Origin: a virus | DNA: 64,000 bases | Direction: 5' to 3' (one strand) | IMG/VR virus record: IMGVR_UViG_3300020034_000007 | Location: 11,924-75,923 of that record | Shown: positions 1-64,000 of the stretch, piece after piece | Numbering within the stretch: position 1 is the stretch's first letter | Layout of the letters: each line of letters opens with the position of its first letter | Notes under the pieces: generated by a model | Database searches by the model: none | What the model was told of the DNA's origin: nothing | Seen by the model: the letters and a program-made list of their open reading frames with translations, nothing else | Program-made: the position numbers and the translations under genes

Positions 1-2061
1 TGTACTACCCTGCTTAATTACCAACCGCCACGTTGACTGACTCTTAATACCTGCAATAGTCGGTGTCCAGGTAATGTTTGGCAGTGCAGCTAAAACAGCG
101 CCATCAAGAGGGTTAGTAAATACAGGCGCAGGAGCATCCGATACTATGAACGTCTGCAATGGAGCAAGTGGTCCACCTACGTCATCCGAATCCCAAAGCT
201 TAACAGTCCATATAAGCAGCTGATCCTTGTTGCCAGATGGAATAGTAAGTACACCAGTCTGATTGCCGGATGTCAATTTACCTGAGTCAAAAATTGTATT
301 ACCATCTACGTCATACACAAAGAGCTCGTACGCGGTCTGGAAATCAAATGGCGACGGATCGGTAAATATCCACTGTACCTGCAATGAGCCTAAACCATAC
401 TTACCTACAGCACCAGAGTTAGGCGCGAGATTAACACCCTGTGGAGGATGCGAAATAGTAAATGTTCCCGGAGTTGATGCAGGTGAAAGGTTACCCAGCT
501 CGTCTATCTCGTATGAACGAATATACCAGAGTCCCTGAAACATTTCCTGAGCTGCATCGCACTCCTGAGTTACGGTTATGACAGCACCACCTGTAAATGT
601 ATTCAGTGGCCGCTGGAATATATCATCAAAGATCTCGCGGAAATTTGTAGTGAACCCAGAATCGGAAGCTACCTGCCATTTGATCTTTCGATCAACCTGT
701 GGAGTATTGATAGCTTCTTTGAACTGTGCAGAAAAAATCGGCCTATCAGTATCGACCGTCTGGCCATTATAAGGCGAGATATTAACCGGTACTGGCGGTA
801 CTAGAATACCAAGGTAGCGAACTTGATACATCGCCTTGCCATACCAAACAAGACATCCGACCGTACCTACTGTAAGATTTCTAGATCCACCAGCAGAAAC
901 AGTCGATATAGCAGCACCTGAAATACCAAAGCCAAGTCCATCAAACTGGTATGGTGCATTTCTCCAGACAGCAACACCCGTAGAGAAGTCTACCATACAG
1001 GAATACGTAAAGTTAGTCGTAGTAAGAAACAGTAATACCTGATCAGTACCATCAAATGCAGCATTACCAAACTGCCAGCCGGCAGCGTAACCGGAGGTAT
1101 GGCCACCTCCAGCCATAGACTTCGTCTGAAATGGCACGACATCAGTACGAGTCACACCACTATTGACAGTGAACTTCCAGGCAGCCATAGTGCCGCCTGC
1201 TGTAGTAGTATCACCAAATACGCCAGTGACATAGAAAGTCCTAGGCTGAGTGTCCGGACAGATCATAGTAAACTGACGAAGACCTCCGGCCTTACCGGCA
1301 TCAGGAAGAGTAATCGTCGGAGCCGAAGCAATCTGAGCACCGGTAGAAGTATTAATCTGAATGATTTGCATACGCTCGCCTAAATCCTTAGCGAACGCCT
1401 GATTAATAATTATCGCAAAGGTAGCAACGTTAGCAACAATTGCATCCTTACAACCCGCCATCGTGATGTAATCTGTATCCGTCTTCGGGACACCACCAAG
1501 GGTGACGGCTGCTAACGTATGAATAGTCGCGCCACCTCCATTGGTATGATACATCCTGATAATGGAGTTAGTAGCTGCCTTCCAGCTGTACAAGGCCATG
1601 ACAACATCGTCAGTCGAGTTGCCAAGCGAATCAATATCAACACGCGAAGTGTTATACCCCGCAACTACTGTATAAGGTGTCCTGATGGTTCCCGGAGTAA
1701 AAGCAGGACCAGCAGCATAAGCTACCTTGATATACTTAACACTCTGGTCGTGTGCTTTCCAGATGACATGAACATTATTTGAGACATCAATACAAGAAGA
1801 ATATTCTACTGGATCTAAACCAGTGAGATCAGTCGTGATAGTTGCCCGGAGTGTCCATACCTCGCCAGTTGATGAAGAGTAGATGTAGATCTTAGCAATG
1901 TTTGTGTTATCACCGCCGTCACCAGTATAGGCAGTCGAGTTGCTATCCAGAATAACAGCAACTAGGTTACCATCAGATAGTCGGTGAACAGTTCGCTTTG
2001 CGATAGGGCCAAGACCATTACTAGATGTTCTTGAGATACTTCGAACAACTACACCCGGCAT
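1..2061 (-). CDS. Minor tail/virion protein with C-terminal Ig/FN3-like repeats (partial, runs off the window)
   Basis: ATG at 2061, 3 nt after the tape measure stop. I translated 687 codons with no stop up to position 1 (MPGVVVRSISRTSSNG...PVNISPYNGQTVDTDRPIF...DFQTAYELFVYDVDGNTIFDSGK). Absent from the ORF track because there is no stop in the window. Confidence 0.8.
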   Translation of the reverse strand, partial: MPGVVVRSISRTSSNGLGPIAKRTVHRLSDGNLVAVILDSNSTAYTGDGGDNTNIAKIYIYSSSTGEVWTLRATITTDLTGLDPVEYSSCIDVSNNVHVIWKAHDQSVKYIKVAYAAGPAFTPGTIRTPYTVVAGYNTSRVDIDSLGNSTDDVVMALYSWKAATNSIIRMYHTNGGGATIHTLAAVTLGGVPKTDTDYITMAGCKDAIVANVATFAIIINQAFAKDLGERMQIIQINTSTGAQIASAPTITLPDAGKAGGLRQFTMICPDTQPRTFYVTGVFGDTTTAGGTMAAWKFTVNSGVTRTDVVPFQTKSMAGGGHTSGYAAGWQFGNAAFDGTDQVLLFLTTTNFTYSCMVDFSTGVAVWRNAPYQFDGLGFGISGAAISTVSAGGSRNLTVGTVGCLVWYGKAMYQVRYLGILVPPVPVNISPYNGQTVDTDRPIFSAQFKEAINTPQVDRKIKWQVASDSGFTTNFREIFDDIFQRPLNTFTGGAVITVTQECDAAQEMFQGLWYIRSYEIDELGNLSPASTPGTFTISHPPQGVNLAPNSGAVGKYGLGSLQVQWIFTDPSPFDFQTAYELFVYDVDGNTIFDSGKLTSGNQTGVLTIPSGNKDQLLIWTVKLWDSDDVGGPLAPLQTFIVSDAPAPVFTNPLDGAVLAALPNITWTPTIAGIKSQSTWRLVIKQGST

Positions 2062-2064
2062 GGC

Positions 2065-5000
2065 TTACAACTTTCCAGTCAAGGATTCAAGGTTCTGGAT
2101 AAACTTCTCTGCGTCACTACCACTCTTAATACTCGGGAAACTCAAATCACCATGGAAATGAAGTTCAGTATGCTGCGTATTGTTCTGGTAGACTACAGGA
2201 GATGCGTTACTACCGCTAGCATTATTCACTCGTGCATTAAGCGTACTAAGGTTCGGGGTATTCATCTTACCCAGGTAGCCACCGATAACATTCAACAAGC
2301 CAGACTTCTTGACGAGGTCCCAAGCGCGTGCCGGGTTAGTCAAGGGTAGAATAACTTCCTTGCCAGCTTCGCCAACACCGACAACAGTAGCTCGATTATA
2401 GATACCACCAAGGGCATTCCAGTGCGGAAGGTTCGGCAGCAGGGGAATCGAGAACTTCTTGTGTGGCGGGAATGGCATCTCCACTGAAATCCTGTGAGGG
2501 ATGATCAGGTTAACGCCATCAATGATCTTATTAACAATTGCCTTCGCTACTGTTGTAGCAACACCTGCTGCAGCCGAAGCAACACCGCCGACATCCGACA
2601 GGCCTCTAAGTAATCCACCGATGATCGACTTGCCAGCACTCAATAGCCAGGTACCCGCACTCTTGAACGCACCCTGAATACCGCCGCCGATCTTACCGAA
2701 CCAGCTGGTAACACTGCTCCAGACATTCTTAGCACCATTCCACAGGCCATTAAGAACATTCTTACCTGCTCCAACTAGCCAGCTAGCAGCATTAACGAAC
2801 CTGTTAACAATCGCTGTTCCTACATCACCAAGCCACTTAGAAACACTATTCCAGACAGCCTTGGCGCCATTCCATAGACCCTGAAGAACAGCCTTACCAC
2901 CATTAACCAGCCAACTGACAGCGTTAGTAAACTTATTAACGATTGCAAGACCAACCTGGCCTAGCCAGGCATAGACACTATTCCAAACTGATATCGCACC
3001 ATTCCACAGCCCGGTAAGTAGGTCCTTGCCCTTCTGGAGAAGAAAAGTAAGGAAACCAGCCATCGTTTGAAGAATAAGAACAGGAAGCTTAAGGAACCAA
3101 TCAACGATAGCCCTGATCATATCTGGAATGATACTGTGGCCGACAAGCTCATCCCAGAGCCACTGAAAGAAGTGAACGATTCCATTCACAAGTCCTTCAA
3201 CAGCACCCCAAATAATATTCCAGGCACCCTTGATAATATTACCTATAGCACTGAAGATTCCCTTGACAACCTGAACAACGTCATCCCAGGCCTTCTTCCA
3301 CTTGCCTGTAAAGATATCGACAATGAAGTTAAGAATACCAGTAAGAATCTGAAGCAGGTTACCAGTGATAGTAGCCGTTACTTCGATGGCTGGCTTAAGG
3401 ACACTGTTAAATACCGATGCCAGAATCTTCAGAGCACCAAGTAGTAACACTCCGAGAACCATTACCAGTGGCTTTGATGCCGTCCAAAGCAACCCAAGTA
3501 AGCGCCACAATGCCTGGAAGAATGATAGAACCTGTGGAGCAATATGCTGTCCGAGCTCCTTGAAGTAGTAAACAATATTCTTTAGGAACGCAATGATTTC
3601 AGGCGAGAACAACTTCCCAAGTGCACTAGCTACAGTTCCTAAAGTCTTACCTAGATCAACTAGAAACTTGCCAACACCGCTATTCGTAAGACTGCCGAAC
3701 ATCTTGCCAACATCAATGTTACCCAGTGCAGTACCAATGCCATGAGCAAACTGACTTAATCCTGGTCCGACGTTAGCATTCCACCAGGTGACGACCTCTC
3801 CCCACTTCTTCTTGATAGGTGTCAACAGGTCAAGCTTGCCAAACGCCTTACGCGTATTATCTATTGCCGCCTTAGTAAGATCATCAATTGTAAGGCCACC
3901 AGCGTTGCCACTACCAAGGTTAGCACCAAGATTACCAGTTGGATAGTTACCACCGGCCGCCGCATCGAAGTTAGTTGCAGCTTGACCTTGCTTGGCCGCC
4001 GAAGATGCCTTGTCGATCGCAGCCTGCGCTGCTTGACCCATAGTCTGAAGCGAGTCGTTAATCTCCTGGATAGCATCATTAACCTTGGAATACGCATCCT
4101 GGAGAGTCTGAAGCTTCTTGTTTTCAATATCGTAGCTAGCCTGAATACGATCACGTGCAGCCTTAGCCGCATCTACAACAACCTGCTGCTTCGTAACAGC
4201 ATCAGTAGCCTTATTGTATGCATCGGTGTACTTATCAAGGTTAGCCTTGTTAGCTGCTATACCTGCCATGATCTGATCGAAAGGAAGTTCCTTCATGGCA
4301 TTTGCAGCATCGTTAATCTGCTTGGTCAATCCATCGAACTGAAGACTATTTTGTAGATCAAGTTCCTGACCCTTGCGCTGGAGTTCATCAAGCTGATCCT
4401 GCAGCGCCTGATACGCAGTAATCGTATCGTTGATTCCGGTCTGCTGACCCTGTAGTGCAGTGATCTGATCGTTGTACACATTTAGAATATCCGAACCAGC
4501 GCCAGCCTGCTGCAGTGCCTGCTGGGTACCTTGCAGACTGAGGATCTCTCCATTAAGTGCAGCTAGCTTAGACTGAACATCTCCAATAGGTCCAACGACA
4601 TCTTCCATTTGTAACATCTGCAACTGGAGTGCCTTCTGCGCCTGGGTGTTAGCAAAGATCTGATCACCCATGGCCTTCTGGCCAACAATCTGAGTATTAG
4701 AAAGATCTGAAATGTTCTGCTTGGCGGTACTCATTAGATCTGAATAATGCTGCTGTGTAGCAGTTAGCTTATCCAGAATAGCTTGCTGGCGATCCAAGGC
4801 GTCATTGGCTCTATTAAGAGCTGCCTGATCAGCATCAACAATACTCTTCTGGATTCTGATAACATTATTCAGTGCGTTCTGCTTTGCAGTCAAAGCCGTC
4901 AAGTCAGAGTTAAGAACCTTATAAGCGTTAATTGCACCAGCACCGGCACCAGCCTTGTTAAGGTTATCTAGATCCTTCGCCATATTGATATTGCGCGTGG

Positions 5001-7419
5001 TAGCTGCCATCGTAGCGACGGCACTACTGAAGGTCTGGATATCCGCGTACGCCTTCAGGAGCGGGCCTGAGATATTCATAACTGTAGCAAACTGCCTATT
5101 AACCTCAGCCATACCAGCTGTAACATTCTCGACCAACGAAGGTGAGTGATGCGCAAACGGGTTAAGATAGCTGAACAACTCGTATACAGCCTTTGCCGCA
5201 TTCTCCACAATATGAACAACTGCCATCATTGCATTCTGAATACCCTGAGGTAGCATGTTGAACACATTGATAACAAACGCGACAGCCTTATCAAAGATAG
5301 ATGCAATACCACTCATAGCACCAGATAGACCTGATGCCCCCGAATTGAACCATCCGACCACACCCTGCCAAGCTGTAGCAATCTTATCTCTAAACCCATA
5401 AAGCAGGCTAACTACAACTGTGATGGCAATTCCCCACGGTCCGGTAAACACTCGCAAAAGGAGTGTTCCGAACGAAGCCATCATCGGTAGCAAACCACGC
5501 AGACCACCGAGAACCAGCGACGGAAGTCTGCCGAACAGGGCACCTAGCTCTGCAAAGAATGTTAAGCCAAGTCTAGGTATACTTCGGAAGAAGTTCAGGA
5601 AGGTTGCACCAATGGTGCCGAAGCCTAGCTTGACGATCGTTCCGGCACCACTGAAGGCTGCACCAAAGATACGAGGCAAGAAGGCTAGTGCACCAAATCC
5701 AATACTCTTAATACCCGAGAACAATAAGGTAAATGCTCCAAGGAGCGCATTCCCTGCACCGGAAACGATCCCACCTAGGATAGCGAACGTCGTACCGAAG
5801 GTACGTACGAGCAACGAACCGGCCGCCCCCGCCGCCGCCGTGAGGGGTGTGAACATCGTCCGGGCTGCAACAGCAACGACTGATCCAGCAGCTCCTAGGC
5901 CAACACGCAGGATACCTACGATCGGCGAGAATACGCTACCGAGAACACTTCCTAAAGCACTGATTAATGCAATGCCACCCTTGCCAAGTGTGCCAAACAG
6001 TCCGGTAAACAATCCGACGATCTTACCGAACGGCGCAAACATCAAACTAAAAATTACACCGAGAGATCTAAATCCACCGACGAGCGCTGACACATACAGC
6101 ATCAGTGGGCCCATCAAGGCAAGCATGATCGCTAACAGACCCATGAACTTCTGAGTGGTCGGGCTTAGGTTACTGAACCACATCGCAAGCTTGGCTAAGT
6201 AGCCGGCCATGGCAAGAATCACGGGTAGCAACGGCTTGAGTACGTCAACAAGGCTGTTCTGAATCACAACGCCAATTTGCTGCATCTGGTGCGGCGACGA
6301 ATTCATAACAGTCGCGAGTTCCTGCGCTGCTACCTTGGCGTTAACATTTGCATCCTTGGTTGCATCTAGCGCCTTGCCGTAGTAACTTAGACCACCGCTA
6401 CCCTTAATTAGCGAGTTGTAAACATCTCGCATAAGGATATCAAAACGGTTAATCTGGAAGTTAGTAGCAAGGTAACGAGATGCAACATTCTTCTGGGCCT
6501 GATCGAGGCCGTGAAACTTGGTAGCCAGAAGCTCGATACGCTGTGCACCTGTCGATGACTTCCAGGACATATCCGCAACGGTAATGCCCATCTTCTTAAG
6601 GATATCTTCGGCATTCTTAGTAGGTGCAAGAATGTTCGAGATGATAGTCTTAAGAGCATTACCAGCTTGAGCTGCTGTACCTGCAGCGGGAGTCAAGGCA
6701 GCAAGCATAGCCGCAAGCTCGCGGTAGTTAATACCAGCTTCAGATGCAGCACCAGCTGCACGCTGGAAGCCATCAATCAGACCGGCCATGCTGATTCCAG
6801 TCTGATTCTCAACAACGTTCAAAGTATTGAGAATCTTGACCAGGTCGGACGAGCTAGCGCCATACTGTGCCTGGATGGCAATCAGGGCATTAGTCGCTTG
6901 GGTAGCCGACAAGCCACCGATGATCATTGCTTTTAGAGTGGTATCTACAGACTGCGCCAGTGCTGCACCCTGAACACCAGCCTGCGCCCAGGCAGCACCG
7001 ACGCCAATAACCTCAGCCTGCTGAATGCCATACTCGTTGCTGAGTGCTTCGAAGTTCTTACGAAGAGAATCTAGATCCTTGCCATAGTTAGCGAATGGAT
7101 CAGATCCATAAACCTTCTGTAGTTCAGCGAAAGCTGACTCGTTAGCCTGAGTAAAATCATAGATCTTCTTACCCGCTAAGACTAATGGTGCAGTGAATGT
7201 TGCCGTCATCGCATAACCAGCTGAACGAAGGCTAGACGTCAGACTGGCAAGTGACCTGGTAGTACCCGCAATACCCGAAGCTGCGCCAGTACCACCAGAA
7301 GAATTTAGAGATGCCTGAACTTGCTTCCAGGTTCCCTGAAATTGCTTGAGCTGTGCTTCGGCAGTAGCTTTAGCAACTCGGATGGTTATATTCAAGTAAG
7401 TTTCGACTTTAAACACCAC
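2065..7419 (-). CDS. Tape measure protein (TP901/PhageMin_Tail-type core)
   Basis: 1784 aa, Ala/Gly/Leu-rich. Has a core-like N-terminal region, hydrophobic segment, coiled coil, Trp-periodic GLWNGAKxVW repeats and C-terminal ALGG...VGEAGKEVILPL. Lies downstream of the tail chaperones. Confidence 0.95.
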   Translation of the reverse strand: MVFKVETYLNITIRVAKATAEAQLKQFQGTWKQVQASLNSSGGTGAASGIAGTTRSLASLTSSLRSAGYAMTATFTAPLVLAGKKIYDFTQANESAFAELQKVYGSDPFANYGKDLDSLRKNFEALSNEYGIQQAEVIGVGAAWAQAGVQGAALAQSVDTTLKAMIIGGLSATQATNALIAIQAQYGASSSDLVKILNTLNVVENQTGISMAGLIDGFQRAAGAASEAGINYRELAAMLAALTPAAGTAAQAGNALKTIISNILAPTKNAEDILKKMGITVADMSWKSSTGAQRIELLATKFHGLDQAQKNVASRYLATNFQINRFDILMRDVYNSLIKGSGGLSYYGKALDATKDANVNAKVAAQELATVMNSSPHQMQQIGVVIQNSLVDVLKPLLPVILAMAGYLAKLAMWFSNLSPTTQKFMGLLAIMLALMGPLMLYVSALVGGFRSLGVIFSLMFAPFGKIVGLFTGLFGTLGKGGIALISALGSVLGSVFSPIVGILRVGLGAAGSVVAVAARTMFTPLTAAAGAAGSLLVRTFGTTFAILGGIVSGAGNALLGAFTLLFSGIKSIGFGALAFLPRIFGAAFSGAGTIVKLGFGTIGATFLNFFRSIPRLGLTFFAELGALFGRLPSLVLGGLRGLLPMMASFGTLLLRVFTGPWGIAITVVVSLLYGFRDKIATAWQGVVGWFNSGASGLSGAMSGIASIFDKAVAFVINVFNMLPQGIQNAMMAVVHIVENAAKAVYELFSYLNPFAHHSPSLVENVTAGMAEVNRQFATVMNISGPLLKAYADIQTFSSAVATMAATTRNINMAKDLDNLNKAGAGAGAINAYKVLNSDLTALTAKQNALNNVIRIQKSIVDADQAALNRANDALDRQQAILDKLTATQQHYSDLMSTAKQNISDLSNTQIVGQKAMGDQIFANTQAQKALQLQMLQMEDVVGPIGDVQSKLAALNGEILSLQGTQQALQQAGAGSDILNVYNDQITALQGQQTGINDTITAYQALQDQLDELQRKGQELDLQNSLQFDGLTKQINDAANAMKELPFDQIMAGIAANKANLDKYTDAYNKATDAVTKQQVVVDAAKAARDRIQASYDIENKKLQTLQDAYSKVNDAIQEINDSLQTMGQAAQAAIDKASSAAKQGQAATNFDAAAGGNYPTGNLGANLGSGNAGGLTIDDLTKAAIDNTRKAFGKLDLLTPIKKKWGEVVTWWNANVGPGLSQFAHGIGTALGNIDVGKMFGSLTNSGVGKFLVDLGKTLGTVASALGKLFSPEIIAFLKNIVYYFKELGQHIAPQVLSFFQALWRLLGLLWTASKPLVMVLGVLLLGALKILASVFNSVLKPAIEVTATITGNLLQILTGILNFIVDIFTGKWKKAWDDVVQVVKGIFSAIGNIIKGAWNIIWGAVEGLVNGIVHFFQWLWDELVGHSIIPDMIRAIVDWFLKLPVLILQTMAGFLTFLLQKGKDLLTGLWNGAISVWNSVYAWLGQVGLAIVNKFTNAVSWLVNGGKAVLQGLWNGAKAVWNSVSKWLGDVGTAIVNRFVNAASWLVGAGKNVLNGLWNGAKNVWSSVTSWFGKIGGGIQGAFKSAGTWLLSAGKSIIGGLLRGLSDVGGVASAAAGVATTVAKAIVNKIIDGVNLIIPHRISVEMPFPPHKKFSIPLLPNLPHWNALGGIYNRATVVGVGEAGKEVILPLTNPARAWDLVKKSGLLNVIGGYLGKMNTPNLSTLNARVNNASGSNASPVVYQNNTQHTELHFHGDLSFPSIKSGSDAEKFIQNLESLTGKL

Positions 7420-7481
7420 CCACGGGCTTCGAAGAGTCCCACTAAAGGGCCTCTAGTGCCCGACAAGGTATTCTGGAATAT

Positions 7482-7531
7482 ATCAAATACCCCTCGTCTC
7501 CGTCCATAACAACGGTCGAGGGGTATTTGAT
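7482..7531. terminator. 15-bp inverted repeat hairpin between chaperone GT and tape measure
   Basis: atcaaatacccctcg (7482-7496) / cgaggggtatttgat (7517-7531), 20-nt loop. Confidence 0.6.
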
Positions 7532-7789
7532 CTAGCGCTTCTTTGACTTTATGTTTTCCATCTCGCGGGTATGCTTGTCATTATCTCGCTTCTCGCGTAT
7601 CCCACGAAGCTCGAACAGGACTGTCCACTCGTCAATGAGATCAGGATGCTGATCGTACCAGCCGCCTTCTACTGGAAAGTGAGTCCACTTCGTATTCTCG
7701 CAAAGCCAAAACAGAAAGATAGACGAGGGAAGATTCCCGCCAGTTTCGCCACCGTTAATCCAGGCTTCCGCTTTTACGCGGAATCGTCT
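7532..7789 (-). CDS. Tail assembly chaperone GT, -1 frameshift extension
   Basis: The -1 frame after GGGAAAA reads RRFRVKAEAWINGGETGGNLPSSIFLFWLCENTKWTHFPVEGGWYDQHPDLIDEWTVLF...KKR*. It has the typical xPxxGGxxDQxP motif and no early start codon. Confidence 0.85.
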   Translation of the reverse strand, partial: RRFRVKAEAWINGGETGGNLPSSIFLFWLCENTKWTHFPVEGGWYDQHPDLIDEWTVLFELRGIREKRDNDKHTREMENIKSKKR

Positions 7790-8322
7790 TTTCCCGCTTC
7801 ACGCTTGACGGCCGACTCGAGAAGATCTTCGAGGTTCTTCATCTCTTCGCGAATCGCATCAGCAGTCATCTCGCTCTGCATCCATGGATTAGCCTTGCGA
7901 ATCGCACGCTCGAGACCGTCAAGTAGCTTCGGATCAGCCTGAAGGGACCACTTACCAAACTCGGAACCAAGACTAGCATTCTTGTCGACCGAAATCGCCT
8001 TGAAAGATCCATCAGTCTGCTTCTTGACGATGTGCCAGCTCATCACCGAGCACTCGAAAAGGATCTCACGCTCGACACCTGGATCAACCCGCACGCGCGC
8101 GTCACCAGTATTCTTCTCGAGCTTGATATCCTTGGTGGTCTTGGACTGGTACTTGCGTCGGTCGCCTTCAGTCATCTGCCGGAATTCAATCCACTGCAGG
8201 CCATCAGGGAAAGTCCAACGCTGCGTCTCGTTAAAGCCGAAGTAATCCTCATAGGCTGGCTCGTCAGGATCTACTCCAGCAGCAATCATGTTTTGTCGTG
8301 TAAGGTCAGTATCGGTTTCCAT
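7774..8322 (-). CDS. Tail assembly chaperone G
   Basis: 182 aa between tail tube and tape measure; slippery heptamer near its 3' end. Confidence 0.85.
   Translation of the reverse strand: METDTDLTRQNMIAAGVDPDEPAYEDYFGFNETQRWTFPDGLQWIEFRQMTEGDRRKYQSKTTKDIKLEKNTGDARVRVDPGVEREILFECSVMSWHIVKKQTDGSFKAISVDKNASLGSEFGKWSLQADPKLLDGLERAIRKANPWMQSEMTADAIREEMKNLEDLLESAVKREAGKDDSA
7789..7795 (-). promoter_or_regulatory. Programmed -1 frameshift slippery site G GGA AAA
   Basis: Minus strand GCG GGA AAA GAC; X XXY YYZ heptamer in the correct phase, as in many actinophage G/GT genes. Confidence 0.85.
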
Positions 8323-8353
8323 TGGTGACCCTTTCTAGGTCTTGTGTGGAATT

Positions 8354-8400
8354 ATTAACCCCAGGCAGGCTAGCCGGTATTTAGCCTGCCTGGGGTTAAT
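8354..8400. terminator. 19-bp perfect inverted repeat after the major tail gene
   Basis: attaaccccaggcaggcta / tagcctgcctggggttaat, 9-nt loop, 17 nt past the stop. Confidence 0.75.
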
Positions 8401-8417
8401 GCACCCCGGGGGGGTTA

Positions 8418-9446
8418 TTACGCGATGGTCGCGCGACCTGTTTTGGCAACGGAAGTCATGATCGGAGTAGCAGGCACAGGACGAATAGCCTGAATATCAA
8501 TACTCGGCTCGATGATATCGTCACCACTCGGACTGAAGTTATAAGGCTTCAGAATCGACTGAGGGATAGTAAAGGCAATCTGCTGGGCCGTCAACGGAGT
8601 ACCTGCGACAATGTTCTCATAAGTAGCAACGTTAATAACCAGAGCTTGCTTTGTCGGAATACCACCAGGCGCAGTAGCAGCAGCCGTACCATATACGGCC
8701 TGGCGCCACAGTGCACTATCCTGCTGGCGAATCGTAACGCTGGCCGTAACTTCACGACGCTTCGGGACAACACTTCCAAGGTAAAGACTACCCAGACGGA
8801 AGTCAGTATCATCGAAGTTATTGTTGATATCTAGGCTGAAAGACTTCGCCGGAAGAGTCACACCGTTGTAAGTCACTGTAACATTCGTACCGACGATCAT
8901 CGGCAGGCTGTCAAACAGTGCAGTCGGAGTATTCATGTCGGTTGGGGTAATACCCGCAACCTGCTTCAACGCGATGAGGCCAGCGGTACCCATAAGGTAA
9001 CCGTCAGCCGCAGCTTCCAGGTGAAGCGTATTGACGACTGTGTCCGTGTAGTCGAAGCACTCCAGACCGGCACCAATGAGCTCCTCGACCGAGTAATACG
9101 GAAGAGCGGCAGCATCGGAAGGTGTGATCGTATGAGTCGTAATACCCGTCGTGGTAACCTGAGCAGTCGTCCCCATGCAGGCATACAACAGAGATAGGAA
9201 CGACTCTATGCGGGCATAGAAGTCGTAGCTACCAGACCACTTAACGGGCCCCAGGTAGGAGTCCGTAATATCGCGACCGCCACCGATCTCGGGGTCTGGG
9301 ATCATAAGCGTTCGGTCGGTGCCAAGCGATCCACTGCGAAGCTTAATACCAATACCCGCAGTCGCAATGTCAGAAGCAAATGTCCCAAGGACAGACTGCT
9401 TGCGAAGCAGAATGTGGCCTGGCTGTGAAGAATACCCTGCCGCCAT
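8418..9446 (-). CDS. Major tail (tube) protein
   Basis: 342 aa, beta-rich tail-tube-like sequence; position upstream of the chaperones and followed by a terminator. Confidence 0.85.
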   Translation of the reverse strand: MAAGYSSQPGHILLRKQSVLGTFASDIATAGIGIKLRSGSLGTDRTLMIPDPEIGGGRDITDSYLGPVKWSGSYDFYARIESFLSLLYACMGTTAQVTTTGITTHTITPSDAAALPYYSVEELIGAGLECFDYTDTVVNTLHLEAAADGYLMGTAGLIALKQVAGITPTDMNTPTALFDSLPMIVGTNVTVTYNGVTLPAKSFSLDINNNFDDTDFRLGSLYLGSVVPKRREVTASVTIRQQDSALWRQAVYGTAAATAPGGIPTKQALVINVATYENIVAGTPLTAQQIAFTIPQSILKPYNFSPSGDDIIEPSIDIQAIRPVPATPIMTSVAKTGRATIA

Positions 9447-9448
9447 TA

Positions 9449-9781
9449 TTAGCTGCCCTTCTTCTCGTCAGCCTTTACGTCACCGTTAGGCTTCTGTAGT
9501 ACCTCGGATGAGGTCGGCACAGGAGGTGCAGACACCTCGGCGGGTACGACAGGCCCGGTGACTGGCGGCTTCTCGGAAGCCTTGACACGTTCTTGCATCT
9601 CGGCAATTTGCTGGTCCAAGGTCTTACTCTCATTAACCAGCGCAACGCCATCGATCAAGCGCTGACTGCCGTAAAGGTTCTCGGTCTCTTCTGCTTTTAG
9701 AAGAGCAAGCTGTTCACGCTTCTGCTCATTCTCTGAACGAAGGTAATCGAGGTCTTCGTCAGTAGGCAGGTTATCAGGCAT
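9449..9781 (-). CDS. Hypothetical protein (coiled coil + Pro-rich tail)
   Basis: 110 aa ORF tightly packed in the operon. Confidence 0.7.
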   Translation of the reverse strand: MPDNLPTDEDLDYLRSENEQKREQLALLKAEETENLYGSQRLIDGVALVNESKTLDQQIAEMQERVKASEKPPVTGPVVPAEVSAPPVPTSSEVLQKPNGDVKADEKKGS

Positions 9782-10277
9782 TTACTTTCTCAACCTCCAA
9801 CATAAGATCGTTAGTGCAAAGGTACAGGTTCTCGCCGTTGACCTGGTTATTCCTATACCTTCCAGCCCTGACCCAGAACCTCTTGAGTCTCTTGATCGTT
9901 CCGTTCAGAGTCGCTGTAAGTCCGCCCAATTGTTGCCGTAGTGGGGGGTCACTGCCAAGGATAGTGCGTAACGTTTCGGCCAGCACTGCATGCCAACTCA
10001 GACCAATAATCTCATCTGAATGCCGAACAAACCCTTGCACCATGATCGAGTACATTTCAAGCGTAGGACTGCGCGCGAAATCCACTCCCATCATCTCCTG
10101 TGAATTCGGAGTTGGCAGCCAGTTGTCAGCCCAGACACCAATCGAGAAGTTAAGATCCTGCGTACGTAGTGGACGCTTAAGAACAATCAACCTATCATCT
10201 TCCATGGCAAACCGAGCAGCGACGAGCTGGACGACGTTGTTAGGAAAGATAGATCCATTGTCAAAGTCAATTGGCAT
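9774..10277 (-). CDS. Putative tail terminator/completion protein
   Basis: 167 aa; size and synteny upstream of the tail tube gene. Confidence 0.55.
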   Translation of the reverse strand: MPIDFDNGSIFPNNVVQLVAARFAMEDDRLIVLKRPLRTQDLNFSIGVWADNWLPTPNSQEMMGVDFARSPTLEMYSIMVQGFVRHSDEIIGLSWHAVLAETLRTILGSDPPLRQQLGGLTATLNGTIKRLKRFWVRAGRYRNNQVNGENLYLCTNDLMLEVEKVNA

Positions 10278-10786
10278 TAGAGGATTCCACCTTCAATTGC
10301 AGCCTGAATACTCATAGCCAAGCTGTTCAACAATGTTGCGGCATCAGTCTCATTAAGTCCAACAACAGGACGAGCGGGTACGACACCACGTGCACCCGAC
10401 TGAGCTGTATTGAACTTAGCTTGAAGTACTGGATCACCAGTAGGCTCTGGTGTCTGAAACGTCACACCAGAAGGATCCATCGTCATAGTACCTGAAGCAT
10501 TGACGATGTAATCCTCTAATCCACCTGACCGATGAAGAATCGGACCTGATCCATACTGCTGGCGAAGGCGATCTGCAATCGTTACCGGTGACAACGGAGC
10601 CCAAGGTCCGGATACATCATCACCCTCACCGGAGAACCTTATAGCGGCTCTTTCGGATAGGTGATGCTTAGCTTCACCCTGCATCCAGAACGCTAGAGAG
10701 GCTGAATCAATAGCACGATCAAGAGCAGTAAGTACTTTAGTTACTCCTAGATCTTCAGCTTCCGAGGACCATAGAAAACCTGTCAT
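10277..10786 (-). CDS. Virion morphogenesis protein (Mu gpG-like tail completion)
   Basis: RFSGEGDDVSGPWAPLSPVTIADR...PILHRSGGL motif typical of this family. Confidence 0.8.
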   Translation of the reverse strand: MTGFLWSSEAEDLGVTKVLTALDRAIDSASLAFWMQGEAKHHLSERAAIRFSGEGDDVSGPWAPLSPVTIADRLRQQYGSGPILHRSGGLEDYIVNASGTMTMDPSGVTFQTPEPTGDPVLQAKFNTAQSGARGVVPARPVVGLNETDAATLLNSLAMSIQAAIEGGIL

Positions 10787-12393
10787 GACCAGCTAGCCCC
10801 CTCTCGGACGTGCCTTGTTGCCGTCACCCAGGCACTGCCATCCCAAACCTTGACAGTATCACTTCCATAAGCTAGAACCAAACTATCCACTAAGCCAGTG
10901 TTATCAATCAGTATCTTCTGGCTTATTAAAACTTGATTCTGAATATCAGCTAGTCCGGCAAGATCTGTAATAATTCGACTGTACTCTTTGATAACCAAAT
11001 CAGTTATACCAGCAGAATCAGTAATCGTAATCTGGTGATTTACAGCCTGGCCAATATTGTCAGTTAATCCAGCATTATCTGTATTTATTTGCGTACCGGC
11101 ACCTGATGAAATCTGAGAAACGAGATCACTAGAGCCAGTACTGTCAATAAGCACACGCGCCACAGCTGACGTTTGGGATATCATGTCGGTTGAACCAGAT
11201 GTATCAGTAGAAACTCGAGTAGCATTCACAGTCTGACCTGTAATGTCAGCAGCGCCAGCCGAGTCAGTAAACGTTTGCGTATAAGAATTTACCCCAGACT
11301 GAATTATATTATCAGTCAGTCCAGCCGAATCAGTCTCAATATCAGAATAAACAACTGAATAATTAATATCCTGATCTGTAGATCCAGTATCATCGCTAAT
11401 AATACGAATTACAGTCTGAGCTACAACAGACAGATCAGTAAGTCCCGTACTATCAACAATCGTTCGAGCTGTAGCATCTACCTGAGACGTAGTATCAATC
11501 AGGCCCGCACTGTCGATGATAGTGCGTGCGTAGTTTGTAGCACTCACAAGTGCATCCGTTATACCAGCTAAATCAATAACAGACCGCATCGCCGACGACA
11601 TCCGCGAGGGTACGTCAGTAAGACCGACGCTGTCTATAACTGGGCGAATATAAGCAGAAGTTTGTGAAGATATATCAGTGAGTCCACCGCTATCCGTAGC
11701 CGGTCGTCCGTAGGAAGCTGTCTGTGCTGATACATCTGTAGTACCACTGCTATCAATGTTAGTCTGAGTATAACCAGTACCGCCGCCGCTGACGGTGTAG
11801 GTGATGACGATGCCGACGACGGCCTGCGAGGTTGACGAACCGGTGCACGACGTGGCCGCGTTCGACGCGAGTGTCTGCGCGCCGACCGCGCACGACACCT
11901 TCGTGCCCGTGTTCGTCGTGACGGCGTCGGTGCCGAGCTCGGTGTAGCCACCGGACAGCGTCAAGTCCGCGAGCGTCCCCGACGACGACGCACCGAACGC
12001 AGCGTAGGCCCGGTCCGTCGACGACGCCTGCGTGCCCGTGGGGCCGACCGGGAGGGATGTGGTCGCGCCGCTGCCCGCGGTCGCGCTCGTGTCGAACGTG
12101 AGCGTCCCGGCTTCCTCGGTGATCCACCCGCACGTCGGGCCGGCGATCGGGATGGTGAAGTTAGTCTCGCCGGCACTCGTGCGGCGGAACACGTAGATCG
12201 CCGAGTTGGTGTCCTTCTCAGCGTCCCTCGTCCACCCGGTCAGAGTCCCTGGGGCGGTGCCGCCGAGGAAGTTGTCGGAGTTGAGGAACAGCAGGATCGT
12301 GTTCCCGGTGGTGGTGGCGCCGGCGAACGCCGCCAGGACTGTCGTGGGCGCCGTAGCCGTGCCGGTGGAGAACGACGCCGGCGACTGCACCAT
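10783..12393 (-). CDS. Virion appendage/fibre protein: high-GC N-terminal domain + 15 DxxGxxD repeats + VWDGSAW tail
   Basis: 536 aa; 15 repeats of about 20 aa (DSAGLTD-like); C-terminal VKVWDGSAWV. Confidence 0.7.
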   Translation of the reverse strand: MVQSPASFSTGTATAPTTVLAAFAGATTTGNTILLFLNSDNFLGGTAPGTLTGWTRDAEKDTNSAIYVFRRTSAGETNFTIPIAGPTCGWITEEAGTLTFDTSATAGSGATTSLPVGPTGTQASSTDRAYAAFGASSSGTLADLTLSGGYTELGTDAVTTNTGTKVSCAVGAQTLASNAATSCTGSSTSQAVVGIVITYTVSGGGTGYTQTNIDSSGTTDVSAQTASYGRPATDSGGLTDISSQTSAYIRPVIDSVGLTDVPSRMSSAMRSVIDLAGITDALVSATNYARTIIDSAGLIDTTSQVDATARTIVDSTGLTDLSVVAQTVIRIISDDTGSTDQDINYSVVYSDIETDSAGLTDNIIQSGVNSYTQTFTDSAGAADITGQTVNATRVSTDTSGSTDMISQTSAVARVLIDSTGSSDLVSQISSGAGTQINTDNAGLTDNIGQAVNHQITITDSAGITDLVIKEYSRIITDLAGLADIQNQVLISQKILIDNTGLVDSLVLAYGSDTVKVWDGSAWVTATRHVREGASWS

Positions 12394-12409
12394 CAGAACG
12401 TCACCATTC

Positions 12410-13339
12410 TCAAATCAGCGACAGCGGGTTACCAAGATCATCAAAGTTCTCCGACCATGCCACTTGTCCCATCGGAGTAGTATTCGACGTGCCCCGTCCG
12501 AGGTAAGGACGAGAGCGGTTAAGTGATAGGTCAAACACATTCCCTGTTGCCTCATAAGTAATGTTCGAAGTAAGACCACCATCATAGCATCGAAGAATCT
12601 CGTTGTTATCAGCGCCAGACTTACCAACAAGATAGGAGTCATGTACCGCTGCATGCATCGTAGTGCCTGATGTCATATCGGCAAACTGCATTCCAGATGA
12701 ACCGAGCTGGGCAATATTCATTGTCTCCATGTAAAGCAGAACTCGATCAAACGTAACGTTTCCTGCTCCACCCGACAATTGAACACCGTCGTTATGGTCC
12801 CCGCCGTCAACCGCCTTAGTCTTGATAATCGACTCAGTTATCATCGTACCAATTACCGTACCGCCATTCGCGCGAGCCCCATCCGTGTCGCCTTGAAACA
12901 GGCATCGCAACGCGTAATAGTCCTCCCACTGCGTGTTCTGCTCTCCATCCGGCACTGGCGGGTCGAACGTTACAAATTCCATGCCGAGCCCAGGATGATG
13001 GGTGCCAGAGAAATCGTTGTAGATCGATGTAGAGAGGCAGCCTTTGAACGTACACCACGGAATATCAAGGCGAATACGATCAGTATGGAGTTTTGTGAAC
13101 ACATACGGATCACCCTGAACCCCCGATCCAGTATGCGGGCCAGCTAGAAAATCCGACGCAACATGCGTCGATCCTGTCCAGTCTACTAGATCCCCAAGGA
13201 TTAGTTTCCGACCTAGCCCCGGATCAAGATAAGAAGTGTAACCAACAAGTGTACTCTCGCCGCCAATTAACTGTGACCCATGAGTAATTACATCAGGTGG
13301 CTGCATTAAGCCAATCTGAATAGCAATCGTACGAGCCAT
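12410..13339 (-). CDS. Putative right-handed beta-helix (pectin-lyase-like) virion protein
   Basis: Start refined to ATG 13339 (MARTIAIQ, SD aaggga); motifs GSGVQGDPY and DHNDGVQLSGGAGNVTF. Confidence 0.55.
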   Translation of the reverse strand: MARTIAIQIGLMQPPDVITHGSQLIGGESTLVGYTSYLDPGLGRKLILGDLVDWTGSTHVASDFLAGPHTGSGVQGDPYVFTKLHTDRIRLDIPWCTFKGCLSTSIYNDFSGTHHPGLGMEFVTFDPPVPDGEQNTQWEDYYALRCLFQGDTDGARANGGTVIGTMITESIIKTKAVDGGDHNDGVQLSGGAGNVTFDRVLLYMETMNIAQLGSSGMQFADMTSGTTMHAAVHDSYLVGKSGADNNEILRCYDGGLTSNITYEATGNVFDLSLNRSRPYLGRGTSNTTPMGQVAWSENFDDLGNPLSLI

Positions 13340-13362
13340 CAGTATTTCCCTTAAAGCCAGGC

Positions 13363-14211
13363 TTAGGTACCAAGGAACTTCTGGTTCCAAGTTATGCCTA
13401 GCGTATCCAATGTACCCTTTAGAACTGTCGGTGAAAGTAGACCCCTTGCAACTGTTCCCTTGGTTGCACCCGAGGTCACGTTCGTATCCGTGAAAGGATG
13501 CTCGGCAATAATCGCCACCTCGGCAAGAGGAGTCACGGGAGCGTTAGCTTCACCAGCATTCCAGGTAGTTTTGAATACCGTATAACAGCCGAGGTTATTA
13601 CCCAGATTAGAAAACTGTGGATAAGTTGCATCGAACGGCTTATTGGCAGTTACACCAGTCGGATAGGTAACGATATCCATACCGGCCGGAGTAGCCTTAT
13701 TAGCTGCAGTAGTCCCTGTACCAAGTTTCATTCCATTTACAACAGGGTAAGTTTGCGCAGCAGCACTGGCAATACCTGTAACAGTACCGCCCGACGAGTA
13801 AGCGCCGGGCGCTGCACCGACAGGAATCGTAAAAGTGGTGGTCGATCCAACAGTCGAGATTACCCACGTGCCGTTAACTCCGGTTGCACCAACAACGCCA
13901 GCAATAGTAACCTTGTCGCCTACTCCAAGGCCATGTGCACCTGAAGTCGTCACCACAGCTGATGCAGCATTCGTAACACCAGTAATCGTCACCGTAAGCA
14001 GTGTCATGACGGGGTAGTTCCGGCATGCGTAGTACTGGTCGCCCCAGTTCGTGATAAGATTCTTGAACGGCACAAACATCTTCAGATCACCATGCTCATC
14101 AAAGAGCTCAGCCCAACCAAACCCCCGAATGCCCACTGCGTCGTCCTGCTCACGGGACGCCTCCAGCGAGGAGATGAACTGGTCGATCATCCGCGCCGAG
14201 TCGGTTTTCAT
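13363..14211 (-). CDS. Virion structural protein with inserted FCCH-like beta domain
   Basis: NLITNWGDQYY...MKLGTGTTAA scaffold interrupted by ITGVTNAASAVVTTSGAHGLGVGDKVTIAGVVGATGVNGTW. Confidence 0.6.
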   Translation of the reverse strand: MKTDSARMIDQFISSLEASREQDDAVGIRGFGWAELFDEHGDLKMFVPFKNLITNWGDQYYACRNYPVMTLLTVTITGVTNAASAVVTTSGAHGLGVGDKVTIAGVVGATGVNGTWVISTVGSTTTFTIPVGAAPGAYSSGGTVTGIASAAAQTYPVVNGMKLGTGTTAANKATPAGMDIVTYPTGVTANKPFDATYPQFSNLGNNLGCYTVFKTTWNAGEANAPVTPLAEVAIIAEHPFTDTNVTSGATKGTVARGLLSPTVLKGTLDTLGITWNQKFLGT

Positions 14212-14258
14212 AAGGTCAGGCTCCTGTCGTGGTACTCTAAAGGTTTATGATAGAAAAT

Positions 14259-15011
14259 TTACAGTTCTATCCATTGATCAAAGGATCCGACTGTAATTCC
14301 AAGAATTGAATCCGGATCAGTTGGCCCGGTGAATACCTTCACTCTAGTGGTAGCAGCTAGGATATCCGATGCTTCCGCTCCGGTAGGCAATACATAATGA
14401 TCAGTGTCCCATACAAGAAAAGCAGGAACGCCAAGACCGGCTAAATCACTAGGCTGGATATATGTTGCACCTGGAATGACTGGAATCGTTACGATGACAT
14501 CAAACAAGTCGATGTCACCACCGTTGTAAGGTACCTCCATGGCAAACGACGTAGAGTACCCAGTCAAAGCTACAGCGACGTTGTACGTCCAACCTGATGG
14601 CGTCAGATCAGGATCATCGGTGGCAATTACGTCAACAGTAAACTCTCCATCAACATCCAGAATGGCCGTAATGCCACCCGGAAGAATAAATATCTTACCA
14701 TCAGCATCCTTGAGCAACTGAGTCATACTGAACGTAACAGTACCAACTGCAGCGTCACCATTATAATCAACATACTTGCCATGAACGGTTATACTCGTTA
14801 CATCAGGAGGAAGCGCAGTTAACGGGAAAGCCAAAGACTCTGGACCAGCACCAAGAAGAATAAAAGGACCAAACGTAGGCCCTACATCTGGAGTATCTGT
14901 CTGCTCTTCTGGTCTGTCATAATCATCAGCTACAGGTGGATAAGGAGCTCTATGAGCCGGAAAGACTCGATGCTCAAAAACATCAACACCGACCCTGAAC
15001 GGACCAGTCAT
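14259..15011 (-). CDS. Minor structural protein (actinophage baseplate/fibre-anchor-like)
   Basis: ATGA overlap at 15011-15008; VIATDDPDLTPSGWTYNV motif seen in actinophage tail proteins. Confidence 0.55.
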   Translation of the reverse strand: MTGPFRVGVDVFEHRVFPAHRAPYPPVADDYDRPEEQTDTPDVGPTFGPFILLGAGPESLAFPLTALPPDVTSITVHGKYVDYNGDAAVGTVTFSMTQLLKDADGKIFILPGGITAILDVDGEFTVDVIATDDPDLTPSGWTYNVAVALTGYSTSFAMEVPYNGGDIDLFDVIVTIPVIPGATYIQPSDLAGLGVPAFLVWDTDHYVLPTGAEASDILAATTRVKVFTGPTDPDSILGITVGSFDQWIEL

Positions 15012-15523
15012 CGGATCCACCTCGGATCATAATAGACCGGCTTGGCTGCCCAGCCATAGAAAGCCTCAACCTGTGAATATGGATCTAGGTTAGCAACTCG
15101 TGCACCATGAAGTGCACCAAGTCCGCCGTCATCTCCATCGTCATCGCCAGGTGGATTAAGATCAATATCACCCTTGAGAATCATCGTCAAGGTAGCTTCA
15201 GCCTCGTCAATCAAAGACTGGCCATAGCTTACTACCTTAACAGGGCCGTTCTGATAACCCATGGAGCCAAGCTCACGAGACTGATTGATCTCCAGAAGAA
15301 GTCTACCTGAAGCAAGATTATTCGCAATACGTTGGATTAGGATCCAAGCGGGGACACTTACAGTAGATGAGGTAAACGGTACAACGTACAGAAAACCCAA
15401 CTTTGAATCAATCTCATTACTGGCATCATCGACATGCTTGTCTTTCAAATCATCTTTGCATGGCAAATCACCAATAAGGAGATCGTCCTTACTGCTGTAA
15501 GTGACCCGAGTCGGACCCGGCAT
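15008..15523 (-). CDS. Head-tail adaptor (Mu gp36/DUF1320-like)
   Basis: YSSKDDL...DASNEIDSKLGFLYVVP...IANNLASGRL...EAEATLTMILKGDIDL pattern; position after the capsid gene. Confidence 0.75.
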   Translation of the reverse strand: MPGPTRVTYSSKDDLLIGDLPCKDDLKDKHVDDASNEIDSKLGFLYVVPFTSSTVSVPAWILIQRIANNLASGRLLLEINQSRELGSMGYQNGPVKVVSYGQSLIDEAEATLTMILKGDIDLNPPGDDDGDDGGLGALHGARVANLDPYSQVEAFYGWAAKPVYYDPRWIR

Positions 15524-15874
15524 TTAGCTAGCAGACTTCTTCGGAGGCACAGCCGGAGCCGGGGCTGCCTTCTTGGTTGAAGACTTAGCCTCAACCGGAG
15601 CATCAGCCTCTTCAACCGACATACTCTCGGGAAGAAAGTCCGGCACGTCAGCCGCAGTGCCAAGCGGCTTGTTACGAACGTCAGAATACGTACGGTACTC
15701 TGAACTCACTCCGACATAGTGACTCACGTCGTTGCTGTCGTGGTTAAAAGGAGCGTTTGTGTTGTTATAAGCGTCTGAATCTTCCGGATTAACAGTACCT
15801 GGAAGATCAGCACTACCTGTCGTCTTGTAGGAGGTCTTGGTCTCAGTGACCTTACCACCTCGAACATCGGCCAT
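15524..15874 (-). CDS. Hypothetical protein after the capsid gene
   Basis: 116 aa; Ala/Pro/Lys-rich C-terminus. Confidence 0.7.
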   Translation of the reverse strand: MADVRGGKVTETKTSYKTTGSADLPGTVNPEDSDAYNNTNAPFNHDSNDVSHYVGVSSEYRTYSDVRNKPLGTAADVPDFLPESMSVEEADAPVEAKSSTKKAAPAPAVPPKKSAS

Positions 15875-15963
15875 GAGCTGTTTCCTCTCGGATTCTTTAC
15901 GTGGCCGAAGGACCAGAGGCTGGACCAGAGACCTCCGGCCCTTCGGGGCTTAGCTTCTAGTGC

Positions 15964-17163
15964 TTAGTCTGGCAGCACCTTGTAGGTAAGACTATACTCC
16001 ATGAACGGAAACACTGGGAACGCCTTAATACCAGCACCCTTGACGTGCATCCAGGGGTCTCGCGTCTCATCTTCCCACTCGTAGTAACCTGACTGCCAGT
16101 TACCCTCCGGATGAGGAGCCGTCAGCGTCTTAGCGAAGCCGATCTGCGTATCATCCACCTGGTTCAACTGCTCCGCATCTGGAAGCAGAATCACCTTGTT
16201 ATCCGAGGTGAATCGGTTATTGACAAACGTAGACGAACCCAAGGCACGGGTACGGTAGACGCTGTCATAAACCTTAAACGAGACACCGGTTGACTGCTCC
16301 AGGATCTGAAGTGCAGCCTGCGGGCCAAAGCCCTGAGCAACGTAGTTCAGGTCAACCGGAGCAACGGACGGAAGAGCGCCAATGAAAGGCGTAACCGCAG
16401 CAGCAAACCTGCTTGACTTCCAGAAGGCATGCAAGATGCGCCGCGAAATGTAACCACGGTTAACCGTGATCTTGTAGCGATCCCACATCAGCTGATTGAT
16501 GGCCAATAGGTCACCAATCGGATCACAGGCCGGCAAGTCCCAGTTAGCAGGACCAGCACCAGTCACACCAGTCAACGCTGGCAGCTGTGTAGGCGTTACA
16601 CTGTTCTGGTCATCCGGACGCCCGTACTTGACGTTAAACTTGATCTTACCATCGTTGTACGAGATCATGTTCGTCTCAAGTGCCGTCATGATCAGCCACT
16701 CGAGCCGATTGTCGAGCTTGCGACGACGAAGGGCATCGTGGCGAGCAACTCGAGCCTGGAAATCGGCAACAGTACTGCCGATGAATCCCTGCGCAAGACT
16801 GAGACTGTTGATGCCATTGAGTTGCGCAGCAATTAGCAGTCCATCACGGAACCGAGTTACATCCGAAGCAGTGTACTTATCCTTAAGGCTCCAGTCGATC
16901 AGACTGGCGCGGCCCTGGACGTACGCTCCCTCGTCCTTCTGGGCGAGTTCAGCTTCGGCGTCCTCGGCGCGAGCCGGAGCAAGACCTTCCTGAAGACCAC
17001 CCTTGATGTAATCAAAGATCACATCGTCGGTAGCAACCTCCATGAAAGGTGCAATCTCAGCAAGACCGATATGGTCCTCTGGAGGCAGCATCTCTCGAAT
17101 AGAACCGAGAGACACCTCCTTGCGGACCAGCCGCTCAAACGGCGGGAAGGCAGGCGCGGTCAT
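15964..17163 (-). CDS. Major capsid protein (lambda gpE-like family)
   Basis: 399 aa; LRRRKLDNRLEWLIMTALETNMISY motif; follows the protease and decoration genes. Confidence 0.9.
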   Translation of the reverse strand: MTAPAFPPFERLVRKEVSLGSIREMLPPEDHIGLAEIAPFMEVATDDVIFDYIKGGLQEGLAPARAEDAEAELAQKDEGAYVQGRASLIDWSLKDKYTASDVTRFRDGLLIAAQLNGINSLSLAQGFIGSTVADFQARVARHDALRRRKLDNRLEWLIMTALETNMISYNDGKIKFNVKYGRPDDQNSVTPTQLPALTGVTGAGPANWDLPACDPIGDLLAINQLMWDRYKITVNRGYISRRILHAFWKSSRFAAAVTPFIGALPSVAPVDLNYVAQGFGPQAALQILEQSTGVSFKVYDSVYRTRALGSSTFVNNRFTSDNKVILLPDAEQLNQVDDTQIGFAKTLTAPHPEGNWQSGYYEWEDETRDPWMHVKGAGIKAFPVFPFMEYSLTYKVLPD

Positions 17164-17203
17164 ATCTTGTCCATTCTCCTTATGTCAGAATAATCTAATC
17201 GGC

Positions 17204-17989
17204 CTAATGCCAGCCGATATCGACCATCTTGCCCGCGGTACCTCCGCGCTGCATGAACGCTGCAGTGGCATTTGAAAGAGGGTGCTCGACGCCTGCAGCG
17301 TCCAGCTCGATGCACCATCCCTGAACCGCTTCGCAGTCATAGACAACTGAAACTTCAACATCTCGATCCATCAACTGCCACGGGAGGGTGGTCAGGAGAA
17401 GGCCGACGATGTTTGCACTCACGCCTCGTCCGTCATCAGATCCAGGCGTACCTGCAGTCGGAGTTGTAACGGCAATGGTGCCGCCACCAACCACCGCAGT
17501 AACGTCCACAGTTACGGCAGGCTCATCGCCAGCATAATCACCCTGATAGGTAAAGTTTACCGGAGTCGTAGCAACCGGACCACCTGTAACGACAACCTCG
17601 CCAGCACCAAACGCCGCATCAACCAGCGTCTGGATGTCTGCAGCAACCGCTGCAACAGGCACCGTGATCTGAGGCGAACCAGCGAACGCAGGGAAGGTCA
17701 CCTTGTAATTACCGCTGGTAAACGTACCAGTACCAGTAAGGCGCTGAACTTCCGAAACACCAGCAGGCTCAAATGGACCAATCATACCAAGGTTGGGACC
17801 TGCGGTAATCTTGGCCATTACCGTACCAGCGCGAAGTTCCTTGTACTGATTGCCATCACGAGTCTTAAACGGCACGCTATCCTTGGCGCACATGTAGGAC
17901 TCCGTGCCAAAGTCCTTTGTGCTACGGAGGAACTCGTTAACACCCCAAGGCGAGATTGGAGTCCCCATCGAACTCACGAAATCAGGCAT
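17204..17989 (-). CDS. Head decoration protein with inserted Ig-like (EVQ-type) domain
   Basis: LRAGTVMAKITAG...IGPF, then SEVQRLTG...GEVVVTGGP insert; located between scaffold and capsid genes. Confidence 0.7.
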   Translation of the reverse strand: MPDFVSSMGTPISPWGVNEFLRSTKDFGTESYMCAKDSVPFKTRDGNQYKELRAGTVMAKITAGPNLGMIGPFEPAGVSEVQRLTGTGTFTSGNYKVTFPAFAGSPQITVPVAAVAADIQTLVDAAFGAGEVVVTGGPVATTPVNFTYQGDYAGDEPAVTVDVTAVVGGGTIAVTTPTAGTPGSDDGRGVSANIVGLLLTTLPWQLMDRDVEVSVVYDCEAVQGWCIELDAAGVEHPLSNATAAFMQRGGTAGKMVDIGWH

Positions 17990-18028
17990 GTCACTCTCTC
18001 TTTGTCGAAGTCTCGGATCAGGACTCTG

Positions 18029-19351
18029 TTACTTCTTAGCCGCAGCTGCAGCTTCGAGGCGCACCATATCCTGATAGGACTTGGTCTTGGCCAGATTCTC
18101 CTCGCTCATGTTCTGCAGGCGGTGAGTATTAACGATCGCCTTAGCAATAGCGAGCTCGTCGTTCACCTTCTGTACATCAGTGTTAGCCGGGTCAGTCGGC
18201 GCTCCGGTATCCTGGACGCCATGTCCGGCAACAAGTGAAACAGGAACTGCAGAATCATACGAGGCCTTGAAATTGGCAAACTGCTCATCCGACAACGAGA
18301 GCGCTAGCTGCGTCAGGGGATCTACCTGAGTAGCCACGATCTTGGGATGGTCACCCTTGGCCAGTTCTTCCACGAAAGTCTTACGACCGGTCTCAAGCTG
18401 CTCCTTCTTGAAGGTAGCAAGGACTCGGTTGTTCGATTCGAGCTGTGTAATGTGCGCCTGAACCTCGGCCGCATCCGTCGTCGCCTTACCGCTCAAAGTG
18501 AAGGCAACAGACTGAGCCGCAACAGACTGCGGCACGACTGGCTGAGGAAGAACAGGCGGGGCAGCCGGAGTAGGCGGCTGCACGGGCGCAGGCTGAGTGT
18601 TGTTCGGTGCAGTCACACCAGGCTCCTTTGAGGTATTGAAAATTCTTGGTGCTGGGGCATCCTGGCGACCCGCATGTGCATAAATGCTAAGGTCCCAGTT
18701 ATTCTTCGCTTGCTTACTATCCTTCTTTTTCTGAGGCTTGATTGTCTCGTCTGCAAGCCCTGCAGCAACAGCCTCCGCACCTGTATACCAGGTTTCGTCG
18801 GACATTGCCTGCTTCCAGTCATCAATCGAACCACCAGCAACATTATGATAAACCTCAGCAATATTTTGATCCATCTTGTCAAGGTCATCAGCAAACGTTC
18901 GCATCTCGTTAGCATTGCCAAGTACAATCCCAGATGCGTTGTGAATCATCATCTGGGATGACTCTTCCATCGAGACCTTATCGCCCGCCATAGCAACAAT
19001 TGATGCGGCCGAGGCTGCAAGGGCGTCAACAATGACATGTACATAGGCATCATGCTGACGCAAGGCATTCTTCATAGCGATACCATCAAAGGCGGCACCA
19101 CCAGGAGAGTTAAGATGAAGCTCGATAGTGTCATCATCAATCTCCTGAAGCTGATCGATGAATGACTGAGCAGTCGTCCCTTCGCCCCAGAAGTTACCAC
19201 CGATACGGTCGTAAATATAGACCTGGGCAACGGTCCCGCCATTGTTTTCCTGGCGAGCATTCTTGACGACTCGATACCAGTCCGGCACATCCTGCTGCTG
19301 CAGGTTAGCCATCCGCCTGATTCGCTCTTGCGGGTCTCGAAGTCCAGTCAT
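18029..19351 (-). CDS. ClpP-family head maturation protease fused to scaffold
   Basis: HLNSPGG, ALAASAAS and MMIHNA motifs; helical C-terminal scaffold region after a Pro-rich linker. Confidence 0.93.
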   Translation of the reverse strand: MTGLRDPQERIRRMANLQQQDVPDWYRVVKNARQENNGGTVAQVYIYDRIGGNFWGEGTTAQSFIDQLQEIDDDTIELHLNSPGGAAFDGIAMKNALRQHDAYVHVIVDALAASAASIVAMAGDKVSMEESSQMMIHNASGIVLGNANEMRTFADDLDKMDQNIAEVYHNVAGGSIDDWKQAMSDETWYTGAEAVAAGLADETIKPQKKKDSKQAKNNWDLSIYAHAGRQDAPAPRIFNTSKEPGVTAPNNTQPAPVQPPTPAAPPVLPQPVVPQSVAAQSVAFTLSGKATTDAAEVQAHITQLESNNRVLATFKKEQLETGRKTFVEELAKGDHPKIVATQVDPLTQLALSLSDEQFANFKASYDSAVPVSLVAGHGVQDTGAPTDPANTDVQKVNDELAIAKAIVNTHRLQNMSEENLAKTKSYQDMVRLEAAAAAKK

Positions 19352-19398
19352 AGTGTCGCCACTTTAGCCGATACACCGGGCGTGTTATCAAGGATACC

Positions 19399-19674
19399 CT
19401 AGACGCCGGTTACGGTTCTGCCCAGAACAGACTCTGGAGTAGCATCTTCACGAAGGAACGCACCGCTCTGCTTGGTGAAAATAACTCTATGCCAGCGAAA
19501 ACATTCTCGACAACGAATATGAATCTCGCCATCGTAATGCAAAGTCTCTCCGTAAATACGGTGCTGCTTGTATACCTTCACGTGGACATAAACGCGCCCT
19601 CGTTCGTCAATCCCATAGACTGCAAGCAATGGCTTGCGTGCACAGAAGCAACTCAATGGCTCCTTAGTGGCCAT
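19399..19674 (-). CDS. Small zinc-ribbon protein (Com-like)
   Basis: Start ATG 19674; MATKEPLSCFC...IHIRCRECFRWH (CxC + CxxC). Confidence 0.6.
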   Translation of the reverse strand: MATKEPLSCFCARKPLLAVYGIDERGRVYVHVKVYKQHRIYGETLHYDGEIHIRCRECFRWHRVIFTKQSGAFLREDATPESVLGRTVTGV

Positions 19675-21367
19675 TTTCCGCCTGCGCCATCTCGCCCTCA
19701 AGTATCTGCGAGAATCGCGCCTTAAACTCCTCAGCATTGGGAAGGTAGTCTGTACCTAGAGCTGTGACATCACGAGCCCATCCGTCCAACCGTGCGTAAA
19801 GCTGATTGGTACGCTGAGCTGCATTCACAATTCCCTGAGAAGCAAAGGCATCTTCCATGCGTCGCTTGAATCCAAAATTAACTCTCATGTCAGGACCATA
19901 TCGATCTTCACGATAGGCATTCTCTACCTGGCCATTGACGCGCTTGAGAATCTCATTGCGAATGTCGGTCATCTGCGCGTTGCTAGCCTTGCCGTTCTTT
20001 GACGGCGCTGGCACAGGCTTGGTGGGATCAGCATTTGGATCTGCGTTAGGGTCAGCATTTGGATCAGGCTGAGGAGCCAGCGTCTGCTGAACTTCACTAA
20101 TCGTCAGTCCAGCCATCTCGCCTAGCTGCTCGGTATCGAATTTTATCTTATCCTTACCAATAAGCGCCTGTAGAATCATCTGCAGCATCATAGCGTTAGC
20201 ATTATCAAGCTTGTTGAACTTGATCCTTATCTTAGGTGGGTTAGCACCAGGGTAGTTAAACTTAGCCATCGGTGCCAGGATATACTTGTCGATGTACTGT
20301 GCGCGATCTGCATTCAATGCGTTCAACATCCACAGATACATCTGCATATGGCCGACGCCGAGGTTATAAGAACCAACATCAGCTGTTTTCATCAGCAGAA
20401 CAGGAGTAAAGATGGCCAATGAAATCTCTTCATCCAGTCGCTGCATATAGCGCTCGAAATCTGCGCCACGCATCTGTGCTTCCAAATATTGCATGTCGTA
20501 ATCAAAGTACCCACGGCCTGCACTATCCTGCTCACGGTCAGCAGGAAGAACCACGACAGAACGATTTCGCAGCTGCATAAGCTGAGCCAGCATAAACTCC
20601 GAGGAGTTCATACTCGAACCGTCTGGCAAGTCTACAGTCTCACCGAAGGGTGCACGCCCTACCGGAGTCGGCTCGCCGAATCGCTCATAGTACCTGTTGG
20701 AATACAGATGCATAAGCATCGAGAAGAAGTAAGAAGTGTAAGCAGACTTGAGCAGCTTCTTGCCATAGTAATTTCCGTTCTCCATGAGAATAGAAAACCA
20801 GAACGAGTTCTCTGGCGGAATCGGGCGAGGCCAGCCGAACTGAATGATACCATCATACACTGGGATCTTCGGTGGAACATTCCCAGGAGGCGCCCAACCG
20901 TCGACCTCTTTCCAATTAACCGCACAAGTCTCCGGAATGAGGTCCTTAATCTTCGTAAGGACCACAGCCCTGCCGTCGACGTCATTCTCCCACTGAAGTA
21001 CATTCGGAGAATAGCCGGCCCAGTGCGCCTGTGACATTGCGCGATTCAGCTGGGTCCAGATATTTTCAAGCTGCTCAGTACAGAGGTCACGAAGCTTCTT
21101 GTTATCACACTCAATCGTCCAGTTGGACTGATGTAGCATAAAACTCAGAACCGCCAGGGATGAATTCACCTGGTAGTGCTGGGTCATCGTGCGGTAATCC
21201 GCAAGGGTGAGCTTCTCTAAATCGAACTGAACAATGCCGCCGCCGGGCAGCTGCAGGAAGTGATTGTACCTCTCTCGACCACTCCAGTTACCGAACTTTT
21301 CACCAAGCTTCGGTGGAGCTGTCTTGACGTTCTGTATAGGATTACCATGATGGTCAAGAAGAGGCAC
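19664..21367 (-). CDS. Portal protein (DUF935/Mu gp29-like)
   Basis: GTG 21367 with SD aggag; LLDHHGNPI N-terminus; YYERFGEP, DEEISLAIF and GSYNLG motifs. Confidence 0.9.
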   Translation of the reverse strand: MPLLDHHGNPIQNVKTAPPKLGEKFGNWSGRERYNHFLQLPGGGIVQFDLEKLTLADYRTMTQHYQVNSSLAVLSFMLHQSNWTIECDNKKLRDLCTEQLENIWTQLNRAMSQAHWAGYSPNVLQWENDVDGRAVVLTKIKDLIPETCAVNWKEVDGWAPPGNVPPKIPVYDGIIQFGWPRPIPPENSFWFSILMENGNYYGKKLLKSAYTSYFFSMLMHLYSNRYYERFGEPTPVGRAPFGETVDLPDGSSMNSSEFMLAQLMQLRNRSVVVLPADREQDSAGRGYFDYDMQYLEAQMRGADFERYMQRLDEEISLAIFTPVLLMKTADVGSYNLGVGHMQMYLWMLNALNADRAQYIDKYILAPMAKFNYPGANPPKIRIKFNKLDNANAMMLQMILQALIGKDKIKFDTEQLGEMAGLTISEVQQTLAPQPDPNADPNADPNADPTKPVPAPSKNGKASNAQMTDIRNEILKRVNGQVENAYREDRYGPDMRVNFGFKRRMEDAFASQGIVNAAQRTNQLYARLDGWARDVTALGTDYLPNAEEFKARFSQILEGEMAQAENGH

Positions 21368-24275
21368 GATTGCTCCTGTCAGTTCGGAGATGACTCGGGA
21401 AGTTAACGCCAAACCTCTCGCCCGCTGACTGCGCTGGAGCCTTCAGTCCACCACTGCCAGCCTTGCGTACCTGTGCGATTAGCTCTGCGAAACCTTCGCT
21501 GACACCTTCGGTATGCTGACTAGTATCACGTCCTCCGTACCCGGAGTCCAGTGATGACCGCAACCCACGCCGGTATGAACGATCTCCAATCAAGTTAGAA
21601 ACAACACCTGCTAATGCATCCGCTACGTCCTTTGATCCCTTAAGTGGATGATCTACCTTGCGACCATCAGTAGAAAGTTCCATCAACTCCTTGATGACGA
21701 TCTTGACAGCTGTATCATCACCCTTGTTAATAAACGTCATATACGGAGGAAACTCTAAACGCTCCTCATAGATTGCATCACGCAAATCCTCGTAAGCAAT
21801 CATGTTCTTGTCTACAGATAGATCATCTACCCAGAACTTCTTCTTGCGAAGTTGTTGCTTTGTATCCTGCGACTGGAAACCATCCATCGATATCTTCTTG
21901 AGACGGAATCCAAACTCATCACGAAGTCTATAAATGACACGTCGCACATCACCAAAGAAGATTTCCGTACCCGGCATTGCTTTCAGTCTACCGAGGAAAT
22001 CGATAACAATGAGTGGCTTTAGCTCACCATCAACCTCTGTCAATTCAGCAACGTGACCCATGACAATTCCCAGCGCATCCCCTTCGGAAGAATACGCATA
22101 GTCGATATGCATATTGCGCTTGCGTGGATCATCGTGCCCACGGAACCAATCTTCGAATTCCAACACCGAGGGATTAATGCCTACCGGAGAAACCTCACCG
22201 TGTCGCTCTATCCATCGTTCCTCGCATAGCTCGATCTTGTCCACCAGTGAAATGAACGGATCACTCACCGCTGGTGGAATACCAGCTAGGTCACGCAGTG
22301 CCTTCTCTGGATTATTTTCAAAACTCTTCTGAAACATTGTCGGAATCTCCAACAGTGTCTCAATTTTACCGGGCGCCAACATTGCCCCAACCATCTTAGG
22401 GATAATCTGACGACGCTTGAAATCGTAATAGAATGAATTACGAGTACCATCATCTGCTGTATAACGCGCCCACCCCAACGACTCCCACAGAGTCATACGG
22501 CAAGTATAAGCATTCGGATCGGTAGTAAATTCAGCAAACTTCTTGGACGCAAATCCATTGGCCTTCTTCATCTGACCAATACAAATCAGCAATCCTCTAT
22601 CTTCGAACCGCGAGAAAATCCTTCCATGGATCGTGTCGTAGCCTACCTCAGCATAATCCTTATCCTTTGTTTGCTTGTGAGAATCCATCTCGTCTAGAAT
22701 CCCACCAAGGATGTTATAACCTTCGAACGTTGTTTCAGATGAGTCACCAGGAAGAATCCAAATATCCTTCTGGGGAAATCGAATCTGCTTAGTGAACTTC
22801 TCGTCATATGGAGCATTCTCAATAAACCAAACAGAGTGCTTAATACGAGCGAAAATGTCACCGAAGATAACTTCACGAGCATTTGTCTCGGATGTCGACA
22901 TCTGCATGAATGCAATACGTGACCCAGGAAGCAGGCTGAAGTAATCCTGCGGATCATTCAAGCAGAGCACCCAGTGCACCATATAAGGAATAGCGATCGA
23001 AGCTAAAGTCGTATTATGCGTAACTATAAAGTCTTTGGTCACATAGAGCTGATCTAATGCATCTACCTTAATACAGCGACCTGGGCCACGGTCAATCTTT
23101 TCAACCTTAACTATCGATCTCGCTGGTCGCTGATTAGTTCTAGGACTCCAATTAGCGACTTTGCGAGGTAGACTAAAGGGGCACTCCTGATCCATATTCA
23201 GATGGACCTGATACTCCATAACTCCTCTACGGTCGAACTTCGTTACAGTGCAATACCCACCGAGAGAACGAACTAACTCTGCTACATCATCAGCAAGTTG
23301 TCTAGAACTTGTAGAGTACACTTGAGTATTTTTGCCGAAAGCCGATCCGTCATTATCCATCAAACCACGTAGCAATTCCCAGCGATCCTGAATAGAAGCG
23401 CGCAAATAAATCTCGGGTATAAACTTCTCGCAAGAAGATTTACCATATAATTCCAGTGCCTCTAGCGTATTCAGAATTGGGTTAGAATTCAACCTTCGCA
23501 GAGTGCCGTCAGCCTTTATCGTAAACTTCAGATACCCTCCATCTGTTAAATGAACAGCATTTTTTCTTAGGAGTTCTTCAAGTCTATCAGCATTCCATCT
23601 ATCCTGCGTGCTAAACGAAATACTTCTCCGTGTCATTCCACCATTAGCCAACAAGGCACCTAGAGCCCAAGGATGAATTGGAAGTTCACCCTGATACTCA
23701 TATTCTACAGGAAGTACAATTGGAATTCGATACTTGTAGTTACTACCGGCAAACTGAAGTTGTTGTCGACTTAAGTACTCCGTGGTTACAACTTGAGACT
23801 TAAACTGCCCGTATGAACTCTTGTAACTGACTTTCCAAAGATGATCGGCACCTGCGTCTACCCAAGTACCATCCTTAAAGGAGAGTCTGTAATATTGAAT
23901 ATCTTCGTTATCAAAAACACCAAGAACTTGTGTTGCCTTTCCATCGCTTCCTATTACAGAATCACCAACTCTGAGTGCTCGATTTTCTACCCACCCGGTC
24001 GGTGTTAAGATTAATTCTTCCGGACGCAAATTCTTGCCGATACCAATAGCACCCGTAAAGATAGCACGCTGTACCTGAGCAATACGATAAGTACTTACAT
24101 CCTTGCCGAAGATTTCAACGAGAGCCTGTCGCACGCCAGGTCGAATCTTGGACGCAATATCCAGGTAACCTACACCGAGAAACTCTTCGATGGTCGCCGG
24201 CCGTTGCCAAAACTCGGGATGATCCTTGAGCCACTGAAGCTCGTAGGCAGTTCTGACTGGATCAAACTCGGTCAT
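21354..24275 (-). CDS. terL: Terminase large subunit containing an intein
   Basis: Split Walker A GAIGIGK|TT, Walker B ILDE, nuclease motifs HIDYA, DGFQS and DHPLKGSKDVADA. Confidence 0.93.
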   Translation of the reverse strand: MTEFDPVRTAYELQWLKDHPEFWQRPATIEEFLGVGYLDIASKIRPGVRQALVEIFGKDVSTYRIAQVQRAIFTGAIGIGKNLRPEELILTPTGWVENRALRVGDSVIGSDGKATQVLGVFDNEDIQYYRLSFKDGTWVDAGADHLWKVSYKSSYGQFKSQVVTTEYLSRQQLQFAGSNYKYRIPIVLPVEYEYQGELPIHPWALGALLANGGMTRRSISFSTQDRWNADRLEELLRKNAVHLTDGGYLKFTIKADGTLRRLNSNPILNTLEALELYGKSSCEKFIPEIYLRASIQDRWELLRGLMDNDGSAFGKNTQVYSTSSRQLADDVAELVRSLGGYCTVTKFDRRGVMEYQVHLNMDQECPFSLPRKVANWSPRTNQRPARSIVKVEKIDRGPGRCIKVDALDQLYVTKDFIVTHNTTLASIAIPYMVHWVLCLNDPQDYFSLLPGSRIAFMQMSTSETNAREVIFGDIFARIKHSVWFIENAPYDEKFTKQIRFPQKDIWILPGDSSETTFEGYNILGGILDEMDSHKQTKDKDYAEVGYDTIHGRIFSRFEDRGLLICIGQMKKANGFASKKFAEFTTDPNAYTCRMTLWESLGWARYTADDGTRNSFYYDFKRRQIIPKMVGAMLAPGKIETLLEIPTMFQKSFENNPEKALRDLAGIPPAVSDPFISLVDKIELCEERWIERHGEVSPVGINPSVLEFEDWFRGHDDPRKRNMHIDYAYSSEGDALGIVMGHVAELTEVDGELKPLIVIDFLGRLKAMPGTEIFFGDVRRVIYRLRDEFGFRLKKISMDGFQSQDTKQQLRKKKFWVDDLSVDKNMIAYEDLRDAIYEERLEFPPYMTFINKGDDTAVKIVIKELMELSTDGRKVDHPLKGSKDVADALAGVVSNLIGDRSYRRGLRSSLDSGYGGRDTSQHTEGVSEGFAELIAQVRKAGSGGLKAPAQSAGERFGVNFPSHLRTDRSNRASS
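23013..24032 (-). mobile_element. Class 3 intein (340 aa) with LAGLIDADG homing endonuclease domain
   Basis: Starts N-L-R-P-E-E-L-I-L-T-P-T-G-W and ends IVTHN|T. Block B is DHLW and block F is GRCI; LAGLIDADG motifs are LGALLANG and LRGLMDNDG. Confidence 0.9.
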
Positions 24276-24454
24276 ACTAAACCAATCTCCTTTAGTATGA
24301 CTCCGAAATCCTCATCTGACGCCAAGTCTAATAAAGCTTCCTTGGCGTCAGACAAATCACGCGGTGCCAGAACTCGACAGATCAAGATTATCGCATCTAC
24401 CAAACCAACCGTAATACCTTCTTCTAATCTACAGTCGATTTGTTTATCACTCAT
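24272..24454 (-). CDS. Hypothetical protein
   Basis: 60 aa from ATG 24454, coupled to the terL start. Confidence 0.55.
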   Translation of the reverse strand: MSDKQIDCRLEEGITVGLVDAIILICRVLAPRDLSDAKEALLDLASDEDFGVILKEIGLV

Positions 24455-24869
24455 TAAGCTCGCCACGAAAAGATGTCCTACGATCCTTGTCAGTTCCAAC
24501 CTCGCGGATCATGTAAGGATCATTACCCGGACCATGACTTGGCGCATATGGCTTCTCGCCATAGATCGTAAAGTGCTCGCAATCCTCATGCCTGGAAACT
24601 TCCATACACCTGTCTAGTAACCAGCGCTGCCACGAACGCCGATCATAAGCAGCAGGAGGTACGGGGAAGTAATGCACAACTGAACGCATCTTGCTATGGT
24701 CATAAGAATCTGGTTCAGTAATATGAACAACTAAAGTCAGACCAGTAGAGCCCTGGCCTCGATCAAGATCCTCCAGAGTGAATGACCAGTTTGGTCTATG
24801 CTTGAAACCCTGAATCAAGTCACCAAGCTCGTAGGGATATGGAGCAACCTGTCTCATCTTGTCCGACAC
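24447..24869 (-). CDS. Hypothetical actinophage-type protein
   Basis: 140 aa; HYFPVPPAAY...PYAPSHGPGNDPY. Confidence 0.75.
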   Translation of the reverse strand: MSDKMRQVAPYPYELGDLIQGFKHRPNWSFTLEDLDRGQGSTGLTLVVHITEPDSYDHSKMRSVVHYFPVPPAAYDRRSWQRWLLDRCMEVSRHEDCEHFTIYGEKPYAPSHGPGNDPYMIREVGTDKDRRTSFRGELNE

Positions 24870-24914
24870 GACTTCTCCTCTATATGAGTATCTCGCACAG
24901 ACTCTTCGATAAAG

Positions 24915-26363
24915 CTAGAAAGGCAGGTTGGGCATCGGTACCACGTTGGGCGGACTTTGCCTGCTGGTGGTATCGACACTGCTGATAACAGTTCCTTCGA
25001 CTTCTCTCGGTTGAGCCCCACCACGAGTCAGAATCCCTTCAATCATCTGCGGAGAAATTTCATCCCGCTTGTAGCCCTGTTGTTCCAACTCGCGAATCGC
25101 GGCGGCGACAATCTGACGTGGATCACCAAAGGCAATCGAAGCATTACCGCCTGAACCAACATTAACCTGAACCTTCGGCGACCGAAGAGTCGGATCAATC
25201 AGCTTCGCCAGGTGTTCACCCTGATCAGAAATGGTCTTAGCAATACGAGTCACTTCAGGATCAAGACCCATATACTCTTCCATCTCCAGTCCCTTTTCTA
25301 GCCGATTAGACTGGATCTGTACTACCGCAGCCAGGCCATCGATAATCGAATCGACATCACGAGTACGAAAGTAGGATGAAAGTTCCTTCGGCTCAGACTT
25401 AGGCACAGTACATACCGACCCTTCGCGATAGAACTTACAGACTACATTAAATGAACAGGAATTGCAAACGTACTTATCTCCCGGCTTGGGGTCTAGCTTA
25501 ATCTTACTCTTAGAATTCCTCATAAACAGATTTAAAGATTCTTCAGGTTCGTAATTCGCATCTGGTGTACTACTGTCAACAGTACTAGATTTAAAGGATA
25601 ACTTGATATCCTTGTTAAAGTATTGAGACCCCCACCGAGCTGCACGGATATTAAACATACATCGATTGCGAGGATCCATAAGATCGACTGGCTTGAATCC
25701 CATAAGGCGAATCCACTCACGGTATGGCTCTACGTTCTGCTTTGTTGGATTCAGCAACTTTCCAGTAGGAAGATGAATCTCACCCATCGCAGCACGATTC
25801 CTGGCCTCCCAATCAAAGGCCTTGAATCCAATACGATTAAGAAGCACCCACCCTGATGGTCCATGGATGTGCAAAATAGCTTCTGGGTATTCATCCTGAA
25901 GCTCCTTGCAGAACCTCAAAAACATCTTACCTGGACCCATCTTAAGATCAGGAAAGTTCATCACAATAACTCTATGTTCCTGACCATAAACTGGACGCTC
26001 CAAGACGTCAGTCTCATCGTCTGCGCAAAGTTCAAGATCTTTACCAACATCGTTAGCCATATAGCTTTCAAGTACAGCCTCATCCTCGCCATATTGCCAG
26101 GTTGGATAAACTGCAATGGGATCATGCTGTGTAGGACTGTACTCAGCTGTACCCTGTGTTCCACAGACCATAAGTCTATAAGGAACAGTAGAGCCGCCGA
26201 AATAAAGGTTAGCCCATCCCTGAACATCTTTAATCTTCTTGCGGACAATCCAGCCGTAATCAAAGATTACATTTCGCTCGTTACACTCTAAGAGTTCTTT
26301 GATATAATTGGACGGATTCCGCCACCAGAGTTCGCTAGTCACGTAAGCCACCGTAACCGCCAT
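24915..26363 (-). CDS. Divergent TGT/DpdA-like TIM-barrel protein fused to a Cys4 motif and a helical TerS-like C-terminus
   Basis: Motifs IFDYG, VYPTWQYGEDEAVLESY, LHIHG...FKAFDW...MGEIHLPTG, RCMFN and CNSCSFNVVC...C; first gene of the late operon. Confidence 0.5.
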   Translation of the reverse strand: MAVTVAYVTSELWWRNPSNYIKELLECNERNVIFDYGWIVRKKIKDVQGWANLYFGGSTVPYRLMVCGTQGTAEYSPTQHDPIAVYPTWQYGEDEAVLESYMANDVGKDLELCADDETDVLERPVYGQEHRVIVMNFPDLKMGPGKMFLRFCKELQDEYPEAILHIHGPSGWVLLNRIGFKAFDWEARNRAAMGEIHLPTGKLLNPTKQNVEPYREWIRLMGFKPVDLMDPRNRCMFNIRAARWGSQYFNKDIKLSFKSSTVDSSTPDANYEPEESLNLFMRNSKSKIKLDPKPGDKYVCNSCSFNVVCKFYREGSVCTVPKSEPKELSSYFRTRDVDSIIDGLAAVVQIQSNRLEKGLEMEEYMGLDPEVTRIAKTISDQGEHLAKLIDPTLRSPKVQVNVGSGGNASIAFGDPRQIVAAAIRELEQQGYKRDEISPQMIEGILTRGGAQPREVEGTVISSVDTTSRQSPPNVVPMPNLPF

Positions 26364-26377
26364 ATGGACTAGAAGCA

Positions 26378-26631
26378 AAGTATTGCCCGGTAAAAAATCC
26401 GCGACGCTCGGACCTTACCGGGCAATACTTGTCTAGGAGATGCTAGGCGGGGAGGGTCAGTCTCGACACCTCCCTCCCCGCCTGCAGGTGGCCTACCCCT
26501 GGGGTGGGTCTGCGCATTGCCTACCCTACACGTGCGCACGCGGACCCCGCAACGGCCGACACGCCGGACCCGTGGGCCGCGTGGACATGATCACCCACCA
26601 CCCGATAGGCTAGGGGTCCGCGCTTCGCACG
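26378..26631. promoter_or_regulatory. Multi-hairpin element in the divergent late/replication intergenic region
   Basis: 16-bp IR 26378-26393/26415-26430; 12-bp IR 26445-26456/26472-26483; nested stem 26531-26548/26613-26631. Confidence 0.6.
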
Positions 26632-26676
26632 CGCGAATTTAACAACGGGCCAAATGGTCTATCTGGGGAGACAGCC

Positions 26677-27489
26677 TTGAGCGAAGAACTGGCTAACGCT
26701 ATTGCCAAAAGGTTCTTGGCTCGGAGAGATGTAAAAGCCGTTCAGTACAGCAATGGCGCATACTCACCGATCCGCGAACCGTGGACACGCGAAGATCTCG
26801 ATAATCACCTCGCTGGCACAAGGACATTCGGCCACTATCTGATTAATCCAGAAGATCGATGCAAACTACTTTGCTTTGACGTCGACCTGGAAAAGGATGG
26901 TGTGCTACCATGGGATCCAGAGTGTAGTACCTGGTTCACTGTAGCCGAAGAAAAAGACGCCAATGGTTCTGTTGTTCCCACCTCGGGTCTTCGTGGTGCC
27001 TGGCATGACAGATCTCATCCGGGGCGTATCTGGATGAAGACTCAATTTAAGCTCATGGCGAACATCCTTGCTACCGGAATCAAAGACCACTTAGGCATCG
27101 ATGTAGCTGTCGCCTATTCGGGCAATAAGGGCGTCCACGTCTACGGCTTCTTTGGTAAGGAAATCGATTCTGACGCTGCCCGTGAAGGGGCGTTAATCGT
27201 ACTAGACTCAATCGGTGAATTCCACGCCAGTCGCGGTCAGGTCTTCTTCAAGCATAACGATGAAAACTACATCACAGGCTTTCCAAATCTTAGTATTGAA
27301 ATATACCCCAAGCAAGATTCCATAGCTAACAAAGATCTCGGCAACCTTCTTAGACTTCCCCTTGGTCGTAATCAGAAGTCCCCACAGGACCCTACGTTCT
27401 TTGTTGACATGAGCACCGGGGCAGATCAGTTCGGTCCCGTTGATGCCCTCAAGGCGATGTCGCCTGGTTACGATGCTTGGACGGCCTAG
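26677..27489 (+). CDS. Archaeo-eukaryotic primase-type (AEP) primase-polymerase domain
   Basis: CFDVD, SGNKGVHVY and LGNLLRLPLG motifs; TTG start with ctggggag SD. Confidence 0.88.
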   Translation: MSEELANAIAKRFLARRDVKAVQYSNGAYSPIREPWTREDLDNHLAGTRTFGHYLINPEDRCKLLCFDVDLEKDGVLPWDPECSTWFTVAEEKDANGSVVPTSGLRGAWHDRSHPGRIWMKTQFKLMANILATGIKDHLGIDVAVAYSGNKGVHVYGFFGKEIDSDAAREGALIVLDSIGEFHASRGQVFFKHNDENYITGFPNLSIEIYPKQDSIANKDLGNLLRLPLGRNQKSPQDPTFFVDMSTGADQFGPVDALKAMSPGYDAWTA

Positions 27490-27491
27490 GA

Positions 27492-29315
27492 ATGACTGTA
27501 CCTAATCTTGACAAATTTGAAGCTGCGATCGCTGCACGCCGTGCCGAGAAAGAGGCACGACAGGAGTTTCAAAGAATCAAGAAGGCTACAGCTGACCCTG
27601 ACCTTGTTCCACAATTACAGTTTGAACGCAAGCCCGAAGATGACCTGATCGATCAGGCGCTAACCAACCTATCGATAGTTGAGGCGTACAATCGCTGGTG
27701 CGGCAAGATGAAGCCAGCTAAGCGCTCAGGTCAAACTGAAGGTGTCATGATCTCGTGCCCTATTCCGGGGCACAGAGACTCTAATCCCAGTGCATGGGCC
27801 AATACCGAGAAGAATACCTGGTTCTGTGGAGCCTGTAATACCGGCGGTGACATCTACGATATTGCTGCTTACCACTTGAATCTGCCTGTACCTGGTTACA
27901 AAGAAGGTAAGCAGTTCCACGATCTTCGTAGGTCAATGGTTCAAGATCTTGGCTACGTCGTCCAGAGATCAGATGATATCAAGATTCCGGATAACATCTA
28001 CAAGCCAGCACCAGTAACAGAGATTATTGACAACTCGCCATCGATTGAAGAACTAGAAGCAGAGATTTTCCCTAGCCTTAACTGGCGTGATATTGTTCCA
28101 GAAGATAGCTTCATCTATCAGTATGTGAATGCCTGTTCGATAGATGATGCCGCAGAAGAATACCACTTCTGGAACGCTATGGTGGCAGTTGGTTTAGCTG
28201 TAGGTCGAGATGTAAGTCTCATGGACTTCAAGCCGGTCTATGGCAACCTGCTACTATGCCTACTTGGTAAGTCAGGTGACCGAAAGTCTCGATCTCAAGG
28301 ACACCTTAAGACTTTACTGGAAATGGCTATACCATACGATTATTCTAGTGACGTCTCTAAAGGTATCAAACCAATTCAGGGTACAGCATCTGGTGAAGCC
28401 TTGATTCGTGGATTCTACCGCCCAATCTTTGACAGTATGAATCCAAAGATGGTTCTTGATTATTCAAGAATCCGTGGTCTGGTAGAGTTTCCAGAACTCT
28501 CTAGCCTTATTCATAGAACCGAAAGAATGGGCTCTACTCTTAAAGATATACTTCTTCAGTTCTCTGACGGAGATGATCGCATCTCGAATCACTCCATTAC
28601 CAATGGAGAGAGTTTTGCCAAGCATTCGTTCGCATCAGTAATTACTACCACCCAGCCCGATTCACTGAAACATCTCATTAGCGAAGAAGATACTGGTAAT
28701 GGTTTTCTGAATCGCTGGCTGTTTGCATCTGGTACACCAAAGAAAAAGATTGCAGTAGGTGGAGCAACTATCGATCTACTAGACGCAGGAGTCTCACTGC
28801 AGAATATCCACGGTCAACTGCCGCGCTCTGTGGGATGGAGCGAAAATGGACTCAAGGCTTTCTCGGACCACTTCTATACAGAGCTAGACGACATTGCTGA
28901 CAAGAGTCCAATCCTTACGAGGTTGGATCTTCTCGAAAAGAAACTACTTTTATTGCTAGCAATAAACGAAAACCTTAATGAAATCGATGAGTCTACAGTA
29001 GAGTCAATGCTCAAGATGCACAGTTATCTGCTGAGTACATACGAGACAACAGCACGTAACACAGTACGACAGAGTATCAATGGCGAGATTTACAACGAAC
29101 TCATCAGGCACATTCAGAGACTAACGCCAAAGATGCCCTTCGGGCCCACTAAGAAAAATATCAAAGACCGTCTAGCTCGTAAGAATTATGATCCAGCAGT
29201 AGTTCAAAAGATGTTCGAATTACTTTCCAAAAATGATGATATACAAATTTCTAAGGGTGACGACAACAAGCCTGGTCCAAAAACCGATCACTTCAAGTGG
29301 ATCGGAACTAGCTAA
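27492..29315 (+). CDS. Zn-finger (CHC2-like) + DUF3987-like P-loop helicase/replication protein
   Basis: CPIPGHRDSNPS...WFCGAC; NLLLCLLGKSGDRKS Walker-A-like motif; C-terminal winged helix. Confidence 0.8.
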   Translation: MTVPNLDKFEAAIAARRAEKEARQEFQRIKKATADPDLVPQLQFERKPEDDLIDQALTNLSIVEAYNRWCGKMKPAKRSGQTEGVMISCPIPGHRDSNPSAWANTEKNTWFCGACNTGGDIYDIAAYHLNLPVPGYKEGKQFHDLRRSMVQDLGYVVQRSDDIKIPDNIYKPAPVTEIIDNSPSIEELEAEIFPSLNWRDIVPEDSFIYQYVNACSIDDAAEEYHFWNAMVAVGLAVGRDVSLMDFKPVYGNLLLCLLGKSGDRKSRSQGHLKTLLEMAIPYDYSSDVSKGIKPIQGTASGEALIRGFYRPIFDSMNPKMVLDYSRIRGLVEFPELSSLIHRTERMGSTLKDILLQFSDGDDRISNHSITNGESFAKHSFASVITTTQPDSLKHLISEEDTGNGFLNRWLFASGTPKKKIAVGGATIDLLDAGVSLQNIHGQLPRSVGWSENGLKAFSDHFYTELDDIADKSPILTRLDLLEKKLLLLLAINENLNEIDESTVESMLKMHSYLLSTYETTARNTVRQSINGEIYNELIRHIQRLTPKMPFGPTKKNIKDRLARKNYDPAVVQKMFELLSKNDDIQISKGDDNKPGPKTDHFKWIGTS

Positions 29316-29515
29316 TCCCACACTATTCTGGTCCGGCCTGAATGGCCATGGACAGCTTCAACTGACTTAATGCCACGCCAATGAATAGTGAGCGTCGGCC
29401 ATTCGCCTATCCACCTTAGGAACGCCAGGCCAAAGAAGGCGTATCCTCGGGCGATGTATCCAGTCCCAGAGACGCCGGATACATCTTCGTCTCGAATCAA
29501 GCGAAACGTACGCAC
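29312..29515 (-). CDS. Actinophage-type hypothetical protein
   Basis: FRLIRDEDVSGVSGTGYIA motif. Confidence 0.75.
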   Translation of the reverse strand: MRTFRLIRDEDVSGVSGTGYIARGYAFFGLAFLRWIGEWPTLTIHWRGIKSVEAVHGHSGRTRIVWD

Positions 29516-29518
29516 AGG

Positions 29519-29713
29519 TTACCCCTCAAGGTGGATTGACCCACTCGTGAGAATATAACCCGCTAACCAGAGGCTTTCAAGCCTAGTGAATCCTGCCGTT
29601 TGAAACGACAGAAACGCCTCATGAACAGCTGCTACGCTATCGCCTAGAGGACTCTCGCCAAACTGCTGGCTCATCTCTTCAGCCTTGGCTCGGATCTCTT
29701 CCTCACTTGCCAT
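29519..29713 (-). CDS. Hypothetical protein
   Basis: 64 aa; operon packing. Confidence 0.6.
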   Translation of the reverse strand: MASEEEIRAKAEEMSQQFGESPLGDSVAAVHEAFLSFQTAGFTRLESLWLAGYILTSGSIHLEG

Positions 29714-29843
29714 TCTTCTTGTCCTCTCTTGCGGCCTTCTTCTCGTATCTATTCAGCCTTCTCTGTGCCTTTTTTAACTTTCTGTACGAGTCTTTGGCAG
29801 CTTCTGCCTGTGGATCAGGATCAGGACCCCAGATTTGTGCCAT
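29703..29843 (-). CDS. Small basic protein
   Basis: ATG 29843 with SD ggagg; 46 aa. Confidence 0.55.
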   Translation of the reverse strand: MAQIWGPDPDPQAEAAKDSYRKLKKAQRRLNRYEKKAAREDKKNGK

Positions 29844-29857
29844 CTGTGCATTCCCTC

Positions 29858-30106
29858 CTAGGTATGGATAGGTTTGGGCGCCGGTAGCTCCGCAGTGATC
29901 ACCGTTCGGCCGGATAGGACGGCACCACGGCGTGCCGGATCGATCCATGAATGCCATTCCGTGCCGTCATTGCACTCATGCCAGTTCAGTGGGTGAGTCT
30001 TGCGCTTCATGCACCGAAGCCAGGCATGCTCTTGGTCGAAAGAGGTACAACGAACCTCATCCTTAAGCGGGGGGAGGCTTCTTTTCACTGATCCTACGCT
30101 TGACAC
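29858..30106 (-). CDS. Cys/His-rich hypothetical protein
   Basis: C...H..LRC...H...WHEC pattern. Confidence 0.55.
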   Translation of the reverse strand: MSSVGSVKRSLPPLKDEVRCTSFDQEHAWLRCMKRKTHPLNWHECNDGTEWHSWIDPARRGAVLSGRTVITAELPAPKPIHT

Positions 30107-30111
30107 AGGTT

Positions 30112-30375
30112 TTACTTTCTTTTTGGTCCATAGGCAGCCGGGGGCGGACTCATCTTACCTCGGCACATCTGTTTAGCCATGGCTGGCTTGAAAATCATAC
30201 CACATCTCATGCAAGCTACGTTAATCTTGGCCAGATGATCTGTGTTAATTGGAAGATCTTGATTCAATAGCTGCTCAACAGTCTCTCTGTTGAAGGCAAA
30301 TAGCATCTCAGCTATCCACAGATGAGCGAAGTTAGACTCTGCTTCTTTGGCCATTTCGGCGATGTCTACCGGCAT
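30112..30375 (-). CDS. Hypothetical Zn-binding protein
   Basis: ATG 30375 with SD gaaagg; CMRCG motif. Confidence 0.6.
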   Translation of the reverse strand: MPVDIAEMAKEAESNFAHLWIAEMLFAFNRETVEQLLNQDLPINTDHLAKINVACMRCGMIFKPAMAKQMCRGKMSPPPAAYGPKRK

Positions 30376-30489
30376 TACTGTCCTTTCTTTTAGAGATATA
30401 GAGCTGGATGGATCGGTAAAGACAGAGTAGTAACACGGCAGCGTTAGCACCCCAGATGGACCAGATAACTACCCACTGCCAGGCTAACA

Positions 30490-30684
30490 TCAGGAAAAAC
30501 CCACTCCTCTTCTTATCATCTCAATTATAGATTTCTGCTGCTCTAAAGTTAACTTAGGCGGTAATGATTCATGGGGGCAGATAGTAAAATTCTCTTCGTC
30601 GTCATAAGTCTTACCGCACGGTGCACCCTCGGGCATTAACTTCTGCATGAATTGCCAGTACTCAACGTTACAGGTTACTATCAC
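30490..30684 (-). CDS. Hypothetical protein
   Basis: CGKTYDD...ICPH. Confidence 0.6.
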   Translation of the reverse strand: MIVTCNVEYWQFMQKLMPEGAPCGKTYDDEENFTICPHESLPPKLTLEQQKSIIEMIRRGVGFS

Positions 30685-30887
30685 TACGAAACCATTCTGT
30701 ACTGAATCTCAACTTTCCAGAGACTCACAGCACCACTGAAATCCTTTTCCTGTGCACTTGCATCAATGCGTACAATATCAATGCCCGACATACTCCCGAA
30801 GTATTCCTTAGCCTGCTTATGACAAGCATCCTTCGCTCTCAGTCGTGTGCCACCGAAAGCTTCTATTGATAAAAATTCAGGTATCAT
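30684..30887 (-). CDS. Hypothetical protein
   Basis: TAATG coupling at 30887. Confidence 0.6.
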   Translation of the reverse strand: MIPEFLSIEAFGGTRLRAKDACHKQAKEYFGSMSGIDIVRIDASAQEKDFSGAVSLWKVEIQYRMVS

Positions 30888-31078
30888 TACAAGTATTCCA
30901 CCTTTCCTCGACCGATCGCATGAAAAGCACACAGATACATTTTACGAGTGTGCTTAACTTGGCCAGTTGTTGAATCAGTCTGCAATAGAGTTAAGTATCC
31001 TACAATTGAACCTTTACACTTATCTTGCTCTCCAGTTCGGTGCCATCTACTGCGATGATAACACTGAAGATCACTCAT
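30887..31078 (-). CDS. Hypothetical Cys/His protein
   Basis: 63 aa; translational coupling. Confidence 0.55.
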   Translation of the reverse strand: MSDLQCYHRSRWHRTGEQDKCKGSIVGYLTLLQTDSTTGQVKHTRKMYLCAFHAIGRGKVEYL

Positions 31079-31521
31079 TACCTTTTCTTTCCGTGCATGA
31101 AGGCGCGCGTGTAGTTGTAATCCATCTTGCGAGCAACCAGGTCATCAGCATCGTGCCCTAGTGTCTTAATCGTTTCTAATAGCCTGATGATACAGTCGGC
31201 TAGCTCATAAGGCGCACCCTCAGGCTTAAGCGCGCCTGCCAGGATCTTATCTAGTGAGATAAGATACACATAGGTCGCATGACGAACAGTCTCGCCCTTG
31301 ATATACTTCTTTCCACCTGAGGTAAAGTCTTCCTTCACCTCATACCAAATTGAGGTTTCATCCTTGTCGAGCAACCGAGTCGCCTCGTAAGCCTCAGTGA
31401 GCTCCGTATGAGCCAATGCAATAGTGTCACCAAACGTTCTCGGGTTGTCATAGAAGCCCTGCTTACGAACGTAGTCGTAGAATTCGGTTGCTAGAGCGTC
31501 AAGTGGGCCCATGAGAATCAT
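31078..31521 (-). CDS. MazG-like nucleotide pyrophosphohydrolase
   Basis: IALAHTELTEAYE...KPEGAPYELADCIIR...KMDYNYTRAFMHGK. Confidence 0.88.
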   Translation of the reverse strand: MILMGPLDALATEFYDYVRKQGFYDNPRTFGDTIALAHTELTEAYEATRLLDKDETSIWYEVKEDFTSGGKKYIKGETVRHATYVYLISLDKILAGALKPEGAPYELADCIIRLLETIKTLGHDADDLVARKMDYNYTRAFMHGKKR

Positions 31522-31868
31522 TCTCCTGCCTCGGGGTGTATGTACAGCCAGTCGGGATTCAGCAGCCACCTGTCACCAACGAAGTCAATATCACCAGCTG
31601 ATAGGTACCTACCGAAGTTCTTGTTGCGAGTACCTCCCCATATGATATAGAATCCCGGACAGTTCCGAGTCCAGTGACGATAAGAAACATTACAGATAGA
31701 GCACTTAATTTGAGGACTCTCGGCCCGTAGTGAAACGGTATGATAGTAGACTGAACACTTAGAAACAGATCCTATGCCGGCGTCTAGAAAGTCTTTGTAG
31801 ATGCTCTTGGGTACCTTTGGTGAGTCTAGAGTGATCCAGTTATCAGTACCGCGTTGTAGGTAACTCAC
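31518..31868 (-). CDS. Cys/His domain paralog 3 (CxxC-x6-WT-x2-C-x-G)
   Basis: CSICNVSYRHWTRNCPG...IDFVGDRW. Confidence 0.7.
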   Translation of the reverse strand: MSYLQRGTDNWITLDSPKVPKSIYKDFLDAGIGSVSKCSVYYHTVSLRAESPQIKCSICNVSYRHWTRNCPGFYIIWGGTRNKNFGRYLSAGDIDFVGDRWLLNPDWLYIHPEAGE

Positions 31869-32389
31869 GGTAGATTCTCCCAAACGATATGAGTGCCATC
31901 CTCGTTAACACTTTCGTGATAGGTAGCTGCTCCTACTACAGTGAACGCCTCTTTTTGATTAGCTGCGATGGTATCTGCAACACATTTCTCGATCCACGGC
32001 TTATCGAACCACCAGTCGCCATCCTTGAAATCCAGTCTCGAACCCTGAACCCATGTCTGGGTTGTATCATTTATCCAAGAATAATAACCAGAGCAGTGAG
32101 TTGTCCAGCTGTCATAATACAATCCACACAGTAAACACTGATCGGTACCGATCTCCATAAAGTGATAGTGAGTCCAGACCAAATTCTCACTGCCGAACTC
32201 AGTATGAAGCAGAACATCAGCCGGCACTAGCGGGTCGTTAGAACGTATCCAGCTGTGGTGATCTAAGTCTTCATCAGTGTTGACCTTGTCGCCTAACGCT
32301 GCATTCATCTGCTCGATTACACTGGTAGTTTGGGCGGTCGCTGAATCTAATACTTCGAAAGATACCTTCAAATCTTTATAGTCGACCAT
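31865..32389 (-). CDS. Cys/His domain paralog 2
   Basis: WTHYHF...CLLCGLYYDSWTTHCSG...LDFKDGDW. Confidence 0.75.
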   Translation of the reverse strand: MVDYKDLKVSFEVLDSATAQTTSVIEQMNAALGDKVNTDEDLDHHSWIRSNDPLVPADVLLHTEFGSENLVWTHYHFMEIGTDQCLLCGLYYDSWTTHCSGYYSWINDTTQTWVQGSRLDFKDGDWWFDKPWIEKCVADTIAANQKEAFTVVGAATYHESVNEDGTHIVWENLP

Positions 32390-32972
32390 GACGCCCTAAC
32401 CTCTCCTTGGCACTCAAGTACTGCTCGAGCGATATACCCGTACCTCTTGGTGAACTGTTAGCCAGGTGACTATTGGCGAGATTCTTCTCGGCGGCGACTA
32501 GTCTAGCCGCTTCTCTCCAGGCATCCTTGTTAGCCTTGATATACCTATCTAGGAACTGCGGCTCGACAAACCACTCGCCCGCGTGAAAGTCCACCTGATT
32601 ATGCATGACGCAGTCGTTAACAGTTCTACCTGAAATCCAGTCACCACTACCTGGACAGCTGGTAGTCCAGGTATTCTTAAGCATGCCACACCAAAGACAG
32701 CCCGCCCCGCCTCTTTTAAGAAAGTGCCAGTGAGACCAGAGGTTCGGACTGTGAGAGCCAACCAGCTCATCACGGAGAGGCGCTGGAACCTTGTCACTAG
32801 CACAGTTAACCCAGCCAGCGTTAGCCTTTTGTCTGCCGTAGTGCTCCATAGCCCTGTTCAGTACACTGTAACCTGGATGCGTGTAGCGCGAGCCTGCCAC
32901 GTCACTCCCCCAGAAGTAAGTTAACCTGCTTGCTATCGCGCGAATCATATCACGATAAACGCGCTCATGCAA
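32376..32972 (-). CDS. Cys/His domain paralog 1
   Basis: WSHWHF...CLWCGMLKNTWTTSCPG...VDFHAGEW. Confidence 0.75.
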   Translation of the reverse strand: MHERVYRDMIRAIASRLTYFWGSDVAGSRYTHPGYSVLNRAMEHYGRQKANAGWVNCASDKVPAPLRDELVGSHSPNLWSHWHFLKRGGAGCLWCGMLKNTWTTSCPGSGDWISGRTVNDCVMHNQVDFHAGEWFVEPQFLDRYIKANKDAWREAARLVAAEKNLANSHLANSSPRGTGISLEQYLSAKERLGRHGRL

Positions 32973-32998
32973 GCAGGTTAATCTTGTAACACCTTAGA

Positions 32999-33724
32999 CT
33001 ATTCCGGCGCTACTACTCCACCCGAAGGATCAGGATCCACCCGACCCGAAACTCCGAGATTCACAAACGGATTTACCTTGGCGAACACCGCACACTCGCC
33101 CTCTTCTTTCAACAGCCGCTCGATACTTTCACCCTTAATCCAACCACTACCGTCCACACCCCAGCCTTTCCCCCAAGTATTATCCAACCGGATTAACTCC
33201 CCCTTGTGCTGATACGCCCCAGCTCCGATCGCATGGCCGCCAGAAAGCCCACCCGAGAGCGTAACGATCCCGTCGACACAGTCGAACATCCCGGCGTACC
33301 AGTTGATCCCGAAGTTCACTGCACTGTGAGAACTAATCGCCAGACAGATCTCTTCTACAGTCGTCGCCCAGTAATACGACCCGATCACACCCTTGTCTTT
33401 CAAGCCCTGAGCACTCCCTAGTACTGACGAGCCCTCGTAATCCCGACCTGGGTATTCGTCGTAATCCTTAGCAAGACTATACAACCACTCCGCATTCTCC
33501 TGGCTCAGTTCTGGCTGAGGATCGTCCGGAAAACTGAGAACGGTCGTCCCCGAAAACCCTACACAGCCACCTTCACTCCCCTGATTAAGCCAGGTAACTC
33601 GCTCTCGAGTAAAGTTCTCCGGAATAACTACCGGCAGCCCAAGCGCTCTAACTCGGTGATTCTCATTACGAGTATCCCACCGAGGAACGCGATCCAACGT
33701 CCTACCATTAACAAAGTCGGCCAT
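32999..33724 (-). CDS. Papain-like (C1A) cysteine peptidase
   Basis: NQGSEGGCVGFS, GGHAI and DNTWGKGWG: intact Q/C/H/N catalytic set. Confidence 0.88.
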   Translation of the reverse strand: MADFVNGRTLDRVPRWDTRNENHRVRALGLPVVIPENFTRERVTWLNQGSEGGCVGFSGTTVLSFPDDPQPELSQENAEWLYSLAKDYDEYPGRDYEGSSVLGSAQGLKDKGVIGSYYWATTVEEICLAISSHSAVNFGINWYAGMFDCVDGIVTLSGGLSGGHAIGAGAYQHKGELIRLDNTWGKGWGVDGSGWIKGESIERLLKEEGECAVFAKVNPFVNLGVSGRVDPDPSGGVVAPE

Positions 33725-33788
33725 GCAACAACCCCTAAAAGAGTGATAAGCGCCCTACCTGGGCACATACTACCAGTCTATCAGCCTG

Positions 33789-34298
33789 TCAAGGATATTC
33801 TAATACGACGTCAGGAGTGCTAATTACCACAACAGATACCTCCTGGGCGACAATATATTCCCTACCTGGTGACCAAAAACCATGAATTCTAACTGGCATA
33901 CCCAAGTCTAGCCATTGTTTAATCGGCTCAGTGTCCATAGATTCATACTTAAAATAACACTTAAAACAGATATTTTTACTATCGATAACAGTAAAGAAGC
34001 ACGAAAGAAATGACGATCGTTCTATATTTCCAGGAAAGATTCTATACACTTCATCAACCTTGTTGTCACCGTTTGGCTCTCGTGCAATTTTATCGCACTC
34101 GTACTTATAAAAGACTCTTATAGGTGCTCCTCTAGGTCTAATCATGCGTTTACCAGCTACGTGAATCCTACCCGCAGCTACCATCCTATTAAGCCGTCCT
34201 AGCGTGATGTTTAAATAATCTGTGACCTCCTTTCCTGTTAGTAAATTCTCATCTCCGACTGCTTGGAAATCCAAAAACTTCGATTTATGTTCGTTCAT
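33789..34298 (-). CDS. HTH (MerR/Xis-like) DNA-binding protein with an extra C-terminal beta domain
   Basis: LLTGKEVTDYLNITLGRLNRMVAAGRI; AT-rich gene; ATG 34298. Confidence 0.7.
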   Translation of the reverse strand: MNEHKSKFLDFQAVGDENLLTGKEVTDYLNITLGRLNRMVAAGRIHVAGKRMIRPRGAPIRVFYKYECDKIAREPNGDNKVDEVYRIFPGNIERSSFLSCFFTVIDSKNICFKCYFKYESMDTEPIKQWLDLGMPVRIHGFWSPGREYIVAQEVSVVVISTPDVVLEYP

Positions 34299-34305
34299 AG
34301 TTTTT

Positions 34306-34334
34306 ATTGTACCCCTGTTTGCAAATCGGGCAAG
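34306..34334 (-). promoter_or_regulatory. sigma70-type promoter giving a leaderless mRNA
   Basis: TTGCCC-16-TACAAT, with the ATG 7 nt downstream. Confidence 0.55.
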
Positions 34335-34829
34335 TTTTTTTCGCATATGGTAGGTTACGTATTAATGTGTATGGCTTGCTAATTCGCCGGTCTGCTAGTA
34401 GGCATCCAGCAGACGACCTCTAGGTGCCTCTAGGCCCCGGAATCATTGGGCTAGAGGTATCTCGCTGACAAGCAAACAGCAGACGGTAAAAGAGAGGAGG
34501 AGGAAGAGCTGAATTTAAATCCTGTATTATTAAAATAGAATACCTATCAAGTATGACTATCATTATCTCCGCCAATGATGCCCTATCACCTCGTCCTTGG
34601 GATGGGGTTCCTTAGTCTGCTGTTTGCTGATTCCCAATCAGACCTATCATATCCCCCTCTACTTATATATTAGTAGTAGTAGTATAGTAGTAGGTTATAT
34701 ATACTCTATATAGAGAAGACAATTAGACAACATATCGCTGAAAGCTGCTTCTACTAGTATTGCATGGATGCCACCAATGATAGATGCGGTGTCGGCTCAT
34801 ACGCTAGGTCCAAATGCTACTACCTTCTG

Positions 34830-34907
34830 GGAATTTTTCTGCGCACCGTTCGGTGGTTTAAGTCCTTAGTTATCCAGTCTGACCTCTCGGAATTTTTCTG
34901 CGCACCG
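34830..34907 (+). repeat. 19-bp direct repeat x2 (ggaatttttctgcgcaccg)
   Basis: 34830-34848 and 34889-34907, each followed by nnnggtgg. Confidence 0.9.
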
Positions 34908-35956
34908 AATGGTGGCTATAGCCTGCCACACCACCCCCCACCCAGAATTTAGACATACCCCTCCAGTCGTACATACCCCCCCCTACACCTTGAATTCCAT
35001 CTGTCCGATTTATTACGAATTTCGTTTATTATCGGTTCAGAACGATGTCATACCACCCAGAACTACCCACATAGGATGCCGATAGGGTGGCCTACGGGTA
35101 CATACACCATCAGTCACCACATCAGTCATGCCACTACCCACCACATGCACCCCATTCAGAACGAATCACACTGAACTAGACATCACCTATCACCACCACA
35201 TACATGCATCAGAACGGGTGTGAATAGGCAAAGGTTACGAAGACCATGTTCCACACACACCCTAGACATCACATGCACACCCAGTCATATCCGTTCTTTG
35301 AATCATTCAAGAATCGATCAAATAGTATATTTAACGACTTAGTCAACGAGGTATCATTCTTTCAATTAACTAGACATACCTGCCTACTAACACGGACAAA
35401 CGACTTATACGTTCGTCTATATATCACGCCTAGATAACGGTCCAGTTTTCAATGGTAGATGTATACAGTCTAGCTCAAACACGGACAAAACTACACATAC
35501 TAACTACCACATATCCACCTATACCTACCCAATAGGCCTAGGCGCTAGCACTACACGCTAGGGTAGATTAGGCATCGCACCAATCGGAACGGGTTAGGCC
35601 ACAACACACTAGGCCTAGCTACTAGGGCCGAATGCGTGTACGTTCATTGCATACCTACATAGCGACACGGGATACGGCCATCACGCTAGGTGGCACGTAC
35701 CTATCCCATCCGCACACATAGGTGCGACCACGACTGATATGTCTGGCAATCCACCTATAGGCATGGCCGCCTAGCGATACGTAGATTCGGACTCGATCGC
35801 ACCTACGGGCTACCTACGCCACGCAATAGGAATAGGGATAGGCACACACACCCAGAAATTAGGGGTTGCCGAATTCTGGATCGCATGATAGGGTTGCACT
35901 AGCAACACGGACACCGACTCGGTCCTAGAAATCATAGGACTGGCCGTCCGGTAACA

Positions 35957-36066
35957 CGGGCACCGACTCAAACCCAGTACATATGGGTGCGACTTGCCCG
36001 GCACGCTAGACCGGCCCATCCCGGGCACCGACTCAAACCCAGTACATATGGGTGCGACTTGCCCGG
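35957..36066 (+). repeat. 45-bp perfect direct repeat x2, each self-folding
   Basis: cgggcaccgactcaaacccagtacatatgggtgcgacttgcccgg at 35957-36001 and 36022-36066. Confidence 0.95.
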
Positions 36067-36605
36067 GATGGTGCCGAAAACTAAATACGCCTCACAATGG
36101 ACTTACCCGGGGCGCAAAATGGGGTGAGTAGCGGCTGGAATCCACCATGGATGACTGCCCGAGTATTGCCAGAGTCCGGTATGCCGGACCGGTAGACGCT
36201 CGGAAAAGATCTGTGCAATGGCGCGCCGAAGACTGCGGAGAGTAACCAGACAGTGCGAACGTCCGATGTTATGTCCAGGCATACCTGGGAATTGGGCTAC
36301 TAGGCGAATGGCTAGGGGATGCAGGCTCACATGATCGGAAAGGCCGAAAAGCTAGAAACAAAGCGATTCGAACCCTCACCCCGGTCATATGAGCCTGATA
36401 CGCAGTCGAATGATCCACATCCAGCCTCATCAGGCCGTCATTCCAGGTATGTCCCTGGATAGCGTGATAGTGACTGGATGGGCAATTCAGGTGTTAATTA
36501 CCTGGGTCGCGCTCATTTGGACCAGACTTAGACGAGTTAGCTAGACCAGAACATCCCATAAGTTTGGGGATGTTCCTGTGATGCTAACTGACGGACAAAC
36601 TAAGA

Positions 36606-36634
36606 TTGACAAGTCCGTAGACAGCTGGTAAAAT
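36606..36634 (+). promoter_or_regulatory. sigma70-type early promoter
   Basis: TTGACA-17-TAAAAT with extended TG. Confidence 0.75.
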
Positions 36635-36672
36635 GAGCGCGTGCCCTGGTCATTCTCAAACCTGGGGAGATG

Positions 36673-36777
36673 ATGGCAATGACCTACACCCTACCCCACC
36701 AGACTCCGGTGAGTCGTCCTGTGGTTTCGGGCACACCCGACAAGCCAGCCGAGATTCGAAAGCTGGCCGCACGATGA
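36673..36777 (+). CDS. Small early protein (34 aa)
   Basis: ctggggag SD; coupled by ATGA to the next ORF. Confidence 0.45.
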   Translation: MAMTYTLPHQTPVSRPVVSGTPDKPAEIRKLAAR

Positions 36778-36890
36778 ACCAGTCGTGGCGAATCCACATG
36801 TTCTCAACCAACTACCACATGCTTCGCCGCCAAGGTGTATCAGCCTTTCTAGCCTTCGTGATCGCCCGAAGAGCCGTTCACCACTCCTGA
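36774..36890 (+). CDS. Small early protein (38 aa)
   Basis: ATGA overlap. Confidence 0.45.
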   Translation: MNQSWRIHMFSTNYHMLRRQGVSAFLAFVIARRAVHHS

Positions 36891-36894
36891 CCTG

Positions 36895-36923
36895 TTGTAC
36901 AGGACTCATTATACTGGTATAGT
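36895..36923 (+). promoter_or_regulatory. sigma70-type promoter
   Basis: TTGTAC-17-TATAGT, extended TG. Confidence 0.65.
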
Positions 36924-37031
36924 GGATCCTGTTCGGAGATCAGGTAGCAAGTAGCTGCGAGCACTAACGCTCTGTTGCGCTATGGTAGCCGGTCAAAACT
37001 ACCTGACTCCGACTTACCAAGTGCCTACTAA

Positions 37032-37039
37032 CTGGGGAG
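37032..37039 (+). promoter_or_regulatory. CTGGGGAG start-associated motif (representative copy)
   Basis: Also at 26663, 36662, 42806, 44564, 52220 and 54072, each just upstream of a start codon. Confidence 0.7.
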
Positions 37040-37044
37040 TAACC

Positions 37045-37281
37045 ATGGCACAGTCCGCACCTCGCACCCCTGGATCGCCCAGGCTGCGCTCCCGATCGTT
37101 CATCCAGTCACGCAACCCCGGCGTCAAGAGCTGGGCGCGCAACTCCGTTCCAGCCCGAACGCTCGCTGGTCCGGTGACTGTGCGCATGGTTCAGCCTGTC
37201 GCAATTCAGCCCGGCACCGACCAGGCCGTCATGCGTGATTCATTCGAGTGGTACCGCCCGTACCGAAGGGGCGCACTGTGA
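37045..37281 (+). CDS. Hypothetical early protein
   Basis: ATG 37045 after ctggggag. Confidence 0.6.
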   Translation: MAQSAPRTPGSPRLRSRSFIQSRNPGVKSWARNSVPARTLAGPVTVRMVQPVAIQPGTDQAVMRDSFEWYRPYRRGAL

Positions 37282-37469
37282 TGGCCGAGGAGCTGACGGT
37301 TCAAGACCTTCGTGTCATTCGTCGTGCCCTGAATGAGTATACCAGAGAGCCTCGCGAAGTGCTCGAAACGCGTACTCGTGTCGTCGCTCAACTCGAGGAA
37401 AAACTCGCGACTAGGCACATGGTCGAGACGGGCCACTACCCAACCTGGTATAAGGATGGAGCACACTGA
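37281..37469 (+). CDS. Hypothetical early protein
   Basis: TGATG coupling. Confidence 0.65.
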   Translation: MAEELTVQDLRVIRRALNEYTREPREVLETRTRVVAQLEEKLATRHMVETGHYPTWYKDGAH

Positions 37470-37729
37470 TGCGCATCCAGGCAATGGGTCGCGAACCGTT
37501 CGCACTCACCACTGACGGGTGTCTGATCATCGATCCGATCGGTACTGATTGGCATGACATCGGCCAGAAACTGCCTCACATCTGCAAGCACGAAGGTGAG
37601 GTCTGTGTCGGTTGCCTACCCGACTGGCGGCGCGAATTCTACCTGCGAATCGTCCAGGAGAATGGCGCAATCGATCGGATCGGAACCGACAGACTCCCGC
37701 TCGAAACCCCGACTGGCATCTCCCTTTGA
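37469..37729 (+). CDS. Hypothetical early protein (Cys/His motif)
   Basis: HICKHEGEVCVGC; coupled start. Confidence 0.65.
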   Translation: MRIQAMGREPFALTTDGCLIIDPIGTDWHDIGQKLPHICKHEGEVCVGCLPDWRREFYLRIVQENGAIDRIGTDRLPLETPTGISL

Positions 37730-37840
37730 GATGAGGGTGGGTTCGGTGTCGCACGATAGGTGCAGACCTATCGTGCGTGCGCCGTGGCTACCAGCACGGC
37801 ACCACCTAGCAACCGCCCATCCCACCGAGAGGAGCCCCGC

Positions 37841-38068
37841 ATGTCCACGCAAAACGGACAGTCCGTTGTGATGCGCAAAGTGCGCGACCTACGAACGGGT
37901 GACGTATTCCTCGAGACGAATAACCAGATTTACACTGTCATTCAGTACTACCTATTTGAGGGCAAAGAGGTCTGGGCCGAATCACATCCCGAGCTTCACG
38001 TCCGCGAATACACTGGCCGCGATCTAGACCGAGAGGTACTGGTGACGAAATGTTCAGACGGATTCTAG
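37841..38068 (+). CDS. Hypothetical early protein
   Basis: SD gaggag; KVRDLRTGDVFL (SH3-like start). Confidence 0.65.
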   Translation: MSTQNGQSVVMRKVRDLRTGDVFLETNNQIYTVIQYYLFEGKEVWAESHPELHVREYTGRDLDREVLVTKCSDGF

Positions 38069-38073
38069 ACTGG

Positions 38074-38102
38074 TTGCTTCCGCGTGGCTCCTATGCTACG
38101 GT
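38074..38102 (+). promoter_or_regulatory. sigma70-type promoter
   Basis: TTGCTT-17-TACGGT, extended TG. Confidence 0.5.
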
Positions 38103-38382
38103 GTACTGGACCGACCCGGTGAGCCTGATAACCGTGAAGCGTCAGGCGCTGGTCATCCTAGGCACACAGGACTGACATGCACTCGGTCCTTCTGGGTGTG
38201 GTAGGGTTTGGCCTGTTTGGCTTCTTGGCTGCCTACTTGGTGGACTGTGCTAGGGTGAGCCGAAAGAAGTAAGACAGTGCCGTCTCGTCTAGTCCGGCCG
38301 CTACCCCGACTCAGTACTCATCCGTAGCAACTAGTGTGATGCGTGAGACGCATCCTCTGGGTGACAAGCTGGGTCGGGGTAG

Positions 38383-38411
38383 TTGACCAGACTAGATGAT
38401 AGTGGTAGACT
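38383..38411 (+). promoter_or_regulatory. sigma70-type promoter
   Basis: TTGACC-17-TAGACT, extended TG. Confidence 0.7.
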
Positions 38412-38433
38412 CGAACCAACCTAGGAGGCCTGA

Positions 38434-38610
38434 ATGCCTGACGAAATCACGACACTCTGTCACTACCATTCCGACGCTCAACCGTGGGTACTGACACACG
38501 GTGACCTACTGCAGGCCGTGGATTACGTGCGCGCACAGATCAATTACCCTGTGGTGCGCATGATCGAAATCGTCTGGAATGGTCACATCATTCATACCCA
38601 GAGAGGCTGA
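38434..38610 (+). CDS. Hypothetical early protein (58 aa)
   Basis: SD aggagg; below the ORF-track size cut-off. Confidence 0.65.
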   Translation: MPDEITTLCHYHSDAQPWVLTHGDLLQAVDYVRAQINYPVVRMIEIVWNGHIIHTQRG

Positions 38611-38612
38611 AC

Positions 38613-38795
38613 ATGACCCGACAGGAGTGTGCGACGTTTGGCTGTGACAACCTTGCCATGTGGCACCCGATCGAGGTTGCTAACCGAGTGGCCGGATCAG
38701 CCCGACGCTGTACTCACTGCACGGATGCCATCACCGAGGCAGTCGCCGAACTAGAAAGGGCAGGCTATGAAATTGCTCGCAAGACTGATCGCTAG
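38613..38795 (+). CDS. Small Zn-finger-like protein
   Basis: CATFGC...CTHC. Confidence 0.6.
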   Translation: MTRQECATFGCDNLAMWHPIEVANRVAGSARRCTHCTDAITEAVAELERAGYEIARKTDR

Positions 38796-38910
38796 TGCGC
38801 TGCTGATCTTTGGGTTGGTTGCCGCTAGCTCGGTGCACACCAACCCGGCTGATTGCCACGGTCCGCATGACTGTGGGTACTCAGACAACGGACACAACGG
38901 AGACAAGTAG
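38767..38910 (+). CDS. 47-aa signal-peptide-bearing micropeptide
   Basis: MKLLARLIASALLIFGLVAASS-VHTNPADCHGPHDCGYSDNGHNGDK. Confidence 0.5.
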   Translation: MKLLARLIASALLIFGLVAASSVHTNPADCHGPHDCGYSDNGHNGDK

Positions 38911-38943
38911 TACCCACGCACTGTACTAGAAGGATGAGCTACC

Positions 38944-39117
38944 ATGCCCACCATGACGCGCACACGTGCACCTAGGTACAAGGTGAAGAAGACTCACAGT
39001 ACCGGGACGATGAAGAAGCTCATGCGACAGGGCTGGACTCTTGAATCATCCATACCTGTGACCTTCCTGGGTATGACGACAGGCTACAATTACATCCTCA
39101 AGAAGGAGAAGCTGTGA
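38944..39117 (+). CDS. Small protein (DUF4177-like)
   Basis: LMRQGWTLESS...YNYILKKEK; GTGA coupling to the next gene. Confidence 0.6.
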   Translation: MPTMTRTRAPRYKVKKTHSTGTMKKLMRQGWTLESSIPVTFLGMTTGYNYILKKEKL

Positions 39118-39527
39118 CCGGCACCCCGTCTCGTAAGTCCCGACGCTTGGCCCGCCAGAAGTACAAAATCCGCAAGCAGTGCCAGGGTCAAACCCGTGGA
39201 CAGGTAGCGAAAGCGCTCAGGATGGTGACGCCACGCAAGCACCGGGCTGGTGCTGCCAGGCTATCAGCAGGAAACCAAATGCGCGGGCCACAGGATGCGG
39301 CCGAGCAGCTGCTGGCCGAGATCTTTGATCCGGCGTACCCGACAGGTCAGGCTGTACAACGCGGACCTCTAACGCCTGCGTACGAGATTGTCACAGTCAC
39401 GCCTTCGCGCCACGAGGTGCGACTCGGTGATCAGACGCTCAGCTGGCACCGTACCTTCGCCAAGGCCGACGAGGTGCGCGAGCGTAACGAGGAGCTCGAT
39501 GTCGAGGCGATGAGCCGGCGTGCCTGA
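39114..39527 (+). CDS. Hypothetical basic protein
   Basis: 137 aa, coupled start. Confidence 0.65.
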   Translation: MTGTPSRKSRRLARQKYKIRKQCQGQTRGQVAKALRMVTPRKHRAGAARLSAGNQMRGPQDAAEQLLAEIFDPAYPTGQAVQRGPLTPAYEIVTVTPSRHEVRLGDQTLSWHRTFAKADEVRERNEELDVEAMSRRA

Positions 39528-39777
39528 GCTGCCAGAACCGCCAGCCTGTCCATACGGCTATACCAAAGAGCAGATCGAGCGTATCGTCGGCAGTGCACGG
39601 CTGGAGGAATTCAATCTCTGGATGACCGGCCAGACCATGACACTGTGCGAAGGCCGCTCGTATAACCACGAGAAGCGCGAGTACGTGGAAAATGCCTGTG
39701 CTAATGACCCTCATGGTGCGGTCGTCTACACGCACGATCTCAGACGCTTCGTGGCAGGACTTCCTGTCATCGACTAG
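39520..39777 (+). CDS. Actinophage-type hypothetical protein
   Basis: CPYGYT...WMTGQTMTLC...HGAVVYTHD. Confidence 0.75.
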   Translation: MPELPEPPACPYGYTKEQIERIVGSARLEEFNLWMTGQTMTLCEGRSYNHEKREYVENACANDPHGAVVYTHDLRRFVAGLPVID

Positions 39778-39940
39778 CGTACATCACACACGTTCACCTC
39801 ACAAGATCAACCGGTAAACACAATTCATACAAGTGCCGAGTTGCGCTGTGCAGGTGAGCCATGGTAGTCTGGTGCTACCGAAAACGAACGGCCATCCGGC
39901 AATTCGTCTGCAACGCCTAACAATGTCTGGGAGGACAATC

Positions 39941-40846
39941 ATGGCGACGCGTTCAAAGGCCCCGGCTGCCAAGCCCGAGGCCACCCCGGCTCCCTCGACG
40001 GAGTCGAGCACCACCGAGACCAAGGCTCCGGCCGAGGCCCCGAACATCACAGCCCTGGTCGCTCTCGCGGAGGGTGTCGTCGCTCAGGACGAGACCAACC
40101 GTGACTTCACCGAGCTGACGAAGGCCTACCAGGATGCCGACCGGCGCCAGAAGGCGGCCTTCACCAAGCACATCAACGACGCAATGGTCGTTGCCCTGCA
40201 GGAGAAGCAGGATCGCAACCTGGCGCTGGCGTACGTGGCCATCGGTGGGGCTGTCAAGACGAAGCCAGCCACCGAGCGCAAGGCCCGCGAGCCTCGTCCC
40301 CCGGCGAATCCCACCGAGACTCTGGTGGATCGCCTGGCCGGTCTGTTCCTGGCCTACGAGACGGCGGCCGCGACCGACCTTCCCGAGAACCTCGACGCTG
40401 ACTGGGCTGACAAGCTCCAGGCGAAGCTCACCGAGGTGCGCAACAGCGGGGACATCGCGAAGCTGGTTGCCTACCGCAACAACGAGGCCGGAGACAAGGG
40501 CGAAGCGCCCGAGGTGTCCGAGGTCGCTGGTCGCGCGGTTCGCCTCGCGTTCCAGGGTGGCAAGACCAGGACCTCCAGTGGCGGCGGCGGGGGTGGACGT
40601 TCAGGTGCAGTCTACGACGGCCCGCGTCGGTCTGTCACGGTCCACATCCTGAACGCCTTCGAGGGCAAGCCGTCCGGTACGTTCCTGTCGGTCAGCGAGA
40701 TTCGCAACCACAAGAGCGCCGAGTACGGCGAGGATGCCCCCTCGGCCGGTGCAGTCAGCGCCGCGCTGAACGGGAAGTCGGTTCCGGATGCCCTGGTCGT
40801 CGGCAAGGGTGGAGAGAAGCAGACGTTCGGCGCCACACTCAAGTAA
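39941..40846 (+). CDS. High-GC putative DNA-binding protein with C-terminal winged helix
   Basis: 301 aa from ATG 39941 (SD ggagg); strongly GC3-biased codons; PSAGAVSAAL motif. Confidence 0.75.
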   Translation: MATRSKAPAAKPEATPAPSTESSTTETKAPAEAPNITALVALAEGVVAQDETNRDFTELTKAYQDADRRQKAAFTKHINDAMVVALQEKQDRNLALAYVAIGGAVKTKPATERKAREPRPPANPTETLVDRLAGLFLAYETAAATDLPENLDADWADKLQAKLTEVRNSGDIAKLVAYRNNEAGDKGEAPEVSEVAGRAVRLAFQGGKTRTSSGGGGGGRSGAVYDGPRRSVTVHILNAFEGKPSGTFLSVSEIRNHKSAEYGEDAPSAGAVSAALNGKSVPDALVVGKGGEKQTFGATLK

Positions 40847-40858
40847 CCAGTAAGGTCT

Positions 40859-40908
40859 GAGTTGACAACGTCGGTTATTCGTGATTGGATGACCGACGTT
40901 GTTAGCTT
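40859..40908 (+). terminator. Long GU-containing hairpin after the high-GC gene
   Basis: gagttgacaacgtcggtta / tgaccgacgttgttagctt. Confidence 0.6.
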
Positions 40909-40957
40909 CGGCTGGCAACCAAGAGCGGACCTTGACAACTTCATGTGTGAGCGTCGT

Positions 40958-41183
40958 GGCTAGTCACCCTTATCTCCCCCGAGTGAGAGTGACTAGCCTC
41001 AATGTTACACAGACTGGCTCAGTCGCCGATAAGTCCTAGGCTTGCTCGCCGGGATACGTACAGTCCTTTCCGTATCTGTGTCGCGAACATAGGCGGCTGA
41101 GTTAGAAACTTACCCAGGTACTCACATCCTATTGCCTAATATGCAGTCGGTCCAGCCGGTCCAGCCGGTGAGTACCTGGGTAA
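40958..41183 (+). ncRNA. Candidate structured RNA(s), hairpin series
   Basis: Stems 40958-67/40989-98, 41014-27/41092-105 (GU pairs) and 41110-25/41168-83. Confidence 0.4.
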
Positions 41184-41348
41184 CTAACGGCTCAGGACTC
41201 GATATACTGCAGGCCTCAAAACCTACAGGCATGCGAGATAGAGTACTACTACTAGGGCTAGGGCCTGAACGTAGAACGAAAACGTCCCCTAGGGCGCCTG
41301 GGCGTTACACTCGATCGAGGAGCCTGGCCGTTCTGTCCGATCGAGAGA

Positions 41349-41436
41349 CGTGCACATTCTGATAACGGCGAAGGTGTCTAATACACCCGTTGCGTACGGC
41401 GCCTAGAGAACAGCTGGTGCGAGTCCAGCGTGCACC
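41349..41436 (+). ncRNA. Atypical tRNA-like element
   Basis: T-arm gctgg-tgcgagt-ccagc and acceptor-like cgtgcac/gtgcacc, but no canonical anticodon arm. Confidence 0.35.
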
Positions 41437-41439
41437 TAA

Positions 41440-41512
41440 TCCCGGTTAGCTCAATAGGCAGAGCAGATGATTGTTAATCATCAGGTTCCTGGTTCGAGTC
41501 CAGGGCTGGGAG
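41440..41512 (+). tRNA. tRNA-Asn(GTT)
   Basis: Full cloverleaf: tcccggt/gctggga, D gctc/gagc, anticodon gatga-ttGTTaa-tcatc, T cctgg-ttcgagt-ccagg; CCA not encoded. Confidence 0.95.
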
Positions 41513-41519
41513 CGCTACA

Positions 41520-42250
41520 CATCCAGGCATGCTAGCTAAGTCCTGGTGAGGCCGGTGGGAAATGAGGGTAGGCATACCGACTCCCCCGCTGAGCCTGCAG
41601 AGTAATCGGGCTGCAGGAGGGTTGACCCGCAAGGGCAGCCGCCCCGGTCAAGGTCGGGGATGCAATACGACGAGGCAGTCACAATAGGTCCACATCCTGA
41701 ATTGTGCCGTCGTTACTGATCCTAAGATGTGGTATAAAGTTGCGTAGGGCTGGTCTGAATCAGTAAGCCTTGTATCAGTACAAGGAATTCAGACCAGCCC
41801 TACCAATTCCAGCTACTAGCTGAAGCTGGATACCTGCGTTCTAACCCTATTTCCTCTGGAGTAGGCTTGGTCCGCTCGCGCGGGTATCCAGCTTCAGGTG
41901 GTAGCTGTTCTGCTTCCATCGAAATAACCACTGCATGTGCGAGGGTGTAACCTCGCTGGGTAGGTGGGTGGGCAGTCGTCCGTTGGGCTGGGAGCTTTTC
42001 CTGTAATGGGAACCAGTACCAGCTGCCCTGTGAAATGGCACGACGGGAGGTACAAATGCGCCTGCTCTGGAGGAGAAACAGAAACCGTAATGCTCGACAG
42101 CCGTGAGGCCTTGGGAGTGCTACGGTGGACCGGGTAAGCCCTGCGGGGAATCCCCTCTTTCTGGCGTAGGATCAAAAGCTCACGGACAGTGTAATCGCAA
42201 GTGCCGGTACCATGCCCGGCTGGCTTCCCGTCGTGTTCCCACGAATCAGT
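41520..42250 (+). ncRNA. Candidate large structured ncRNA downstream of tRNA-Asn
   Basis: Continuous stems including 17-bp and 15-bp perfect helices, GNRA loops and a long-range pair 42039-48/42226-35; no credible ORF. Confidence 0.5.
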
Positions 42251-42283
42251 CCGCTACAACAAGGAGAGAGTTAAGGAGCTATC

Positions 42284-42352
42284 ATGCCGAACCTGCTATA
42301 CGTTCTGGTATGCGTCTTGGTTATCGTTGTTATCCTAGTGATAGTCTTCTAA
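42284..42352 (+). CDS. 22-aa single-TM hydrophobic micropeptide
   Basis: MPNLLYVLVCVLVIVVILVIVF; strong SD taaggag with a second aaggag upstream. Confidence 0.65.
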   Translation: MPNLLYVLVCVLVIVVILVIVF

Positions 42353-42421
42353 GGTAAGCAGCAGAATCACAAATGCGCGCGTCACCCCGTGCGTCCAGAT
42401 GCTTGAAAGGATGGAGACACG

Positions 42422-42739
42422 GTGGCGTACGCACTACTCTGGTTCATTCCTCTATGTGAGATCTGGCTGGTTAAGCGTTATAAGCAATACCGCAAGGCTC
42501 GCCTGTTGCATGAGCTCGCTCGCGACAGACTCGAAGCTCTAGCCTGGTATAACTGGAAGTGCCGCTTCAGGCACGGCACAACAGTCTTTGAACAAGAGCA
42601 GACCGTAGACCTCAAGACTCGTGGCTATCTTCGTGCCCTGGATGGCCTACGCCGCAAACTCACTGCTGGTGAAATCACATCGCGTGAGTATAAGTTCCTG
42701 CGGCTGGATATCCTGAAGAGCCGGTCTGCCGCACGCTAA
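42422..42739 (+). CDS. Membrane-anchored hypothetical protein
   Basis: Hydrophobic N-terminus; SD ggaga. Confidence 0.6.
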   Translation: MAYALLWFIPLCEIWLVKRYKQYRKARLLHELARDRLEALAWYNWKCRFRHGTTVFEQEQTVDLKTRGYLRALDGLRRKLTAGEITSREYKFLRLDILKSRSAAR

Positions 42740-42760
42740 GTCACCCATTAGGACATCTGT

Positions 42761-42789
42761 TTGACATGTAACTACTATGGTGCTATACT
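42761..42789 (+). promoter_or_regulatory. sigma70-type promoter
   Basis: TTGACA-17-TATACT, extended TG. Confidence 0.8.
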
Positions 42790-42817
42790 AGCGCCTAAGC
42801 CTACTCTGGGGAGAGTA

Positions 42818-43279
42818 ATGACAGTCATGACATACCCTCGACGCGAATTACAACAGCTAGACGAGGCAATGCTGCTCTCTATACCTGAGGGTAGGTATGC
42901 CTGGCAGCCCGATTCGGAAACACCTCTGACGTTCATCTGGATCAGGGATTACACCTTCGGCAAGCGTCTCGGCTCGCGTCGCATACGCACCCAGCACGGG
43001 CCCTGGTTTGAGGATGCGCTCACTCGTCAGGTTAGCGGCAAAATCACTATCTGGGACAGCGAGATCGAGAACGTCCTAGTAGGTGTGTTCTGCGGTCGCA
43101 ACGAGGCTGCAATGAGATACGCCACCGAGCTAGGCAACTGTTGCCGCTGCAATGCCGACCTCACCCTGGAGCGTTCTAGATTCTACGGCATCGGCCCAGA
43201 GTGTGAGGAGCTCCGTCCTGACTACATGGACGATGTGATCCTCCTGAAGGGTACCTACGAGGAGAGTCTACAGTCATGA
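42818..43279 (+). CDS. DUF6011-domain protein
   Basis: CCRCNADLTLERSRFYGIGPEC. Confidence 0.8.
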   Translation: MTVMTYPRRELQQLDEAMLLSIPEGRYAWQPDSETPLTFIWIRDYTFGKRLGSRRIRTQHGPWFEDALTRQVSGKITIWDSEIENVLVGVFCGRNEAAMRYATELGNCCRCNADLTLERSRFYGIGPECEELRPDYMDDVILLKGTYEESLQS

Positions 43280-43554
43280 CGGGGGACGTGCGTAAGGTTA
43301 CAACCATCGCTCTTAAAGAGCTCATCCGCAAGGACCCCTTGTGCGCACTTTACAGGAAACAAGACTCACTCGACCCAGCAGGTATCCATCTGATAATGAT
43401 GGCACTACCGATGGTCAACGTCGAGAACGTACGACAGATAGTAGTGGATCGAGTCGAAGTATTCGCCAAGATGACCAATACAGAGGCACCCTCAACGTTC
43501 ATGATGGAGATTCCTCACCACTCGTACGAAAGTCTCCCCCGCGCCGTCACGTAA
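43276..43554 (+). CDS. Hypothetical protein
   Basis: ATGA coupling. Confidence 0.65.
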   Translation: MTGDVRKVTTIALKELIRKDPLCALYRKQDSLDPAGIHLIMMALPMVNVENVRQIVVDRVEVFAKMTNTEAPSTFMMEIPHHSYESLPRAVT

Positions 43555-43717
43555 GATGTAGAGCAACGGTCACACTCGGGAGTGCTATCTATACCTGTGT
43601 GGCATACAACCGACACAGCAAGCACAAGATCTTCGTACCTACTCAGGCTACTGATCGCGCTGGTCATCACCTTTCGGTTAAGGCCTGGGTGTATTGGCAG
43701 ACACACAAGGAGCTGTA

Positions 43718-44119
43718 ATGGTCCAATTCGTTAACGAGCCACCGAAACGCGCTCGTATGGCCGGCGAACCTGCCTACGCGGAGGTTGCCGAAGAGCTCGT
43801 CGAGCGTCCCGGTGAATGGGCCTTAGCTATCCCTGATGCCAGCCAAGCTACGGGTGGGCAGATCAGGCGTGGAGACTATCGAGCTTTCAGGCCTGTAAAG
43901 GATTGGGAGATTACTCAACGCAAGAATATGTCTGGGCTCTATGATATCTACATCCGGTACGTAGGTCACGAGATGGCCAGATTAGGATTTGGGAATGACA
44001 AGCCACCAGTCGCTCCGAGCTCAACTTTCCCACCAGATGTCATCCCCGAGCCGATCAAACCCCTCATCGCACCGGATCTCATTCCCGAGGCGCAGGAAGA
44101 TGGGCCCGTCGAGGAATAA
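43718..44119 (+). CDS. Hypothetical protein
   Basis: SD aaggag; ELVERPGEWA motif common in actinophages. Confidence 0.7.
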   Translation: MVQFVNEPPKRARMAGEPAYAEVAEELVERPGEWALAIPDASQATGGQIRRGDYRAFRPVKDWEITQRKNMSGLYDIYIRYVGHEMARLGFGNDKPPVAPSSTFPPDVIPEPIKPLIAPDLIPEAQEDGPVEE

Positions 44120-44555
44120 CTGGTACCTGTTACTAGGGGCCTTTGTTTTGGGTATCATCGCTGCAGCTGTAATGGGATCAGCCTTCAAGGGTACCCGTAC
44201 AGTAACAAAGACGGTAACACTGCATGATAAGACGACCACTGTACAGCAGGTGCCCGGACCTACTCAGACTGTGCAAACGACTCGACCACTACCAACGGAG
44301 TGTGTAGATTACGCAACGATACTGAATCGGATGTTCGATCAGTTCACGGCGTTTGTGCACGCCTATGGTGGCGTACCCGATGAGCTTAAGGCTGCGGTAG
44401 TAGCCATCGGCGAGGGTAATGTGACAGCAATTAATGCAGTCACAGGTAACCTCAAGCCGATGAACGAGGCTGCAGTGCAAGCTGAGATCTTACTGCAGCA
44501 ATACATGCTGACAGCACAGAAGGATAAGAAGCAGTGTGATTCAGCACTGAAGTAA
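44100..44555 (+). CDS. Membrane-anchored exported protein
   Basis: N-terminal TM WYLLLGAFVLGIIAAAVM, Thr/Pro linker, two Cys. Confidence 0.65.
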   Translation: MGPSRNNWYLLLGAFVLGIIAAAVMGSAFKGTRTVTKTVTLHDKTTTVQQVPGPTQTVQTTRPLPTECVDYATILNRMFDQFTAFVHAYGGVPDELKAAVVAIGEGNVTAINAVTGNLKPMNEAAVQAEILLQQYMLTAQKDKKQCDSALK

Positions 44556-44576
44556 CTACTACCCTGGGGAGAAGAA

Positions 44577-44906
44577 ATGGGAGCATCGTCCACAAGACCA
44601 GCCGTTCTCGAATGGCTTCAGCGCCATGCCAACGAGCCACACTTCGTATCTGACATGGCGAAAGAACTTGAACTCACGGAGGATCAGGTTCGCTCGGCAG
44701 TGACGAACTCAATCCGTGAGAATACCGCTGGCGCTGGCAAGCAGCTAGAGGTTATGATTCGCGGACGTCAGTACATCTGGCACTCGAACAATGGAGCGGA
44801 CAGCAAGACGCTGTTCGAGCTGGTTCGCGAGCTCAAGAATGGCACCCTCCTTCTCGAGAGCGATACAGGCGAGCTTTACCAGGCATACCAGATCGTTACG
44901 GAGTGA
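44577..44906 (+). CDS. Winged-helix DNA-binding protein
   Basis: VLEWL...VSDMAKELELTEDQVRSAV. Confidence 0.7.
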   Translation: MGASSTRPAVLEWLQRHANEPHFVSDMAKELELTEDQVRSAVTNSIRENTAGAGKQLEVMIRGRQYIWHSNNGADSKTLFELVRELKNGTLLLESDTGELYQAYQIVTE

Positions 44907-44909
44907 GCC

Positions 44910-45071
44910 ATGGGCCGTAACCCGTTCAACGAGATGGAAGAGTATCTCGAGCGACAACGGCGGATAGCTGAACAGAATCGCATAGCCCGCGAGAAGAATG
45001 CGGAAGCTGGCAAACGATTCAGGGCAGGACAAAAGAAGAAGCAGAGGCAGCAGCCTAGAAAGAAAGGTTAG
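44910..45071 (+). CDS. Small charged helical protein (53 aa)
   Basis: Fills the gap between neighbours; SD ggag. Confidence 0.55.
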   Translation: MGRNPFNEMEEYLERQRRIAEQNRIAREKNAEAGKRFRAGQKKKQRQQPRKKG

Positions 45072-45073
45072 AA

Positions 45074-46657
45074 GTGGAGACCACCGAGAAGAAGTCTTGT
45101 GCGAATTGCCCCTCGCGCCTGACTGCTGTTCAGACCGTACGATTCTTCGGCAAGACGATCGGGGCAGATATGTGTGCCCAGTTTGGTACCGTCTTGTCAC
45201 GGCCAGGGTTGAACCGTAAGGCGCTCGATGGACTCCAAGAGCGTATCGCCCGCGACTGTAATAGTTATGGTCAGCCTGCCCCGACACTAGTAGCTCACAC
45301 CAAGGCCTTTGTTCCCAAGGTAGCCGAGCCCAGTGATGCCTACCCACCTTCCATTCAGGGTGACGGTACCCCCGGTGATATTCGTGTACGTGCTTGTACT
45401 CAGTGCAAGTGGTTTCTCACGCAGGAGAAGGTTGGCGAGAAATTCGGTTGGCAGTCTGGTCTATGTCAGGCTAAGGGCCAACTCGTCATGCCCCACCTCA
45501 CTGCCGAGACAGCACGCGGCTGTCAGCTGTCAACGCTGGGATCACCATCTGATCTTCACGTAGACCTTATCGACTTCTATACGCCTGACTACTACCACGT
45601 AGACATCTTCAAGAGCTACGGCGCTGGTGTTGATCATCCCCTGACCTACGTTACTGATGTTCCCGTGTCAGAAGAGGATACCGCCGAGGGTATCATGGCC
45701 TGGCGACGCATCGAAGATCCCAAGTCATCTAAGTTTGTCATGCTGCCGATCTACGAGCCCAGCCAGTTCAACGAGGCCGACAAGGGCAAGATCCCTCAGC
45801 CTGGCGATGACGAGCACCCTGAACTCTATCTGGATTACGGTAACAACGTGTACAAGGTGGCCGTTCTCTGGCGCGCACTCGACGAAACTCCCATGGCGTT
45901 CGGTCCGGCAGGAGTAGGTAAGACTGAATTAGCCCGCCACATGGCTTATTTGATGCAACTACCGTTCGAGCGGTTCAGCATCACAGAGTCAACCGAGGTT
46001 GACGACCTCATCGGCTACACTCGATACACACCCGAGAAGGGTACCTTCTTTCAGCGCGGTCGCTTGCCCCTCGCTTGGGAACGCAAGTGCGTCATGCTCA
46101 TTGACGAACCAAACACAGGACAGCCTGCAGTTTGGCAGGCACTCAGGCCACTGACAGATAATAGCAAGCAGTTAGTGCTAGATAGTTCCTCCGGGGAAAG
46201 GGTTGAGCGGTCTAGTCATACCTACCTGATGATGGCTGCTAACCCTGCCTGGGATCCTCGTAACGTTGGAGCCAATCAGATTGGGGATGCTGATAGCTCG
46301 CGACTGATGCATATTAGATTCAGTCTACCACCAGAGCTTCTCGAGAAGAAGATCATCGCCGCTCGAGTGGCACTGGATAACGATAGCTACAAACCGCCAC
46401 TCGATCAGATCATGGCGGTTGCTCGCGAATTGCGAGCACTGTCAGAACAAGGTACACTGCCGATCTCGTGGGGTATTCGTGTCCAGATCAAGGTTGCACG
46501 TGCCATGGCTTGGTTCTCTCCGGTCCAGGCGTACAAGCTCGCAACCGATGACCTGGAGCCGAGTGTCCAGTCGACAGTGCTTGACTCAGTCAAGGGACAC
46601 TTCGCCGACGATCGAGACGAGGATGATGATGACGACGTCAGAAAGCTTGACTACTAA
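45074..46657 (+). CDS. MoxR/CbbQ/CobS-like AAA+ ATPase with a Cys-rich N-terminus
   Basis: GPAGVGKT, LIDEPN and MAANP motifs. Confidence 0.9.
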   Translation: METTEKKSCANCPSRLTAVQTVRFFGKTIGADMCAQFGTVLSRPGLNRKALDGLQERIARDCNSYGQPAPTLVAHTKAFVPKVAEPSDAYPPSIQGDGTPGDIRVRACTQCKWFLTQEKVGEKFGWQSGLCQAKGQLVMPHLTAETARGCQLSTLGSPSDLHVDLIDFYTPDYYHVDIFKSYGAGVDHPLTYVTDVPVSEEDTAEGIMAWRRIEDPKSSKFVMLPIYEPSQFNEADKGKIPQPGDDEHPELYLDYGNNVYKVAVLWRALDETPMAFGPAGVGKTELARHMAYLMQLPFERFSITESTEVDDLIGYTRYTPEKGTFFQRGRLPLAWERKCVMLIDEPNTGQPAVWQALRPLTDNSKQLVLDSSSGERVERSSHTYLMMAANPAWDPRNVGANQIGDADSSRLMHIRFSLPPELLEKKIIAARVALDNDSYKPPLDQIMAVARELRALSEQGTLPISWGIRVQIKVARAMAWFSPVQAYKLATDDLEPSVQSTVLDSVKGHFADDRDEDDDDDVRKLDY

Positions 46658-46916
46658 TCGTAACCTGAATCCCAGTCAAGTAAAGGCTATTGAGTTCCTC
46701 AAGGCTATGTGGGGTGCAACGACAGAAGCTCTTCTAAGGAAGGAATACGCAGATCTACGTAACGTATATCCAGATGCACCCTATCGCTGGGTCTGTCCGT
46801 TCTGTGTCTATATTGGAAGAGACTGCTCGGTTATCGCCAGGACGGAAAGTTCACTTGAACTTCTGATTATCGTACACGAGTATCACGTCCATGGCATCAA
46901 AGACAAAGGAGTATAA
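46647..46916 (+). CDS. Hypothetical protein (C2H2-like)
   Basis: WVCPFC...HEYHVH; TTG start inferred. Confidence 0.5.
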   Translation: MTTNRNLNPSQVKAIEFLKAMWGATTEALLRKEYADLRNVYPDAPYRWVCPFCVYIGRDCSVIARTESSLELLIIVHEYHVHGIKDKGV

Positions 46917-47098
46917 TGCAGATCGCAATCTTCACCCGCATCAAGGTCGACGGAGAATTCCATGACTGGAGGTTTGGTGACTTCGTGGACTCTGACACCC
47001 GAGCCTACGACATCAAGTTGACCTGCGAGAAGGAGAACGGAACTGGATCATTCTTTATGACGTACATGCCGGAAGATATCATCGGACAGATGGGCTAG
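46916..47098 (+). CDS. Hypothetical protein
   Basis: TAATG coupling. Confidence 0.6.
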   Translation: MQIAIFTRIKVDGEFHDWRFGDFVDSDTRAYDIKLTCEKENGTGSFFMTYMPEDIIGQMG

Positions 47099-47106
47099 GA
47101 GGAACA

Positions 47107-49230
47107 GTGAGTTTCGGCAGCAGAATCCCAAATGCGCCCAAGACAACGCTCGATGATCGGGCACGCAAAGCAGTGCGTAAGTTCTACACCATGCTGCCAA
47201 CTCTCAATGCCTATGTCCGTACGATCAGTGGTAACCCAAAGGTATGTATCGAGGTCACTGCAGACAACGGAAGCTCGACTCGTGATCGAATTTACTTCCG
47301 ACCGCCGCTAGCCTTAGGTGACGATCTGGTTCACACTGAAATGCTATGTGACGAGCGTGATTCAGATGGCATTCAGATGTGCGACGCATGCAGAACTCAT
47401 GAGCACATCATGGCCGTCATGTATCACGAGATTGGTCACATCGCCTTTGGTACGCACTCCAAGCCAGCACTCAAGCATGTCCAGGAGGTTCGCACCAAGG
47501 CTAATTGGTTCTCGCCCAAGGACTGGGATGACGTCAGAACGTACAATGAATTCAACAAACGCCTGAAGGCGTTACCTGACGCTGACCATTCGTACATGTT
47601 TCTTGCGAATGTGACACACCCTCACCTTGGCCTTTTGTACAACGCGACCGAGGACGCCCGTGTTAATGAAGCGGTGTTCAACGCGCGGCGTGGCGTGCGC
47701 GCCATGTACGACGCGCTAACGGCCGAAGTGGTCCGGGATGGTGTACCCAACCCAGATAACCCTGAAGAGTACACACAGTGGCGCGACATGTCTCTCGAGT
47801 TTCAGATGATGCTTGCAATCAGCTATCAGCTGCAGGGACAGAACGAGAAGTACTCAGGCCTGTTTGCTGAGAAGATCTATGAAGACCTGGAAAACGAAAC
47901 ACTTCAGAGGCACCTCGGGACATGGACAGCCGATACGTCAGCAATGGGTAACCTGAATTTCACTCTCGAGTTGATGAAGATTCTCAACGATATGGGTTAC
48001 CTTATCAAGGACAACAAGGAGGAACCAGAAAATGACGGCGGAGATTCTTCCGGGGAAGACAGTCCTGGCGACGGGAATGGTGAGCCATCATCAGGGAAAG
48101 GATCACCTCCCGTATCAGACTCTGAAGATGAAGGTGAGGATTCCGGGGGGAAGGATGGAGACGATCAACCTGACTCTTCTGGAGATCAGGACGCAGATGC
48201 TTCTTCTGACGGGGACGATAGCGATGATTCGCCGAGTCCCGGCTCACCTGAGGACAAAGCGCGACCAGGAGGCAATTTCGATAATGTCAAGGTCTGTGTC
48301 GCCGAACAGCTAGAGCCGGACATGAAGGATGCTGATCTTAACTCCGAAGATCCCGCTGAACGCAAAGAAGCCCAGCGCCTCATGAAGGCGATTGAGTCTG
48401 CAATCAGTCAGGTAATTCACTTCGAGAAGGCTTCAAGGCATATCTACGGTGTTGAATTCATCGAGCATGGTACTCACTACTGGCCCGAAGATGAGACACA
48501 GACTCCTGAAGTTGACAGTGCTGCACTGAATCTTTCCATCCTACAGGCACGTGTAACGTTTGATAACAACAAGCGTAAGCGCAAGATGCCTAACCTTAAG
48601 GCTGGCAAGGTTACGCCTTCAACACTAGGCAAGCGTGCCGCGCTAGAGGATGATCGGCTATTCCACAAGACCATCATTCCTGGTCGTCGAGATTACGATG
48701 TCGTCATAGGCATGGATATCTCAGGTTCAACAGCTGGTCGCAATATCGTCCTAGAGAAGAATGCAGTCTACGCTCAGGCAATGCTGCTAAGTAGACTGGG
48801 CATCACGTTCTCAATTTACGGTCACAGTGGATCATCTAACCTGATGATCTGGAAGATCAAGGAACGTCATGACCAGTGGGACACCAAGACCATGAAGCGC
48901 CTCATGGACGCGGACGCCTGTGCGGCAAACCTCGACGGCCATGCACTGGAATTTCTTCGTAAGCGTTCTAGTGAGGGTCAGGCTACAGATAAGATCATCA
49001 TGTATTACTCTGACGGCGCAATGCCGATGGAGAATTACAAGGAAGAATTGGAGATTCTTCAGCGCGAGATTCGTACCTGTGCCCAGCAGAGGATTACCCT
49101 GGTAGGTGTAGGCATCCGGACAGACAGTCCTACGAAGCATGGACTGGATACCGTACGGGTCGATTCACCGGATGATCTTAAGTTGGTCCTGCTACACCTG
49201 AAGAAGTACCTACTCAAGAAGAGGGCATGA
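47107..49230 (+). CDS. CobT-like VWA-domain protein with N-terminal HExxH
   Basis: YHEIGH, acidic linker, MIDAS DISGS and YYSDGAMP. Confidence 0.88.
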   Translation: MSFGSRIPNAPKTTLDDRARKAVRKFYTMLPTLNAYVRTISGNPKVCIEVTADNGSSTRDRIYFRPPLALGDDLVHTEMLCDERDSDGIQMCDACRTHEHIMAVMYHEIGHIAFGTHSKPALKHVQEVRTKANWFSPKDWDDVRTYNEFNKRLKALPDADHSYMFLANVTHPHLGLLYNATEDARVNEAVFNARRGVRAMYDALTAEVVRDGVPNPDNPEEYTQWRDMSLEFQMMLAISYQLQGQNEKYSGLFAEKIYEDLENETLQRHLGTWTADTSAMGNLNFTLELMKILNDMGYLIKDNKEEPENDGGDSSGEDSPGDGNGEPSSGKGSPPVSDSEDEGEDSGGKDGDDQPDSSGDQDADASSDGDDSDDSPSPGSPEDKARPGGNFDNVKVCVAEQLEPDMKDADLNSEDPAERKEAQRLMKAIESAISQVIHFEKASRHIYGVEFIEHGTHYWPEDETQTPEVDSAALNLSILQARVTFDNNKRKRKMPNLKAGKVTPSTLGKRAALEDDRLFHKTIIPGRRDYDVVIGMDISGSTAGRNIVLEKNAVYAQAMLLSRLGITFSIYGHSGSSNLMIWKIKERHDQWDTKTMKRLMDADACAANLDGHALEFLRKRSSEGQATDKIIMYYSDGAMPMENYKEELEILQREIRTCAQQRITLVGVGIRTDSPTKHGLDTVRVDSPDDLKLVLLHLKKYLLKKRA

Positions 49231-49445
49231 TGTCCAAGGTAAAGGTTACCCGGATAGCTACATTCGAGTACATGATTGATCGTGAAGGTGGTTATCAGGA
49301 TGCACCTGATCATCAGGTAATCGAATTTGAAAAGTCAGAGGAAGCTCAGTACTACGGTATTGTTGAGGGTTTCGAGACGAATTTCAAGAGTGAAGTCGTT
49401 ACAGTGGAGTTTGTCGAGGATGACGGAAGACCTCGGAGGACCTGA
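49227..49445 (+). CDS. Hypothetical protein
   Basis: ATGA coupling. Confidence 0.6.
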   Translation: MMSKVKVTRIATFEYMIDREGGYQDAPDHQVIEFEKSEEAQYYGIVEGFETNFKSEVVTVEFVEDDGRPRRT

Positions 49446-49784
49446 TGTACCTGTGCCTCCACTGGATTCAGCCCGAAGGACAAACGAAGCGTTATCGTTG
49501 CAGGGCTCGGCATCCTCGTCATCAGATTCACAAGGCAACAATTAGTGCGTTTACATCAGACATGGGTAAACCTTTTCCAGCTTCACAATCAGTTGAGGTG
49601 TCTTGGAGGGAAGTATGACCTGTCATCACTGTGGATTCAGTAGCTCAGCTATGTATGTAGCCATAAGCAAGGTAACCAAGAAGGGGCTGTGTACTCACCA
49701 TAAGGCCTGCACTCGGAGGCGTACCAGGATGACAGGTTCAATCCCGTTCTACAGGTCAAGGTTCACAAGACGCTAGGGGGTTAG

Positions 49785-50339
49785 ATGGAAATCGAGACTC
49801 CTCAGCCCTTGCCTTTAGCTGAGCGTAATCAAGTCTTTCCATACCAAAGATTCTTTTCGAAGGTAGATAAACTAGACGTTATCCGTCCCGGCTTGACAAC
49901 GCCATGCTGGGAATGGAATTCTGCCCGCCACCCGAAGGACAATTACGGGGTCTTCTGGATGGAAGGCAGGAGTCATCAAGCTCATCGTGTTGCCTGGGAA
50001 TACAAGTATGGAAAGATCCCACCAGGATTGATTCTGCTGCATAGGTGTGACAATCCTCCATGTGCCCATGTAGACCCGGATGGACCACCTTTAGCCGACC
50101 ACTTTCTACTAGGTACAACAGCGGAGAACAACACTGACCGTAACCTTAAGGGTCATACGAAGATTCACCGTGGTACTCACAACGGACTGTCTCGACTAAC
50201 CTCAGACCATGTGCGTGAGATACGCGCACTTTGCGAGGGAGGAGAATTGAGCTACGAGCAGATCGCGAACAGGTTTGCAGTCACTGCATCTACTGTATCG
50301 CGTATCAAACGTGGCCTTACCTACAAACTTGTAGATTAG
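49785..50339 (+). CDS. HNH homing endonuclease with C-terminal HTH
   Basis: CWEW...AHRVAW...HRCDNPPC...HFLLGTTAENNTD...VREIR...VSRIK. Confidence 0.9.
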   Translation: MEIETPQPLPLAERNQVFPYQRFFSKVDKLDVIRPGLTTPCWEWNSARHPKDNYGVFWMEGRSHQAHRVAWEYKYGKIPPGLILLHRCDNPPCAHVDPDGPPLADHFLLGTTAENNTDRNLKGHTKIHRGTHNGLSRLTSDHVREIRALCEGGELSYEQIANRFAVTASTVSRIKRGLTYKLVD

Positions 50340-50383
50340 TACCACCCGGTAATATATCAGTATCCTCAACAAGAAAGGTACAC

Positions 50384-51451
50384 ATGAAGATCAAGAAGTG
50401 GGGAGCTATCCTTCTGGGAGTTTTCATGCTCCTAGGACTGGCTGCCCTGGTATCAGCTAGCACTGCACAGGCGGCACCCCCAGCTACTCAAGTGGTTGGA
50501 CAGTGTGGCGATGTCTCTGTCTCAACTACACGTCCGGACAGTGGGCATCATGGAGACTGGGCTACCCTGGCTCTGATGCGTTCGACGCAAATCTGTCGAA
50601 CCGCCGAGAATACTTACACTGCTGTTATCACTGACGATGGCACGCTGACGACACTTGCCAGTTTGTCGCCGCGACAGGGCCTGCCTCTCGCTGCCGGGAT
50701 TACAGGTACGGTTCATGGTACGTATAACTGGACTCTCGTTGCCGAGAATCTTAACCTGGATAATCTCATCTCTCCTGCAGCTGACACAAAGACCGGTGCT
50801 TGGCTTGAGACGCTGGTCACTGCTTCGGGTGGCAAGTTCTGTAGTGATGTCGCTCATGAGTACAACTGGACGTATGTCACCTGCTCCGAGCAGTGGATAG
50901 ACGCGTCCAGTAACGACGACGGTCAGGCTGATACGGCTGGTGACATTACCGGCAAGGCATGTGTGCCCTCAGCTGGCTCGGTTACGTTCATCGATCGAGT
51001 GTGTCACACTGGTGGTATTGCTAACCTACCGGCTTTCGTGATTAAGGCAGCTAAGGGAGTTACCTGGCGGGCTACGATCGGCAAGTCTGGCAATGCTAGC
51101 TACCCCGGTACTCATGTCATCGGCCAGAACGGCAAGTCGGTTACGCTAGTAGTTGAGGCTGTCGACACACTAACCAAAAAGGTTATCAAGTCCTGGACCC
51201 ATACCTTCCCTTGGAACGTGTGCGCTAAGCCGGTAGTGAGTAAGCCAGCACCGAAGCTACCCGTCAAGGCTGTCGTGGTTCCGGCCAAGAAGATTGCCAG
51301 TCCTGTGGCCAACGAGAGTGCACTAGCTAACACTGGCAGTTCATCTACGCCGTGGGCTATCCTCATCGCCCTAGGTACCCTGCTGTTCGGTATCGGTGCC
51401 CTTTGGCTTGGTCGCGTACAGACCAGCACGCGCGGGAGGCATCACCACTAA
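50384..51451 (+). CDS. Secreted, sortase-anchored (LAxTG) surface protein
   Basis: Signal peptide ending TAQA; C-terminal LANTG + TM helix + RGRHHH. Confidence 0.8.
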   Translation: MKIKKWGAILLGVFMLLGLAALVSASTAQAAPPATQVVGQCGDVSVSTTRPDSGHHGDWATLALMRSTQICRTAENTYTAVITDDGTLTTLASLSPRQGLPLAAGITGTVHGTYNWTLVAENLNLDNLISPAADTKTGAWLETLVTASGGKFCSDVAHEYNWTYVTCSEQWIDASSNDDGQADTAGDITGKACVPSAGSVTFIDRVCHTGGIANLPAFVIKAAKGVTWRATIGKSGNASYPGTHVIGQNGKSVTLVVEAVDTLTKKVIKSWTHTFPWNVCAKPVVSKPAPKLPVKAVVVPAKKIASPVANESALANTGSSSTPWAILIALGTLLFGIGALWLGRVQTSTRGRHHH

Positions 51452-51550
51452 GTGTTCTGGCTCGTCTTGGGGTGTAGCGGTCTGGGTTATGTTATTCTGT
51501 TGACTTACGTACGTTGTTGGTGCAAGAGACACCAGGATGACCCGTTGTAA
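51452..51550 (+). CDS. Possible 32-aa membrane peptide
   Basis: GTG right after the stop; MFWLVLGCSGLGYVILLTYVRCWCKRH. Confidence 0.35.
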   Translation: MFWLVLGCSGLGYVILLTYVRCWCKRHQDDPL

Positions 51551-51586
51551 CATCGGCAATAATGAACACAACGGCTGAGCGCTCGC

Positions 51587-51629
51587 GCCGGTCGGCACGG
51601 ATGTGTTAGGCTAGTCCGTGCCGACCGGC
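51587..51629. terminator. 15-bp inverted repeat
   Basis: gccggtcggcacgga / tccgtgccgaccggc. Confidence 0.7.
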
Positions 51630-51678
51630 CACACCTCAGAGGGCCATAACAGATCTCCACAAGAGAGGCGATCATTAC

Positions 51679-52140
51679 ATGAGCGTGAACCTTGCAGAGT
51701 ACAGCGTACTACAGAAGAAGAAGGTAACGATTCAGTACAACTCAAAGCCAGACAGCCAGGGTGCTGTTGAGCTTGTCGAGCTAGAGGGTACGCTCATGGC
51801 TGCCCAGCCTGGTATCGGAGTCATGTTCCGTCCGGCCCGCCACAACCAGGGCCAGCTCATTGACGAGGCTGACATTGTCGATATCATCTCGGCTCCGACC
51901 AAGCCTCGTGTTCTCAAGCAGAAGAATTTGCGCGTGATTGGCGCGGAGGACGTGCGCCATCATCTCGCGGATCGCCATGCGTACCCGTTGACCTGGGTTA
52001 ACCAGGCTACTCCGGAACAGGCGCTCGAGGCTCACTCTGGTATCGATCACACCGACCTTGGCCATAAGCACTCGGCTACCGAGACTGAAGCTGAGGTAGA
52101 GGTCGAGAACACCGAGACTGAGGTTACTGAAAGCGAGTAG
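51679..52140 (+). CDS. Actinophage-type hypothetical protein (His-rich motif)
   Basis: VRHHLADRH...H.GIDH.DLGHKH. Confidence 0.75.
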   Translation: MSVNLAEYSVLQKKKVTIQYNSKPDSQGAVELVELEGTLMAAQPGIGVMFRPARHNQGQLIDEADIVDIISAPTKPRVLKQKNLRVIGAEDVRHHLADRHAYPLTWVNQATPEQALEAHSGIDHTDLGHKHSATETEAEVEVENTETEVTESE

Positions 52141-52152
52141 CCACTGAAGCGT

Positions 52153-52197
52153 CGGACCAGCTACTAGCTCGCGATGGGTCTGGGAGTAGCTGGTCCG
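52153..52197. terminator. 13-bp inverted repeat
   Basis: cggaccagctact / agtagctggtccg. Confidence 0.7.
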
Positions 52198-52231
52198 GCC
52201 TTGATGGGCTAATCAAACTCTGGGGAGCAAG

Positions 52232-52840
52232 ATGCCTGTAGGATATCGAGAAAAGGACGGTCGCTACACAGTCACCTGCGACAAACCTTTTTGTTATTTG
52301 AGTATAGCAGTACATACATTACCGGCCGCAACCGAGCTGGATCAACATCATGTATGTCCTTTCATTAACGGAACAACCAAGTACGCCGGGAGTATTACAA
52401 TGCAGCTGGTTGAACAAATGTGGGCCAAGGCTGATGAAGCCTTCGCTAAACTTCTGGAGTACAACGATACAGATAACCGCGATAAGTCCTACCATCAGGG
52501 TGAGTGTCGTATGGCAGCCGAGCTGATTGCAATCTTCATGACGCCCCACTTCAAGACTGGTGATGAGATTGTTCGTGAGATCGTCAAGCGTCAACAGATG
52601 AAAGCTGCAGGTGAACCTTACGAAACTCCAGGACTGGGTTACCGTATCTACGAGCTACCAAAAGATGCTGATAAACCTCGTGAGGTCAAAACAGCCGAGG
52701 CGCGCATTGCTGTTCCTGGTAAACTCTCCGCGGAAGACATCTCGATGATTAAGTTCATGAAGGATACCCAGCCACTCAAGACGATTGCCGACCTGTTCGA
52801 TATCACCATGGCCGAGGTTGGAGCAGTCTTTAGGAGTTGA
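52232..52840 (+). CDS. Hypothetical protein with C-terminal HTH-like segment
   Basis: ctggggag SD; PLKTIADLFDITMAEV. Confidence 0.65.
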   Translation: MPVGYREKDGRYTVTCDKPFCYLSIAVHTLPAATELDQHHVCPFINGTTKYAGSITMQLVEQMWAKADEAFAKLLEYNDTDNRDKSYHQGECRMAAELIAIFMTPHFKTGDEIVREIVKRQQMKAAGEPYETPGLGYRIYELPKDADKPREVKTAEARIAVPGKLSAEDISMIKFMKDTQPLKTIADLFDITMAEVGAVFRS

Positions 52841-52865
52841 ATTACTAACGCAATCATGGTACTAT
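52837..52865 (+). promoter_or_regulatory. sigma70-type promoter
   Basis: TTGAAT-17-TACTAT, extended TG. Confidence 0.6.
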
Positions 52866-52883
52866 GAAGCTAGAAAGGCAAAG

Positions 52884-53240
52884 ATGGCAAAAGCTTCCGG
52901 TCTATGTATGCTGTGTAGCGAGTACCCGTGCATATGTGAACGCACTCCACGTAAGACAACTAGAAAACCTCTAATACGTCCGGTAGAGATAGTTACTTTA
53001 CCAGATCCATCCGCAGAAACCTCAATGCCGGCTGCACGTAGGCAAGATTTCGATCTAGAGGAAGCACTCGAGATAACTGCAATCAAGAATCTGGAGCCTC
53101 TACTAGATGCCGAAGAGAAAAGCAAGTGGTCCGAACAACTCGGGGTCACGCTTCGACCACACGAGCGTGCAGCGGTCTGGCGTGCCCAAGATTATTCGGA
53201 ACGAAGCAGTATTACCAGCTTATCGAGCCAAGATAAGTGA
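52884..53240 (+). CDS. Hypothetical protein (N-terminal CxxC-x3-CxC)
   Basis: LCMLCSEYPCIC; SD gaaagg. Confidence 0.7.
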   Translation: MAKASGLCMLCSEYPCICERTPRKTTRKPLIRPVEIVTLPDPSAETSMPAARRQDFDLEEALEITAIKNLEPLLDAEEKSKWSEQLGVTLRPHERAAVWRAQDYSERSSITSLSSQDK

Positions 53241-54090
53241 TCCTGAAATTCCTCCTGCTACTTCCGCTCAGATTAGCGAAATGCTCAGGGGCTATGCAGA
53301 CGCTCAACGTGCAGTAGCTGAGCCATTTGCTCAGATAAGTAAATCCCTTATTGAGTTATCTAAAGCTTTTACAAAGGTATATTCTGATGTTATGCATCAG
53401 CTTACAGAGAGGCTTGCGGTTGTGCCTACACCAGAACAGCTATATCTGAACGACCAGAAGTACTTCGTGCACAGTTCTAACTGGGAATTTCCAACAGATG
53501 GCAAGGCTCCCTTCTTGCGTCCGGACTCGAGTCATCGTATCGCTCTCTTTGAGTCAGGATATCTTGCCTGTGTTCCGTGCCAGCGAGTCTGGTGCTCACA
53601 TCTTGATGCACTTCTATCCGATCCAGAATCGGATGCAAACTTCTTCCAGAATGCATTTGAATCTTGCAATAAGACTGGTACGGTCTTCTTTATTCCATTC
53701 GAGGCTGCGAGCATGTGGCTGCCTGTAACTGTTTCGCAACTGGATTCAGAGCAGCCAGTCTGCAAGGTGGTTTACAAGCTCGTAACCAAAATAGGCAAAC
53801 GAACAGAAGCAGAGGAAATCAATCTCGGTACCATTACCTTGGGCATCGAAGGCTACTACTCGATTGCTCTTCTTGCTCAGAACTTTCTAGACGAACGAGT
53901 AGTCGGTATCGAAGAATGCAAAGCTTCCTCGCACTGGAAGACAGGAAAGGACAAGCAGATTTCAACAGCTGTCGACGCAATCGGATTCATTCTCGGACGT
54001 AAATGTGCAACCTGTACATCTATCGCCGAGAATTCAGCCGGTGATGATCTTATCCCTTCCAAGGAAGCTAACTGGGGAGCGCGGCGATAA
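53107..54090 (+). CDS. SWIM-like Zn-finger protein (true start uncertain)
   Basis: CVPCQRVWCSHL and CKASSH...CATC. Confidence 0.6.
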   Translation: MPKRKASGPNNSGSRFDHTSVQRSGVPKIIRNEAVLPAYRAKISDPEIPPATSAQISEMLRGYADAQRAVAEPFAQISKSLIELSKAFTKVYSDVMHQLTERLAVVPTPEQLYLNDQKYFVHSSNWEFPTDGKAPFLRPDSSHRIALFESGYLACVPCQRVWCSHLDALLSDPESDANFFQNAFESCNKTGTVFFIPFEAASMWLPVTVSQLDSEQPVCKVVYKLVTKIGKRTEAEEINLGTITLGIEGYYSIALLAQNFLDERVVGIEECKASSHWKTGKDKQISTAVDAIGFILGRKCATCTSIAENSAGDDLIPSKEANWGARR

Positions 54091-54093
54091 GTC

Positions 54094-54330
54094 ATGGCCC
54101 GTAGTTTTAAGTACGTTTGCACACGGTGTGGTGCTAGACCTCACCCCAACGACAACGAGGCACGGGCCAGCCTTACAGCAGTTGTCGTCCAGTTCAAAGA
54201 GGTTGGTTTCCGAGGGCACGTCTTGAGGTCTAGGGTAGTTGACTGGTTATGCAAGTCTTGCCTGGAAGCTGATCCGACTTATAATCAAGTCGATCGATCA
54301 TTCATCAACAAGGTGGCAAACGATGGCTGA
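54094..54330 (+). CDS. Zn-ribbon protein
   Basis: YVCTRCG...LCKSC. Confidence 0.7.
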   Translation: MARSFKYVCTRCGARPHPNDNEARASLTAVVVQFKEVGFRGHVLRSRVVDWLCKSCLEADPTYNQVDRSFINKVANDG

Positions 54331-54559
54331 ATTTAACTTCCATGAGCAATTAGAAACACTAGCCAAGAAGCTTCACCTCATAGCAGCTAAATATTCTGTA
54401 CAGATTGAGATGTATCAGCATCGACTCAAGGCAGCAGATGAACTCTTGACAACTTACGGGTGGGTTCAGTTTGGTACGCATGCCAATGATCCTTGTAAGC
54501 TAGAGTTTTCTACAGTCTTTGATATTGACGGACTTCCGCTGTACGAAAGGGTTATCTGA
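54323..54559 (+). CDS. Hypothetical protein
   Basis: Coupled to both neighbours. Confidence 0.55.
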   Translation: MAEFNFHEQLETLAKKLHLIAAKYSVQIEMYQHRLKAADELLTTYGWVQFGTHANDPCKLEFSTVFDIDGLPLYERVI

Positions 54560-55113
54560 TGGCGAGACGTGACAATGTAAATCCACATACTCGCCACGTT
54601 CGCCCGAAGTGGCAGTTCCCTGCAGACTGGGCTGAGTTTATTGATCTGTTCGATCAGAGGATTGTCAAGATCCTGGGGTACGAAAGCGAAGATAAGACAC
54701 TCGGTCCGGATGTTATCATGTACATCCTTTACAAAACAGCATACAAGAGTCAGATGGCGATTAACCTAACTCGTCTAACTGAACCAGAACTAGATGCGCT
54801 CAAGAACATTCTCGACAGCACTATTGAGCTTGCGCGTCCGATCGTACAACTAAGAGATAAGGTGGCCCGTGACAATCTCGATCACGGAGAAGACTCTGAC
54901 CCAAGAGTCTATCGACCAGTTCCGAACATCATTAAGCGTCCGTGGGCTGTCGGAATCGACGCTGCAAGCGTACTCGACAGATCTGAAGATCTTCCTACGC
55001 GACCTAGAAGTGTCGTCCCTCGCAATCAAGGACTTGGAAGCAAGGGCGGCCCAGTGGCTGAACCAGACGCGCGAGATAGCCAAGCCGAAGACAACGCAAC
55101 GGAGACTAACTAG
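54559..55113 (+). CDS. Hypothetical protein overlapping the recombinase 5' end
   Basis: TGATG coupling; 3' 245 nt overlap the recombinase ORF in another frame. Confidence 0.6.
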   Translation: MARRDNVNPHTRHVRPKWQFPADWAEFIDLFDQRIVKILGYESEDKTLGPDVIMYILYKTAYKSQMAINLTRLTEPELDALKNILDSTIELARPIVQLRDKVARDNLDHGEDSDPRVYRPVPNIIKRPWAVGIDAASVLDRSEDLPTRPRSVVPRNQGLGSKGGPVAEPDARDSQAEDNATETN

Positions 55114-55687
55114 CATTCGCGCGTATGCGTCGTGGGTAGGCGTTGACATCCTCTCGAACTACAAGACACCGCGTGCATCTAAACCTATCGCGCACCCCTT
55201 GCGTGGCGGTATGGACGACGTACGAGAGTTGATTACGCACGCCAAGCACGCACATCAGCGTGCCCTCATTGCTATGTGTGGCATGCTAGGTCTACGCATT
55301 AGTGAAGCGTTGTCGGTTAAGCCTGAACACTTCGAAATACTAGAGATGCTCCTAACCGTGCGCGGTAAGGGTAACGTTGATCGCACTATCCCTATCTCGG
55401 GTGAAGCGATGAGCGTGCTACTTCCAATCATTGTTAGCACTCCTGAAGGACGACGACTCGTCCCGACAAAGAATCGTGGCGCGCGGGCCTACCTGACTCG
55501 CCTTGGTCAGCGTGTACTTGGCTACGATATTGCCAGTCATGACTTTAGGATGACCTTCGGTACGGCAGTCAACGATAAGTATGGGCTTCGTGCTGCACAG
55601 GAGCTTCTCGGTCACGCTCGCAGTACGACGACTGAGATCTATACTCTCGTGACAATGAACACACTGCGACAGGCGGTCGAGCTCTAA
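54869..55687 (+). CDS. Tyrosine recombinase (XerC/D-like)
   Basis: GLRISE, RGKG, HDFR, LLGH and TTEIY: full R-K-H-R-H-Y set; SAM-like N-terminus. Confidence 0.92.
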   Translation: MTISITEKTLTQESIDQFRTSLSVRGLSESTLQAYSTDLKIFLRDLEVSSLAIKDLEARAAQWLNQTREIAKPKTTQRRLTSIRAYASWVGVDILSNYKTPRASKPIAHPLRGGMDDVRELITHAKHAHQRALIAMCGMLGLRISEALSVKPEHFEILEMLLTVRGKGNVDRTIPISGEAMSVLLPIIVSTPEGRRLVPTKNRGARAYLTRLGQRVLGYDIASHDFRMTFGTAVNDKYGLRAAQELLGHARSTTTEIYTLVTMNTLRQAVEL

Positions 55688-55947
55688 TGGCAGAACGTCA
55701 GAGACTTCTTAATCTTCTCATCCGTAATAAACTGATAATCGAGGAAGAAGATCTCGGCCCGCAAGTGGAGAAACTTGTACAGATGGAATGGTGGGAGTTA
55801 ATGGACCTGCGAAACTTCAGCTATTCTGCTGCTCGCGAGTTGTGTGAATATCTACACGAATTTGGACTCACACATACAGAACTGGAATATCATCTCACTC
55901 ACTGGCAGTATGGAAAATACAGAGTACGAGTGGAGAGTTCATCATGA
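55687..55947 (+). CDS. Hypothetical protein
   Basis: TAATG coupling. Confidence 0.6.
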   Translation: MAERQRLLNLLIRNKLIIEEEDLGPQVEKLVQMEWWELMDLRNFSYSAARELCEYLHEFGLTHTELEYHLTHWQYGKYRVRVESSS

Positions 55948-56165
55948 AGGAAACGGTTACCATGGATCGGTTTACTTGCGATGGATGTAATAGAGTAGTA
56001 CTTGTAGAGCCAGATAGCGAACCACCAAATGGCTACCACATGAAGGTTGCTTATATCAGCGATAGAGGCGGTGATGCTGCTGATGATATCTATGCCTGTA
56101 GTGACAGGTGTATTAGTAGAGCTGTTATTCGAGGGTTAGCGAGGGATGATCGTGCCGATCAGTAA
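55944..56165 (+). CDS. Small Zn-binding protein
   Basis: FTCDGC...YACSDRC. Confidence 0.7.
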   Translation: MKETVTMDRFTCDGCNRVVLVEPDSEPPNGYHMKVAYISDRGGDAADDIYACSDRCISRAVIRGLARDDRADQ

Positions 56166-56394
56166 AGTAGAAATCCAGCAATATATCTGCGATAACCCAG
56201 CGTGTCGTCGCATTTTTCAGCCCATCGGTGGTGTACCTCAACCTGGACTGTCTGGCAGTATCGTGGTACAATTCTATCACGGGTTACCCTTGCACGTCGG
56301 ATTCTGGGCACATACATTTCGATGTGTAGGACCAGCCGTCAAGGCTAATTACGAAAGATTACTAGCCGAGGAGAGTAAGGATGCCAGCTCTTAA
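56146..56394 (+). CDS. Small Zn-binding protein
   Basis: YICDNPAC...HTFRC. Confidence 0.65.
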   Translation: MIVPISKVEIQQYICDNPACRRIFQPIGGVPQPGLSGSIVVQFYHGLPLHVGFWAHTFRCVGPAVKANYERLLAEESKDASS

Positions 56395-56983
56395 GACAGG
56401 CCAGTGTACAGCAGGCTGGCATGAGGGAACCAAGCCTAAGACACGGTTCGGAGATCCGATCCAGGTCTGTCGTATGTGGCAGCAGTGTCCCTGTGACTGC
56501 CATGCGAGCATTACCGAGATGTTCACCATGGCCCAGTCGGAGCGAGAGCTCCTCGATAATCCTGACTATATGCCTAAACCCCCGCCGTATTACATGCCAG
56601 TCTTTGGAGTTGACTACGGCATACCAAAGCCTGCGCCAGCACGGGTGTCATTAGACGGGTCCACGTCGGAGGGAACGTCCCCGTACGGATCGGACACCAG
56701 CACGGGTAGCCGTGGTGCCCTAGAAGCTGCCGTGCTAGATATCTGCCAATCTCTTGAGCCATCCTTGGATGAAATCTACACGACAAAGTGGATCGCAGAG
56801 CAGGTTGCTGATAAGTTCTCGTGCAATCCTCCCTCCACGGGTGCCATCCAGGCCGTGCTAGAGCGCTGGACTAAGATCGATTTCGCCATCATGGGCAAGA
56901 AGCCGGTACGCTTTATAGCCATCACACCTGAGGGCGAAAAGGATGGATTGGAACTCATGAAAGCACGGGCGAAGCGAGCATGA
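56381..56983 (+). CDS. Cys-rich N-terminus + winged-helix protein
   Basis: CTAGWHEG...CPCDCH; PPSTGAIQAVLERW. Confidence 0.75.
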   Translation: MPALKTGQCTAGWHEGTKPKTRFGDPIQVCRMWQQCPCDCHASITEMFTMAQSERELLDNPDYMPKPPPYYMPVFGVDYGIPKPAPARVSLDGSTSEGTSPYGSDTSTGSRGALEAAVLDICQSLEPSLDEIYTTKWIAEQVADKFSCNPPSTGAIQAVLERWTKIDFAIMGKKPVRFIAITPEGEKDGLELMKARAKRA

Positions 56984-57303
56984 GCTTACTTGTAATTATT
57001 GTATTCTTTGTGGGCTGTTTTGTTCTTGGCTGGCTGGGTCCGGTTTGGTTTGGTAATAAGTTTTATCTCGGCCAGGCTTGTATATGGAGTATGATTGTTA
57101 TTTACAGTACAGTTACAGGAGGTAACCTCGGGTGGCGAGCTGTAAATCTCGGTCTGGTTATTATTTTCTTTGCTATCTGGTGGAACGGTCGTCCTCCGAA
57201 AGATCATGGTAAGCTTCGTCGTGCTATAGGAGCTCGCATGCAGGCCATCATTGATCGCATGACCGAGATAGCCAGACCTGCACATGGGAATTTTCATGCC
57301 TGA
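56980..57303 (+). CDS. Membrane protein (3 TM)
   Basis: Three hydrophobic segments and a basic tail. Confidence 0.7.
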   Translation: MSLLVIIVFFVGCFVLGWLGPVWFGNKFYLGQACIWSMIVIYSTVTGGNLGWRAVNLGLVIIFFAIWWNGRPPKDHGKLRRAIGARMQAIIDRMTEIARPAHGNFHA

Positions 57304-57727
57304 GGTCTGGATCATCACAGGTGGGCGGAACTATAAAAACAGGTCGAAGGTAGAGTCATTTCTTCTGGATGTCGACCCAGAGACCATTATCCGTCATGGT
57401 GCCTGCAAAACAGGTGTAGATAGCTTCGCAGAGAACTTCTGGCATGACGTGCTTAAACGCGAGACTGATCCCCATCCTGCAGACTGGAATGGCAAATGCA
57501 TAGTAGGCTTTTGCAAGCCTGGTCACAGGCGTCGCAGAGGTGGTGGCTCAACTTACTGTCTAGCTGCAGGTAACTGGCGCAATAAGCTCATGGCCGAGAT
57601 GGAGCCTAAAGCCAGTAGGTGTGTCGCATTCAGGGGTGGATCAGGTACTCATGACATGATGCAGTGCGCGAGGAATAATCACATCGGGCTTCAAACTATC
57701 GGCTTCGACGACCTGACCATCTTCTGA
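57296..57727 (+). CDS. SLOG/YspA-family (DUF2493-like) protein
   Basis: IITGGRNY, IRHGACKTGVD, HPADW, AAGNWRNKLM and AFRGGSGT. Confidence 0.85.
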   Translation: MPEVWIITGGRNYKNRSKVESFLLDVDPETIIRHGACKTGVDSFAENFWHDVLKRETDPHPADWNGKCIVGFCKPGHRRRRGGGSTYCLAAGNWRNKLMAEMEPKASRCVAFRGGSGTHDMMQCARNNHIGLQTIGFDDLTIF

Positions 57728-58017
57728 TGACCATTTCTGAACGCAACCAGAAGCAAACCGGTATACCTCTCAGGGTATTCTTGTATACCCTAGATCAGAT
57801 CAGTCTCATGGTAGAGATTCCAGTAGCAACTCTCGAGAAAACTTACATCCACTTCGAAGGCAGAACTATTGCCACATACAGACCTGAAAAAATGAGGGCT
57901 CGCAATATATCTGCACGTGAGGACATTCCAGAATGGAGGGTAGCCGATAAAGAAGTAATTCGTTGGCTTAAGAATCGTGGGTTCAAGGTTATCGAACGAG
58001 GATGGGTGCAAAACTAA
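57727..58017 (+). CDS. Putative DNA-binding protein
   Basis: FLYTLDQIS...WRVADKEVIRWL. Confidence 0.65.
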   Translation: MTISERNQKQTGIPLRVFLYTLDQISLMVEIPVATLEKTYIHFEGRTIATYRPEKMRARNISAREDIPEWRVADKEVIRWLKNRGFKVIERGWVQN

Positions 58018-58172
58018 TGATCGTCAGTATTATAATTCAGGTTGATGACGAGGACAACGTAGATATGATTCGGTCTCACGTAGAGGAGCAGGCCAATCAG
58101 ATCGCTCGTACTGTCGAGCCAAAGACTTACGAAGAAGAAGAAACCGTCAGCTGGACCGTGGAAGATAACTGA
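58017..58172 (+). CDS. Small acidic protein (51 aa)
   Basis: TAATG coupling; ends just before the terminator. Confidence 0.55.
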   Translation: MIVSIIIQVDDEDNVDMIRSHVEEQANQIARTVEPKTYEEEETVSWTVEDN

Positions 58173-58177
58173 GAGAA

Positions 58178-58217
58178 AACCCCCGACAGTAGCCCTGGTA
58201 ACTAACTGTCGGGGGTT
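58178..58217. terminator. Bidirectional hairpin between convergent genes
   Basis: aacccccgacagt / actgtcgggggtt. Confidence 0.75.
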
Positions 58218-58234
58218 ACTTGGTTCTCTAGAAG

Positions 58235-58522
58235 TTAGACCTGCTCGCGAACGTCACCAGCCGTGACCGAGATGGTAGCCACTCCACCAGCCACCACATC
58301 GATCGCCTCGGTAACAGACAGGCCACTAGCGGCCTCACTGAAGGTAACGACGGCCGATCCCGGGTTGCCAGCAACCGCAGTGAAGGTGTCACCGGCCTGG
58401 GTAACCGTCACTACCGTCTCGTCAGACGACGTAGCGCTGAACGCTTCGCCGTCGACATCGAAACCCTTGGCATCCTTGCCAGCGAGGGTGTAGTCGACTT
58501 CCTGGGTGTCAGAGAGCTGCAT
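58235..58522 (-). CDS. Small Ig-like (Big_2-type) protein, lone antisense gene
   Basis: MQLSDTQEV...SSDETVVTV...GSAVVT...IDVVAG; SD gaagga; GC3-rich codons. Confidence 0.75.
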   Translation of the reverse strand: MQLSDTQEVDYTLAGKDAKGFDVDGEAFSATSSDETVVTVTQAGDTFTAVAGNPGSAVVTFSEAASGLSVTEAIDVVAGGVATISVTAGDVREQV

Positions 58523-59067
58523 TTCCGTTCCTTCCGGTTGGCGAGGTGATACTGAGTGATCACTCTGTTCGCGGACAAGCCCGGCGCGTAGACGAACATA
58601 GGCGCTTGATGTTCCCTCGAGAAATGTTGCCACCAGGTCGGCATCTACGAGGATCATTGCGATTGATTCGTTACGCTTCCAGAACTCGTTCTGCTCTATA
58701 ACGAATCGCAGAGCATCTTCACGAATACTTGTCACGCCTGGTAGCATAGCATGACTTGATGATCATGGGTCTCCTGTCCGAAATCGCCCGAATTTGCCGA
58801 TGGGCTTGCATCGTTACATATAGGTGCGGTAGGTTGACCGACAACACGAAGGGGGGTGCATCATGACTGGCTTTGATTAAACGCCCTTAATGGGCACGCG
58901 TGATAGCTTCAGTGAGGTATCTGCTATCCGCACTTTAATGAGATTGTTTATTAGATTTGAACGGAGTCGGATCAGGTGGAGAACATCCGAAGAGGGTGTT
59001 TCTGCGAAGCCCCGACCAGTAGGTCCGATAGGTCTAAGATAACCGCACAAGTCCAAGGAGTATAAAG

Positions 59068-60279
59068 ATGACTGTTGCTGTACCAGATTCATCAGGCGCC
59101 CTCGAACGGTACGGAGAGTACGAGGGACTGGGCCTGGAGGACGTTAAGGTCAGTGACCTTTCCGTCCCGCGCCTGAGCATCGTCAGTAAGACAGCCAAGA
59201 TCCAACATTCCGTTACCAAGGCTGAGTACGATTACCTCTACGTGATCATGCTGGCTCAGGTCAAGCAGCGGATCATGTGGCACAAGGATGTCGATGATAA
59301 CTACAAGTCTCCGCAGTGTAAGTCTACAGACTTCGATCATGGCTTTCCGAACGTTGATCCCAAGGCTCCTCCGAGTCGTCTCTTTCCGTGGGCTGAATCG
59401 AATTTCGATCCCGCCGCTGGGCCTCAGGGTCTCTACTTGCCTGAACTTTCCGAAGAGGCTGGTACACCTGCCCTTCCATGCGAGTCCTGCAAGTTTAAGG
59501 AGTGGAAGGACGGAAAGACTCAGTGCAAGGAGCAGCACTCGTATCCGCTACTCTGGGTTGATCCCGAGGATAACTCGTACAACCCTGCAATCCTCACGAT
59601 TCAGGGCTCGGGTATCAAGAATAGTCGGCAGTACGTGCAGACGTTTGCGACCAAGCGTAAGCCACTGTTTACTGCACTCACGCTGATTCAGTTGACTGCA
59701 GCTCGAAAGGGTAGCAACGACTACGCTATCCCAAACTTCACAAACGCTCAGGATACTGATCCCGCGTTGTTCGATGAGTACGCCGCTCAGACACGATCCA
59801 TGCGTGAATTCCTGCGCAAGCCTCCGCGTCGTCGGGAGGATGACTCAAACGATAGTGCTATCACTCCGGCACCTGCGGGCAACGTTAACGTTGCTCCCGT
59901 GGTGGTAGAGGTACCGGTTGCGTCTCAGGTTATTGCGCCTGTAGCACCCGTGGTACCCACTCCTGCTCCTCCGGTAGCTCCAGCTCCACCAGCTCCGCCA
60001 GTCGCTCCTGTTCCGGTGGCTACTTCCCCGGCTCCCGGCCCAGTAGCCCCTCCGGTTCCGCCGTCTGCACCTCCAGTTGCGGCACCAGCGCCCGCTCCTG
60101 TTCCTGCGGTCGCGCCTGTTCCACCGCCTCCCCCGGCACCGGTAGCTGCACCTGCTGTTGCACCTGCAGCTACCGTGCCGGTACCCCCGCCGCCGCCCGT
60201 GCCTCAGTCTGCAGTGCCTGCTGCGACTGTGCAACCAGCACCCCCGGCGGCACCTGGCAGTAACGACCTTCCGTTCTAG
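59068..60279 (+). CDS. SSB-like/ssDNA-binding protein with Cys motifs and a Pro/Ala-rich tail ending NDLPF
   Basis: LSVPRLSIV...CKSTD...CESC...CKEQ; C-terminal tip like the SSB DDIPF motif. Confidence 0.6.
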   Translation: MTVAVPDSSGALERYGEYEGLGLEDVKVSDLSVPRLSIVSKTAKIQHSVTKAEYDYLYVIMLAQVKQRIMWHKDVDDNYKSPQCKSTDFDHGFPNVDPKAPPSRLFPWAESNFDPAAGPQGLYLPELSEEAGTPALPCESCKFKEWKDGKTQCKEQHSYPLLWVDPEDNSYNPAILTIQGSGIKNSRQYVQTFATKRKPLFTALTLIQLTAARKGSNDYAIPNFTNAQDTDPALFDEYAAQTRSMREFLRKPPRRREDDSNDSAITPAPAGNVNVAPVVVEVPVASQVIAPVAPVVPTPAPPVAPAPPAPPVAPVPVATSPAPGPVAPPVPPSAPPVAAPAPAPVPAVAPVPPPPPAPVAAPAVAPAATVPVPPPPPVPQSAVPAATVQPAPPAAPGSNDLPF

Positions 60280-60298
60280 GTCTAACGCCAGGATACAC

Positions 60299-60345
60299 GA
60301 CAAGGCCCAGAGTTCGCATGGTGAGGGTGGACTCTGGGCCTTGTC
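60299..60345. terminator. 15-bp inverted repeat
   Basis: gacaaggcccagagt / actctgggccttgtc. Confidence 0.7.
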
Positions 60346-60371
60346 TTCTCGACTCAATTCTAAGGATAACA

Positions 60372-60929
60372 ATGCTCTTCGGATTCAGCGATCCAGAGGA
60401 AATGCAAGCCGCTATGGATCGCGCTGAAATGGAAAAGGACGAATTTCATCATAGCCTTGAGAGTATCTGGCTTGGTCTAACTGATGATCAGCTACTTGTT
60501 CTCAGCTCTTACTTCCACTCGATCAGCCACAGTCATGATGGCATACTTCACCTGGCTATGTTGTCTGGTCGGCTCATGCAACGCCGTGCCGAGCGGATGA
60601 AGATCTGTGCACTCGATGGCAAGGATCACGAGGCCGAGCTAAAAGAGATGTCAGGCCAAGCCGGCAAACCAGATCTTCAGAAGAAGAAGCCTACACCTGA
60701 AGCTAGCCACCTTGATGATTGGGCTGAACCAGAGCAACAAAGTGGCGACCCAAGAGTCCTTAAGGCTCTTGAGCATGCAGATAATATGCGCAAGTGGAAT
60801 CTGGAATACACTAACAGTGGTCTACTTGTTTGCTCTAAGTGTAATATGGAATACGCGAGTCTAGAAGATCGAATGGTTAAATCCCCTGACAACTGCCAGG
60901 GCTGTCATCATAAGGCCAAGTTCGGCTGA
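60372..60929 (+). CDS. Hypothetical protein with C-terminal Zn ribbon
   Basis: CSKC...CQGC; SD aagga. Confidence 0.7.
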   Translation: MLFGFSDPEEMQAAMDRAEMEKDEFHHSLESIWLGLTDDQLLVLSSYFHSISHSHDGILHLAMLSGRLMQRRAERMKICALDGKDHEAELKEMSGQAGKPDLQKKKPTPEASHLDDWAEPEQQSGDPRVLKALEHADNMRKWNLEYTNSGLLVCSKCNMEYASLEDRMVKSPDNCQGCHHKAKFG

Positions 60930-61102
60930 TGGCTAGGCATGACCAAAGGTTACTACCCAAGAGGTCTAGCTACGTCTGTGAAACTTGTAAGGTTAAGAAA
61001 TGTAATGTCTGCGTAGATACACTGAGGACTGTTTATCTCGGGACAATTCCAGAGTCGCAGCGCCTGTGTAAATGTAAACACAAGTCACTGGAGGTAAAAT
61101 GA
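60929..61102 (+). CDS. Small Cys-rich protein (57 aa)
   Basis: CETC...CNVC...CKCKH; coupled on both ends. Confidence 0.6.
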   Translation: MARHDQRLLPKRSSYVCETCKVKKCNVCVDTLRTVYLGTIPESQRLCKCKHKSLEVK

Positions 61103-61431
61103 TCATTGACTGTGGTTACGAGGAGACGCATATCTATCCAGACGACTGGATCTTCGGTGGTGCTAACGGTCTAGATCCTAGAGCTGATCCACGTTGGCAG
61201 CCCACGACATACGAGTACCTGGATCAATTTGCTCAGTCAGTACATGTAACTCAGACACCACTATGCGACGAGGAGGCCCTTGATGAATTTACAAAGGTAT
61301 CCTCCTTCGGAAATCTGCGCCCCATATACCTCCAAGTTAAACGACCTGGCGAGGAGGAACAACTCCTTCCTTTCTCGTATGAAGAGTCTACGGATACGGT
61401 ATACCCTATGGAGCAATCCAGTAATGACTGA
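61099..61431 (+). CDS. Hypothetical protein
   Basis: SD ggagg; ATGA coupling. Confidence 0.6.
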   Translation: MIIDCGYEETHIYPDDWIFGGANGLDPRADPRWQPTTYEYLDQFAQSVHVTQTPLCDEEALDEFTKVSSFGNLRPIYLQVKRPGEEEQLLPFSYEESTDTVYPMEQSSND

Positions 61432-62872
61432 GCTTGCCGCCCGTAAATCTATGGCGTATATCAAAGATGAAACCGAGTACTTCGCTCATCAAGTCGAGGG
61501 TATACGCAAGATGGCTGGCATGCGATCGTTCATCCTGGCCGACGAGATGGGTCTAGGAAAGTCGATTCAAGCCTTAACGGTGTTCGCAATCGATGTCGTA
61601 TTGGGCTGGAGTAAGACCTGTATTATCGTCTGTCCAGCATCACTCAAGGAGAACTGGGCAGACGAGATTATCAAGTTCATGAACGATATTCCTTATGTCA
61701 TCATGCAAGGTACACCAGGTGTACGTACTGCACAGCTCATGGATTACCTACGAATCGATGGTCCAAAGGTTTTAATCTGCAACTACGAGCAAATTAAGAC
61801 ACATCTTCCTGAACTGAATACTATCGGCTTTGACGTTGCGATCTATGACGAAGCTCACTACATCAAGTCACCTAAATCACAACGGACCAAGGCTATCCAT
61901 AACTTGGCTGCTCGGCGTAACTTCCTACTGACCGGCACACCTCTTCTTAATCACGTCAATGAGATCTGGTCACTGCTACACCGTATCGACCCGAATAGAT
62001 TCCCAAAGTACTGGCAATTCGTCAATAGATTTTGCGTCTATGGTGGCTTTGAAGGACGCCAAATTATCGGCGTCAAGAATGAAAAAGAGCTCAAGGAGAT
62101 TCTCGGCGAGTATATGATCAGACGTCTCAAGAAAGACGTGCTTGATCTTCCCGAAGTTCAGATCATCGAACGACGAGTCACCCTTACGGAAACACAGCGC
62201 AAACTTTATACCAAGATCGAAGATGAACTCGAGATTGGTATGGCCGACGGGTCAACATCAGACTTCAACTGGCCGATCGTTCGAGCCACACGCCTTCGGC
62301 AGGCAGTTGGAACTACCTTCCCGTTTACAGGTGAAGATCACTCAGGCAAGCTAGACCTTGCATCCGAAGATGACATGGAGCTCCTGTCTAACGGTGAGAA
62401 AACAGTAACCTTCACTCAGATGCTACCAGTTCAGGAATGCTATATCAGGCGTCTTCAGAAGCTAGACTCTAGCATTCCTATCTGGATCCTTAATGGTGAG
62501 GTTCCTATCCCGCAGCGTATATCTACGGTCAACGCCTGGCGAGACCACAAGGGTCCAGCTGCACTTGTATGCATGCTTCAGGTCGCAGGTGTTGGTCTCA
62601 ATATGACTGCCGCTCGTCACGGAGCGTTCTTAGATAAACTTTTCGTACCTGGGCTTAACAATCAAGCCATCGATCGCATGCATAGGATTGGAGCGTCAGC
62701 CACACAACCAGTTCAGATCAGAGATTACCTTGCGCGCAACACTGTTGATACTCGACTTCAAAGCATCCTCAATCTTAAGACGAAATTGAGTGATGATATT
62801 ATCGAGGTCGATAGTAGCTGGACGCGTAAGATCATTGCCGCTCTTGCAGTTGAAGATGACGACGCGGCGTAA
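61424..62872 (+). CDS. SNF2-family (SF2) helicase/ATPase
   Basis: LADEMGLGKS, DEAH, LTGTP, GVGLN and QAIDRMHRIG. Confidence 0.93.
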   Translation: MTELAARKSMAYIKDETEYFAHQVEGIRKMAGMRSFILADEMGLGKSIQALTVFAIDVVLGWSKTCIIVCPASLKENWADEIIKFMNDIPYVIMQGTPGVRTAQLMDYLRIDGPKVLICNYEQIKTHLPELNTIGFDVAIYDEAHYIKSPKSQRTKAIHNLAARRNFLLTGTPLLNHVNEIWSLLHRIDPNRFPKYWQFVNRFCVYGGFEGRQIIGVKNEKELKEILGEYMIRRLKKDVLDLPEVQIIERRVTLTETQRKLYTKIEDELEIGMADGSTSDFNWPIVRATRLRQAVGTTFPFTGEDHSGKLDLASEDDMELLSNGEKTVTFTQMLPVQECYIRRLQKLDSSIPIWILNGEVPIPQRISTVNAWRDHKGPAALVCMLQVAGVGLNMTAARHGAFLDKLFVPGLNNQAIDRMHRIGASATQPVQIRDYLARNTVDTRLQSILNLKTKLSDDIIEVDSSWTRKIIAALAVEDDDAA

Positions 62873-62887
62873 CAGAAGGATGATATA

Positions 62888-63103
62888 ATGACATCAAGTC
62901 TAATCCCTACACTGGAGGATAGGTATTACACCGTCAAAGAAGTAGCAGGTATTTTCGGTGTTACTGATCTAACCGTGCGTCTCTGGATCACTCAGGGTAT
63001 CGGAAGTCCCAACAAAAGATTGTCCGCAGTTAAAATTGGCAAGTCCTGGAAGATCACTCTCCAGGCTATGGTGGAATGGGCTGGTGCGACTTATGGCGGC
63101 TAA
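62888..63103 (+). CDS. HTH_17/excisionase-like DNA-binding protein
   Basis: YYTVKEVAGIFGVTDLTVRLWI...AVKIGKSWKI. Confidence 0.85.
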   Translation: MTSSLIPTLEDRYYTVKEVAGIFGVTDLTVRLWITQGIGSPNKRLSAVKIGKSWKITLQAMVEWAGATYGG

Positions 63104-63683
63104 CGATCGCCTGATTTGGATTGACACCGAGACTACTGGACTCGAGCCAGCTGAAGGCTTGATCCTCGAAATCGGTATTGTTGTCACTGACCTCGACCTC
63201 AGATACCAGGATAGCTTTCACCGGGTGCTCTGGTCATCGCCAGGCTACGATAAGTACGTCACCGAGGCTACGCTAGGTGAGCTAGTATGGACGATGCATA
63301 CCAGTTCAGGTCTAATTACCGAGGCCGTCGAGGGTGGAGTTGACCCTACCTCGGTACAGGAAGATCTCTCGGAGTGGCTGAATGATCTTATGGTGGATCG
63401 AACTGAACCGATGTGTGGCAGCTCGATTCAGTTCGATCGCAACTGGCTTGAATATCATATGACAGATATTGCAGATCTGTTCAGTTATCGGAACATTGAT
63501 ATCAGTACCATCAAGGAACTGTGCCGCCGATACAATCCTGTCATCTACGGTCGTCTTGACGAGGTGACTCAGCCTCAAAAGCTTCACCGCGTAATTCCTG
63601 ACATTGATGACACCATTAACGAGTTTCGGTTTTACCGGGATAACTTCCTGTTTGACGCAGTCTCGGGGGAGTGGGCGGAATGA
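63093..63683 (+). CDS. orn: Oligoribonuclease (DEDDh exonuclease)
   Basis: LIWIDTETTGL, MHTSSGL, GSSIQFDR, FSYRNIDISTIKEL and LHRVIPDI. Confidence 0.88.
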   Translation: MAANDRLIWIDTETTGLEPAEGLILEIGIVVTDLDLRYQDSFHRVLWSSPGYDKYVTEATLGELVWTMHTSSGLITEAVEGGVDPTSVQEDLSEWLNDLMVDRTEPMCGSSIQFDRNWLEYHMTDIADLFSYRNIDISTIKELCRRYNPVIYGRLDEVTQPQKLHRVIPDIDDTINEFRFYRDNFLFDAVSGEWAE

Positions 63684-63775
63684 TAATTCTTCTGTTACTC
63701 GGCTTCGCTACTCTCGGAACGGTCGTAGGTTGGGAACTGTGTAGTCTTGTAAAAAAAGAGCGAGATAGGCCATGA
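63680..63775 (+). CDS. Small membrane peptide (31 aa)
   Basis: ATGA coupling on both ends; hydrophobic N-terminus. Confidence 0.45.
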   Translation: MIILLLLGFATLGTVVGWELCSLVKKERDRP

Positions 63776-63990
63776 ATGGACAAAGAATGGAACCGTCTGT
63801 TCCACGCATTATTAGAGACGGGATTATCACGGGAGTACATCAAACAGATACAAGACTTCTACAGGACGAATGCATTATCTGCAGAACAGATATCCGAACT
63901 ATGGCTTTCAAAGGAACCGGAGTCTGCTGCGAAAATTGTCGCAAGCTCCGAGACAGAGAGTCCAGTAGTCCAGGCGGACCTAGAAACTGA
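63772..63990 (+). CDS. Small Zn-finger protein
   Basis: CIICR...GTGVCCENC. Confidence 0.65.
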   Translation: MNGQRMEPSVPRIIRDGIITGVHQTDTRLLQDECIICRTDIRTMAFKGTGVCCENCRKLRDRESSSPGGPRN

Positions 63991-64000
63991 GGGCATGAAA

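What the first reader, a model, noticed from the sequence alone, without database searches (positions are those of the whole stretch)
41520..42250. Candidate ~700-nt highly structured ncRNA next to a phage tRNA
Seen: near-continuous base pairing. There is a multibranch 41550-41649 (ggccgg/ccggtc closing three hairpins with GGCA/GCAA loops, and alternative pairing with 41655-41659). There are also a 17-bp helix 41744-41803, a 15-bp helix 41820-41897 within cagctac/gtagctg, and a long-range helix 42039-42048/42226-42235 enclosing ~180 nt. No credible ORF is present. Established: giant ncRNAs such as GOLLD and ROOL occur beside tRNA genes in phages. Inference: a new large RNA class or an RNA cluster in an actinophage. 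I could not match it to a known family.
Basis: partly seen in the sequence, partly recalled or inferred. Interest (0 to 1): 0.75.

Follow-up and report, generated by a model that had tools for sequence, protein, structure and literature searches.

The report
Hairpin-rich noncoding tRNA island in phage
The flagged stretch is part of a 1.4-kb gene-free, fast-changing "tRNA island" in an uncultured actinophage; its only beyond-chance folds are a few separate long hairpins like the terminator-like hairpins elsewhere in this phage, and nothing supports one giant new RNA.

Summary
The window is an 81-kb IMG/VR phage, distant kin of Gordonia Montyvirus, ReqiDocB7, TIN2 and Perlina. The finding lies in an ORF-free stretch, 40847-42283, that holds tRNA-Asn (41440-41513).

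Only two exceed chance: the hairpins at 41744-41803 (17 perfect bp) and 41810-41907 (15 perfect bp inside 29-nt arms). The multibranch (z -0.46) and the 3' domain (z -1.56) fold no better than shuffles, and a 10-bp long-range helix turns up in about 12% of shuffles.

Rfam gives only the tRNA, even at E<=10. No coding signal and no gene remnant was found.

Long perfect hairpins are common in this phage's intergenic DNA, mostly just after stop codons. All nine lineages examined carry an unrelated long hairpin just after the upstream gene.

The locus is a variable tRNA island:
- Perlina has three tRNAs there.
- Another relative has tRNA-Val plus a tmRNA-like stub.
- Chelms has only 94 nt.

The two partial close relatives show a 245-nt indel and loss of the micropeptide gene. 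A ~115-nt module upstream of the tRNA (41190-41304) does show five compensatory pairs.

Verdict: a modular hairpin and tRNA island. A single giant RNA is unsupported, and small RNA modules remain possible.

The parts
39941..40846 (+). Upstream flanking gene (PHROG 6708, function unknown); it anchors the synteny with relatives
   Evidence: (gene called as 301 aa)
40859..40908 (+). Long hairpin 13 nt after the stop codon. It has 23 pairs, 6 of them G-U on the + strand. Likely terminator or 3'-end hairpin of the upstream gene.
   Evidence: It is 92% identical in L008, with one compensatory and two one-sided changes. z is -4.2 on + against -1.9 on -. All 9 lineages have an unrelated long hairpin at this position.
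40945..41186 (+). ~245-nt segment absent from the closest relative L008. It carries the hairpins 40957-41000 and 41110-41183 (16 perfect bp) and a 23-nt motif (41024-41046) shared with L022-L024.
41190..41304 (+). Conserved ~115-nt three-helix module: a closing helix plus two hairpins. It is the only part of the island with covariation support.
   Evidence: Window against L008: 21 of 21 pairs kept, 5 changed on both sides, at most 1 in the slid controls. A covariance model of it finds no further copies.
41440..41513 (+). tRNA-Asn (GTT)
   Evidence: ARAGORN; Rfam RF00005, 59.6 bits; 86% identical to the Perlina tRNA-Asn at the same locus
41550..41659 (+).
   Evidence: z -0.46, 70 of 200 shuffles fold as well; the closing helix is not in the MFE
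41668..41714 (+). Imperfect hairpin
   Evidence: the 41680 window: z -3.2 on + and -5.8 on -
41744..41803 (+). Perfect 17-bp stem with a nested 7-bp hairpin
   Evidence: z -7.3; never seen in shuffles
41810..41907 (+). Compound hairpin with 29-nt arms. Two of its three mismatches are G-U on the + strand. It is followed by TTCTGCTT and is a candidate terminator of the tRNA unit.
   Evidence: (-64.8 kcal/mol on + against -50.8 on -; z -8.4)
42039..42235 (+). ~197-nt domain closed by the 10-bp helix 42039-42048/42226-42235; not beyond chance
   Evidence: z -1.56; a helix of 10 bp or more occurs 0.12 times per shuffle
42200..42219 (+). 20-nt block AGTGCCGGTACCATGCCCGG (a small CCGG/CCGG hairpin). 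It is identical in the partial relative L020, where the surrounding sequence is about 70% identical.
   Evidence: absent from viral contigs and genome contigs
42284..42352 (+). 22-aa all-hydrophobic micropeptide ORF with an AAGGAG Shine-Dalgarno sequence; absent from L020
42354..42381 (+). 29-nt piece 97% identical to the interior of an L008 gene whose true ortholog is window 39114-39527; it marks a mosaic junction
42761..42789 (+). Consensus promoter TTGACA-17-TATACT (with TG) ahead of the DUF6011 gene; conserved in L020

Best explanation
The flagged 730 nt is the downstream two-thirds of a 1,437-nt ORF-free 'tRNA island' (40847-42283). The island lies inside the rightward early gene arm of an uncultured actinophage.

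The island is a patchwork of these parts:
- a terminator-like hairpin right after the upstream gene;
- a lineage-specific insert with two more hairpins;
- a small conserved structured module;
- tRNA-Asn;
- about 230 nt of unremarkable spacer;
- three consecutive stem-loops (41668-41907);
- about 375 nt of spacer that ends at the ribosome-binding site of a 22-aa membrane micropeptide.

The long stem-loops act as separate RNA-level elements on the + strand. Most likely they are factor-independent terminators, or 3'-end and processing hairpins, that bound the tRNA transcription unit and protect transcripts. That is what the same kind of hairpin appears to do after many other genes in this phage. 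They are not helices of one large folded RNA. The island grows and shrinks by insertion, deletion and recombination between related phages.

Shown here: the anatomy, the statistics, the positional conservation of the first hairpin, the plasticity of the locus, and the lack of any family match. Inferred: that the region is transcribed on the + strand, and that the hairpins terminate or process RNA.
For: 1. Structure beyond chance is confined to discrete hairpins. The multibranch and the 3' domain are at chance level.
2. Long perfect hairpins of 13-19 bp with 9-26-nt loops occur at about ten other intergenic sites in the window. Several lie 13-20 nt after a stop codon on the coding strand: 8354-8400, 52153-52197, 60299-60345 and 58178-58217.
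3. In all nine lineages examined, the upstream gene is followed within about 60 nt by a long hairpin of unrelated sequence. The lineages are the window, L008, L009, L010, L022, Perlina, ReqiDocB7, TIN2 and Chelms.
4. G-U pairs favour the + strand: 40859-40908 has six, and 41810-41907 has two of its three mismatches as G-U.
5. 41810-41907 is followed by TTCTGCTT.
6. The noncoding gap after the upstream gene varies widely:
   - Chelms, 94 nt;
   - L009, 291 nt;
   - ReqiDocB7 and TIN2, about 450 nt;
   - L010, 580 nt;
   - Perlina, 748 nt with tRNA-Asn, tRNA-Met and tRNA-Ile;
   - L022, about 1.1 kb with tRNA-Val and a tmRNA-like stub;
   - the window, 1,437 nt.
7. Close partial relatives show modular indels. 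L008 lacks 40945-41186. L020 lacks the micropeptide gene. A 29-nt foreign gene fragment sits at 42354-42381. Two other assemblies both break at 42190.
8. The other long noncoding stretch of this phage (35200-36770) folds even better, z -6.6 and -8.9, so strong folding is a property of its intergenic DNA in general.
9. There is no Rfam family other than tRNA even at E<=10.
Against: - There are no transcript data.
- Most of these hairpins lack a U-tract, and the simple terminator scan found none of them. Calling them terminators rests on position and on my background knowledge that actinobacterial terminators often lack U-tails.
- Five strong hairpins in 1.4 kb with no genes between them is more than simple termination needs.
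- The first hairpin is more conserved between the window and L008 (92%, loop included) than the adjacent coding sequence (74%). That hints at a sequence-specific role.
- About 600 nt of the flagged region (41514-41667 and 41908-42283) is left without any assigned role.
- No homolog covers 41365-42125, so conservation or covariation there could not be tested either way.
Confidence: 0.55

Rival explanations
1. The island is an operon of several small structured noncoding RNAs. They would be co-transcribed with tRNA-Asn and cut out by the tRNA-processing enzymes RNase P, Z, E or III. This would resemble the stable RNAs in the phage T4 tRNA cluster. The hairpins and the 41190-41304 module would be separate functional RNAs of unknown role.
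For: - The module 41190-41304 keeps 21 of 21 pairs against L008, 5 of them through changes on both sides. The slid controls give at most 1.
- At the same locus L022 carries an 80-nt tmRNA-like tRNA-like domain (RF00023, 38 bits, E 2e-13) next to tRNA-Val.
- Perlina has three tRNAs with structured spacers.
- A 20-nt block (42200-42219) is identical in L020, where the surrounding sequence is about 70% identical.
- G-U asymmetry favours + strand RNA.
Against: - The covariation rests on two sequences and lies outside the flagged coordinates.
- The covariance model of the module finds no copy in any other relative.
- Modules are gained and lost between close relatives.
- The flagged modules, apart from the two hairpins, fold no better than shuffles.
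- There are no expression data.
Confidence: 0.22
2. One reading: 41520-42250 is a single new large 'ornate' RNA of the GOLLD/ROOL kind.
For: - It is ORF-free, sits beside a phage tRNA, and gives an overall z of -4.7.
- GOLLD and ROOL share that genomic context (PMC5737381).
- The absence of a known-family match is compatible with novelty.
Against: - The overall z-score comes from two hairpins.
- The multistem junction and the long-range helix are chance-level.
- No homolog was found in the phage records, IMG/VR, JGI metagenome contigs or GTDB genomes.
- Assemblies break inside the stretch at 42190, and L020 shares only its last ~75 nt.
- Perfect 15-17-bp stems are unlike the short, covarying helices of ornate RNAs. 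This last point is my background knowledge.
Confidence: 0.07
3. The 3' third (about 42039-42283) is the structured 5' leader of the 22-aa hydrophobic micropeptide mRNA. It would act as a type I toxin-like or exclusion-peptide module whose translation is gated by the long-range helix.
For: - There is a strong AAGGAG Shine-Dalgarno sequence and a purely transmembrane 22-aa ORF.
- A 10-bp helix plus G-U extensions closes a 197-nt domain that ends 48 nt before the start codon.
- L022 also has a small transmembrane peptide ORF in its island.
Against: - The domain's stability is z -1.56 and the helix is chance-level.
- L020 keeps the 3' strand region but has no micropeptide gene.
- The helix does not sequester the Shine-Dalgarno sequence.
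- No antisense promoter was found.
Confidence: 0.08
4. The palindromes act at the DNA level. They could be cruciform or protein-binding sites of an origin, recombination hot spots, or relics of small mobile palindromic elements.
For: - Three stems (41110-41183, 41744-41803 and the core of 41810-41907) are perfect Watson-Crick duplexes and fold equally well on both strands.
- The 245-nt insert relative to L008 is bounded by hairpins.
- There are junction signs at 42190 and at 42354-42381.
Against: - None of the hairpins is repeated elsewhere in the 81-kb genome, or in the collections for the motifs tried.
- G-U asymmetry in two hairpins favours RNA.
- Similar hairpins follow stop codons genome-wide.
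Confidence: 0.08

Closest known systems
Phage tRNA gene clusters with structured spacers and associated stable RNAs (for example the phage T4 tRNA region with its species 1 and 2 RNAs; Rhodococcus phage Perlina tRNA-Asn/Met/Ile at the syntenic locus)
   Same: A noncoding stretch within an early operon holds tRNA(s) separated by hairpin-forming spacers. It sits at the same position, after the PHROG 6708 gene, as the Perlina tRNA cluster, and the tRNA-Asn genes are 86% identical.
   Different: There is only one tRNA in 1.4 kb. The spacers are much longer, with 15-17-bp perfect stems. No stable RNA product has been shown. The T4 comparison is from my own knowledge and was not tested.
Factor-independent (intrinsic) transcription terminators, including the U-tract-poor hairpin terminators described for Actinobacteria
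   Same: These are strong G+C-containing stem-loops just downstream of stop codons on the coding strand. Their position is conserved across nine lineages while their sequence is not. One is followed by a U-rich tail (41908-41915).
   Different: The stems are unusually long (13-23 bp) with large loops or nested hairpins. Most have no U-tract. Several stand in tandem with no gene in front of them. The consensus terminator scan did not call them.
GOLLD (RF01998) and ROOL (RF03087) large ornate RNAs
   Same: A large ORF-free region next to a tRNA in a phage genome (PMC5737381).
   Different: There is no covariance-model match even at E<=10. There are no conserved multistem junctions, no homologs, and the junction stability is at chance level.
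tmRNA and phage-borne tmRNA-like tRNA-like domains
   Same: A relative (L022) has an 80-nt acceptor-stem plus T-arm element at the same locus.
   Different: Nothing of the kind is detectable in the window itself. The L022 element scores below Rfam's gathering threshold and lacks the mRNA-like part.

Membership tests
GOLLD / ROOL / other Rfam large RNAs (OLE, HEARO, raiA) | Match to the family covariance model (sequence plus structure) | tested here: not met
   cmscan of the whole window at gathering thresholds, and of 40700-42500 at E<=10, found only tRNA; the other hits are chance miRNA-type hairpin matches at E>1
GOLLD / ROOL-like 'ornate large RNA' (as a kind) | Multistem junctions and long-range helices supported by covariation among homologs | tested here: inconclusive
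   No homolog covers 41365-42125. In the single sequence the junction and the long-range helix are at chance level.
GOLLD / ROOL-like 'ornate large RNA' (as a kind) | Genomic context near tRNAs or in phage | tested here: met
   tRNA-Asn at 41440-41513 in an 81-kb virus record; the context claim was checked in PMC5737381
Intrinsic terminator | Stable stem-loop shortly downstream of a stop codon, on the transcribed strand | tested here: met
   40859-40908 begins 13 nt after the stop codon. The position is conserved in 9 lineages. The + strand is favoured by G-U pairs. For 41744-41907 the 'gene' in front is the tRNA, about 230 nt upstream.
Intrinsic terminator | U-rich tract immediately 3' of the stem | tested here: not met
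   Only 41810-41907 has 5 T in the next 10 nt. 40860-40907 and 41744-41803 have 2, and 41668-41714 has 3. The consensus scan calls none of them.
Intrinsic terminator | RNA 3' ends at the hairpin in vivo or in vitro | not testable with these tools
Phage tRNA gene island | Bona fide tRNA gene(s) in a noncoding block, at a locus where relatives also carry tRNAs | tested here: met
   tRNA-Asn; Perlina tRNA-Asn/Met/Ile and L022/L023 tRNA-Val after the same gene
Type I toxin-antitoxin (small hydrophobic toxin with a structured leader and an antisense RNA) | Antisense or overlapping sRNA gene, and a leader that occludes the ribosome-binding site | tested here: not met
   No antisense promoter was found. 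The predicted leader helix ends 48 nt before the ATG and leaves the Shine-Dalgarno sequence unpaired. Toxicity was not tested.

The most novel reading that the evidence does not exclude
The island is a phage operon of new small structured RNAs, made together with tRNA-Asn. It would include the covarying ~115-nt module at 41190-41304, the long hairpins as processed stable RNAs, and the conserved 42200-42219 element. Such RNAs could be decoys or guides acting on host RNases, the translation apparatus or defence systems. The same slot in related actinophages would be filled with different RNA cargo (tRNAs, a mini tmRNA-like domain), making it a swappable 'RNA cargo bay'.
Probability: 0.2. Interest if true: 0.55.

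Novelty: new member of a known kind. Interest (0 to 1): 0.3.

Why it matters
If the main reading holds, this is an ordinary though unusually long example of a phage tRNA island punctuated by terminator-like hairpins. Its value is mostly cautionary: a good whole-region folding z-score in roughly 55% G+C intergenic DNA can come from two hairpins, and the rest of the 'structure' is what shuffled sequence gives.

Three modest points of interest remain:
- This actinophage clade keeps a hyper-variable noncoding slot after one conserved gene. Different lineages fill it with different RNA genes: tRNA-Asn, tRNA-Asn/Met/Ile, or tRNA-Val plus a tmRNA-like stub.
- A small module shows compensatory changes.
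- Very long U-tract-less hairpins appear to serve as the phage's general gene-end signal. Testing that would add to what is known about termination in actinobacterial phages.

Tried and rejected
- Known RNA families: Rfam at gathering thresholds on the whole window and at E<=10 on 40700-42500 gave only tRNA.
- Phage records: megablast found no match, and blastn at distant sensitivity matched only the tRNA.
- Relatives by protein pattern in IMG/VR, using the upstream gene, the DUF6011 gene and the AAA ATPase: none.
- DNA motif scans of IMG/VR: four patterns, all empty.
- The single metagenome scan, with the conserved hairpin loop, returned 8 contigs that share only the 20-mer, so they are chance hits.
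- A genome-contig scan for the 20-nt conserved block was empty.
- Protein homolog searches of the two flanking genes and of the 105-aa ORF gave only two partial close relatives. L008 ends before the tRNA, and L020 starts at about 42127. The other copies of this phage are identical to the window.
- A covariance model of the 41187-41306 module, searched over the window and 11 loci, matched only its two training sequences.
- Hidden or decayed genes: PHROG scans of 10 small ORFs gave nothing significant. tblastn of the 93-aa antisense ORF against phage records found no match. tblastn of all syntenic small proteins of relatives against the island gave nothing below E 0.06. Codon-usage scoring showed no coding signal.
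- Decayed tRNAs in the flagged region: neither ARAGORN nor the Rfam tRNA and tmRNA models found any.
- Repeated or mobile hairpin family: there are no other copies in the 81-kb genome, and only one shared 13-mer among 17 hairpins.
- Sigma-70-type promoters inside the island: none at stringent settings.
- Earlier notes of this scan: no look-alike stretch in other windows.

Full report
**Context**

The window is bases 11924-75923 of an 80,908-bp IMG/VR virus record rated complete. Structural genes run leftward up to about 34.3 kb. Small early genes run rightward from about 36.6 kb.

The two genes that flank the finding both have their only cultured homologs in the same 97 actinophages. These genes are a PHROG 6708 protein (39941-40846) and a DUF6011 protein (42818-43279). 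The 97 phages are Gordonia Montyvirus-type phages, Tsukamurella TIN2-4, and Rhodococcus ReqiDocB7 and Perlina. Protein identity is 27-43%, and gene order is conserved up to an AAA ATPase and a CobT-like gene. Calling it an actinophage is therefore reasonable, but this phage is a distant and rare relative.

**Extent of the feature**

The ORF-free stretch is larger than the flagged one. It runs from the stop codon of the upstream gene (40846) to the start of a 22-aa hydrophobic micropeptide ORF with an AAGGAG ribosome-binding site (42284-42352). That is 1,437 nt, 40847-42283, with tRNA-Asn(GTT) at 41440-41513.

- Codon-usage log-odds in all six frames stay near or below zero across the stretch. 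Flanking genes score 0.1-0.35.
- No small ORF there has a strong Shine-Dalgarno sequence or a PHROG match.
- An independent assembly's gene caller called nothing there either.
- tblastn with every syntenic small protein of eight relatives found no gene remnant.

**Checking the observation**

All four named helices are present, but their statistical weight differs sharply.

- In 60 dinucleotide shuffles of 41514-42283, perfect helices of 12 bp or more never occurred. The 17-bp (41744-41760/41787-41803) and 15-bp (41820-41834/41883-41897) stems are therefore real signals.
- A helix of 10 bp or more occurred 0.12 times per shuffle, so the 'long-range helix' 42039-42048/42226-42235 is not significant on its own.
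- The whole 771 nt folds with z -4.68 on the + strand and -3.33 on the - strand.
- A 120-nt sliding scan puts the entire excess at 41680-41920, with z -3 to -8.4. Everything from 41520 to 41680 and from 41920 to 42280 lies between z -1.7 and +1.4.
- Folded alone, the 'multibranch' region has z -0.46, and 70 of 200 shuffles fold as well. Its proposed closing helix is in neither the MFE nor the centroid.
- The 3' domain has z -1.56, and 41908-42245 has z -0.36.

So 'near-continuous base pairing' is mostly what 55% G+C sequence gives by chance. Upstream of the tRNA, outside the flagged range, there are three more significant hairpins: 40859-40908, 40957-41000 and 41110-41183.

**Known families**

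Rfam 15 gives only the tRNA, both at gathering thresholds over the whole window and at E<=10 over 40700-42500. There is no GOLLD, ROOL, OLE, HEARO, raiA, tmRNA, intron or ribozyme model.

**The hairpins are a genome-wide habit of this phage**

An inverted-repeat scan of the whole window lists about a dozen further long stems of 13-19 bp, mostly perfect, with 9-26-nt loops. Nearly all are intergenic.

Several start 13-20 nt after a stop codon on the coding strand:
- 8354-8400, after the gene 8418-9446 on the - strand;
- 52153-52197, after 51679-52140;
- 60299-60345, after 59068-60279;
- 58178-58217, after 58235-58747 on the - strand.

Like the hairpins in the island, most lack a U-tract.

In all nine lineages for which I could read the sequence, the PHROG 6708 gene is followed within about 60 nt by a 12-23-bp hairpin of unrelated sequence. 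The lineages are the window, L008, L009, L010, L022, Perlina, ReqiDocB7, TIN2 and Chelms. Conserved position without conserved sequence is what a terminator or 3'-end stabiliser looks like.

Two of the island's hairpins are clearly better on the + strand because of G-U pairs. 40859-40908 has six G-U pairs (z -4.2 against -1.9). 41810-41907 gives -64.8 against -50.8 kcal/mol. This argues for an RNA-level role in the sense direction. 41810-41907 is followed by TTCTGCTT.

In 771-nt tiles, the phage's other long noncoding stretch (35200-36770) reaches z -6.6 and -8.9. That is stronger than the finding (-5.1 in the same test). Coding tiles range from +0.6 to -3.7. Strong folding is thus a property of this phage's intergenic DNA and not a mark of this locus.

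**The locus is a variable tRNA island**

The gap after the PHROG 6708 gene differs greatly between lineages:
- Chelms: 94 nt.
- L009: 291 nt.
- ReqiDocB7 and TIN2: about 440-455 nt.
- L010: 580 nt.
- Perlina: 748 nt with tRNA-Asn, tRNA-Met and tRNA-Ile, and spacers that fold into closed hairpin domains. Its tRNA-Asn is 86% identical to the window's.
- L022/L023: about 1.1 kb. This holds tRNA-Val behind its own TTGACA-17-TATAAA promoter, a 45-aa membrane peptide ORF, and an 80-nt tmRNA-like tRNA-like domain (RF00023, 38 bits, below the gathering score).

None of these shares sequence with 41514-42283.

**The closest relatives are partial, and they show modularity**

L008 is a 2.7-kb Logan contig whose flanking protein is 60% identical. 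It aligns to 40859-40944 and to 41187-41363, lacks 40945-41186, and ends before the tRNA.

L020 is a 1.3-kb ENA contig whose DUF6011 protein is 56% identical. It aligns only from about 42127 onward. It has a 20-nt identical block at 42200-42219 and no micropeptide gene.

A 29-nt piece just after the micropeptide (42354-42381) is 97% identical to the interior of an L008 gene. The true ortholog of that gene in this phage is 39114-39527, and the ortholog is less similar at that spot. This looks like a scar of recombination between related phages.

Two contigs from other assemblies (L011 and L026) are identical to the window and both begin exactly at 42190. That suggests co-occurring strains diverge upstream of that point. 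Whether the two assemblies are independent is unknown.

**One module with covariation**

Within the part shared with L008, RNAalifold proposes a ~115-nt fold at 41190-41304: a 7-bp closing helix and two hairpins. All 21 pairs are kept in both sequences. Five pairs changed on both sides, three of them in one 6-bp helix. Partner-slid controls give 0-1 such pairs and 29-55% pairing.

Two sequences are few, and the structure was derived from them, so this is suggestive only. A covariance model built from it found no other copy in the window or in 11 related loci. The module lies upstream of the tRNA, outside the flagged coordinates.

**Interpretation**

The best-supported reading (about 0.55) is a patchwork island: gene-end hairpin, lineage-specific insert, small conserved module, tRNA-Asn, spacer, three tandem stem-loops that most likely terminate or process the tRNA transcript, then spacer leading to the micropeptide gene.

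No sigma-70-type promoter was found inside the island at stringent settings. Good ones lie at 36606, 38383 and 42761. The tRNA is therefore probably made by read-through or from a weak promoter.

The rivals are:
- a cluster of small functional RNAs (0.22);
- a single ornate large RNA (0.07);
- a structured leader of the micropeptide (0.08);
- DNA-level palindromes (0.08).

**Novelty and score**

The hairpins and the tRNA island are real, but they belong to known kinds: phage tRNA clusters with structured spacers, and U-tract-poor hairpin terminators. The specific claim of a new ~700-nt RNA class has no positive support beyond what two hairpins and chance folding give.

It cannot be fully excluded, because no homolog covers its core. 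Earlier notes of this scan on enterobacterial phages also resolved 'giant RNA next to tRNAs' into strings of small elements, some of them tmRNA-like. I did not test those notes. They parallel what I saw in L022 but are not independent evidence.

Interest is 0.3.

Noticed in passing
window 35200-36770: The ORF-poor start of the rightward arm folds even more strongly than the finding. In 771-nt tiles it gives z -6.6 and -8.9. It contains two exact 45-nt direct repeats (35957-36001 and 36022-36066), each itself a hairpin.
   Followed up: no
L022 1106-1185 (also present in L023 and L024): An 80-nt tmRNA-like tRNA-like domain: acceptor stem plus T-arm, with no mRNA-like part. It scores 38 bits against RF00023 (gathering 47), E 2e-13. 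It lies next to tRNA-Val and a 45-aa membrane peptide ORF, at the locus syntenic to the finding, in a distantly related uncultured phage.
   Followed up: partly
window 42284-42352: A 22-aa purely hydrophobic micropeptide ORF with a strong AAGGAG Shine-Dalgarno sequence. It is identical in three other assemblies of the same phage and absent from the partial relative L020.
   Followed up: partly
window 42354-42381 against L008 1107-1135: A 29-nt fragment 97% identical to the interior of an L008-type gene. It sits 3 kb from the window's own ortholog (39114-39527), which is less similar at that spot. This looks like a scar of recombination between related phages.
   Followed up: partly
window 42190: Contigs from two other assemblies (JGI 3300020027 and ENA ERZ27268082) are identical to the window and both start exactly at this base. 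This suggests a strain-variable junction inside the flagged region.
   Followed up: no
window 41024-41046; L022 1194-1216; L023 424-446; L024 188-210: The motif GCCGAYAAGTCCTAGGCTT is shared between the islands of phages whose flanking proteins are only about 37-43% identical. It is absent from IMG/VR. Its meaning is unknown.
   Followed up: partly
window 42761-42789 and L020 about 343-371: A perfect TTGACA-17-TATACT promoter with an upstream TG lies just ahead of the DUF6011 gene, and it is conserved in L020. The TTG-started 172-aa ORF call therefore overlaps a promoter, and the real gene likely starts at 42818.
   Followed up: partly
window 41221-41240 and 41519-41538: The motif CAGGCATGC(G/T)AG occurs once in the conserved module upstream of the tRNA, where L008 also has it, and again immediately after the tRNA 3' end.
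   Followed up: no
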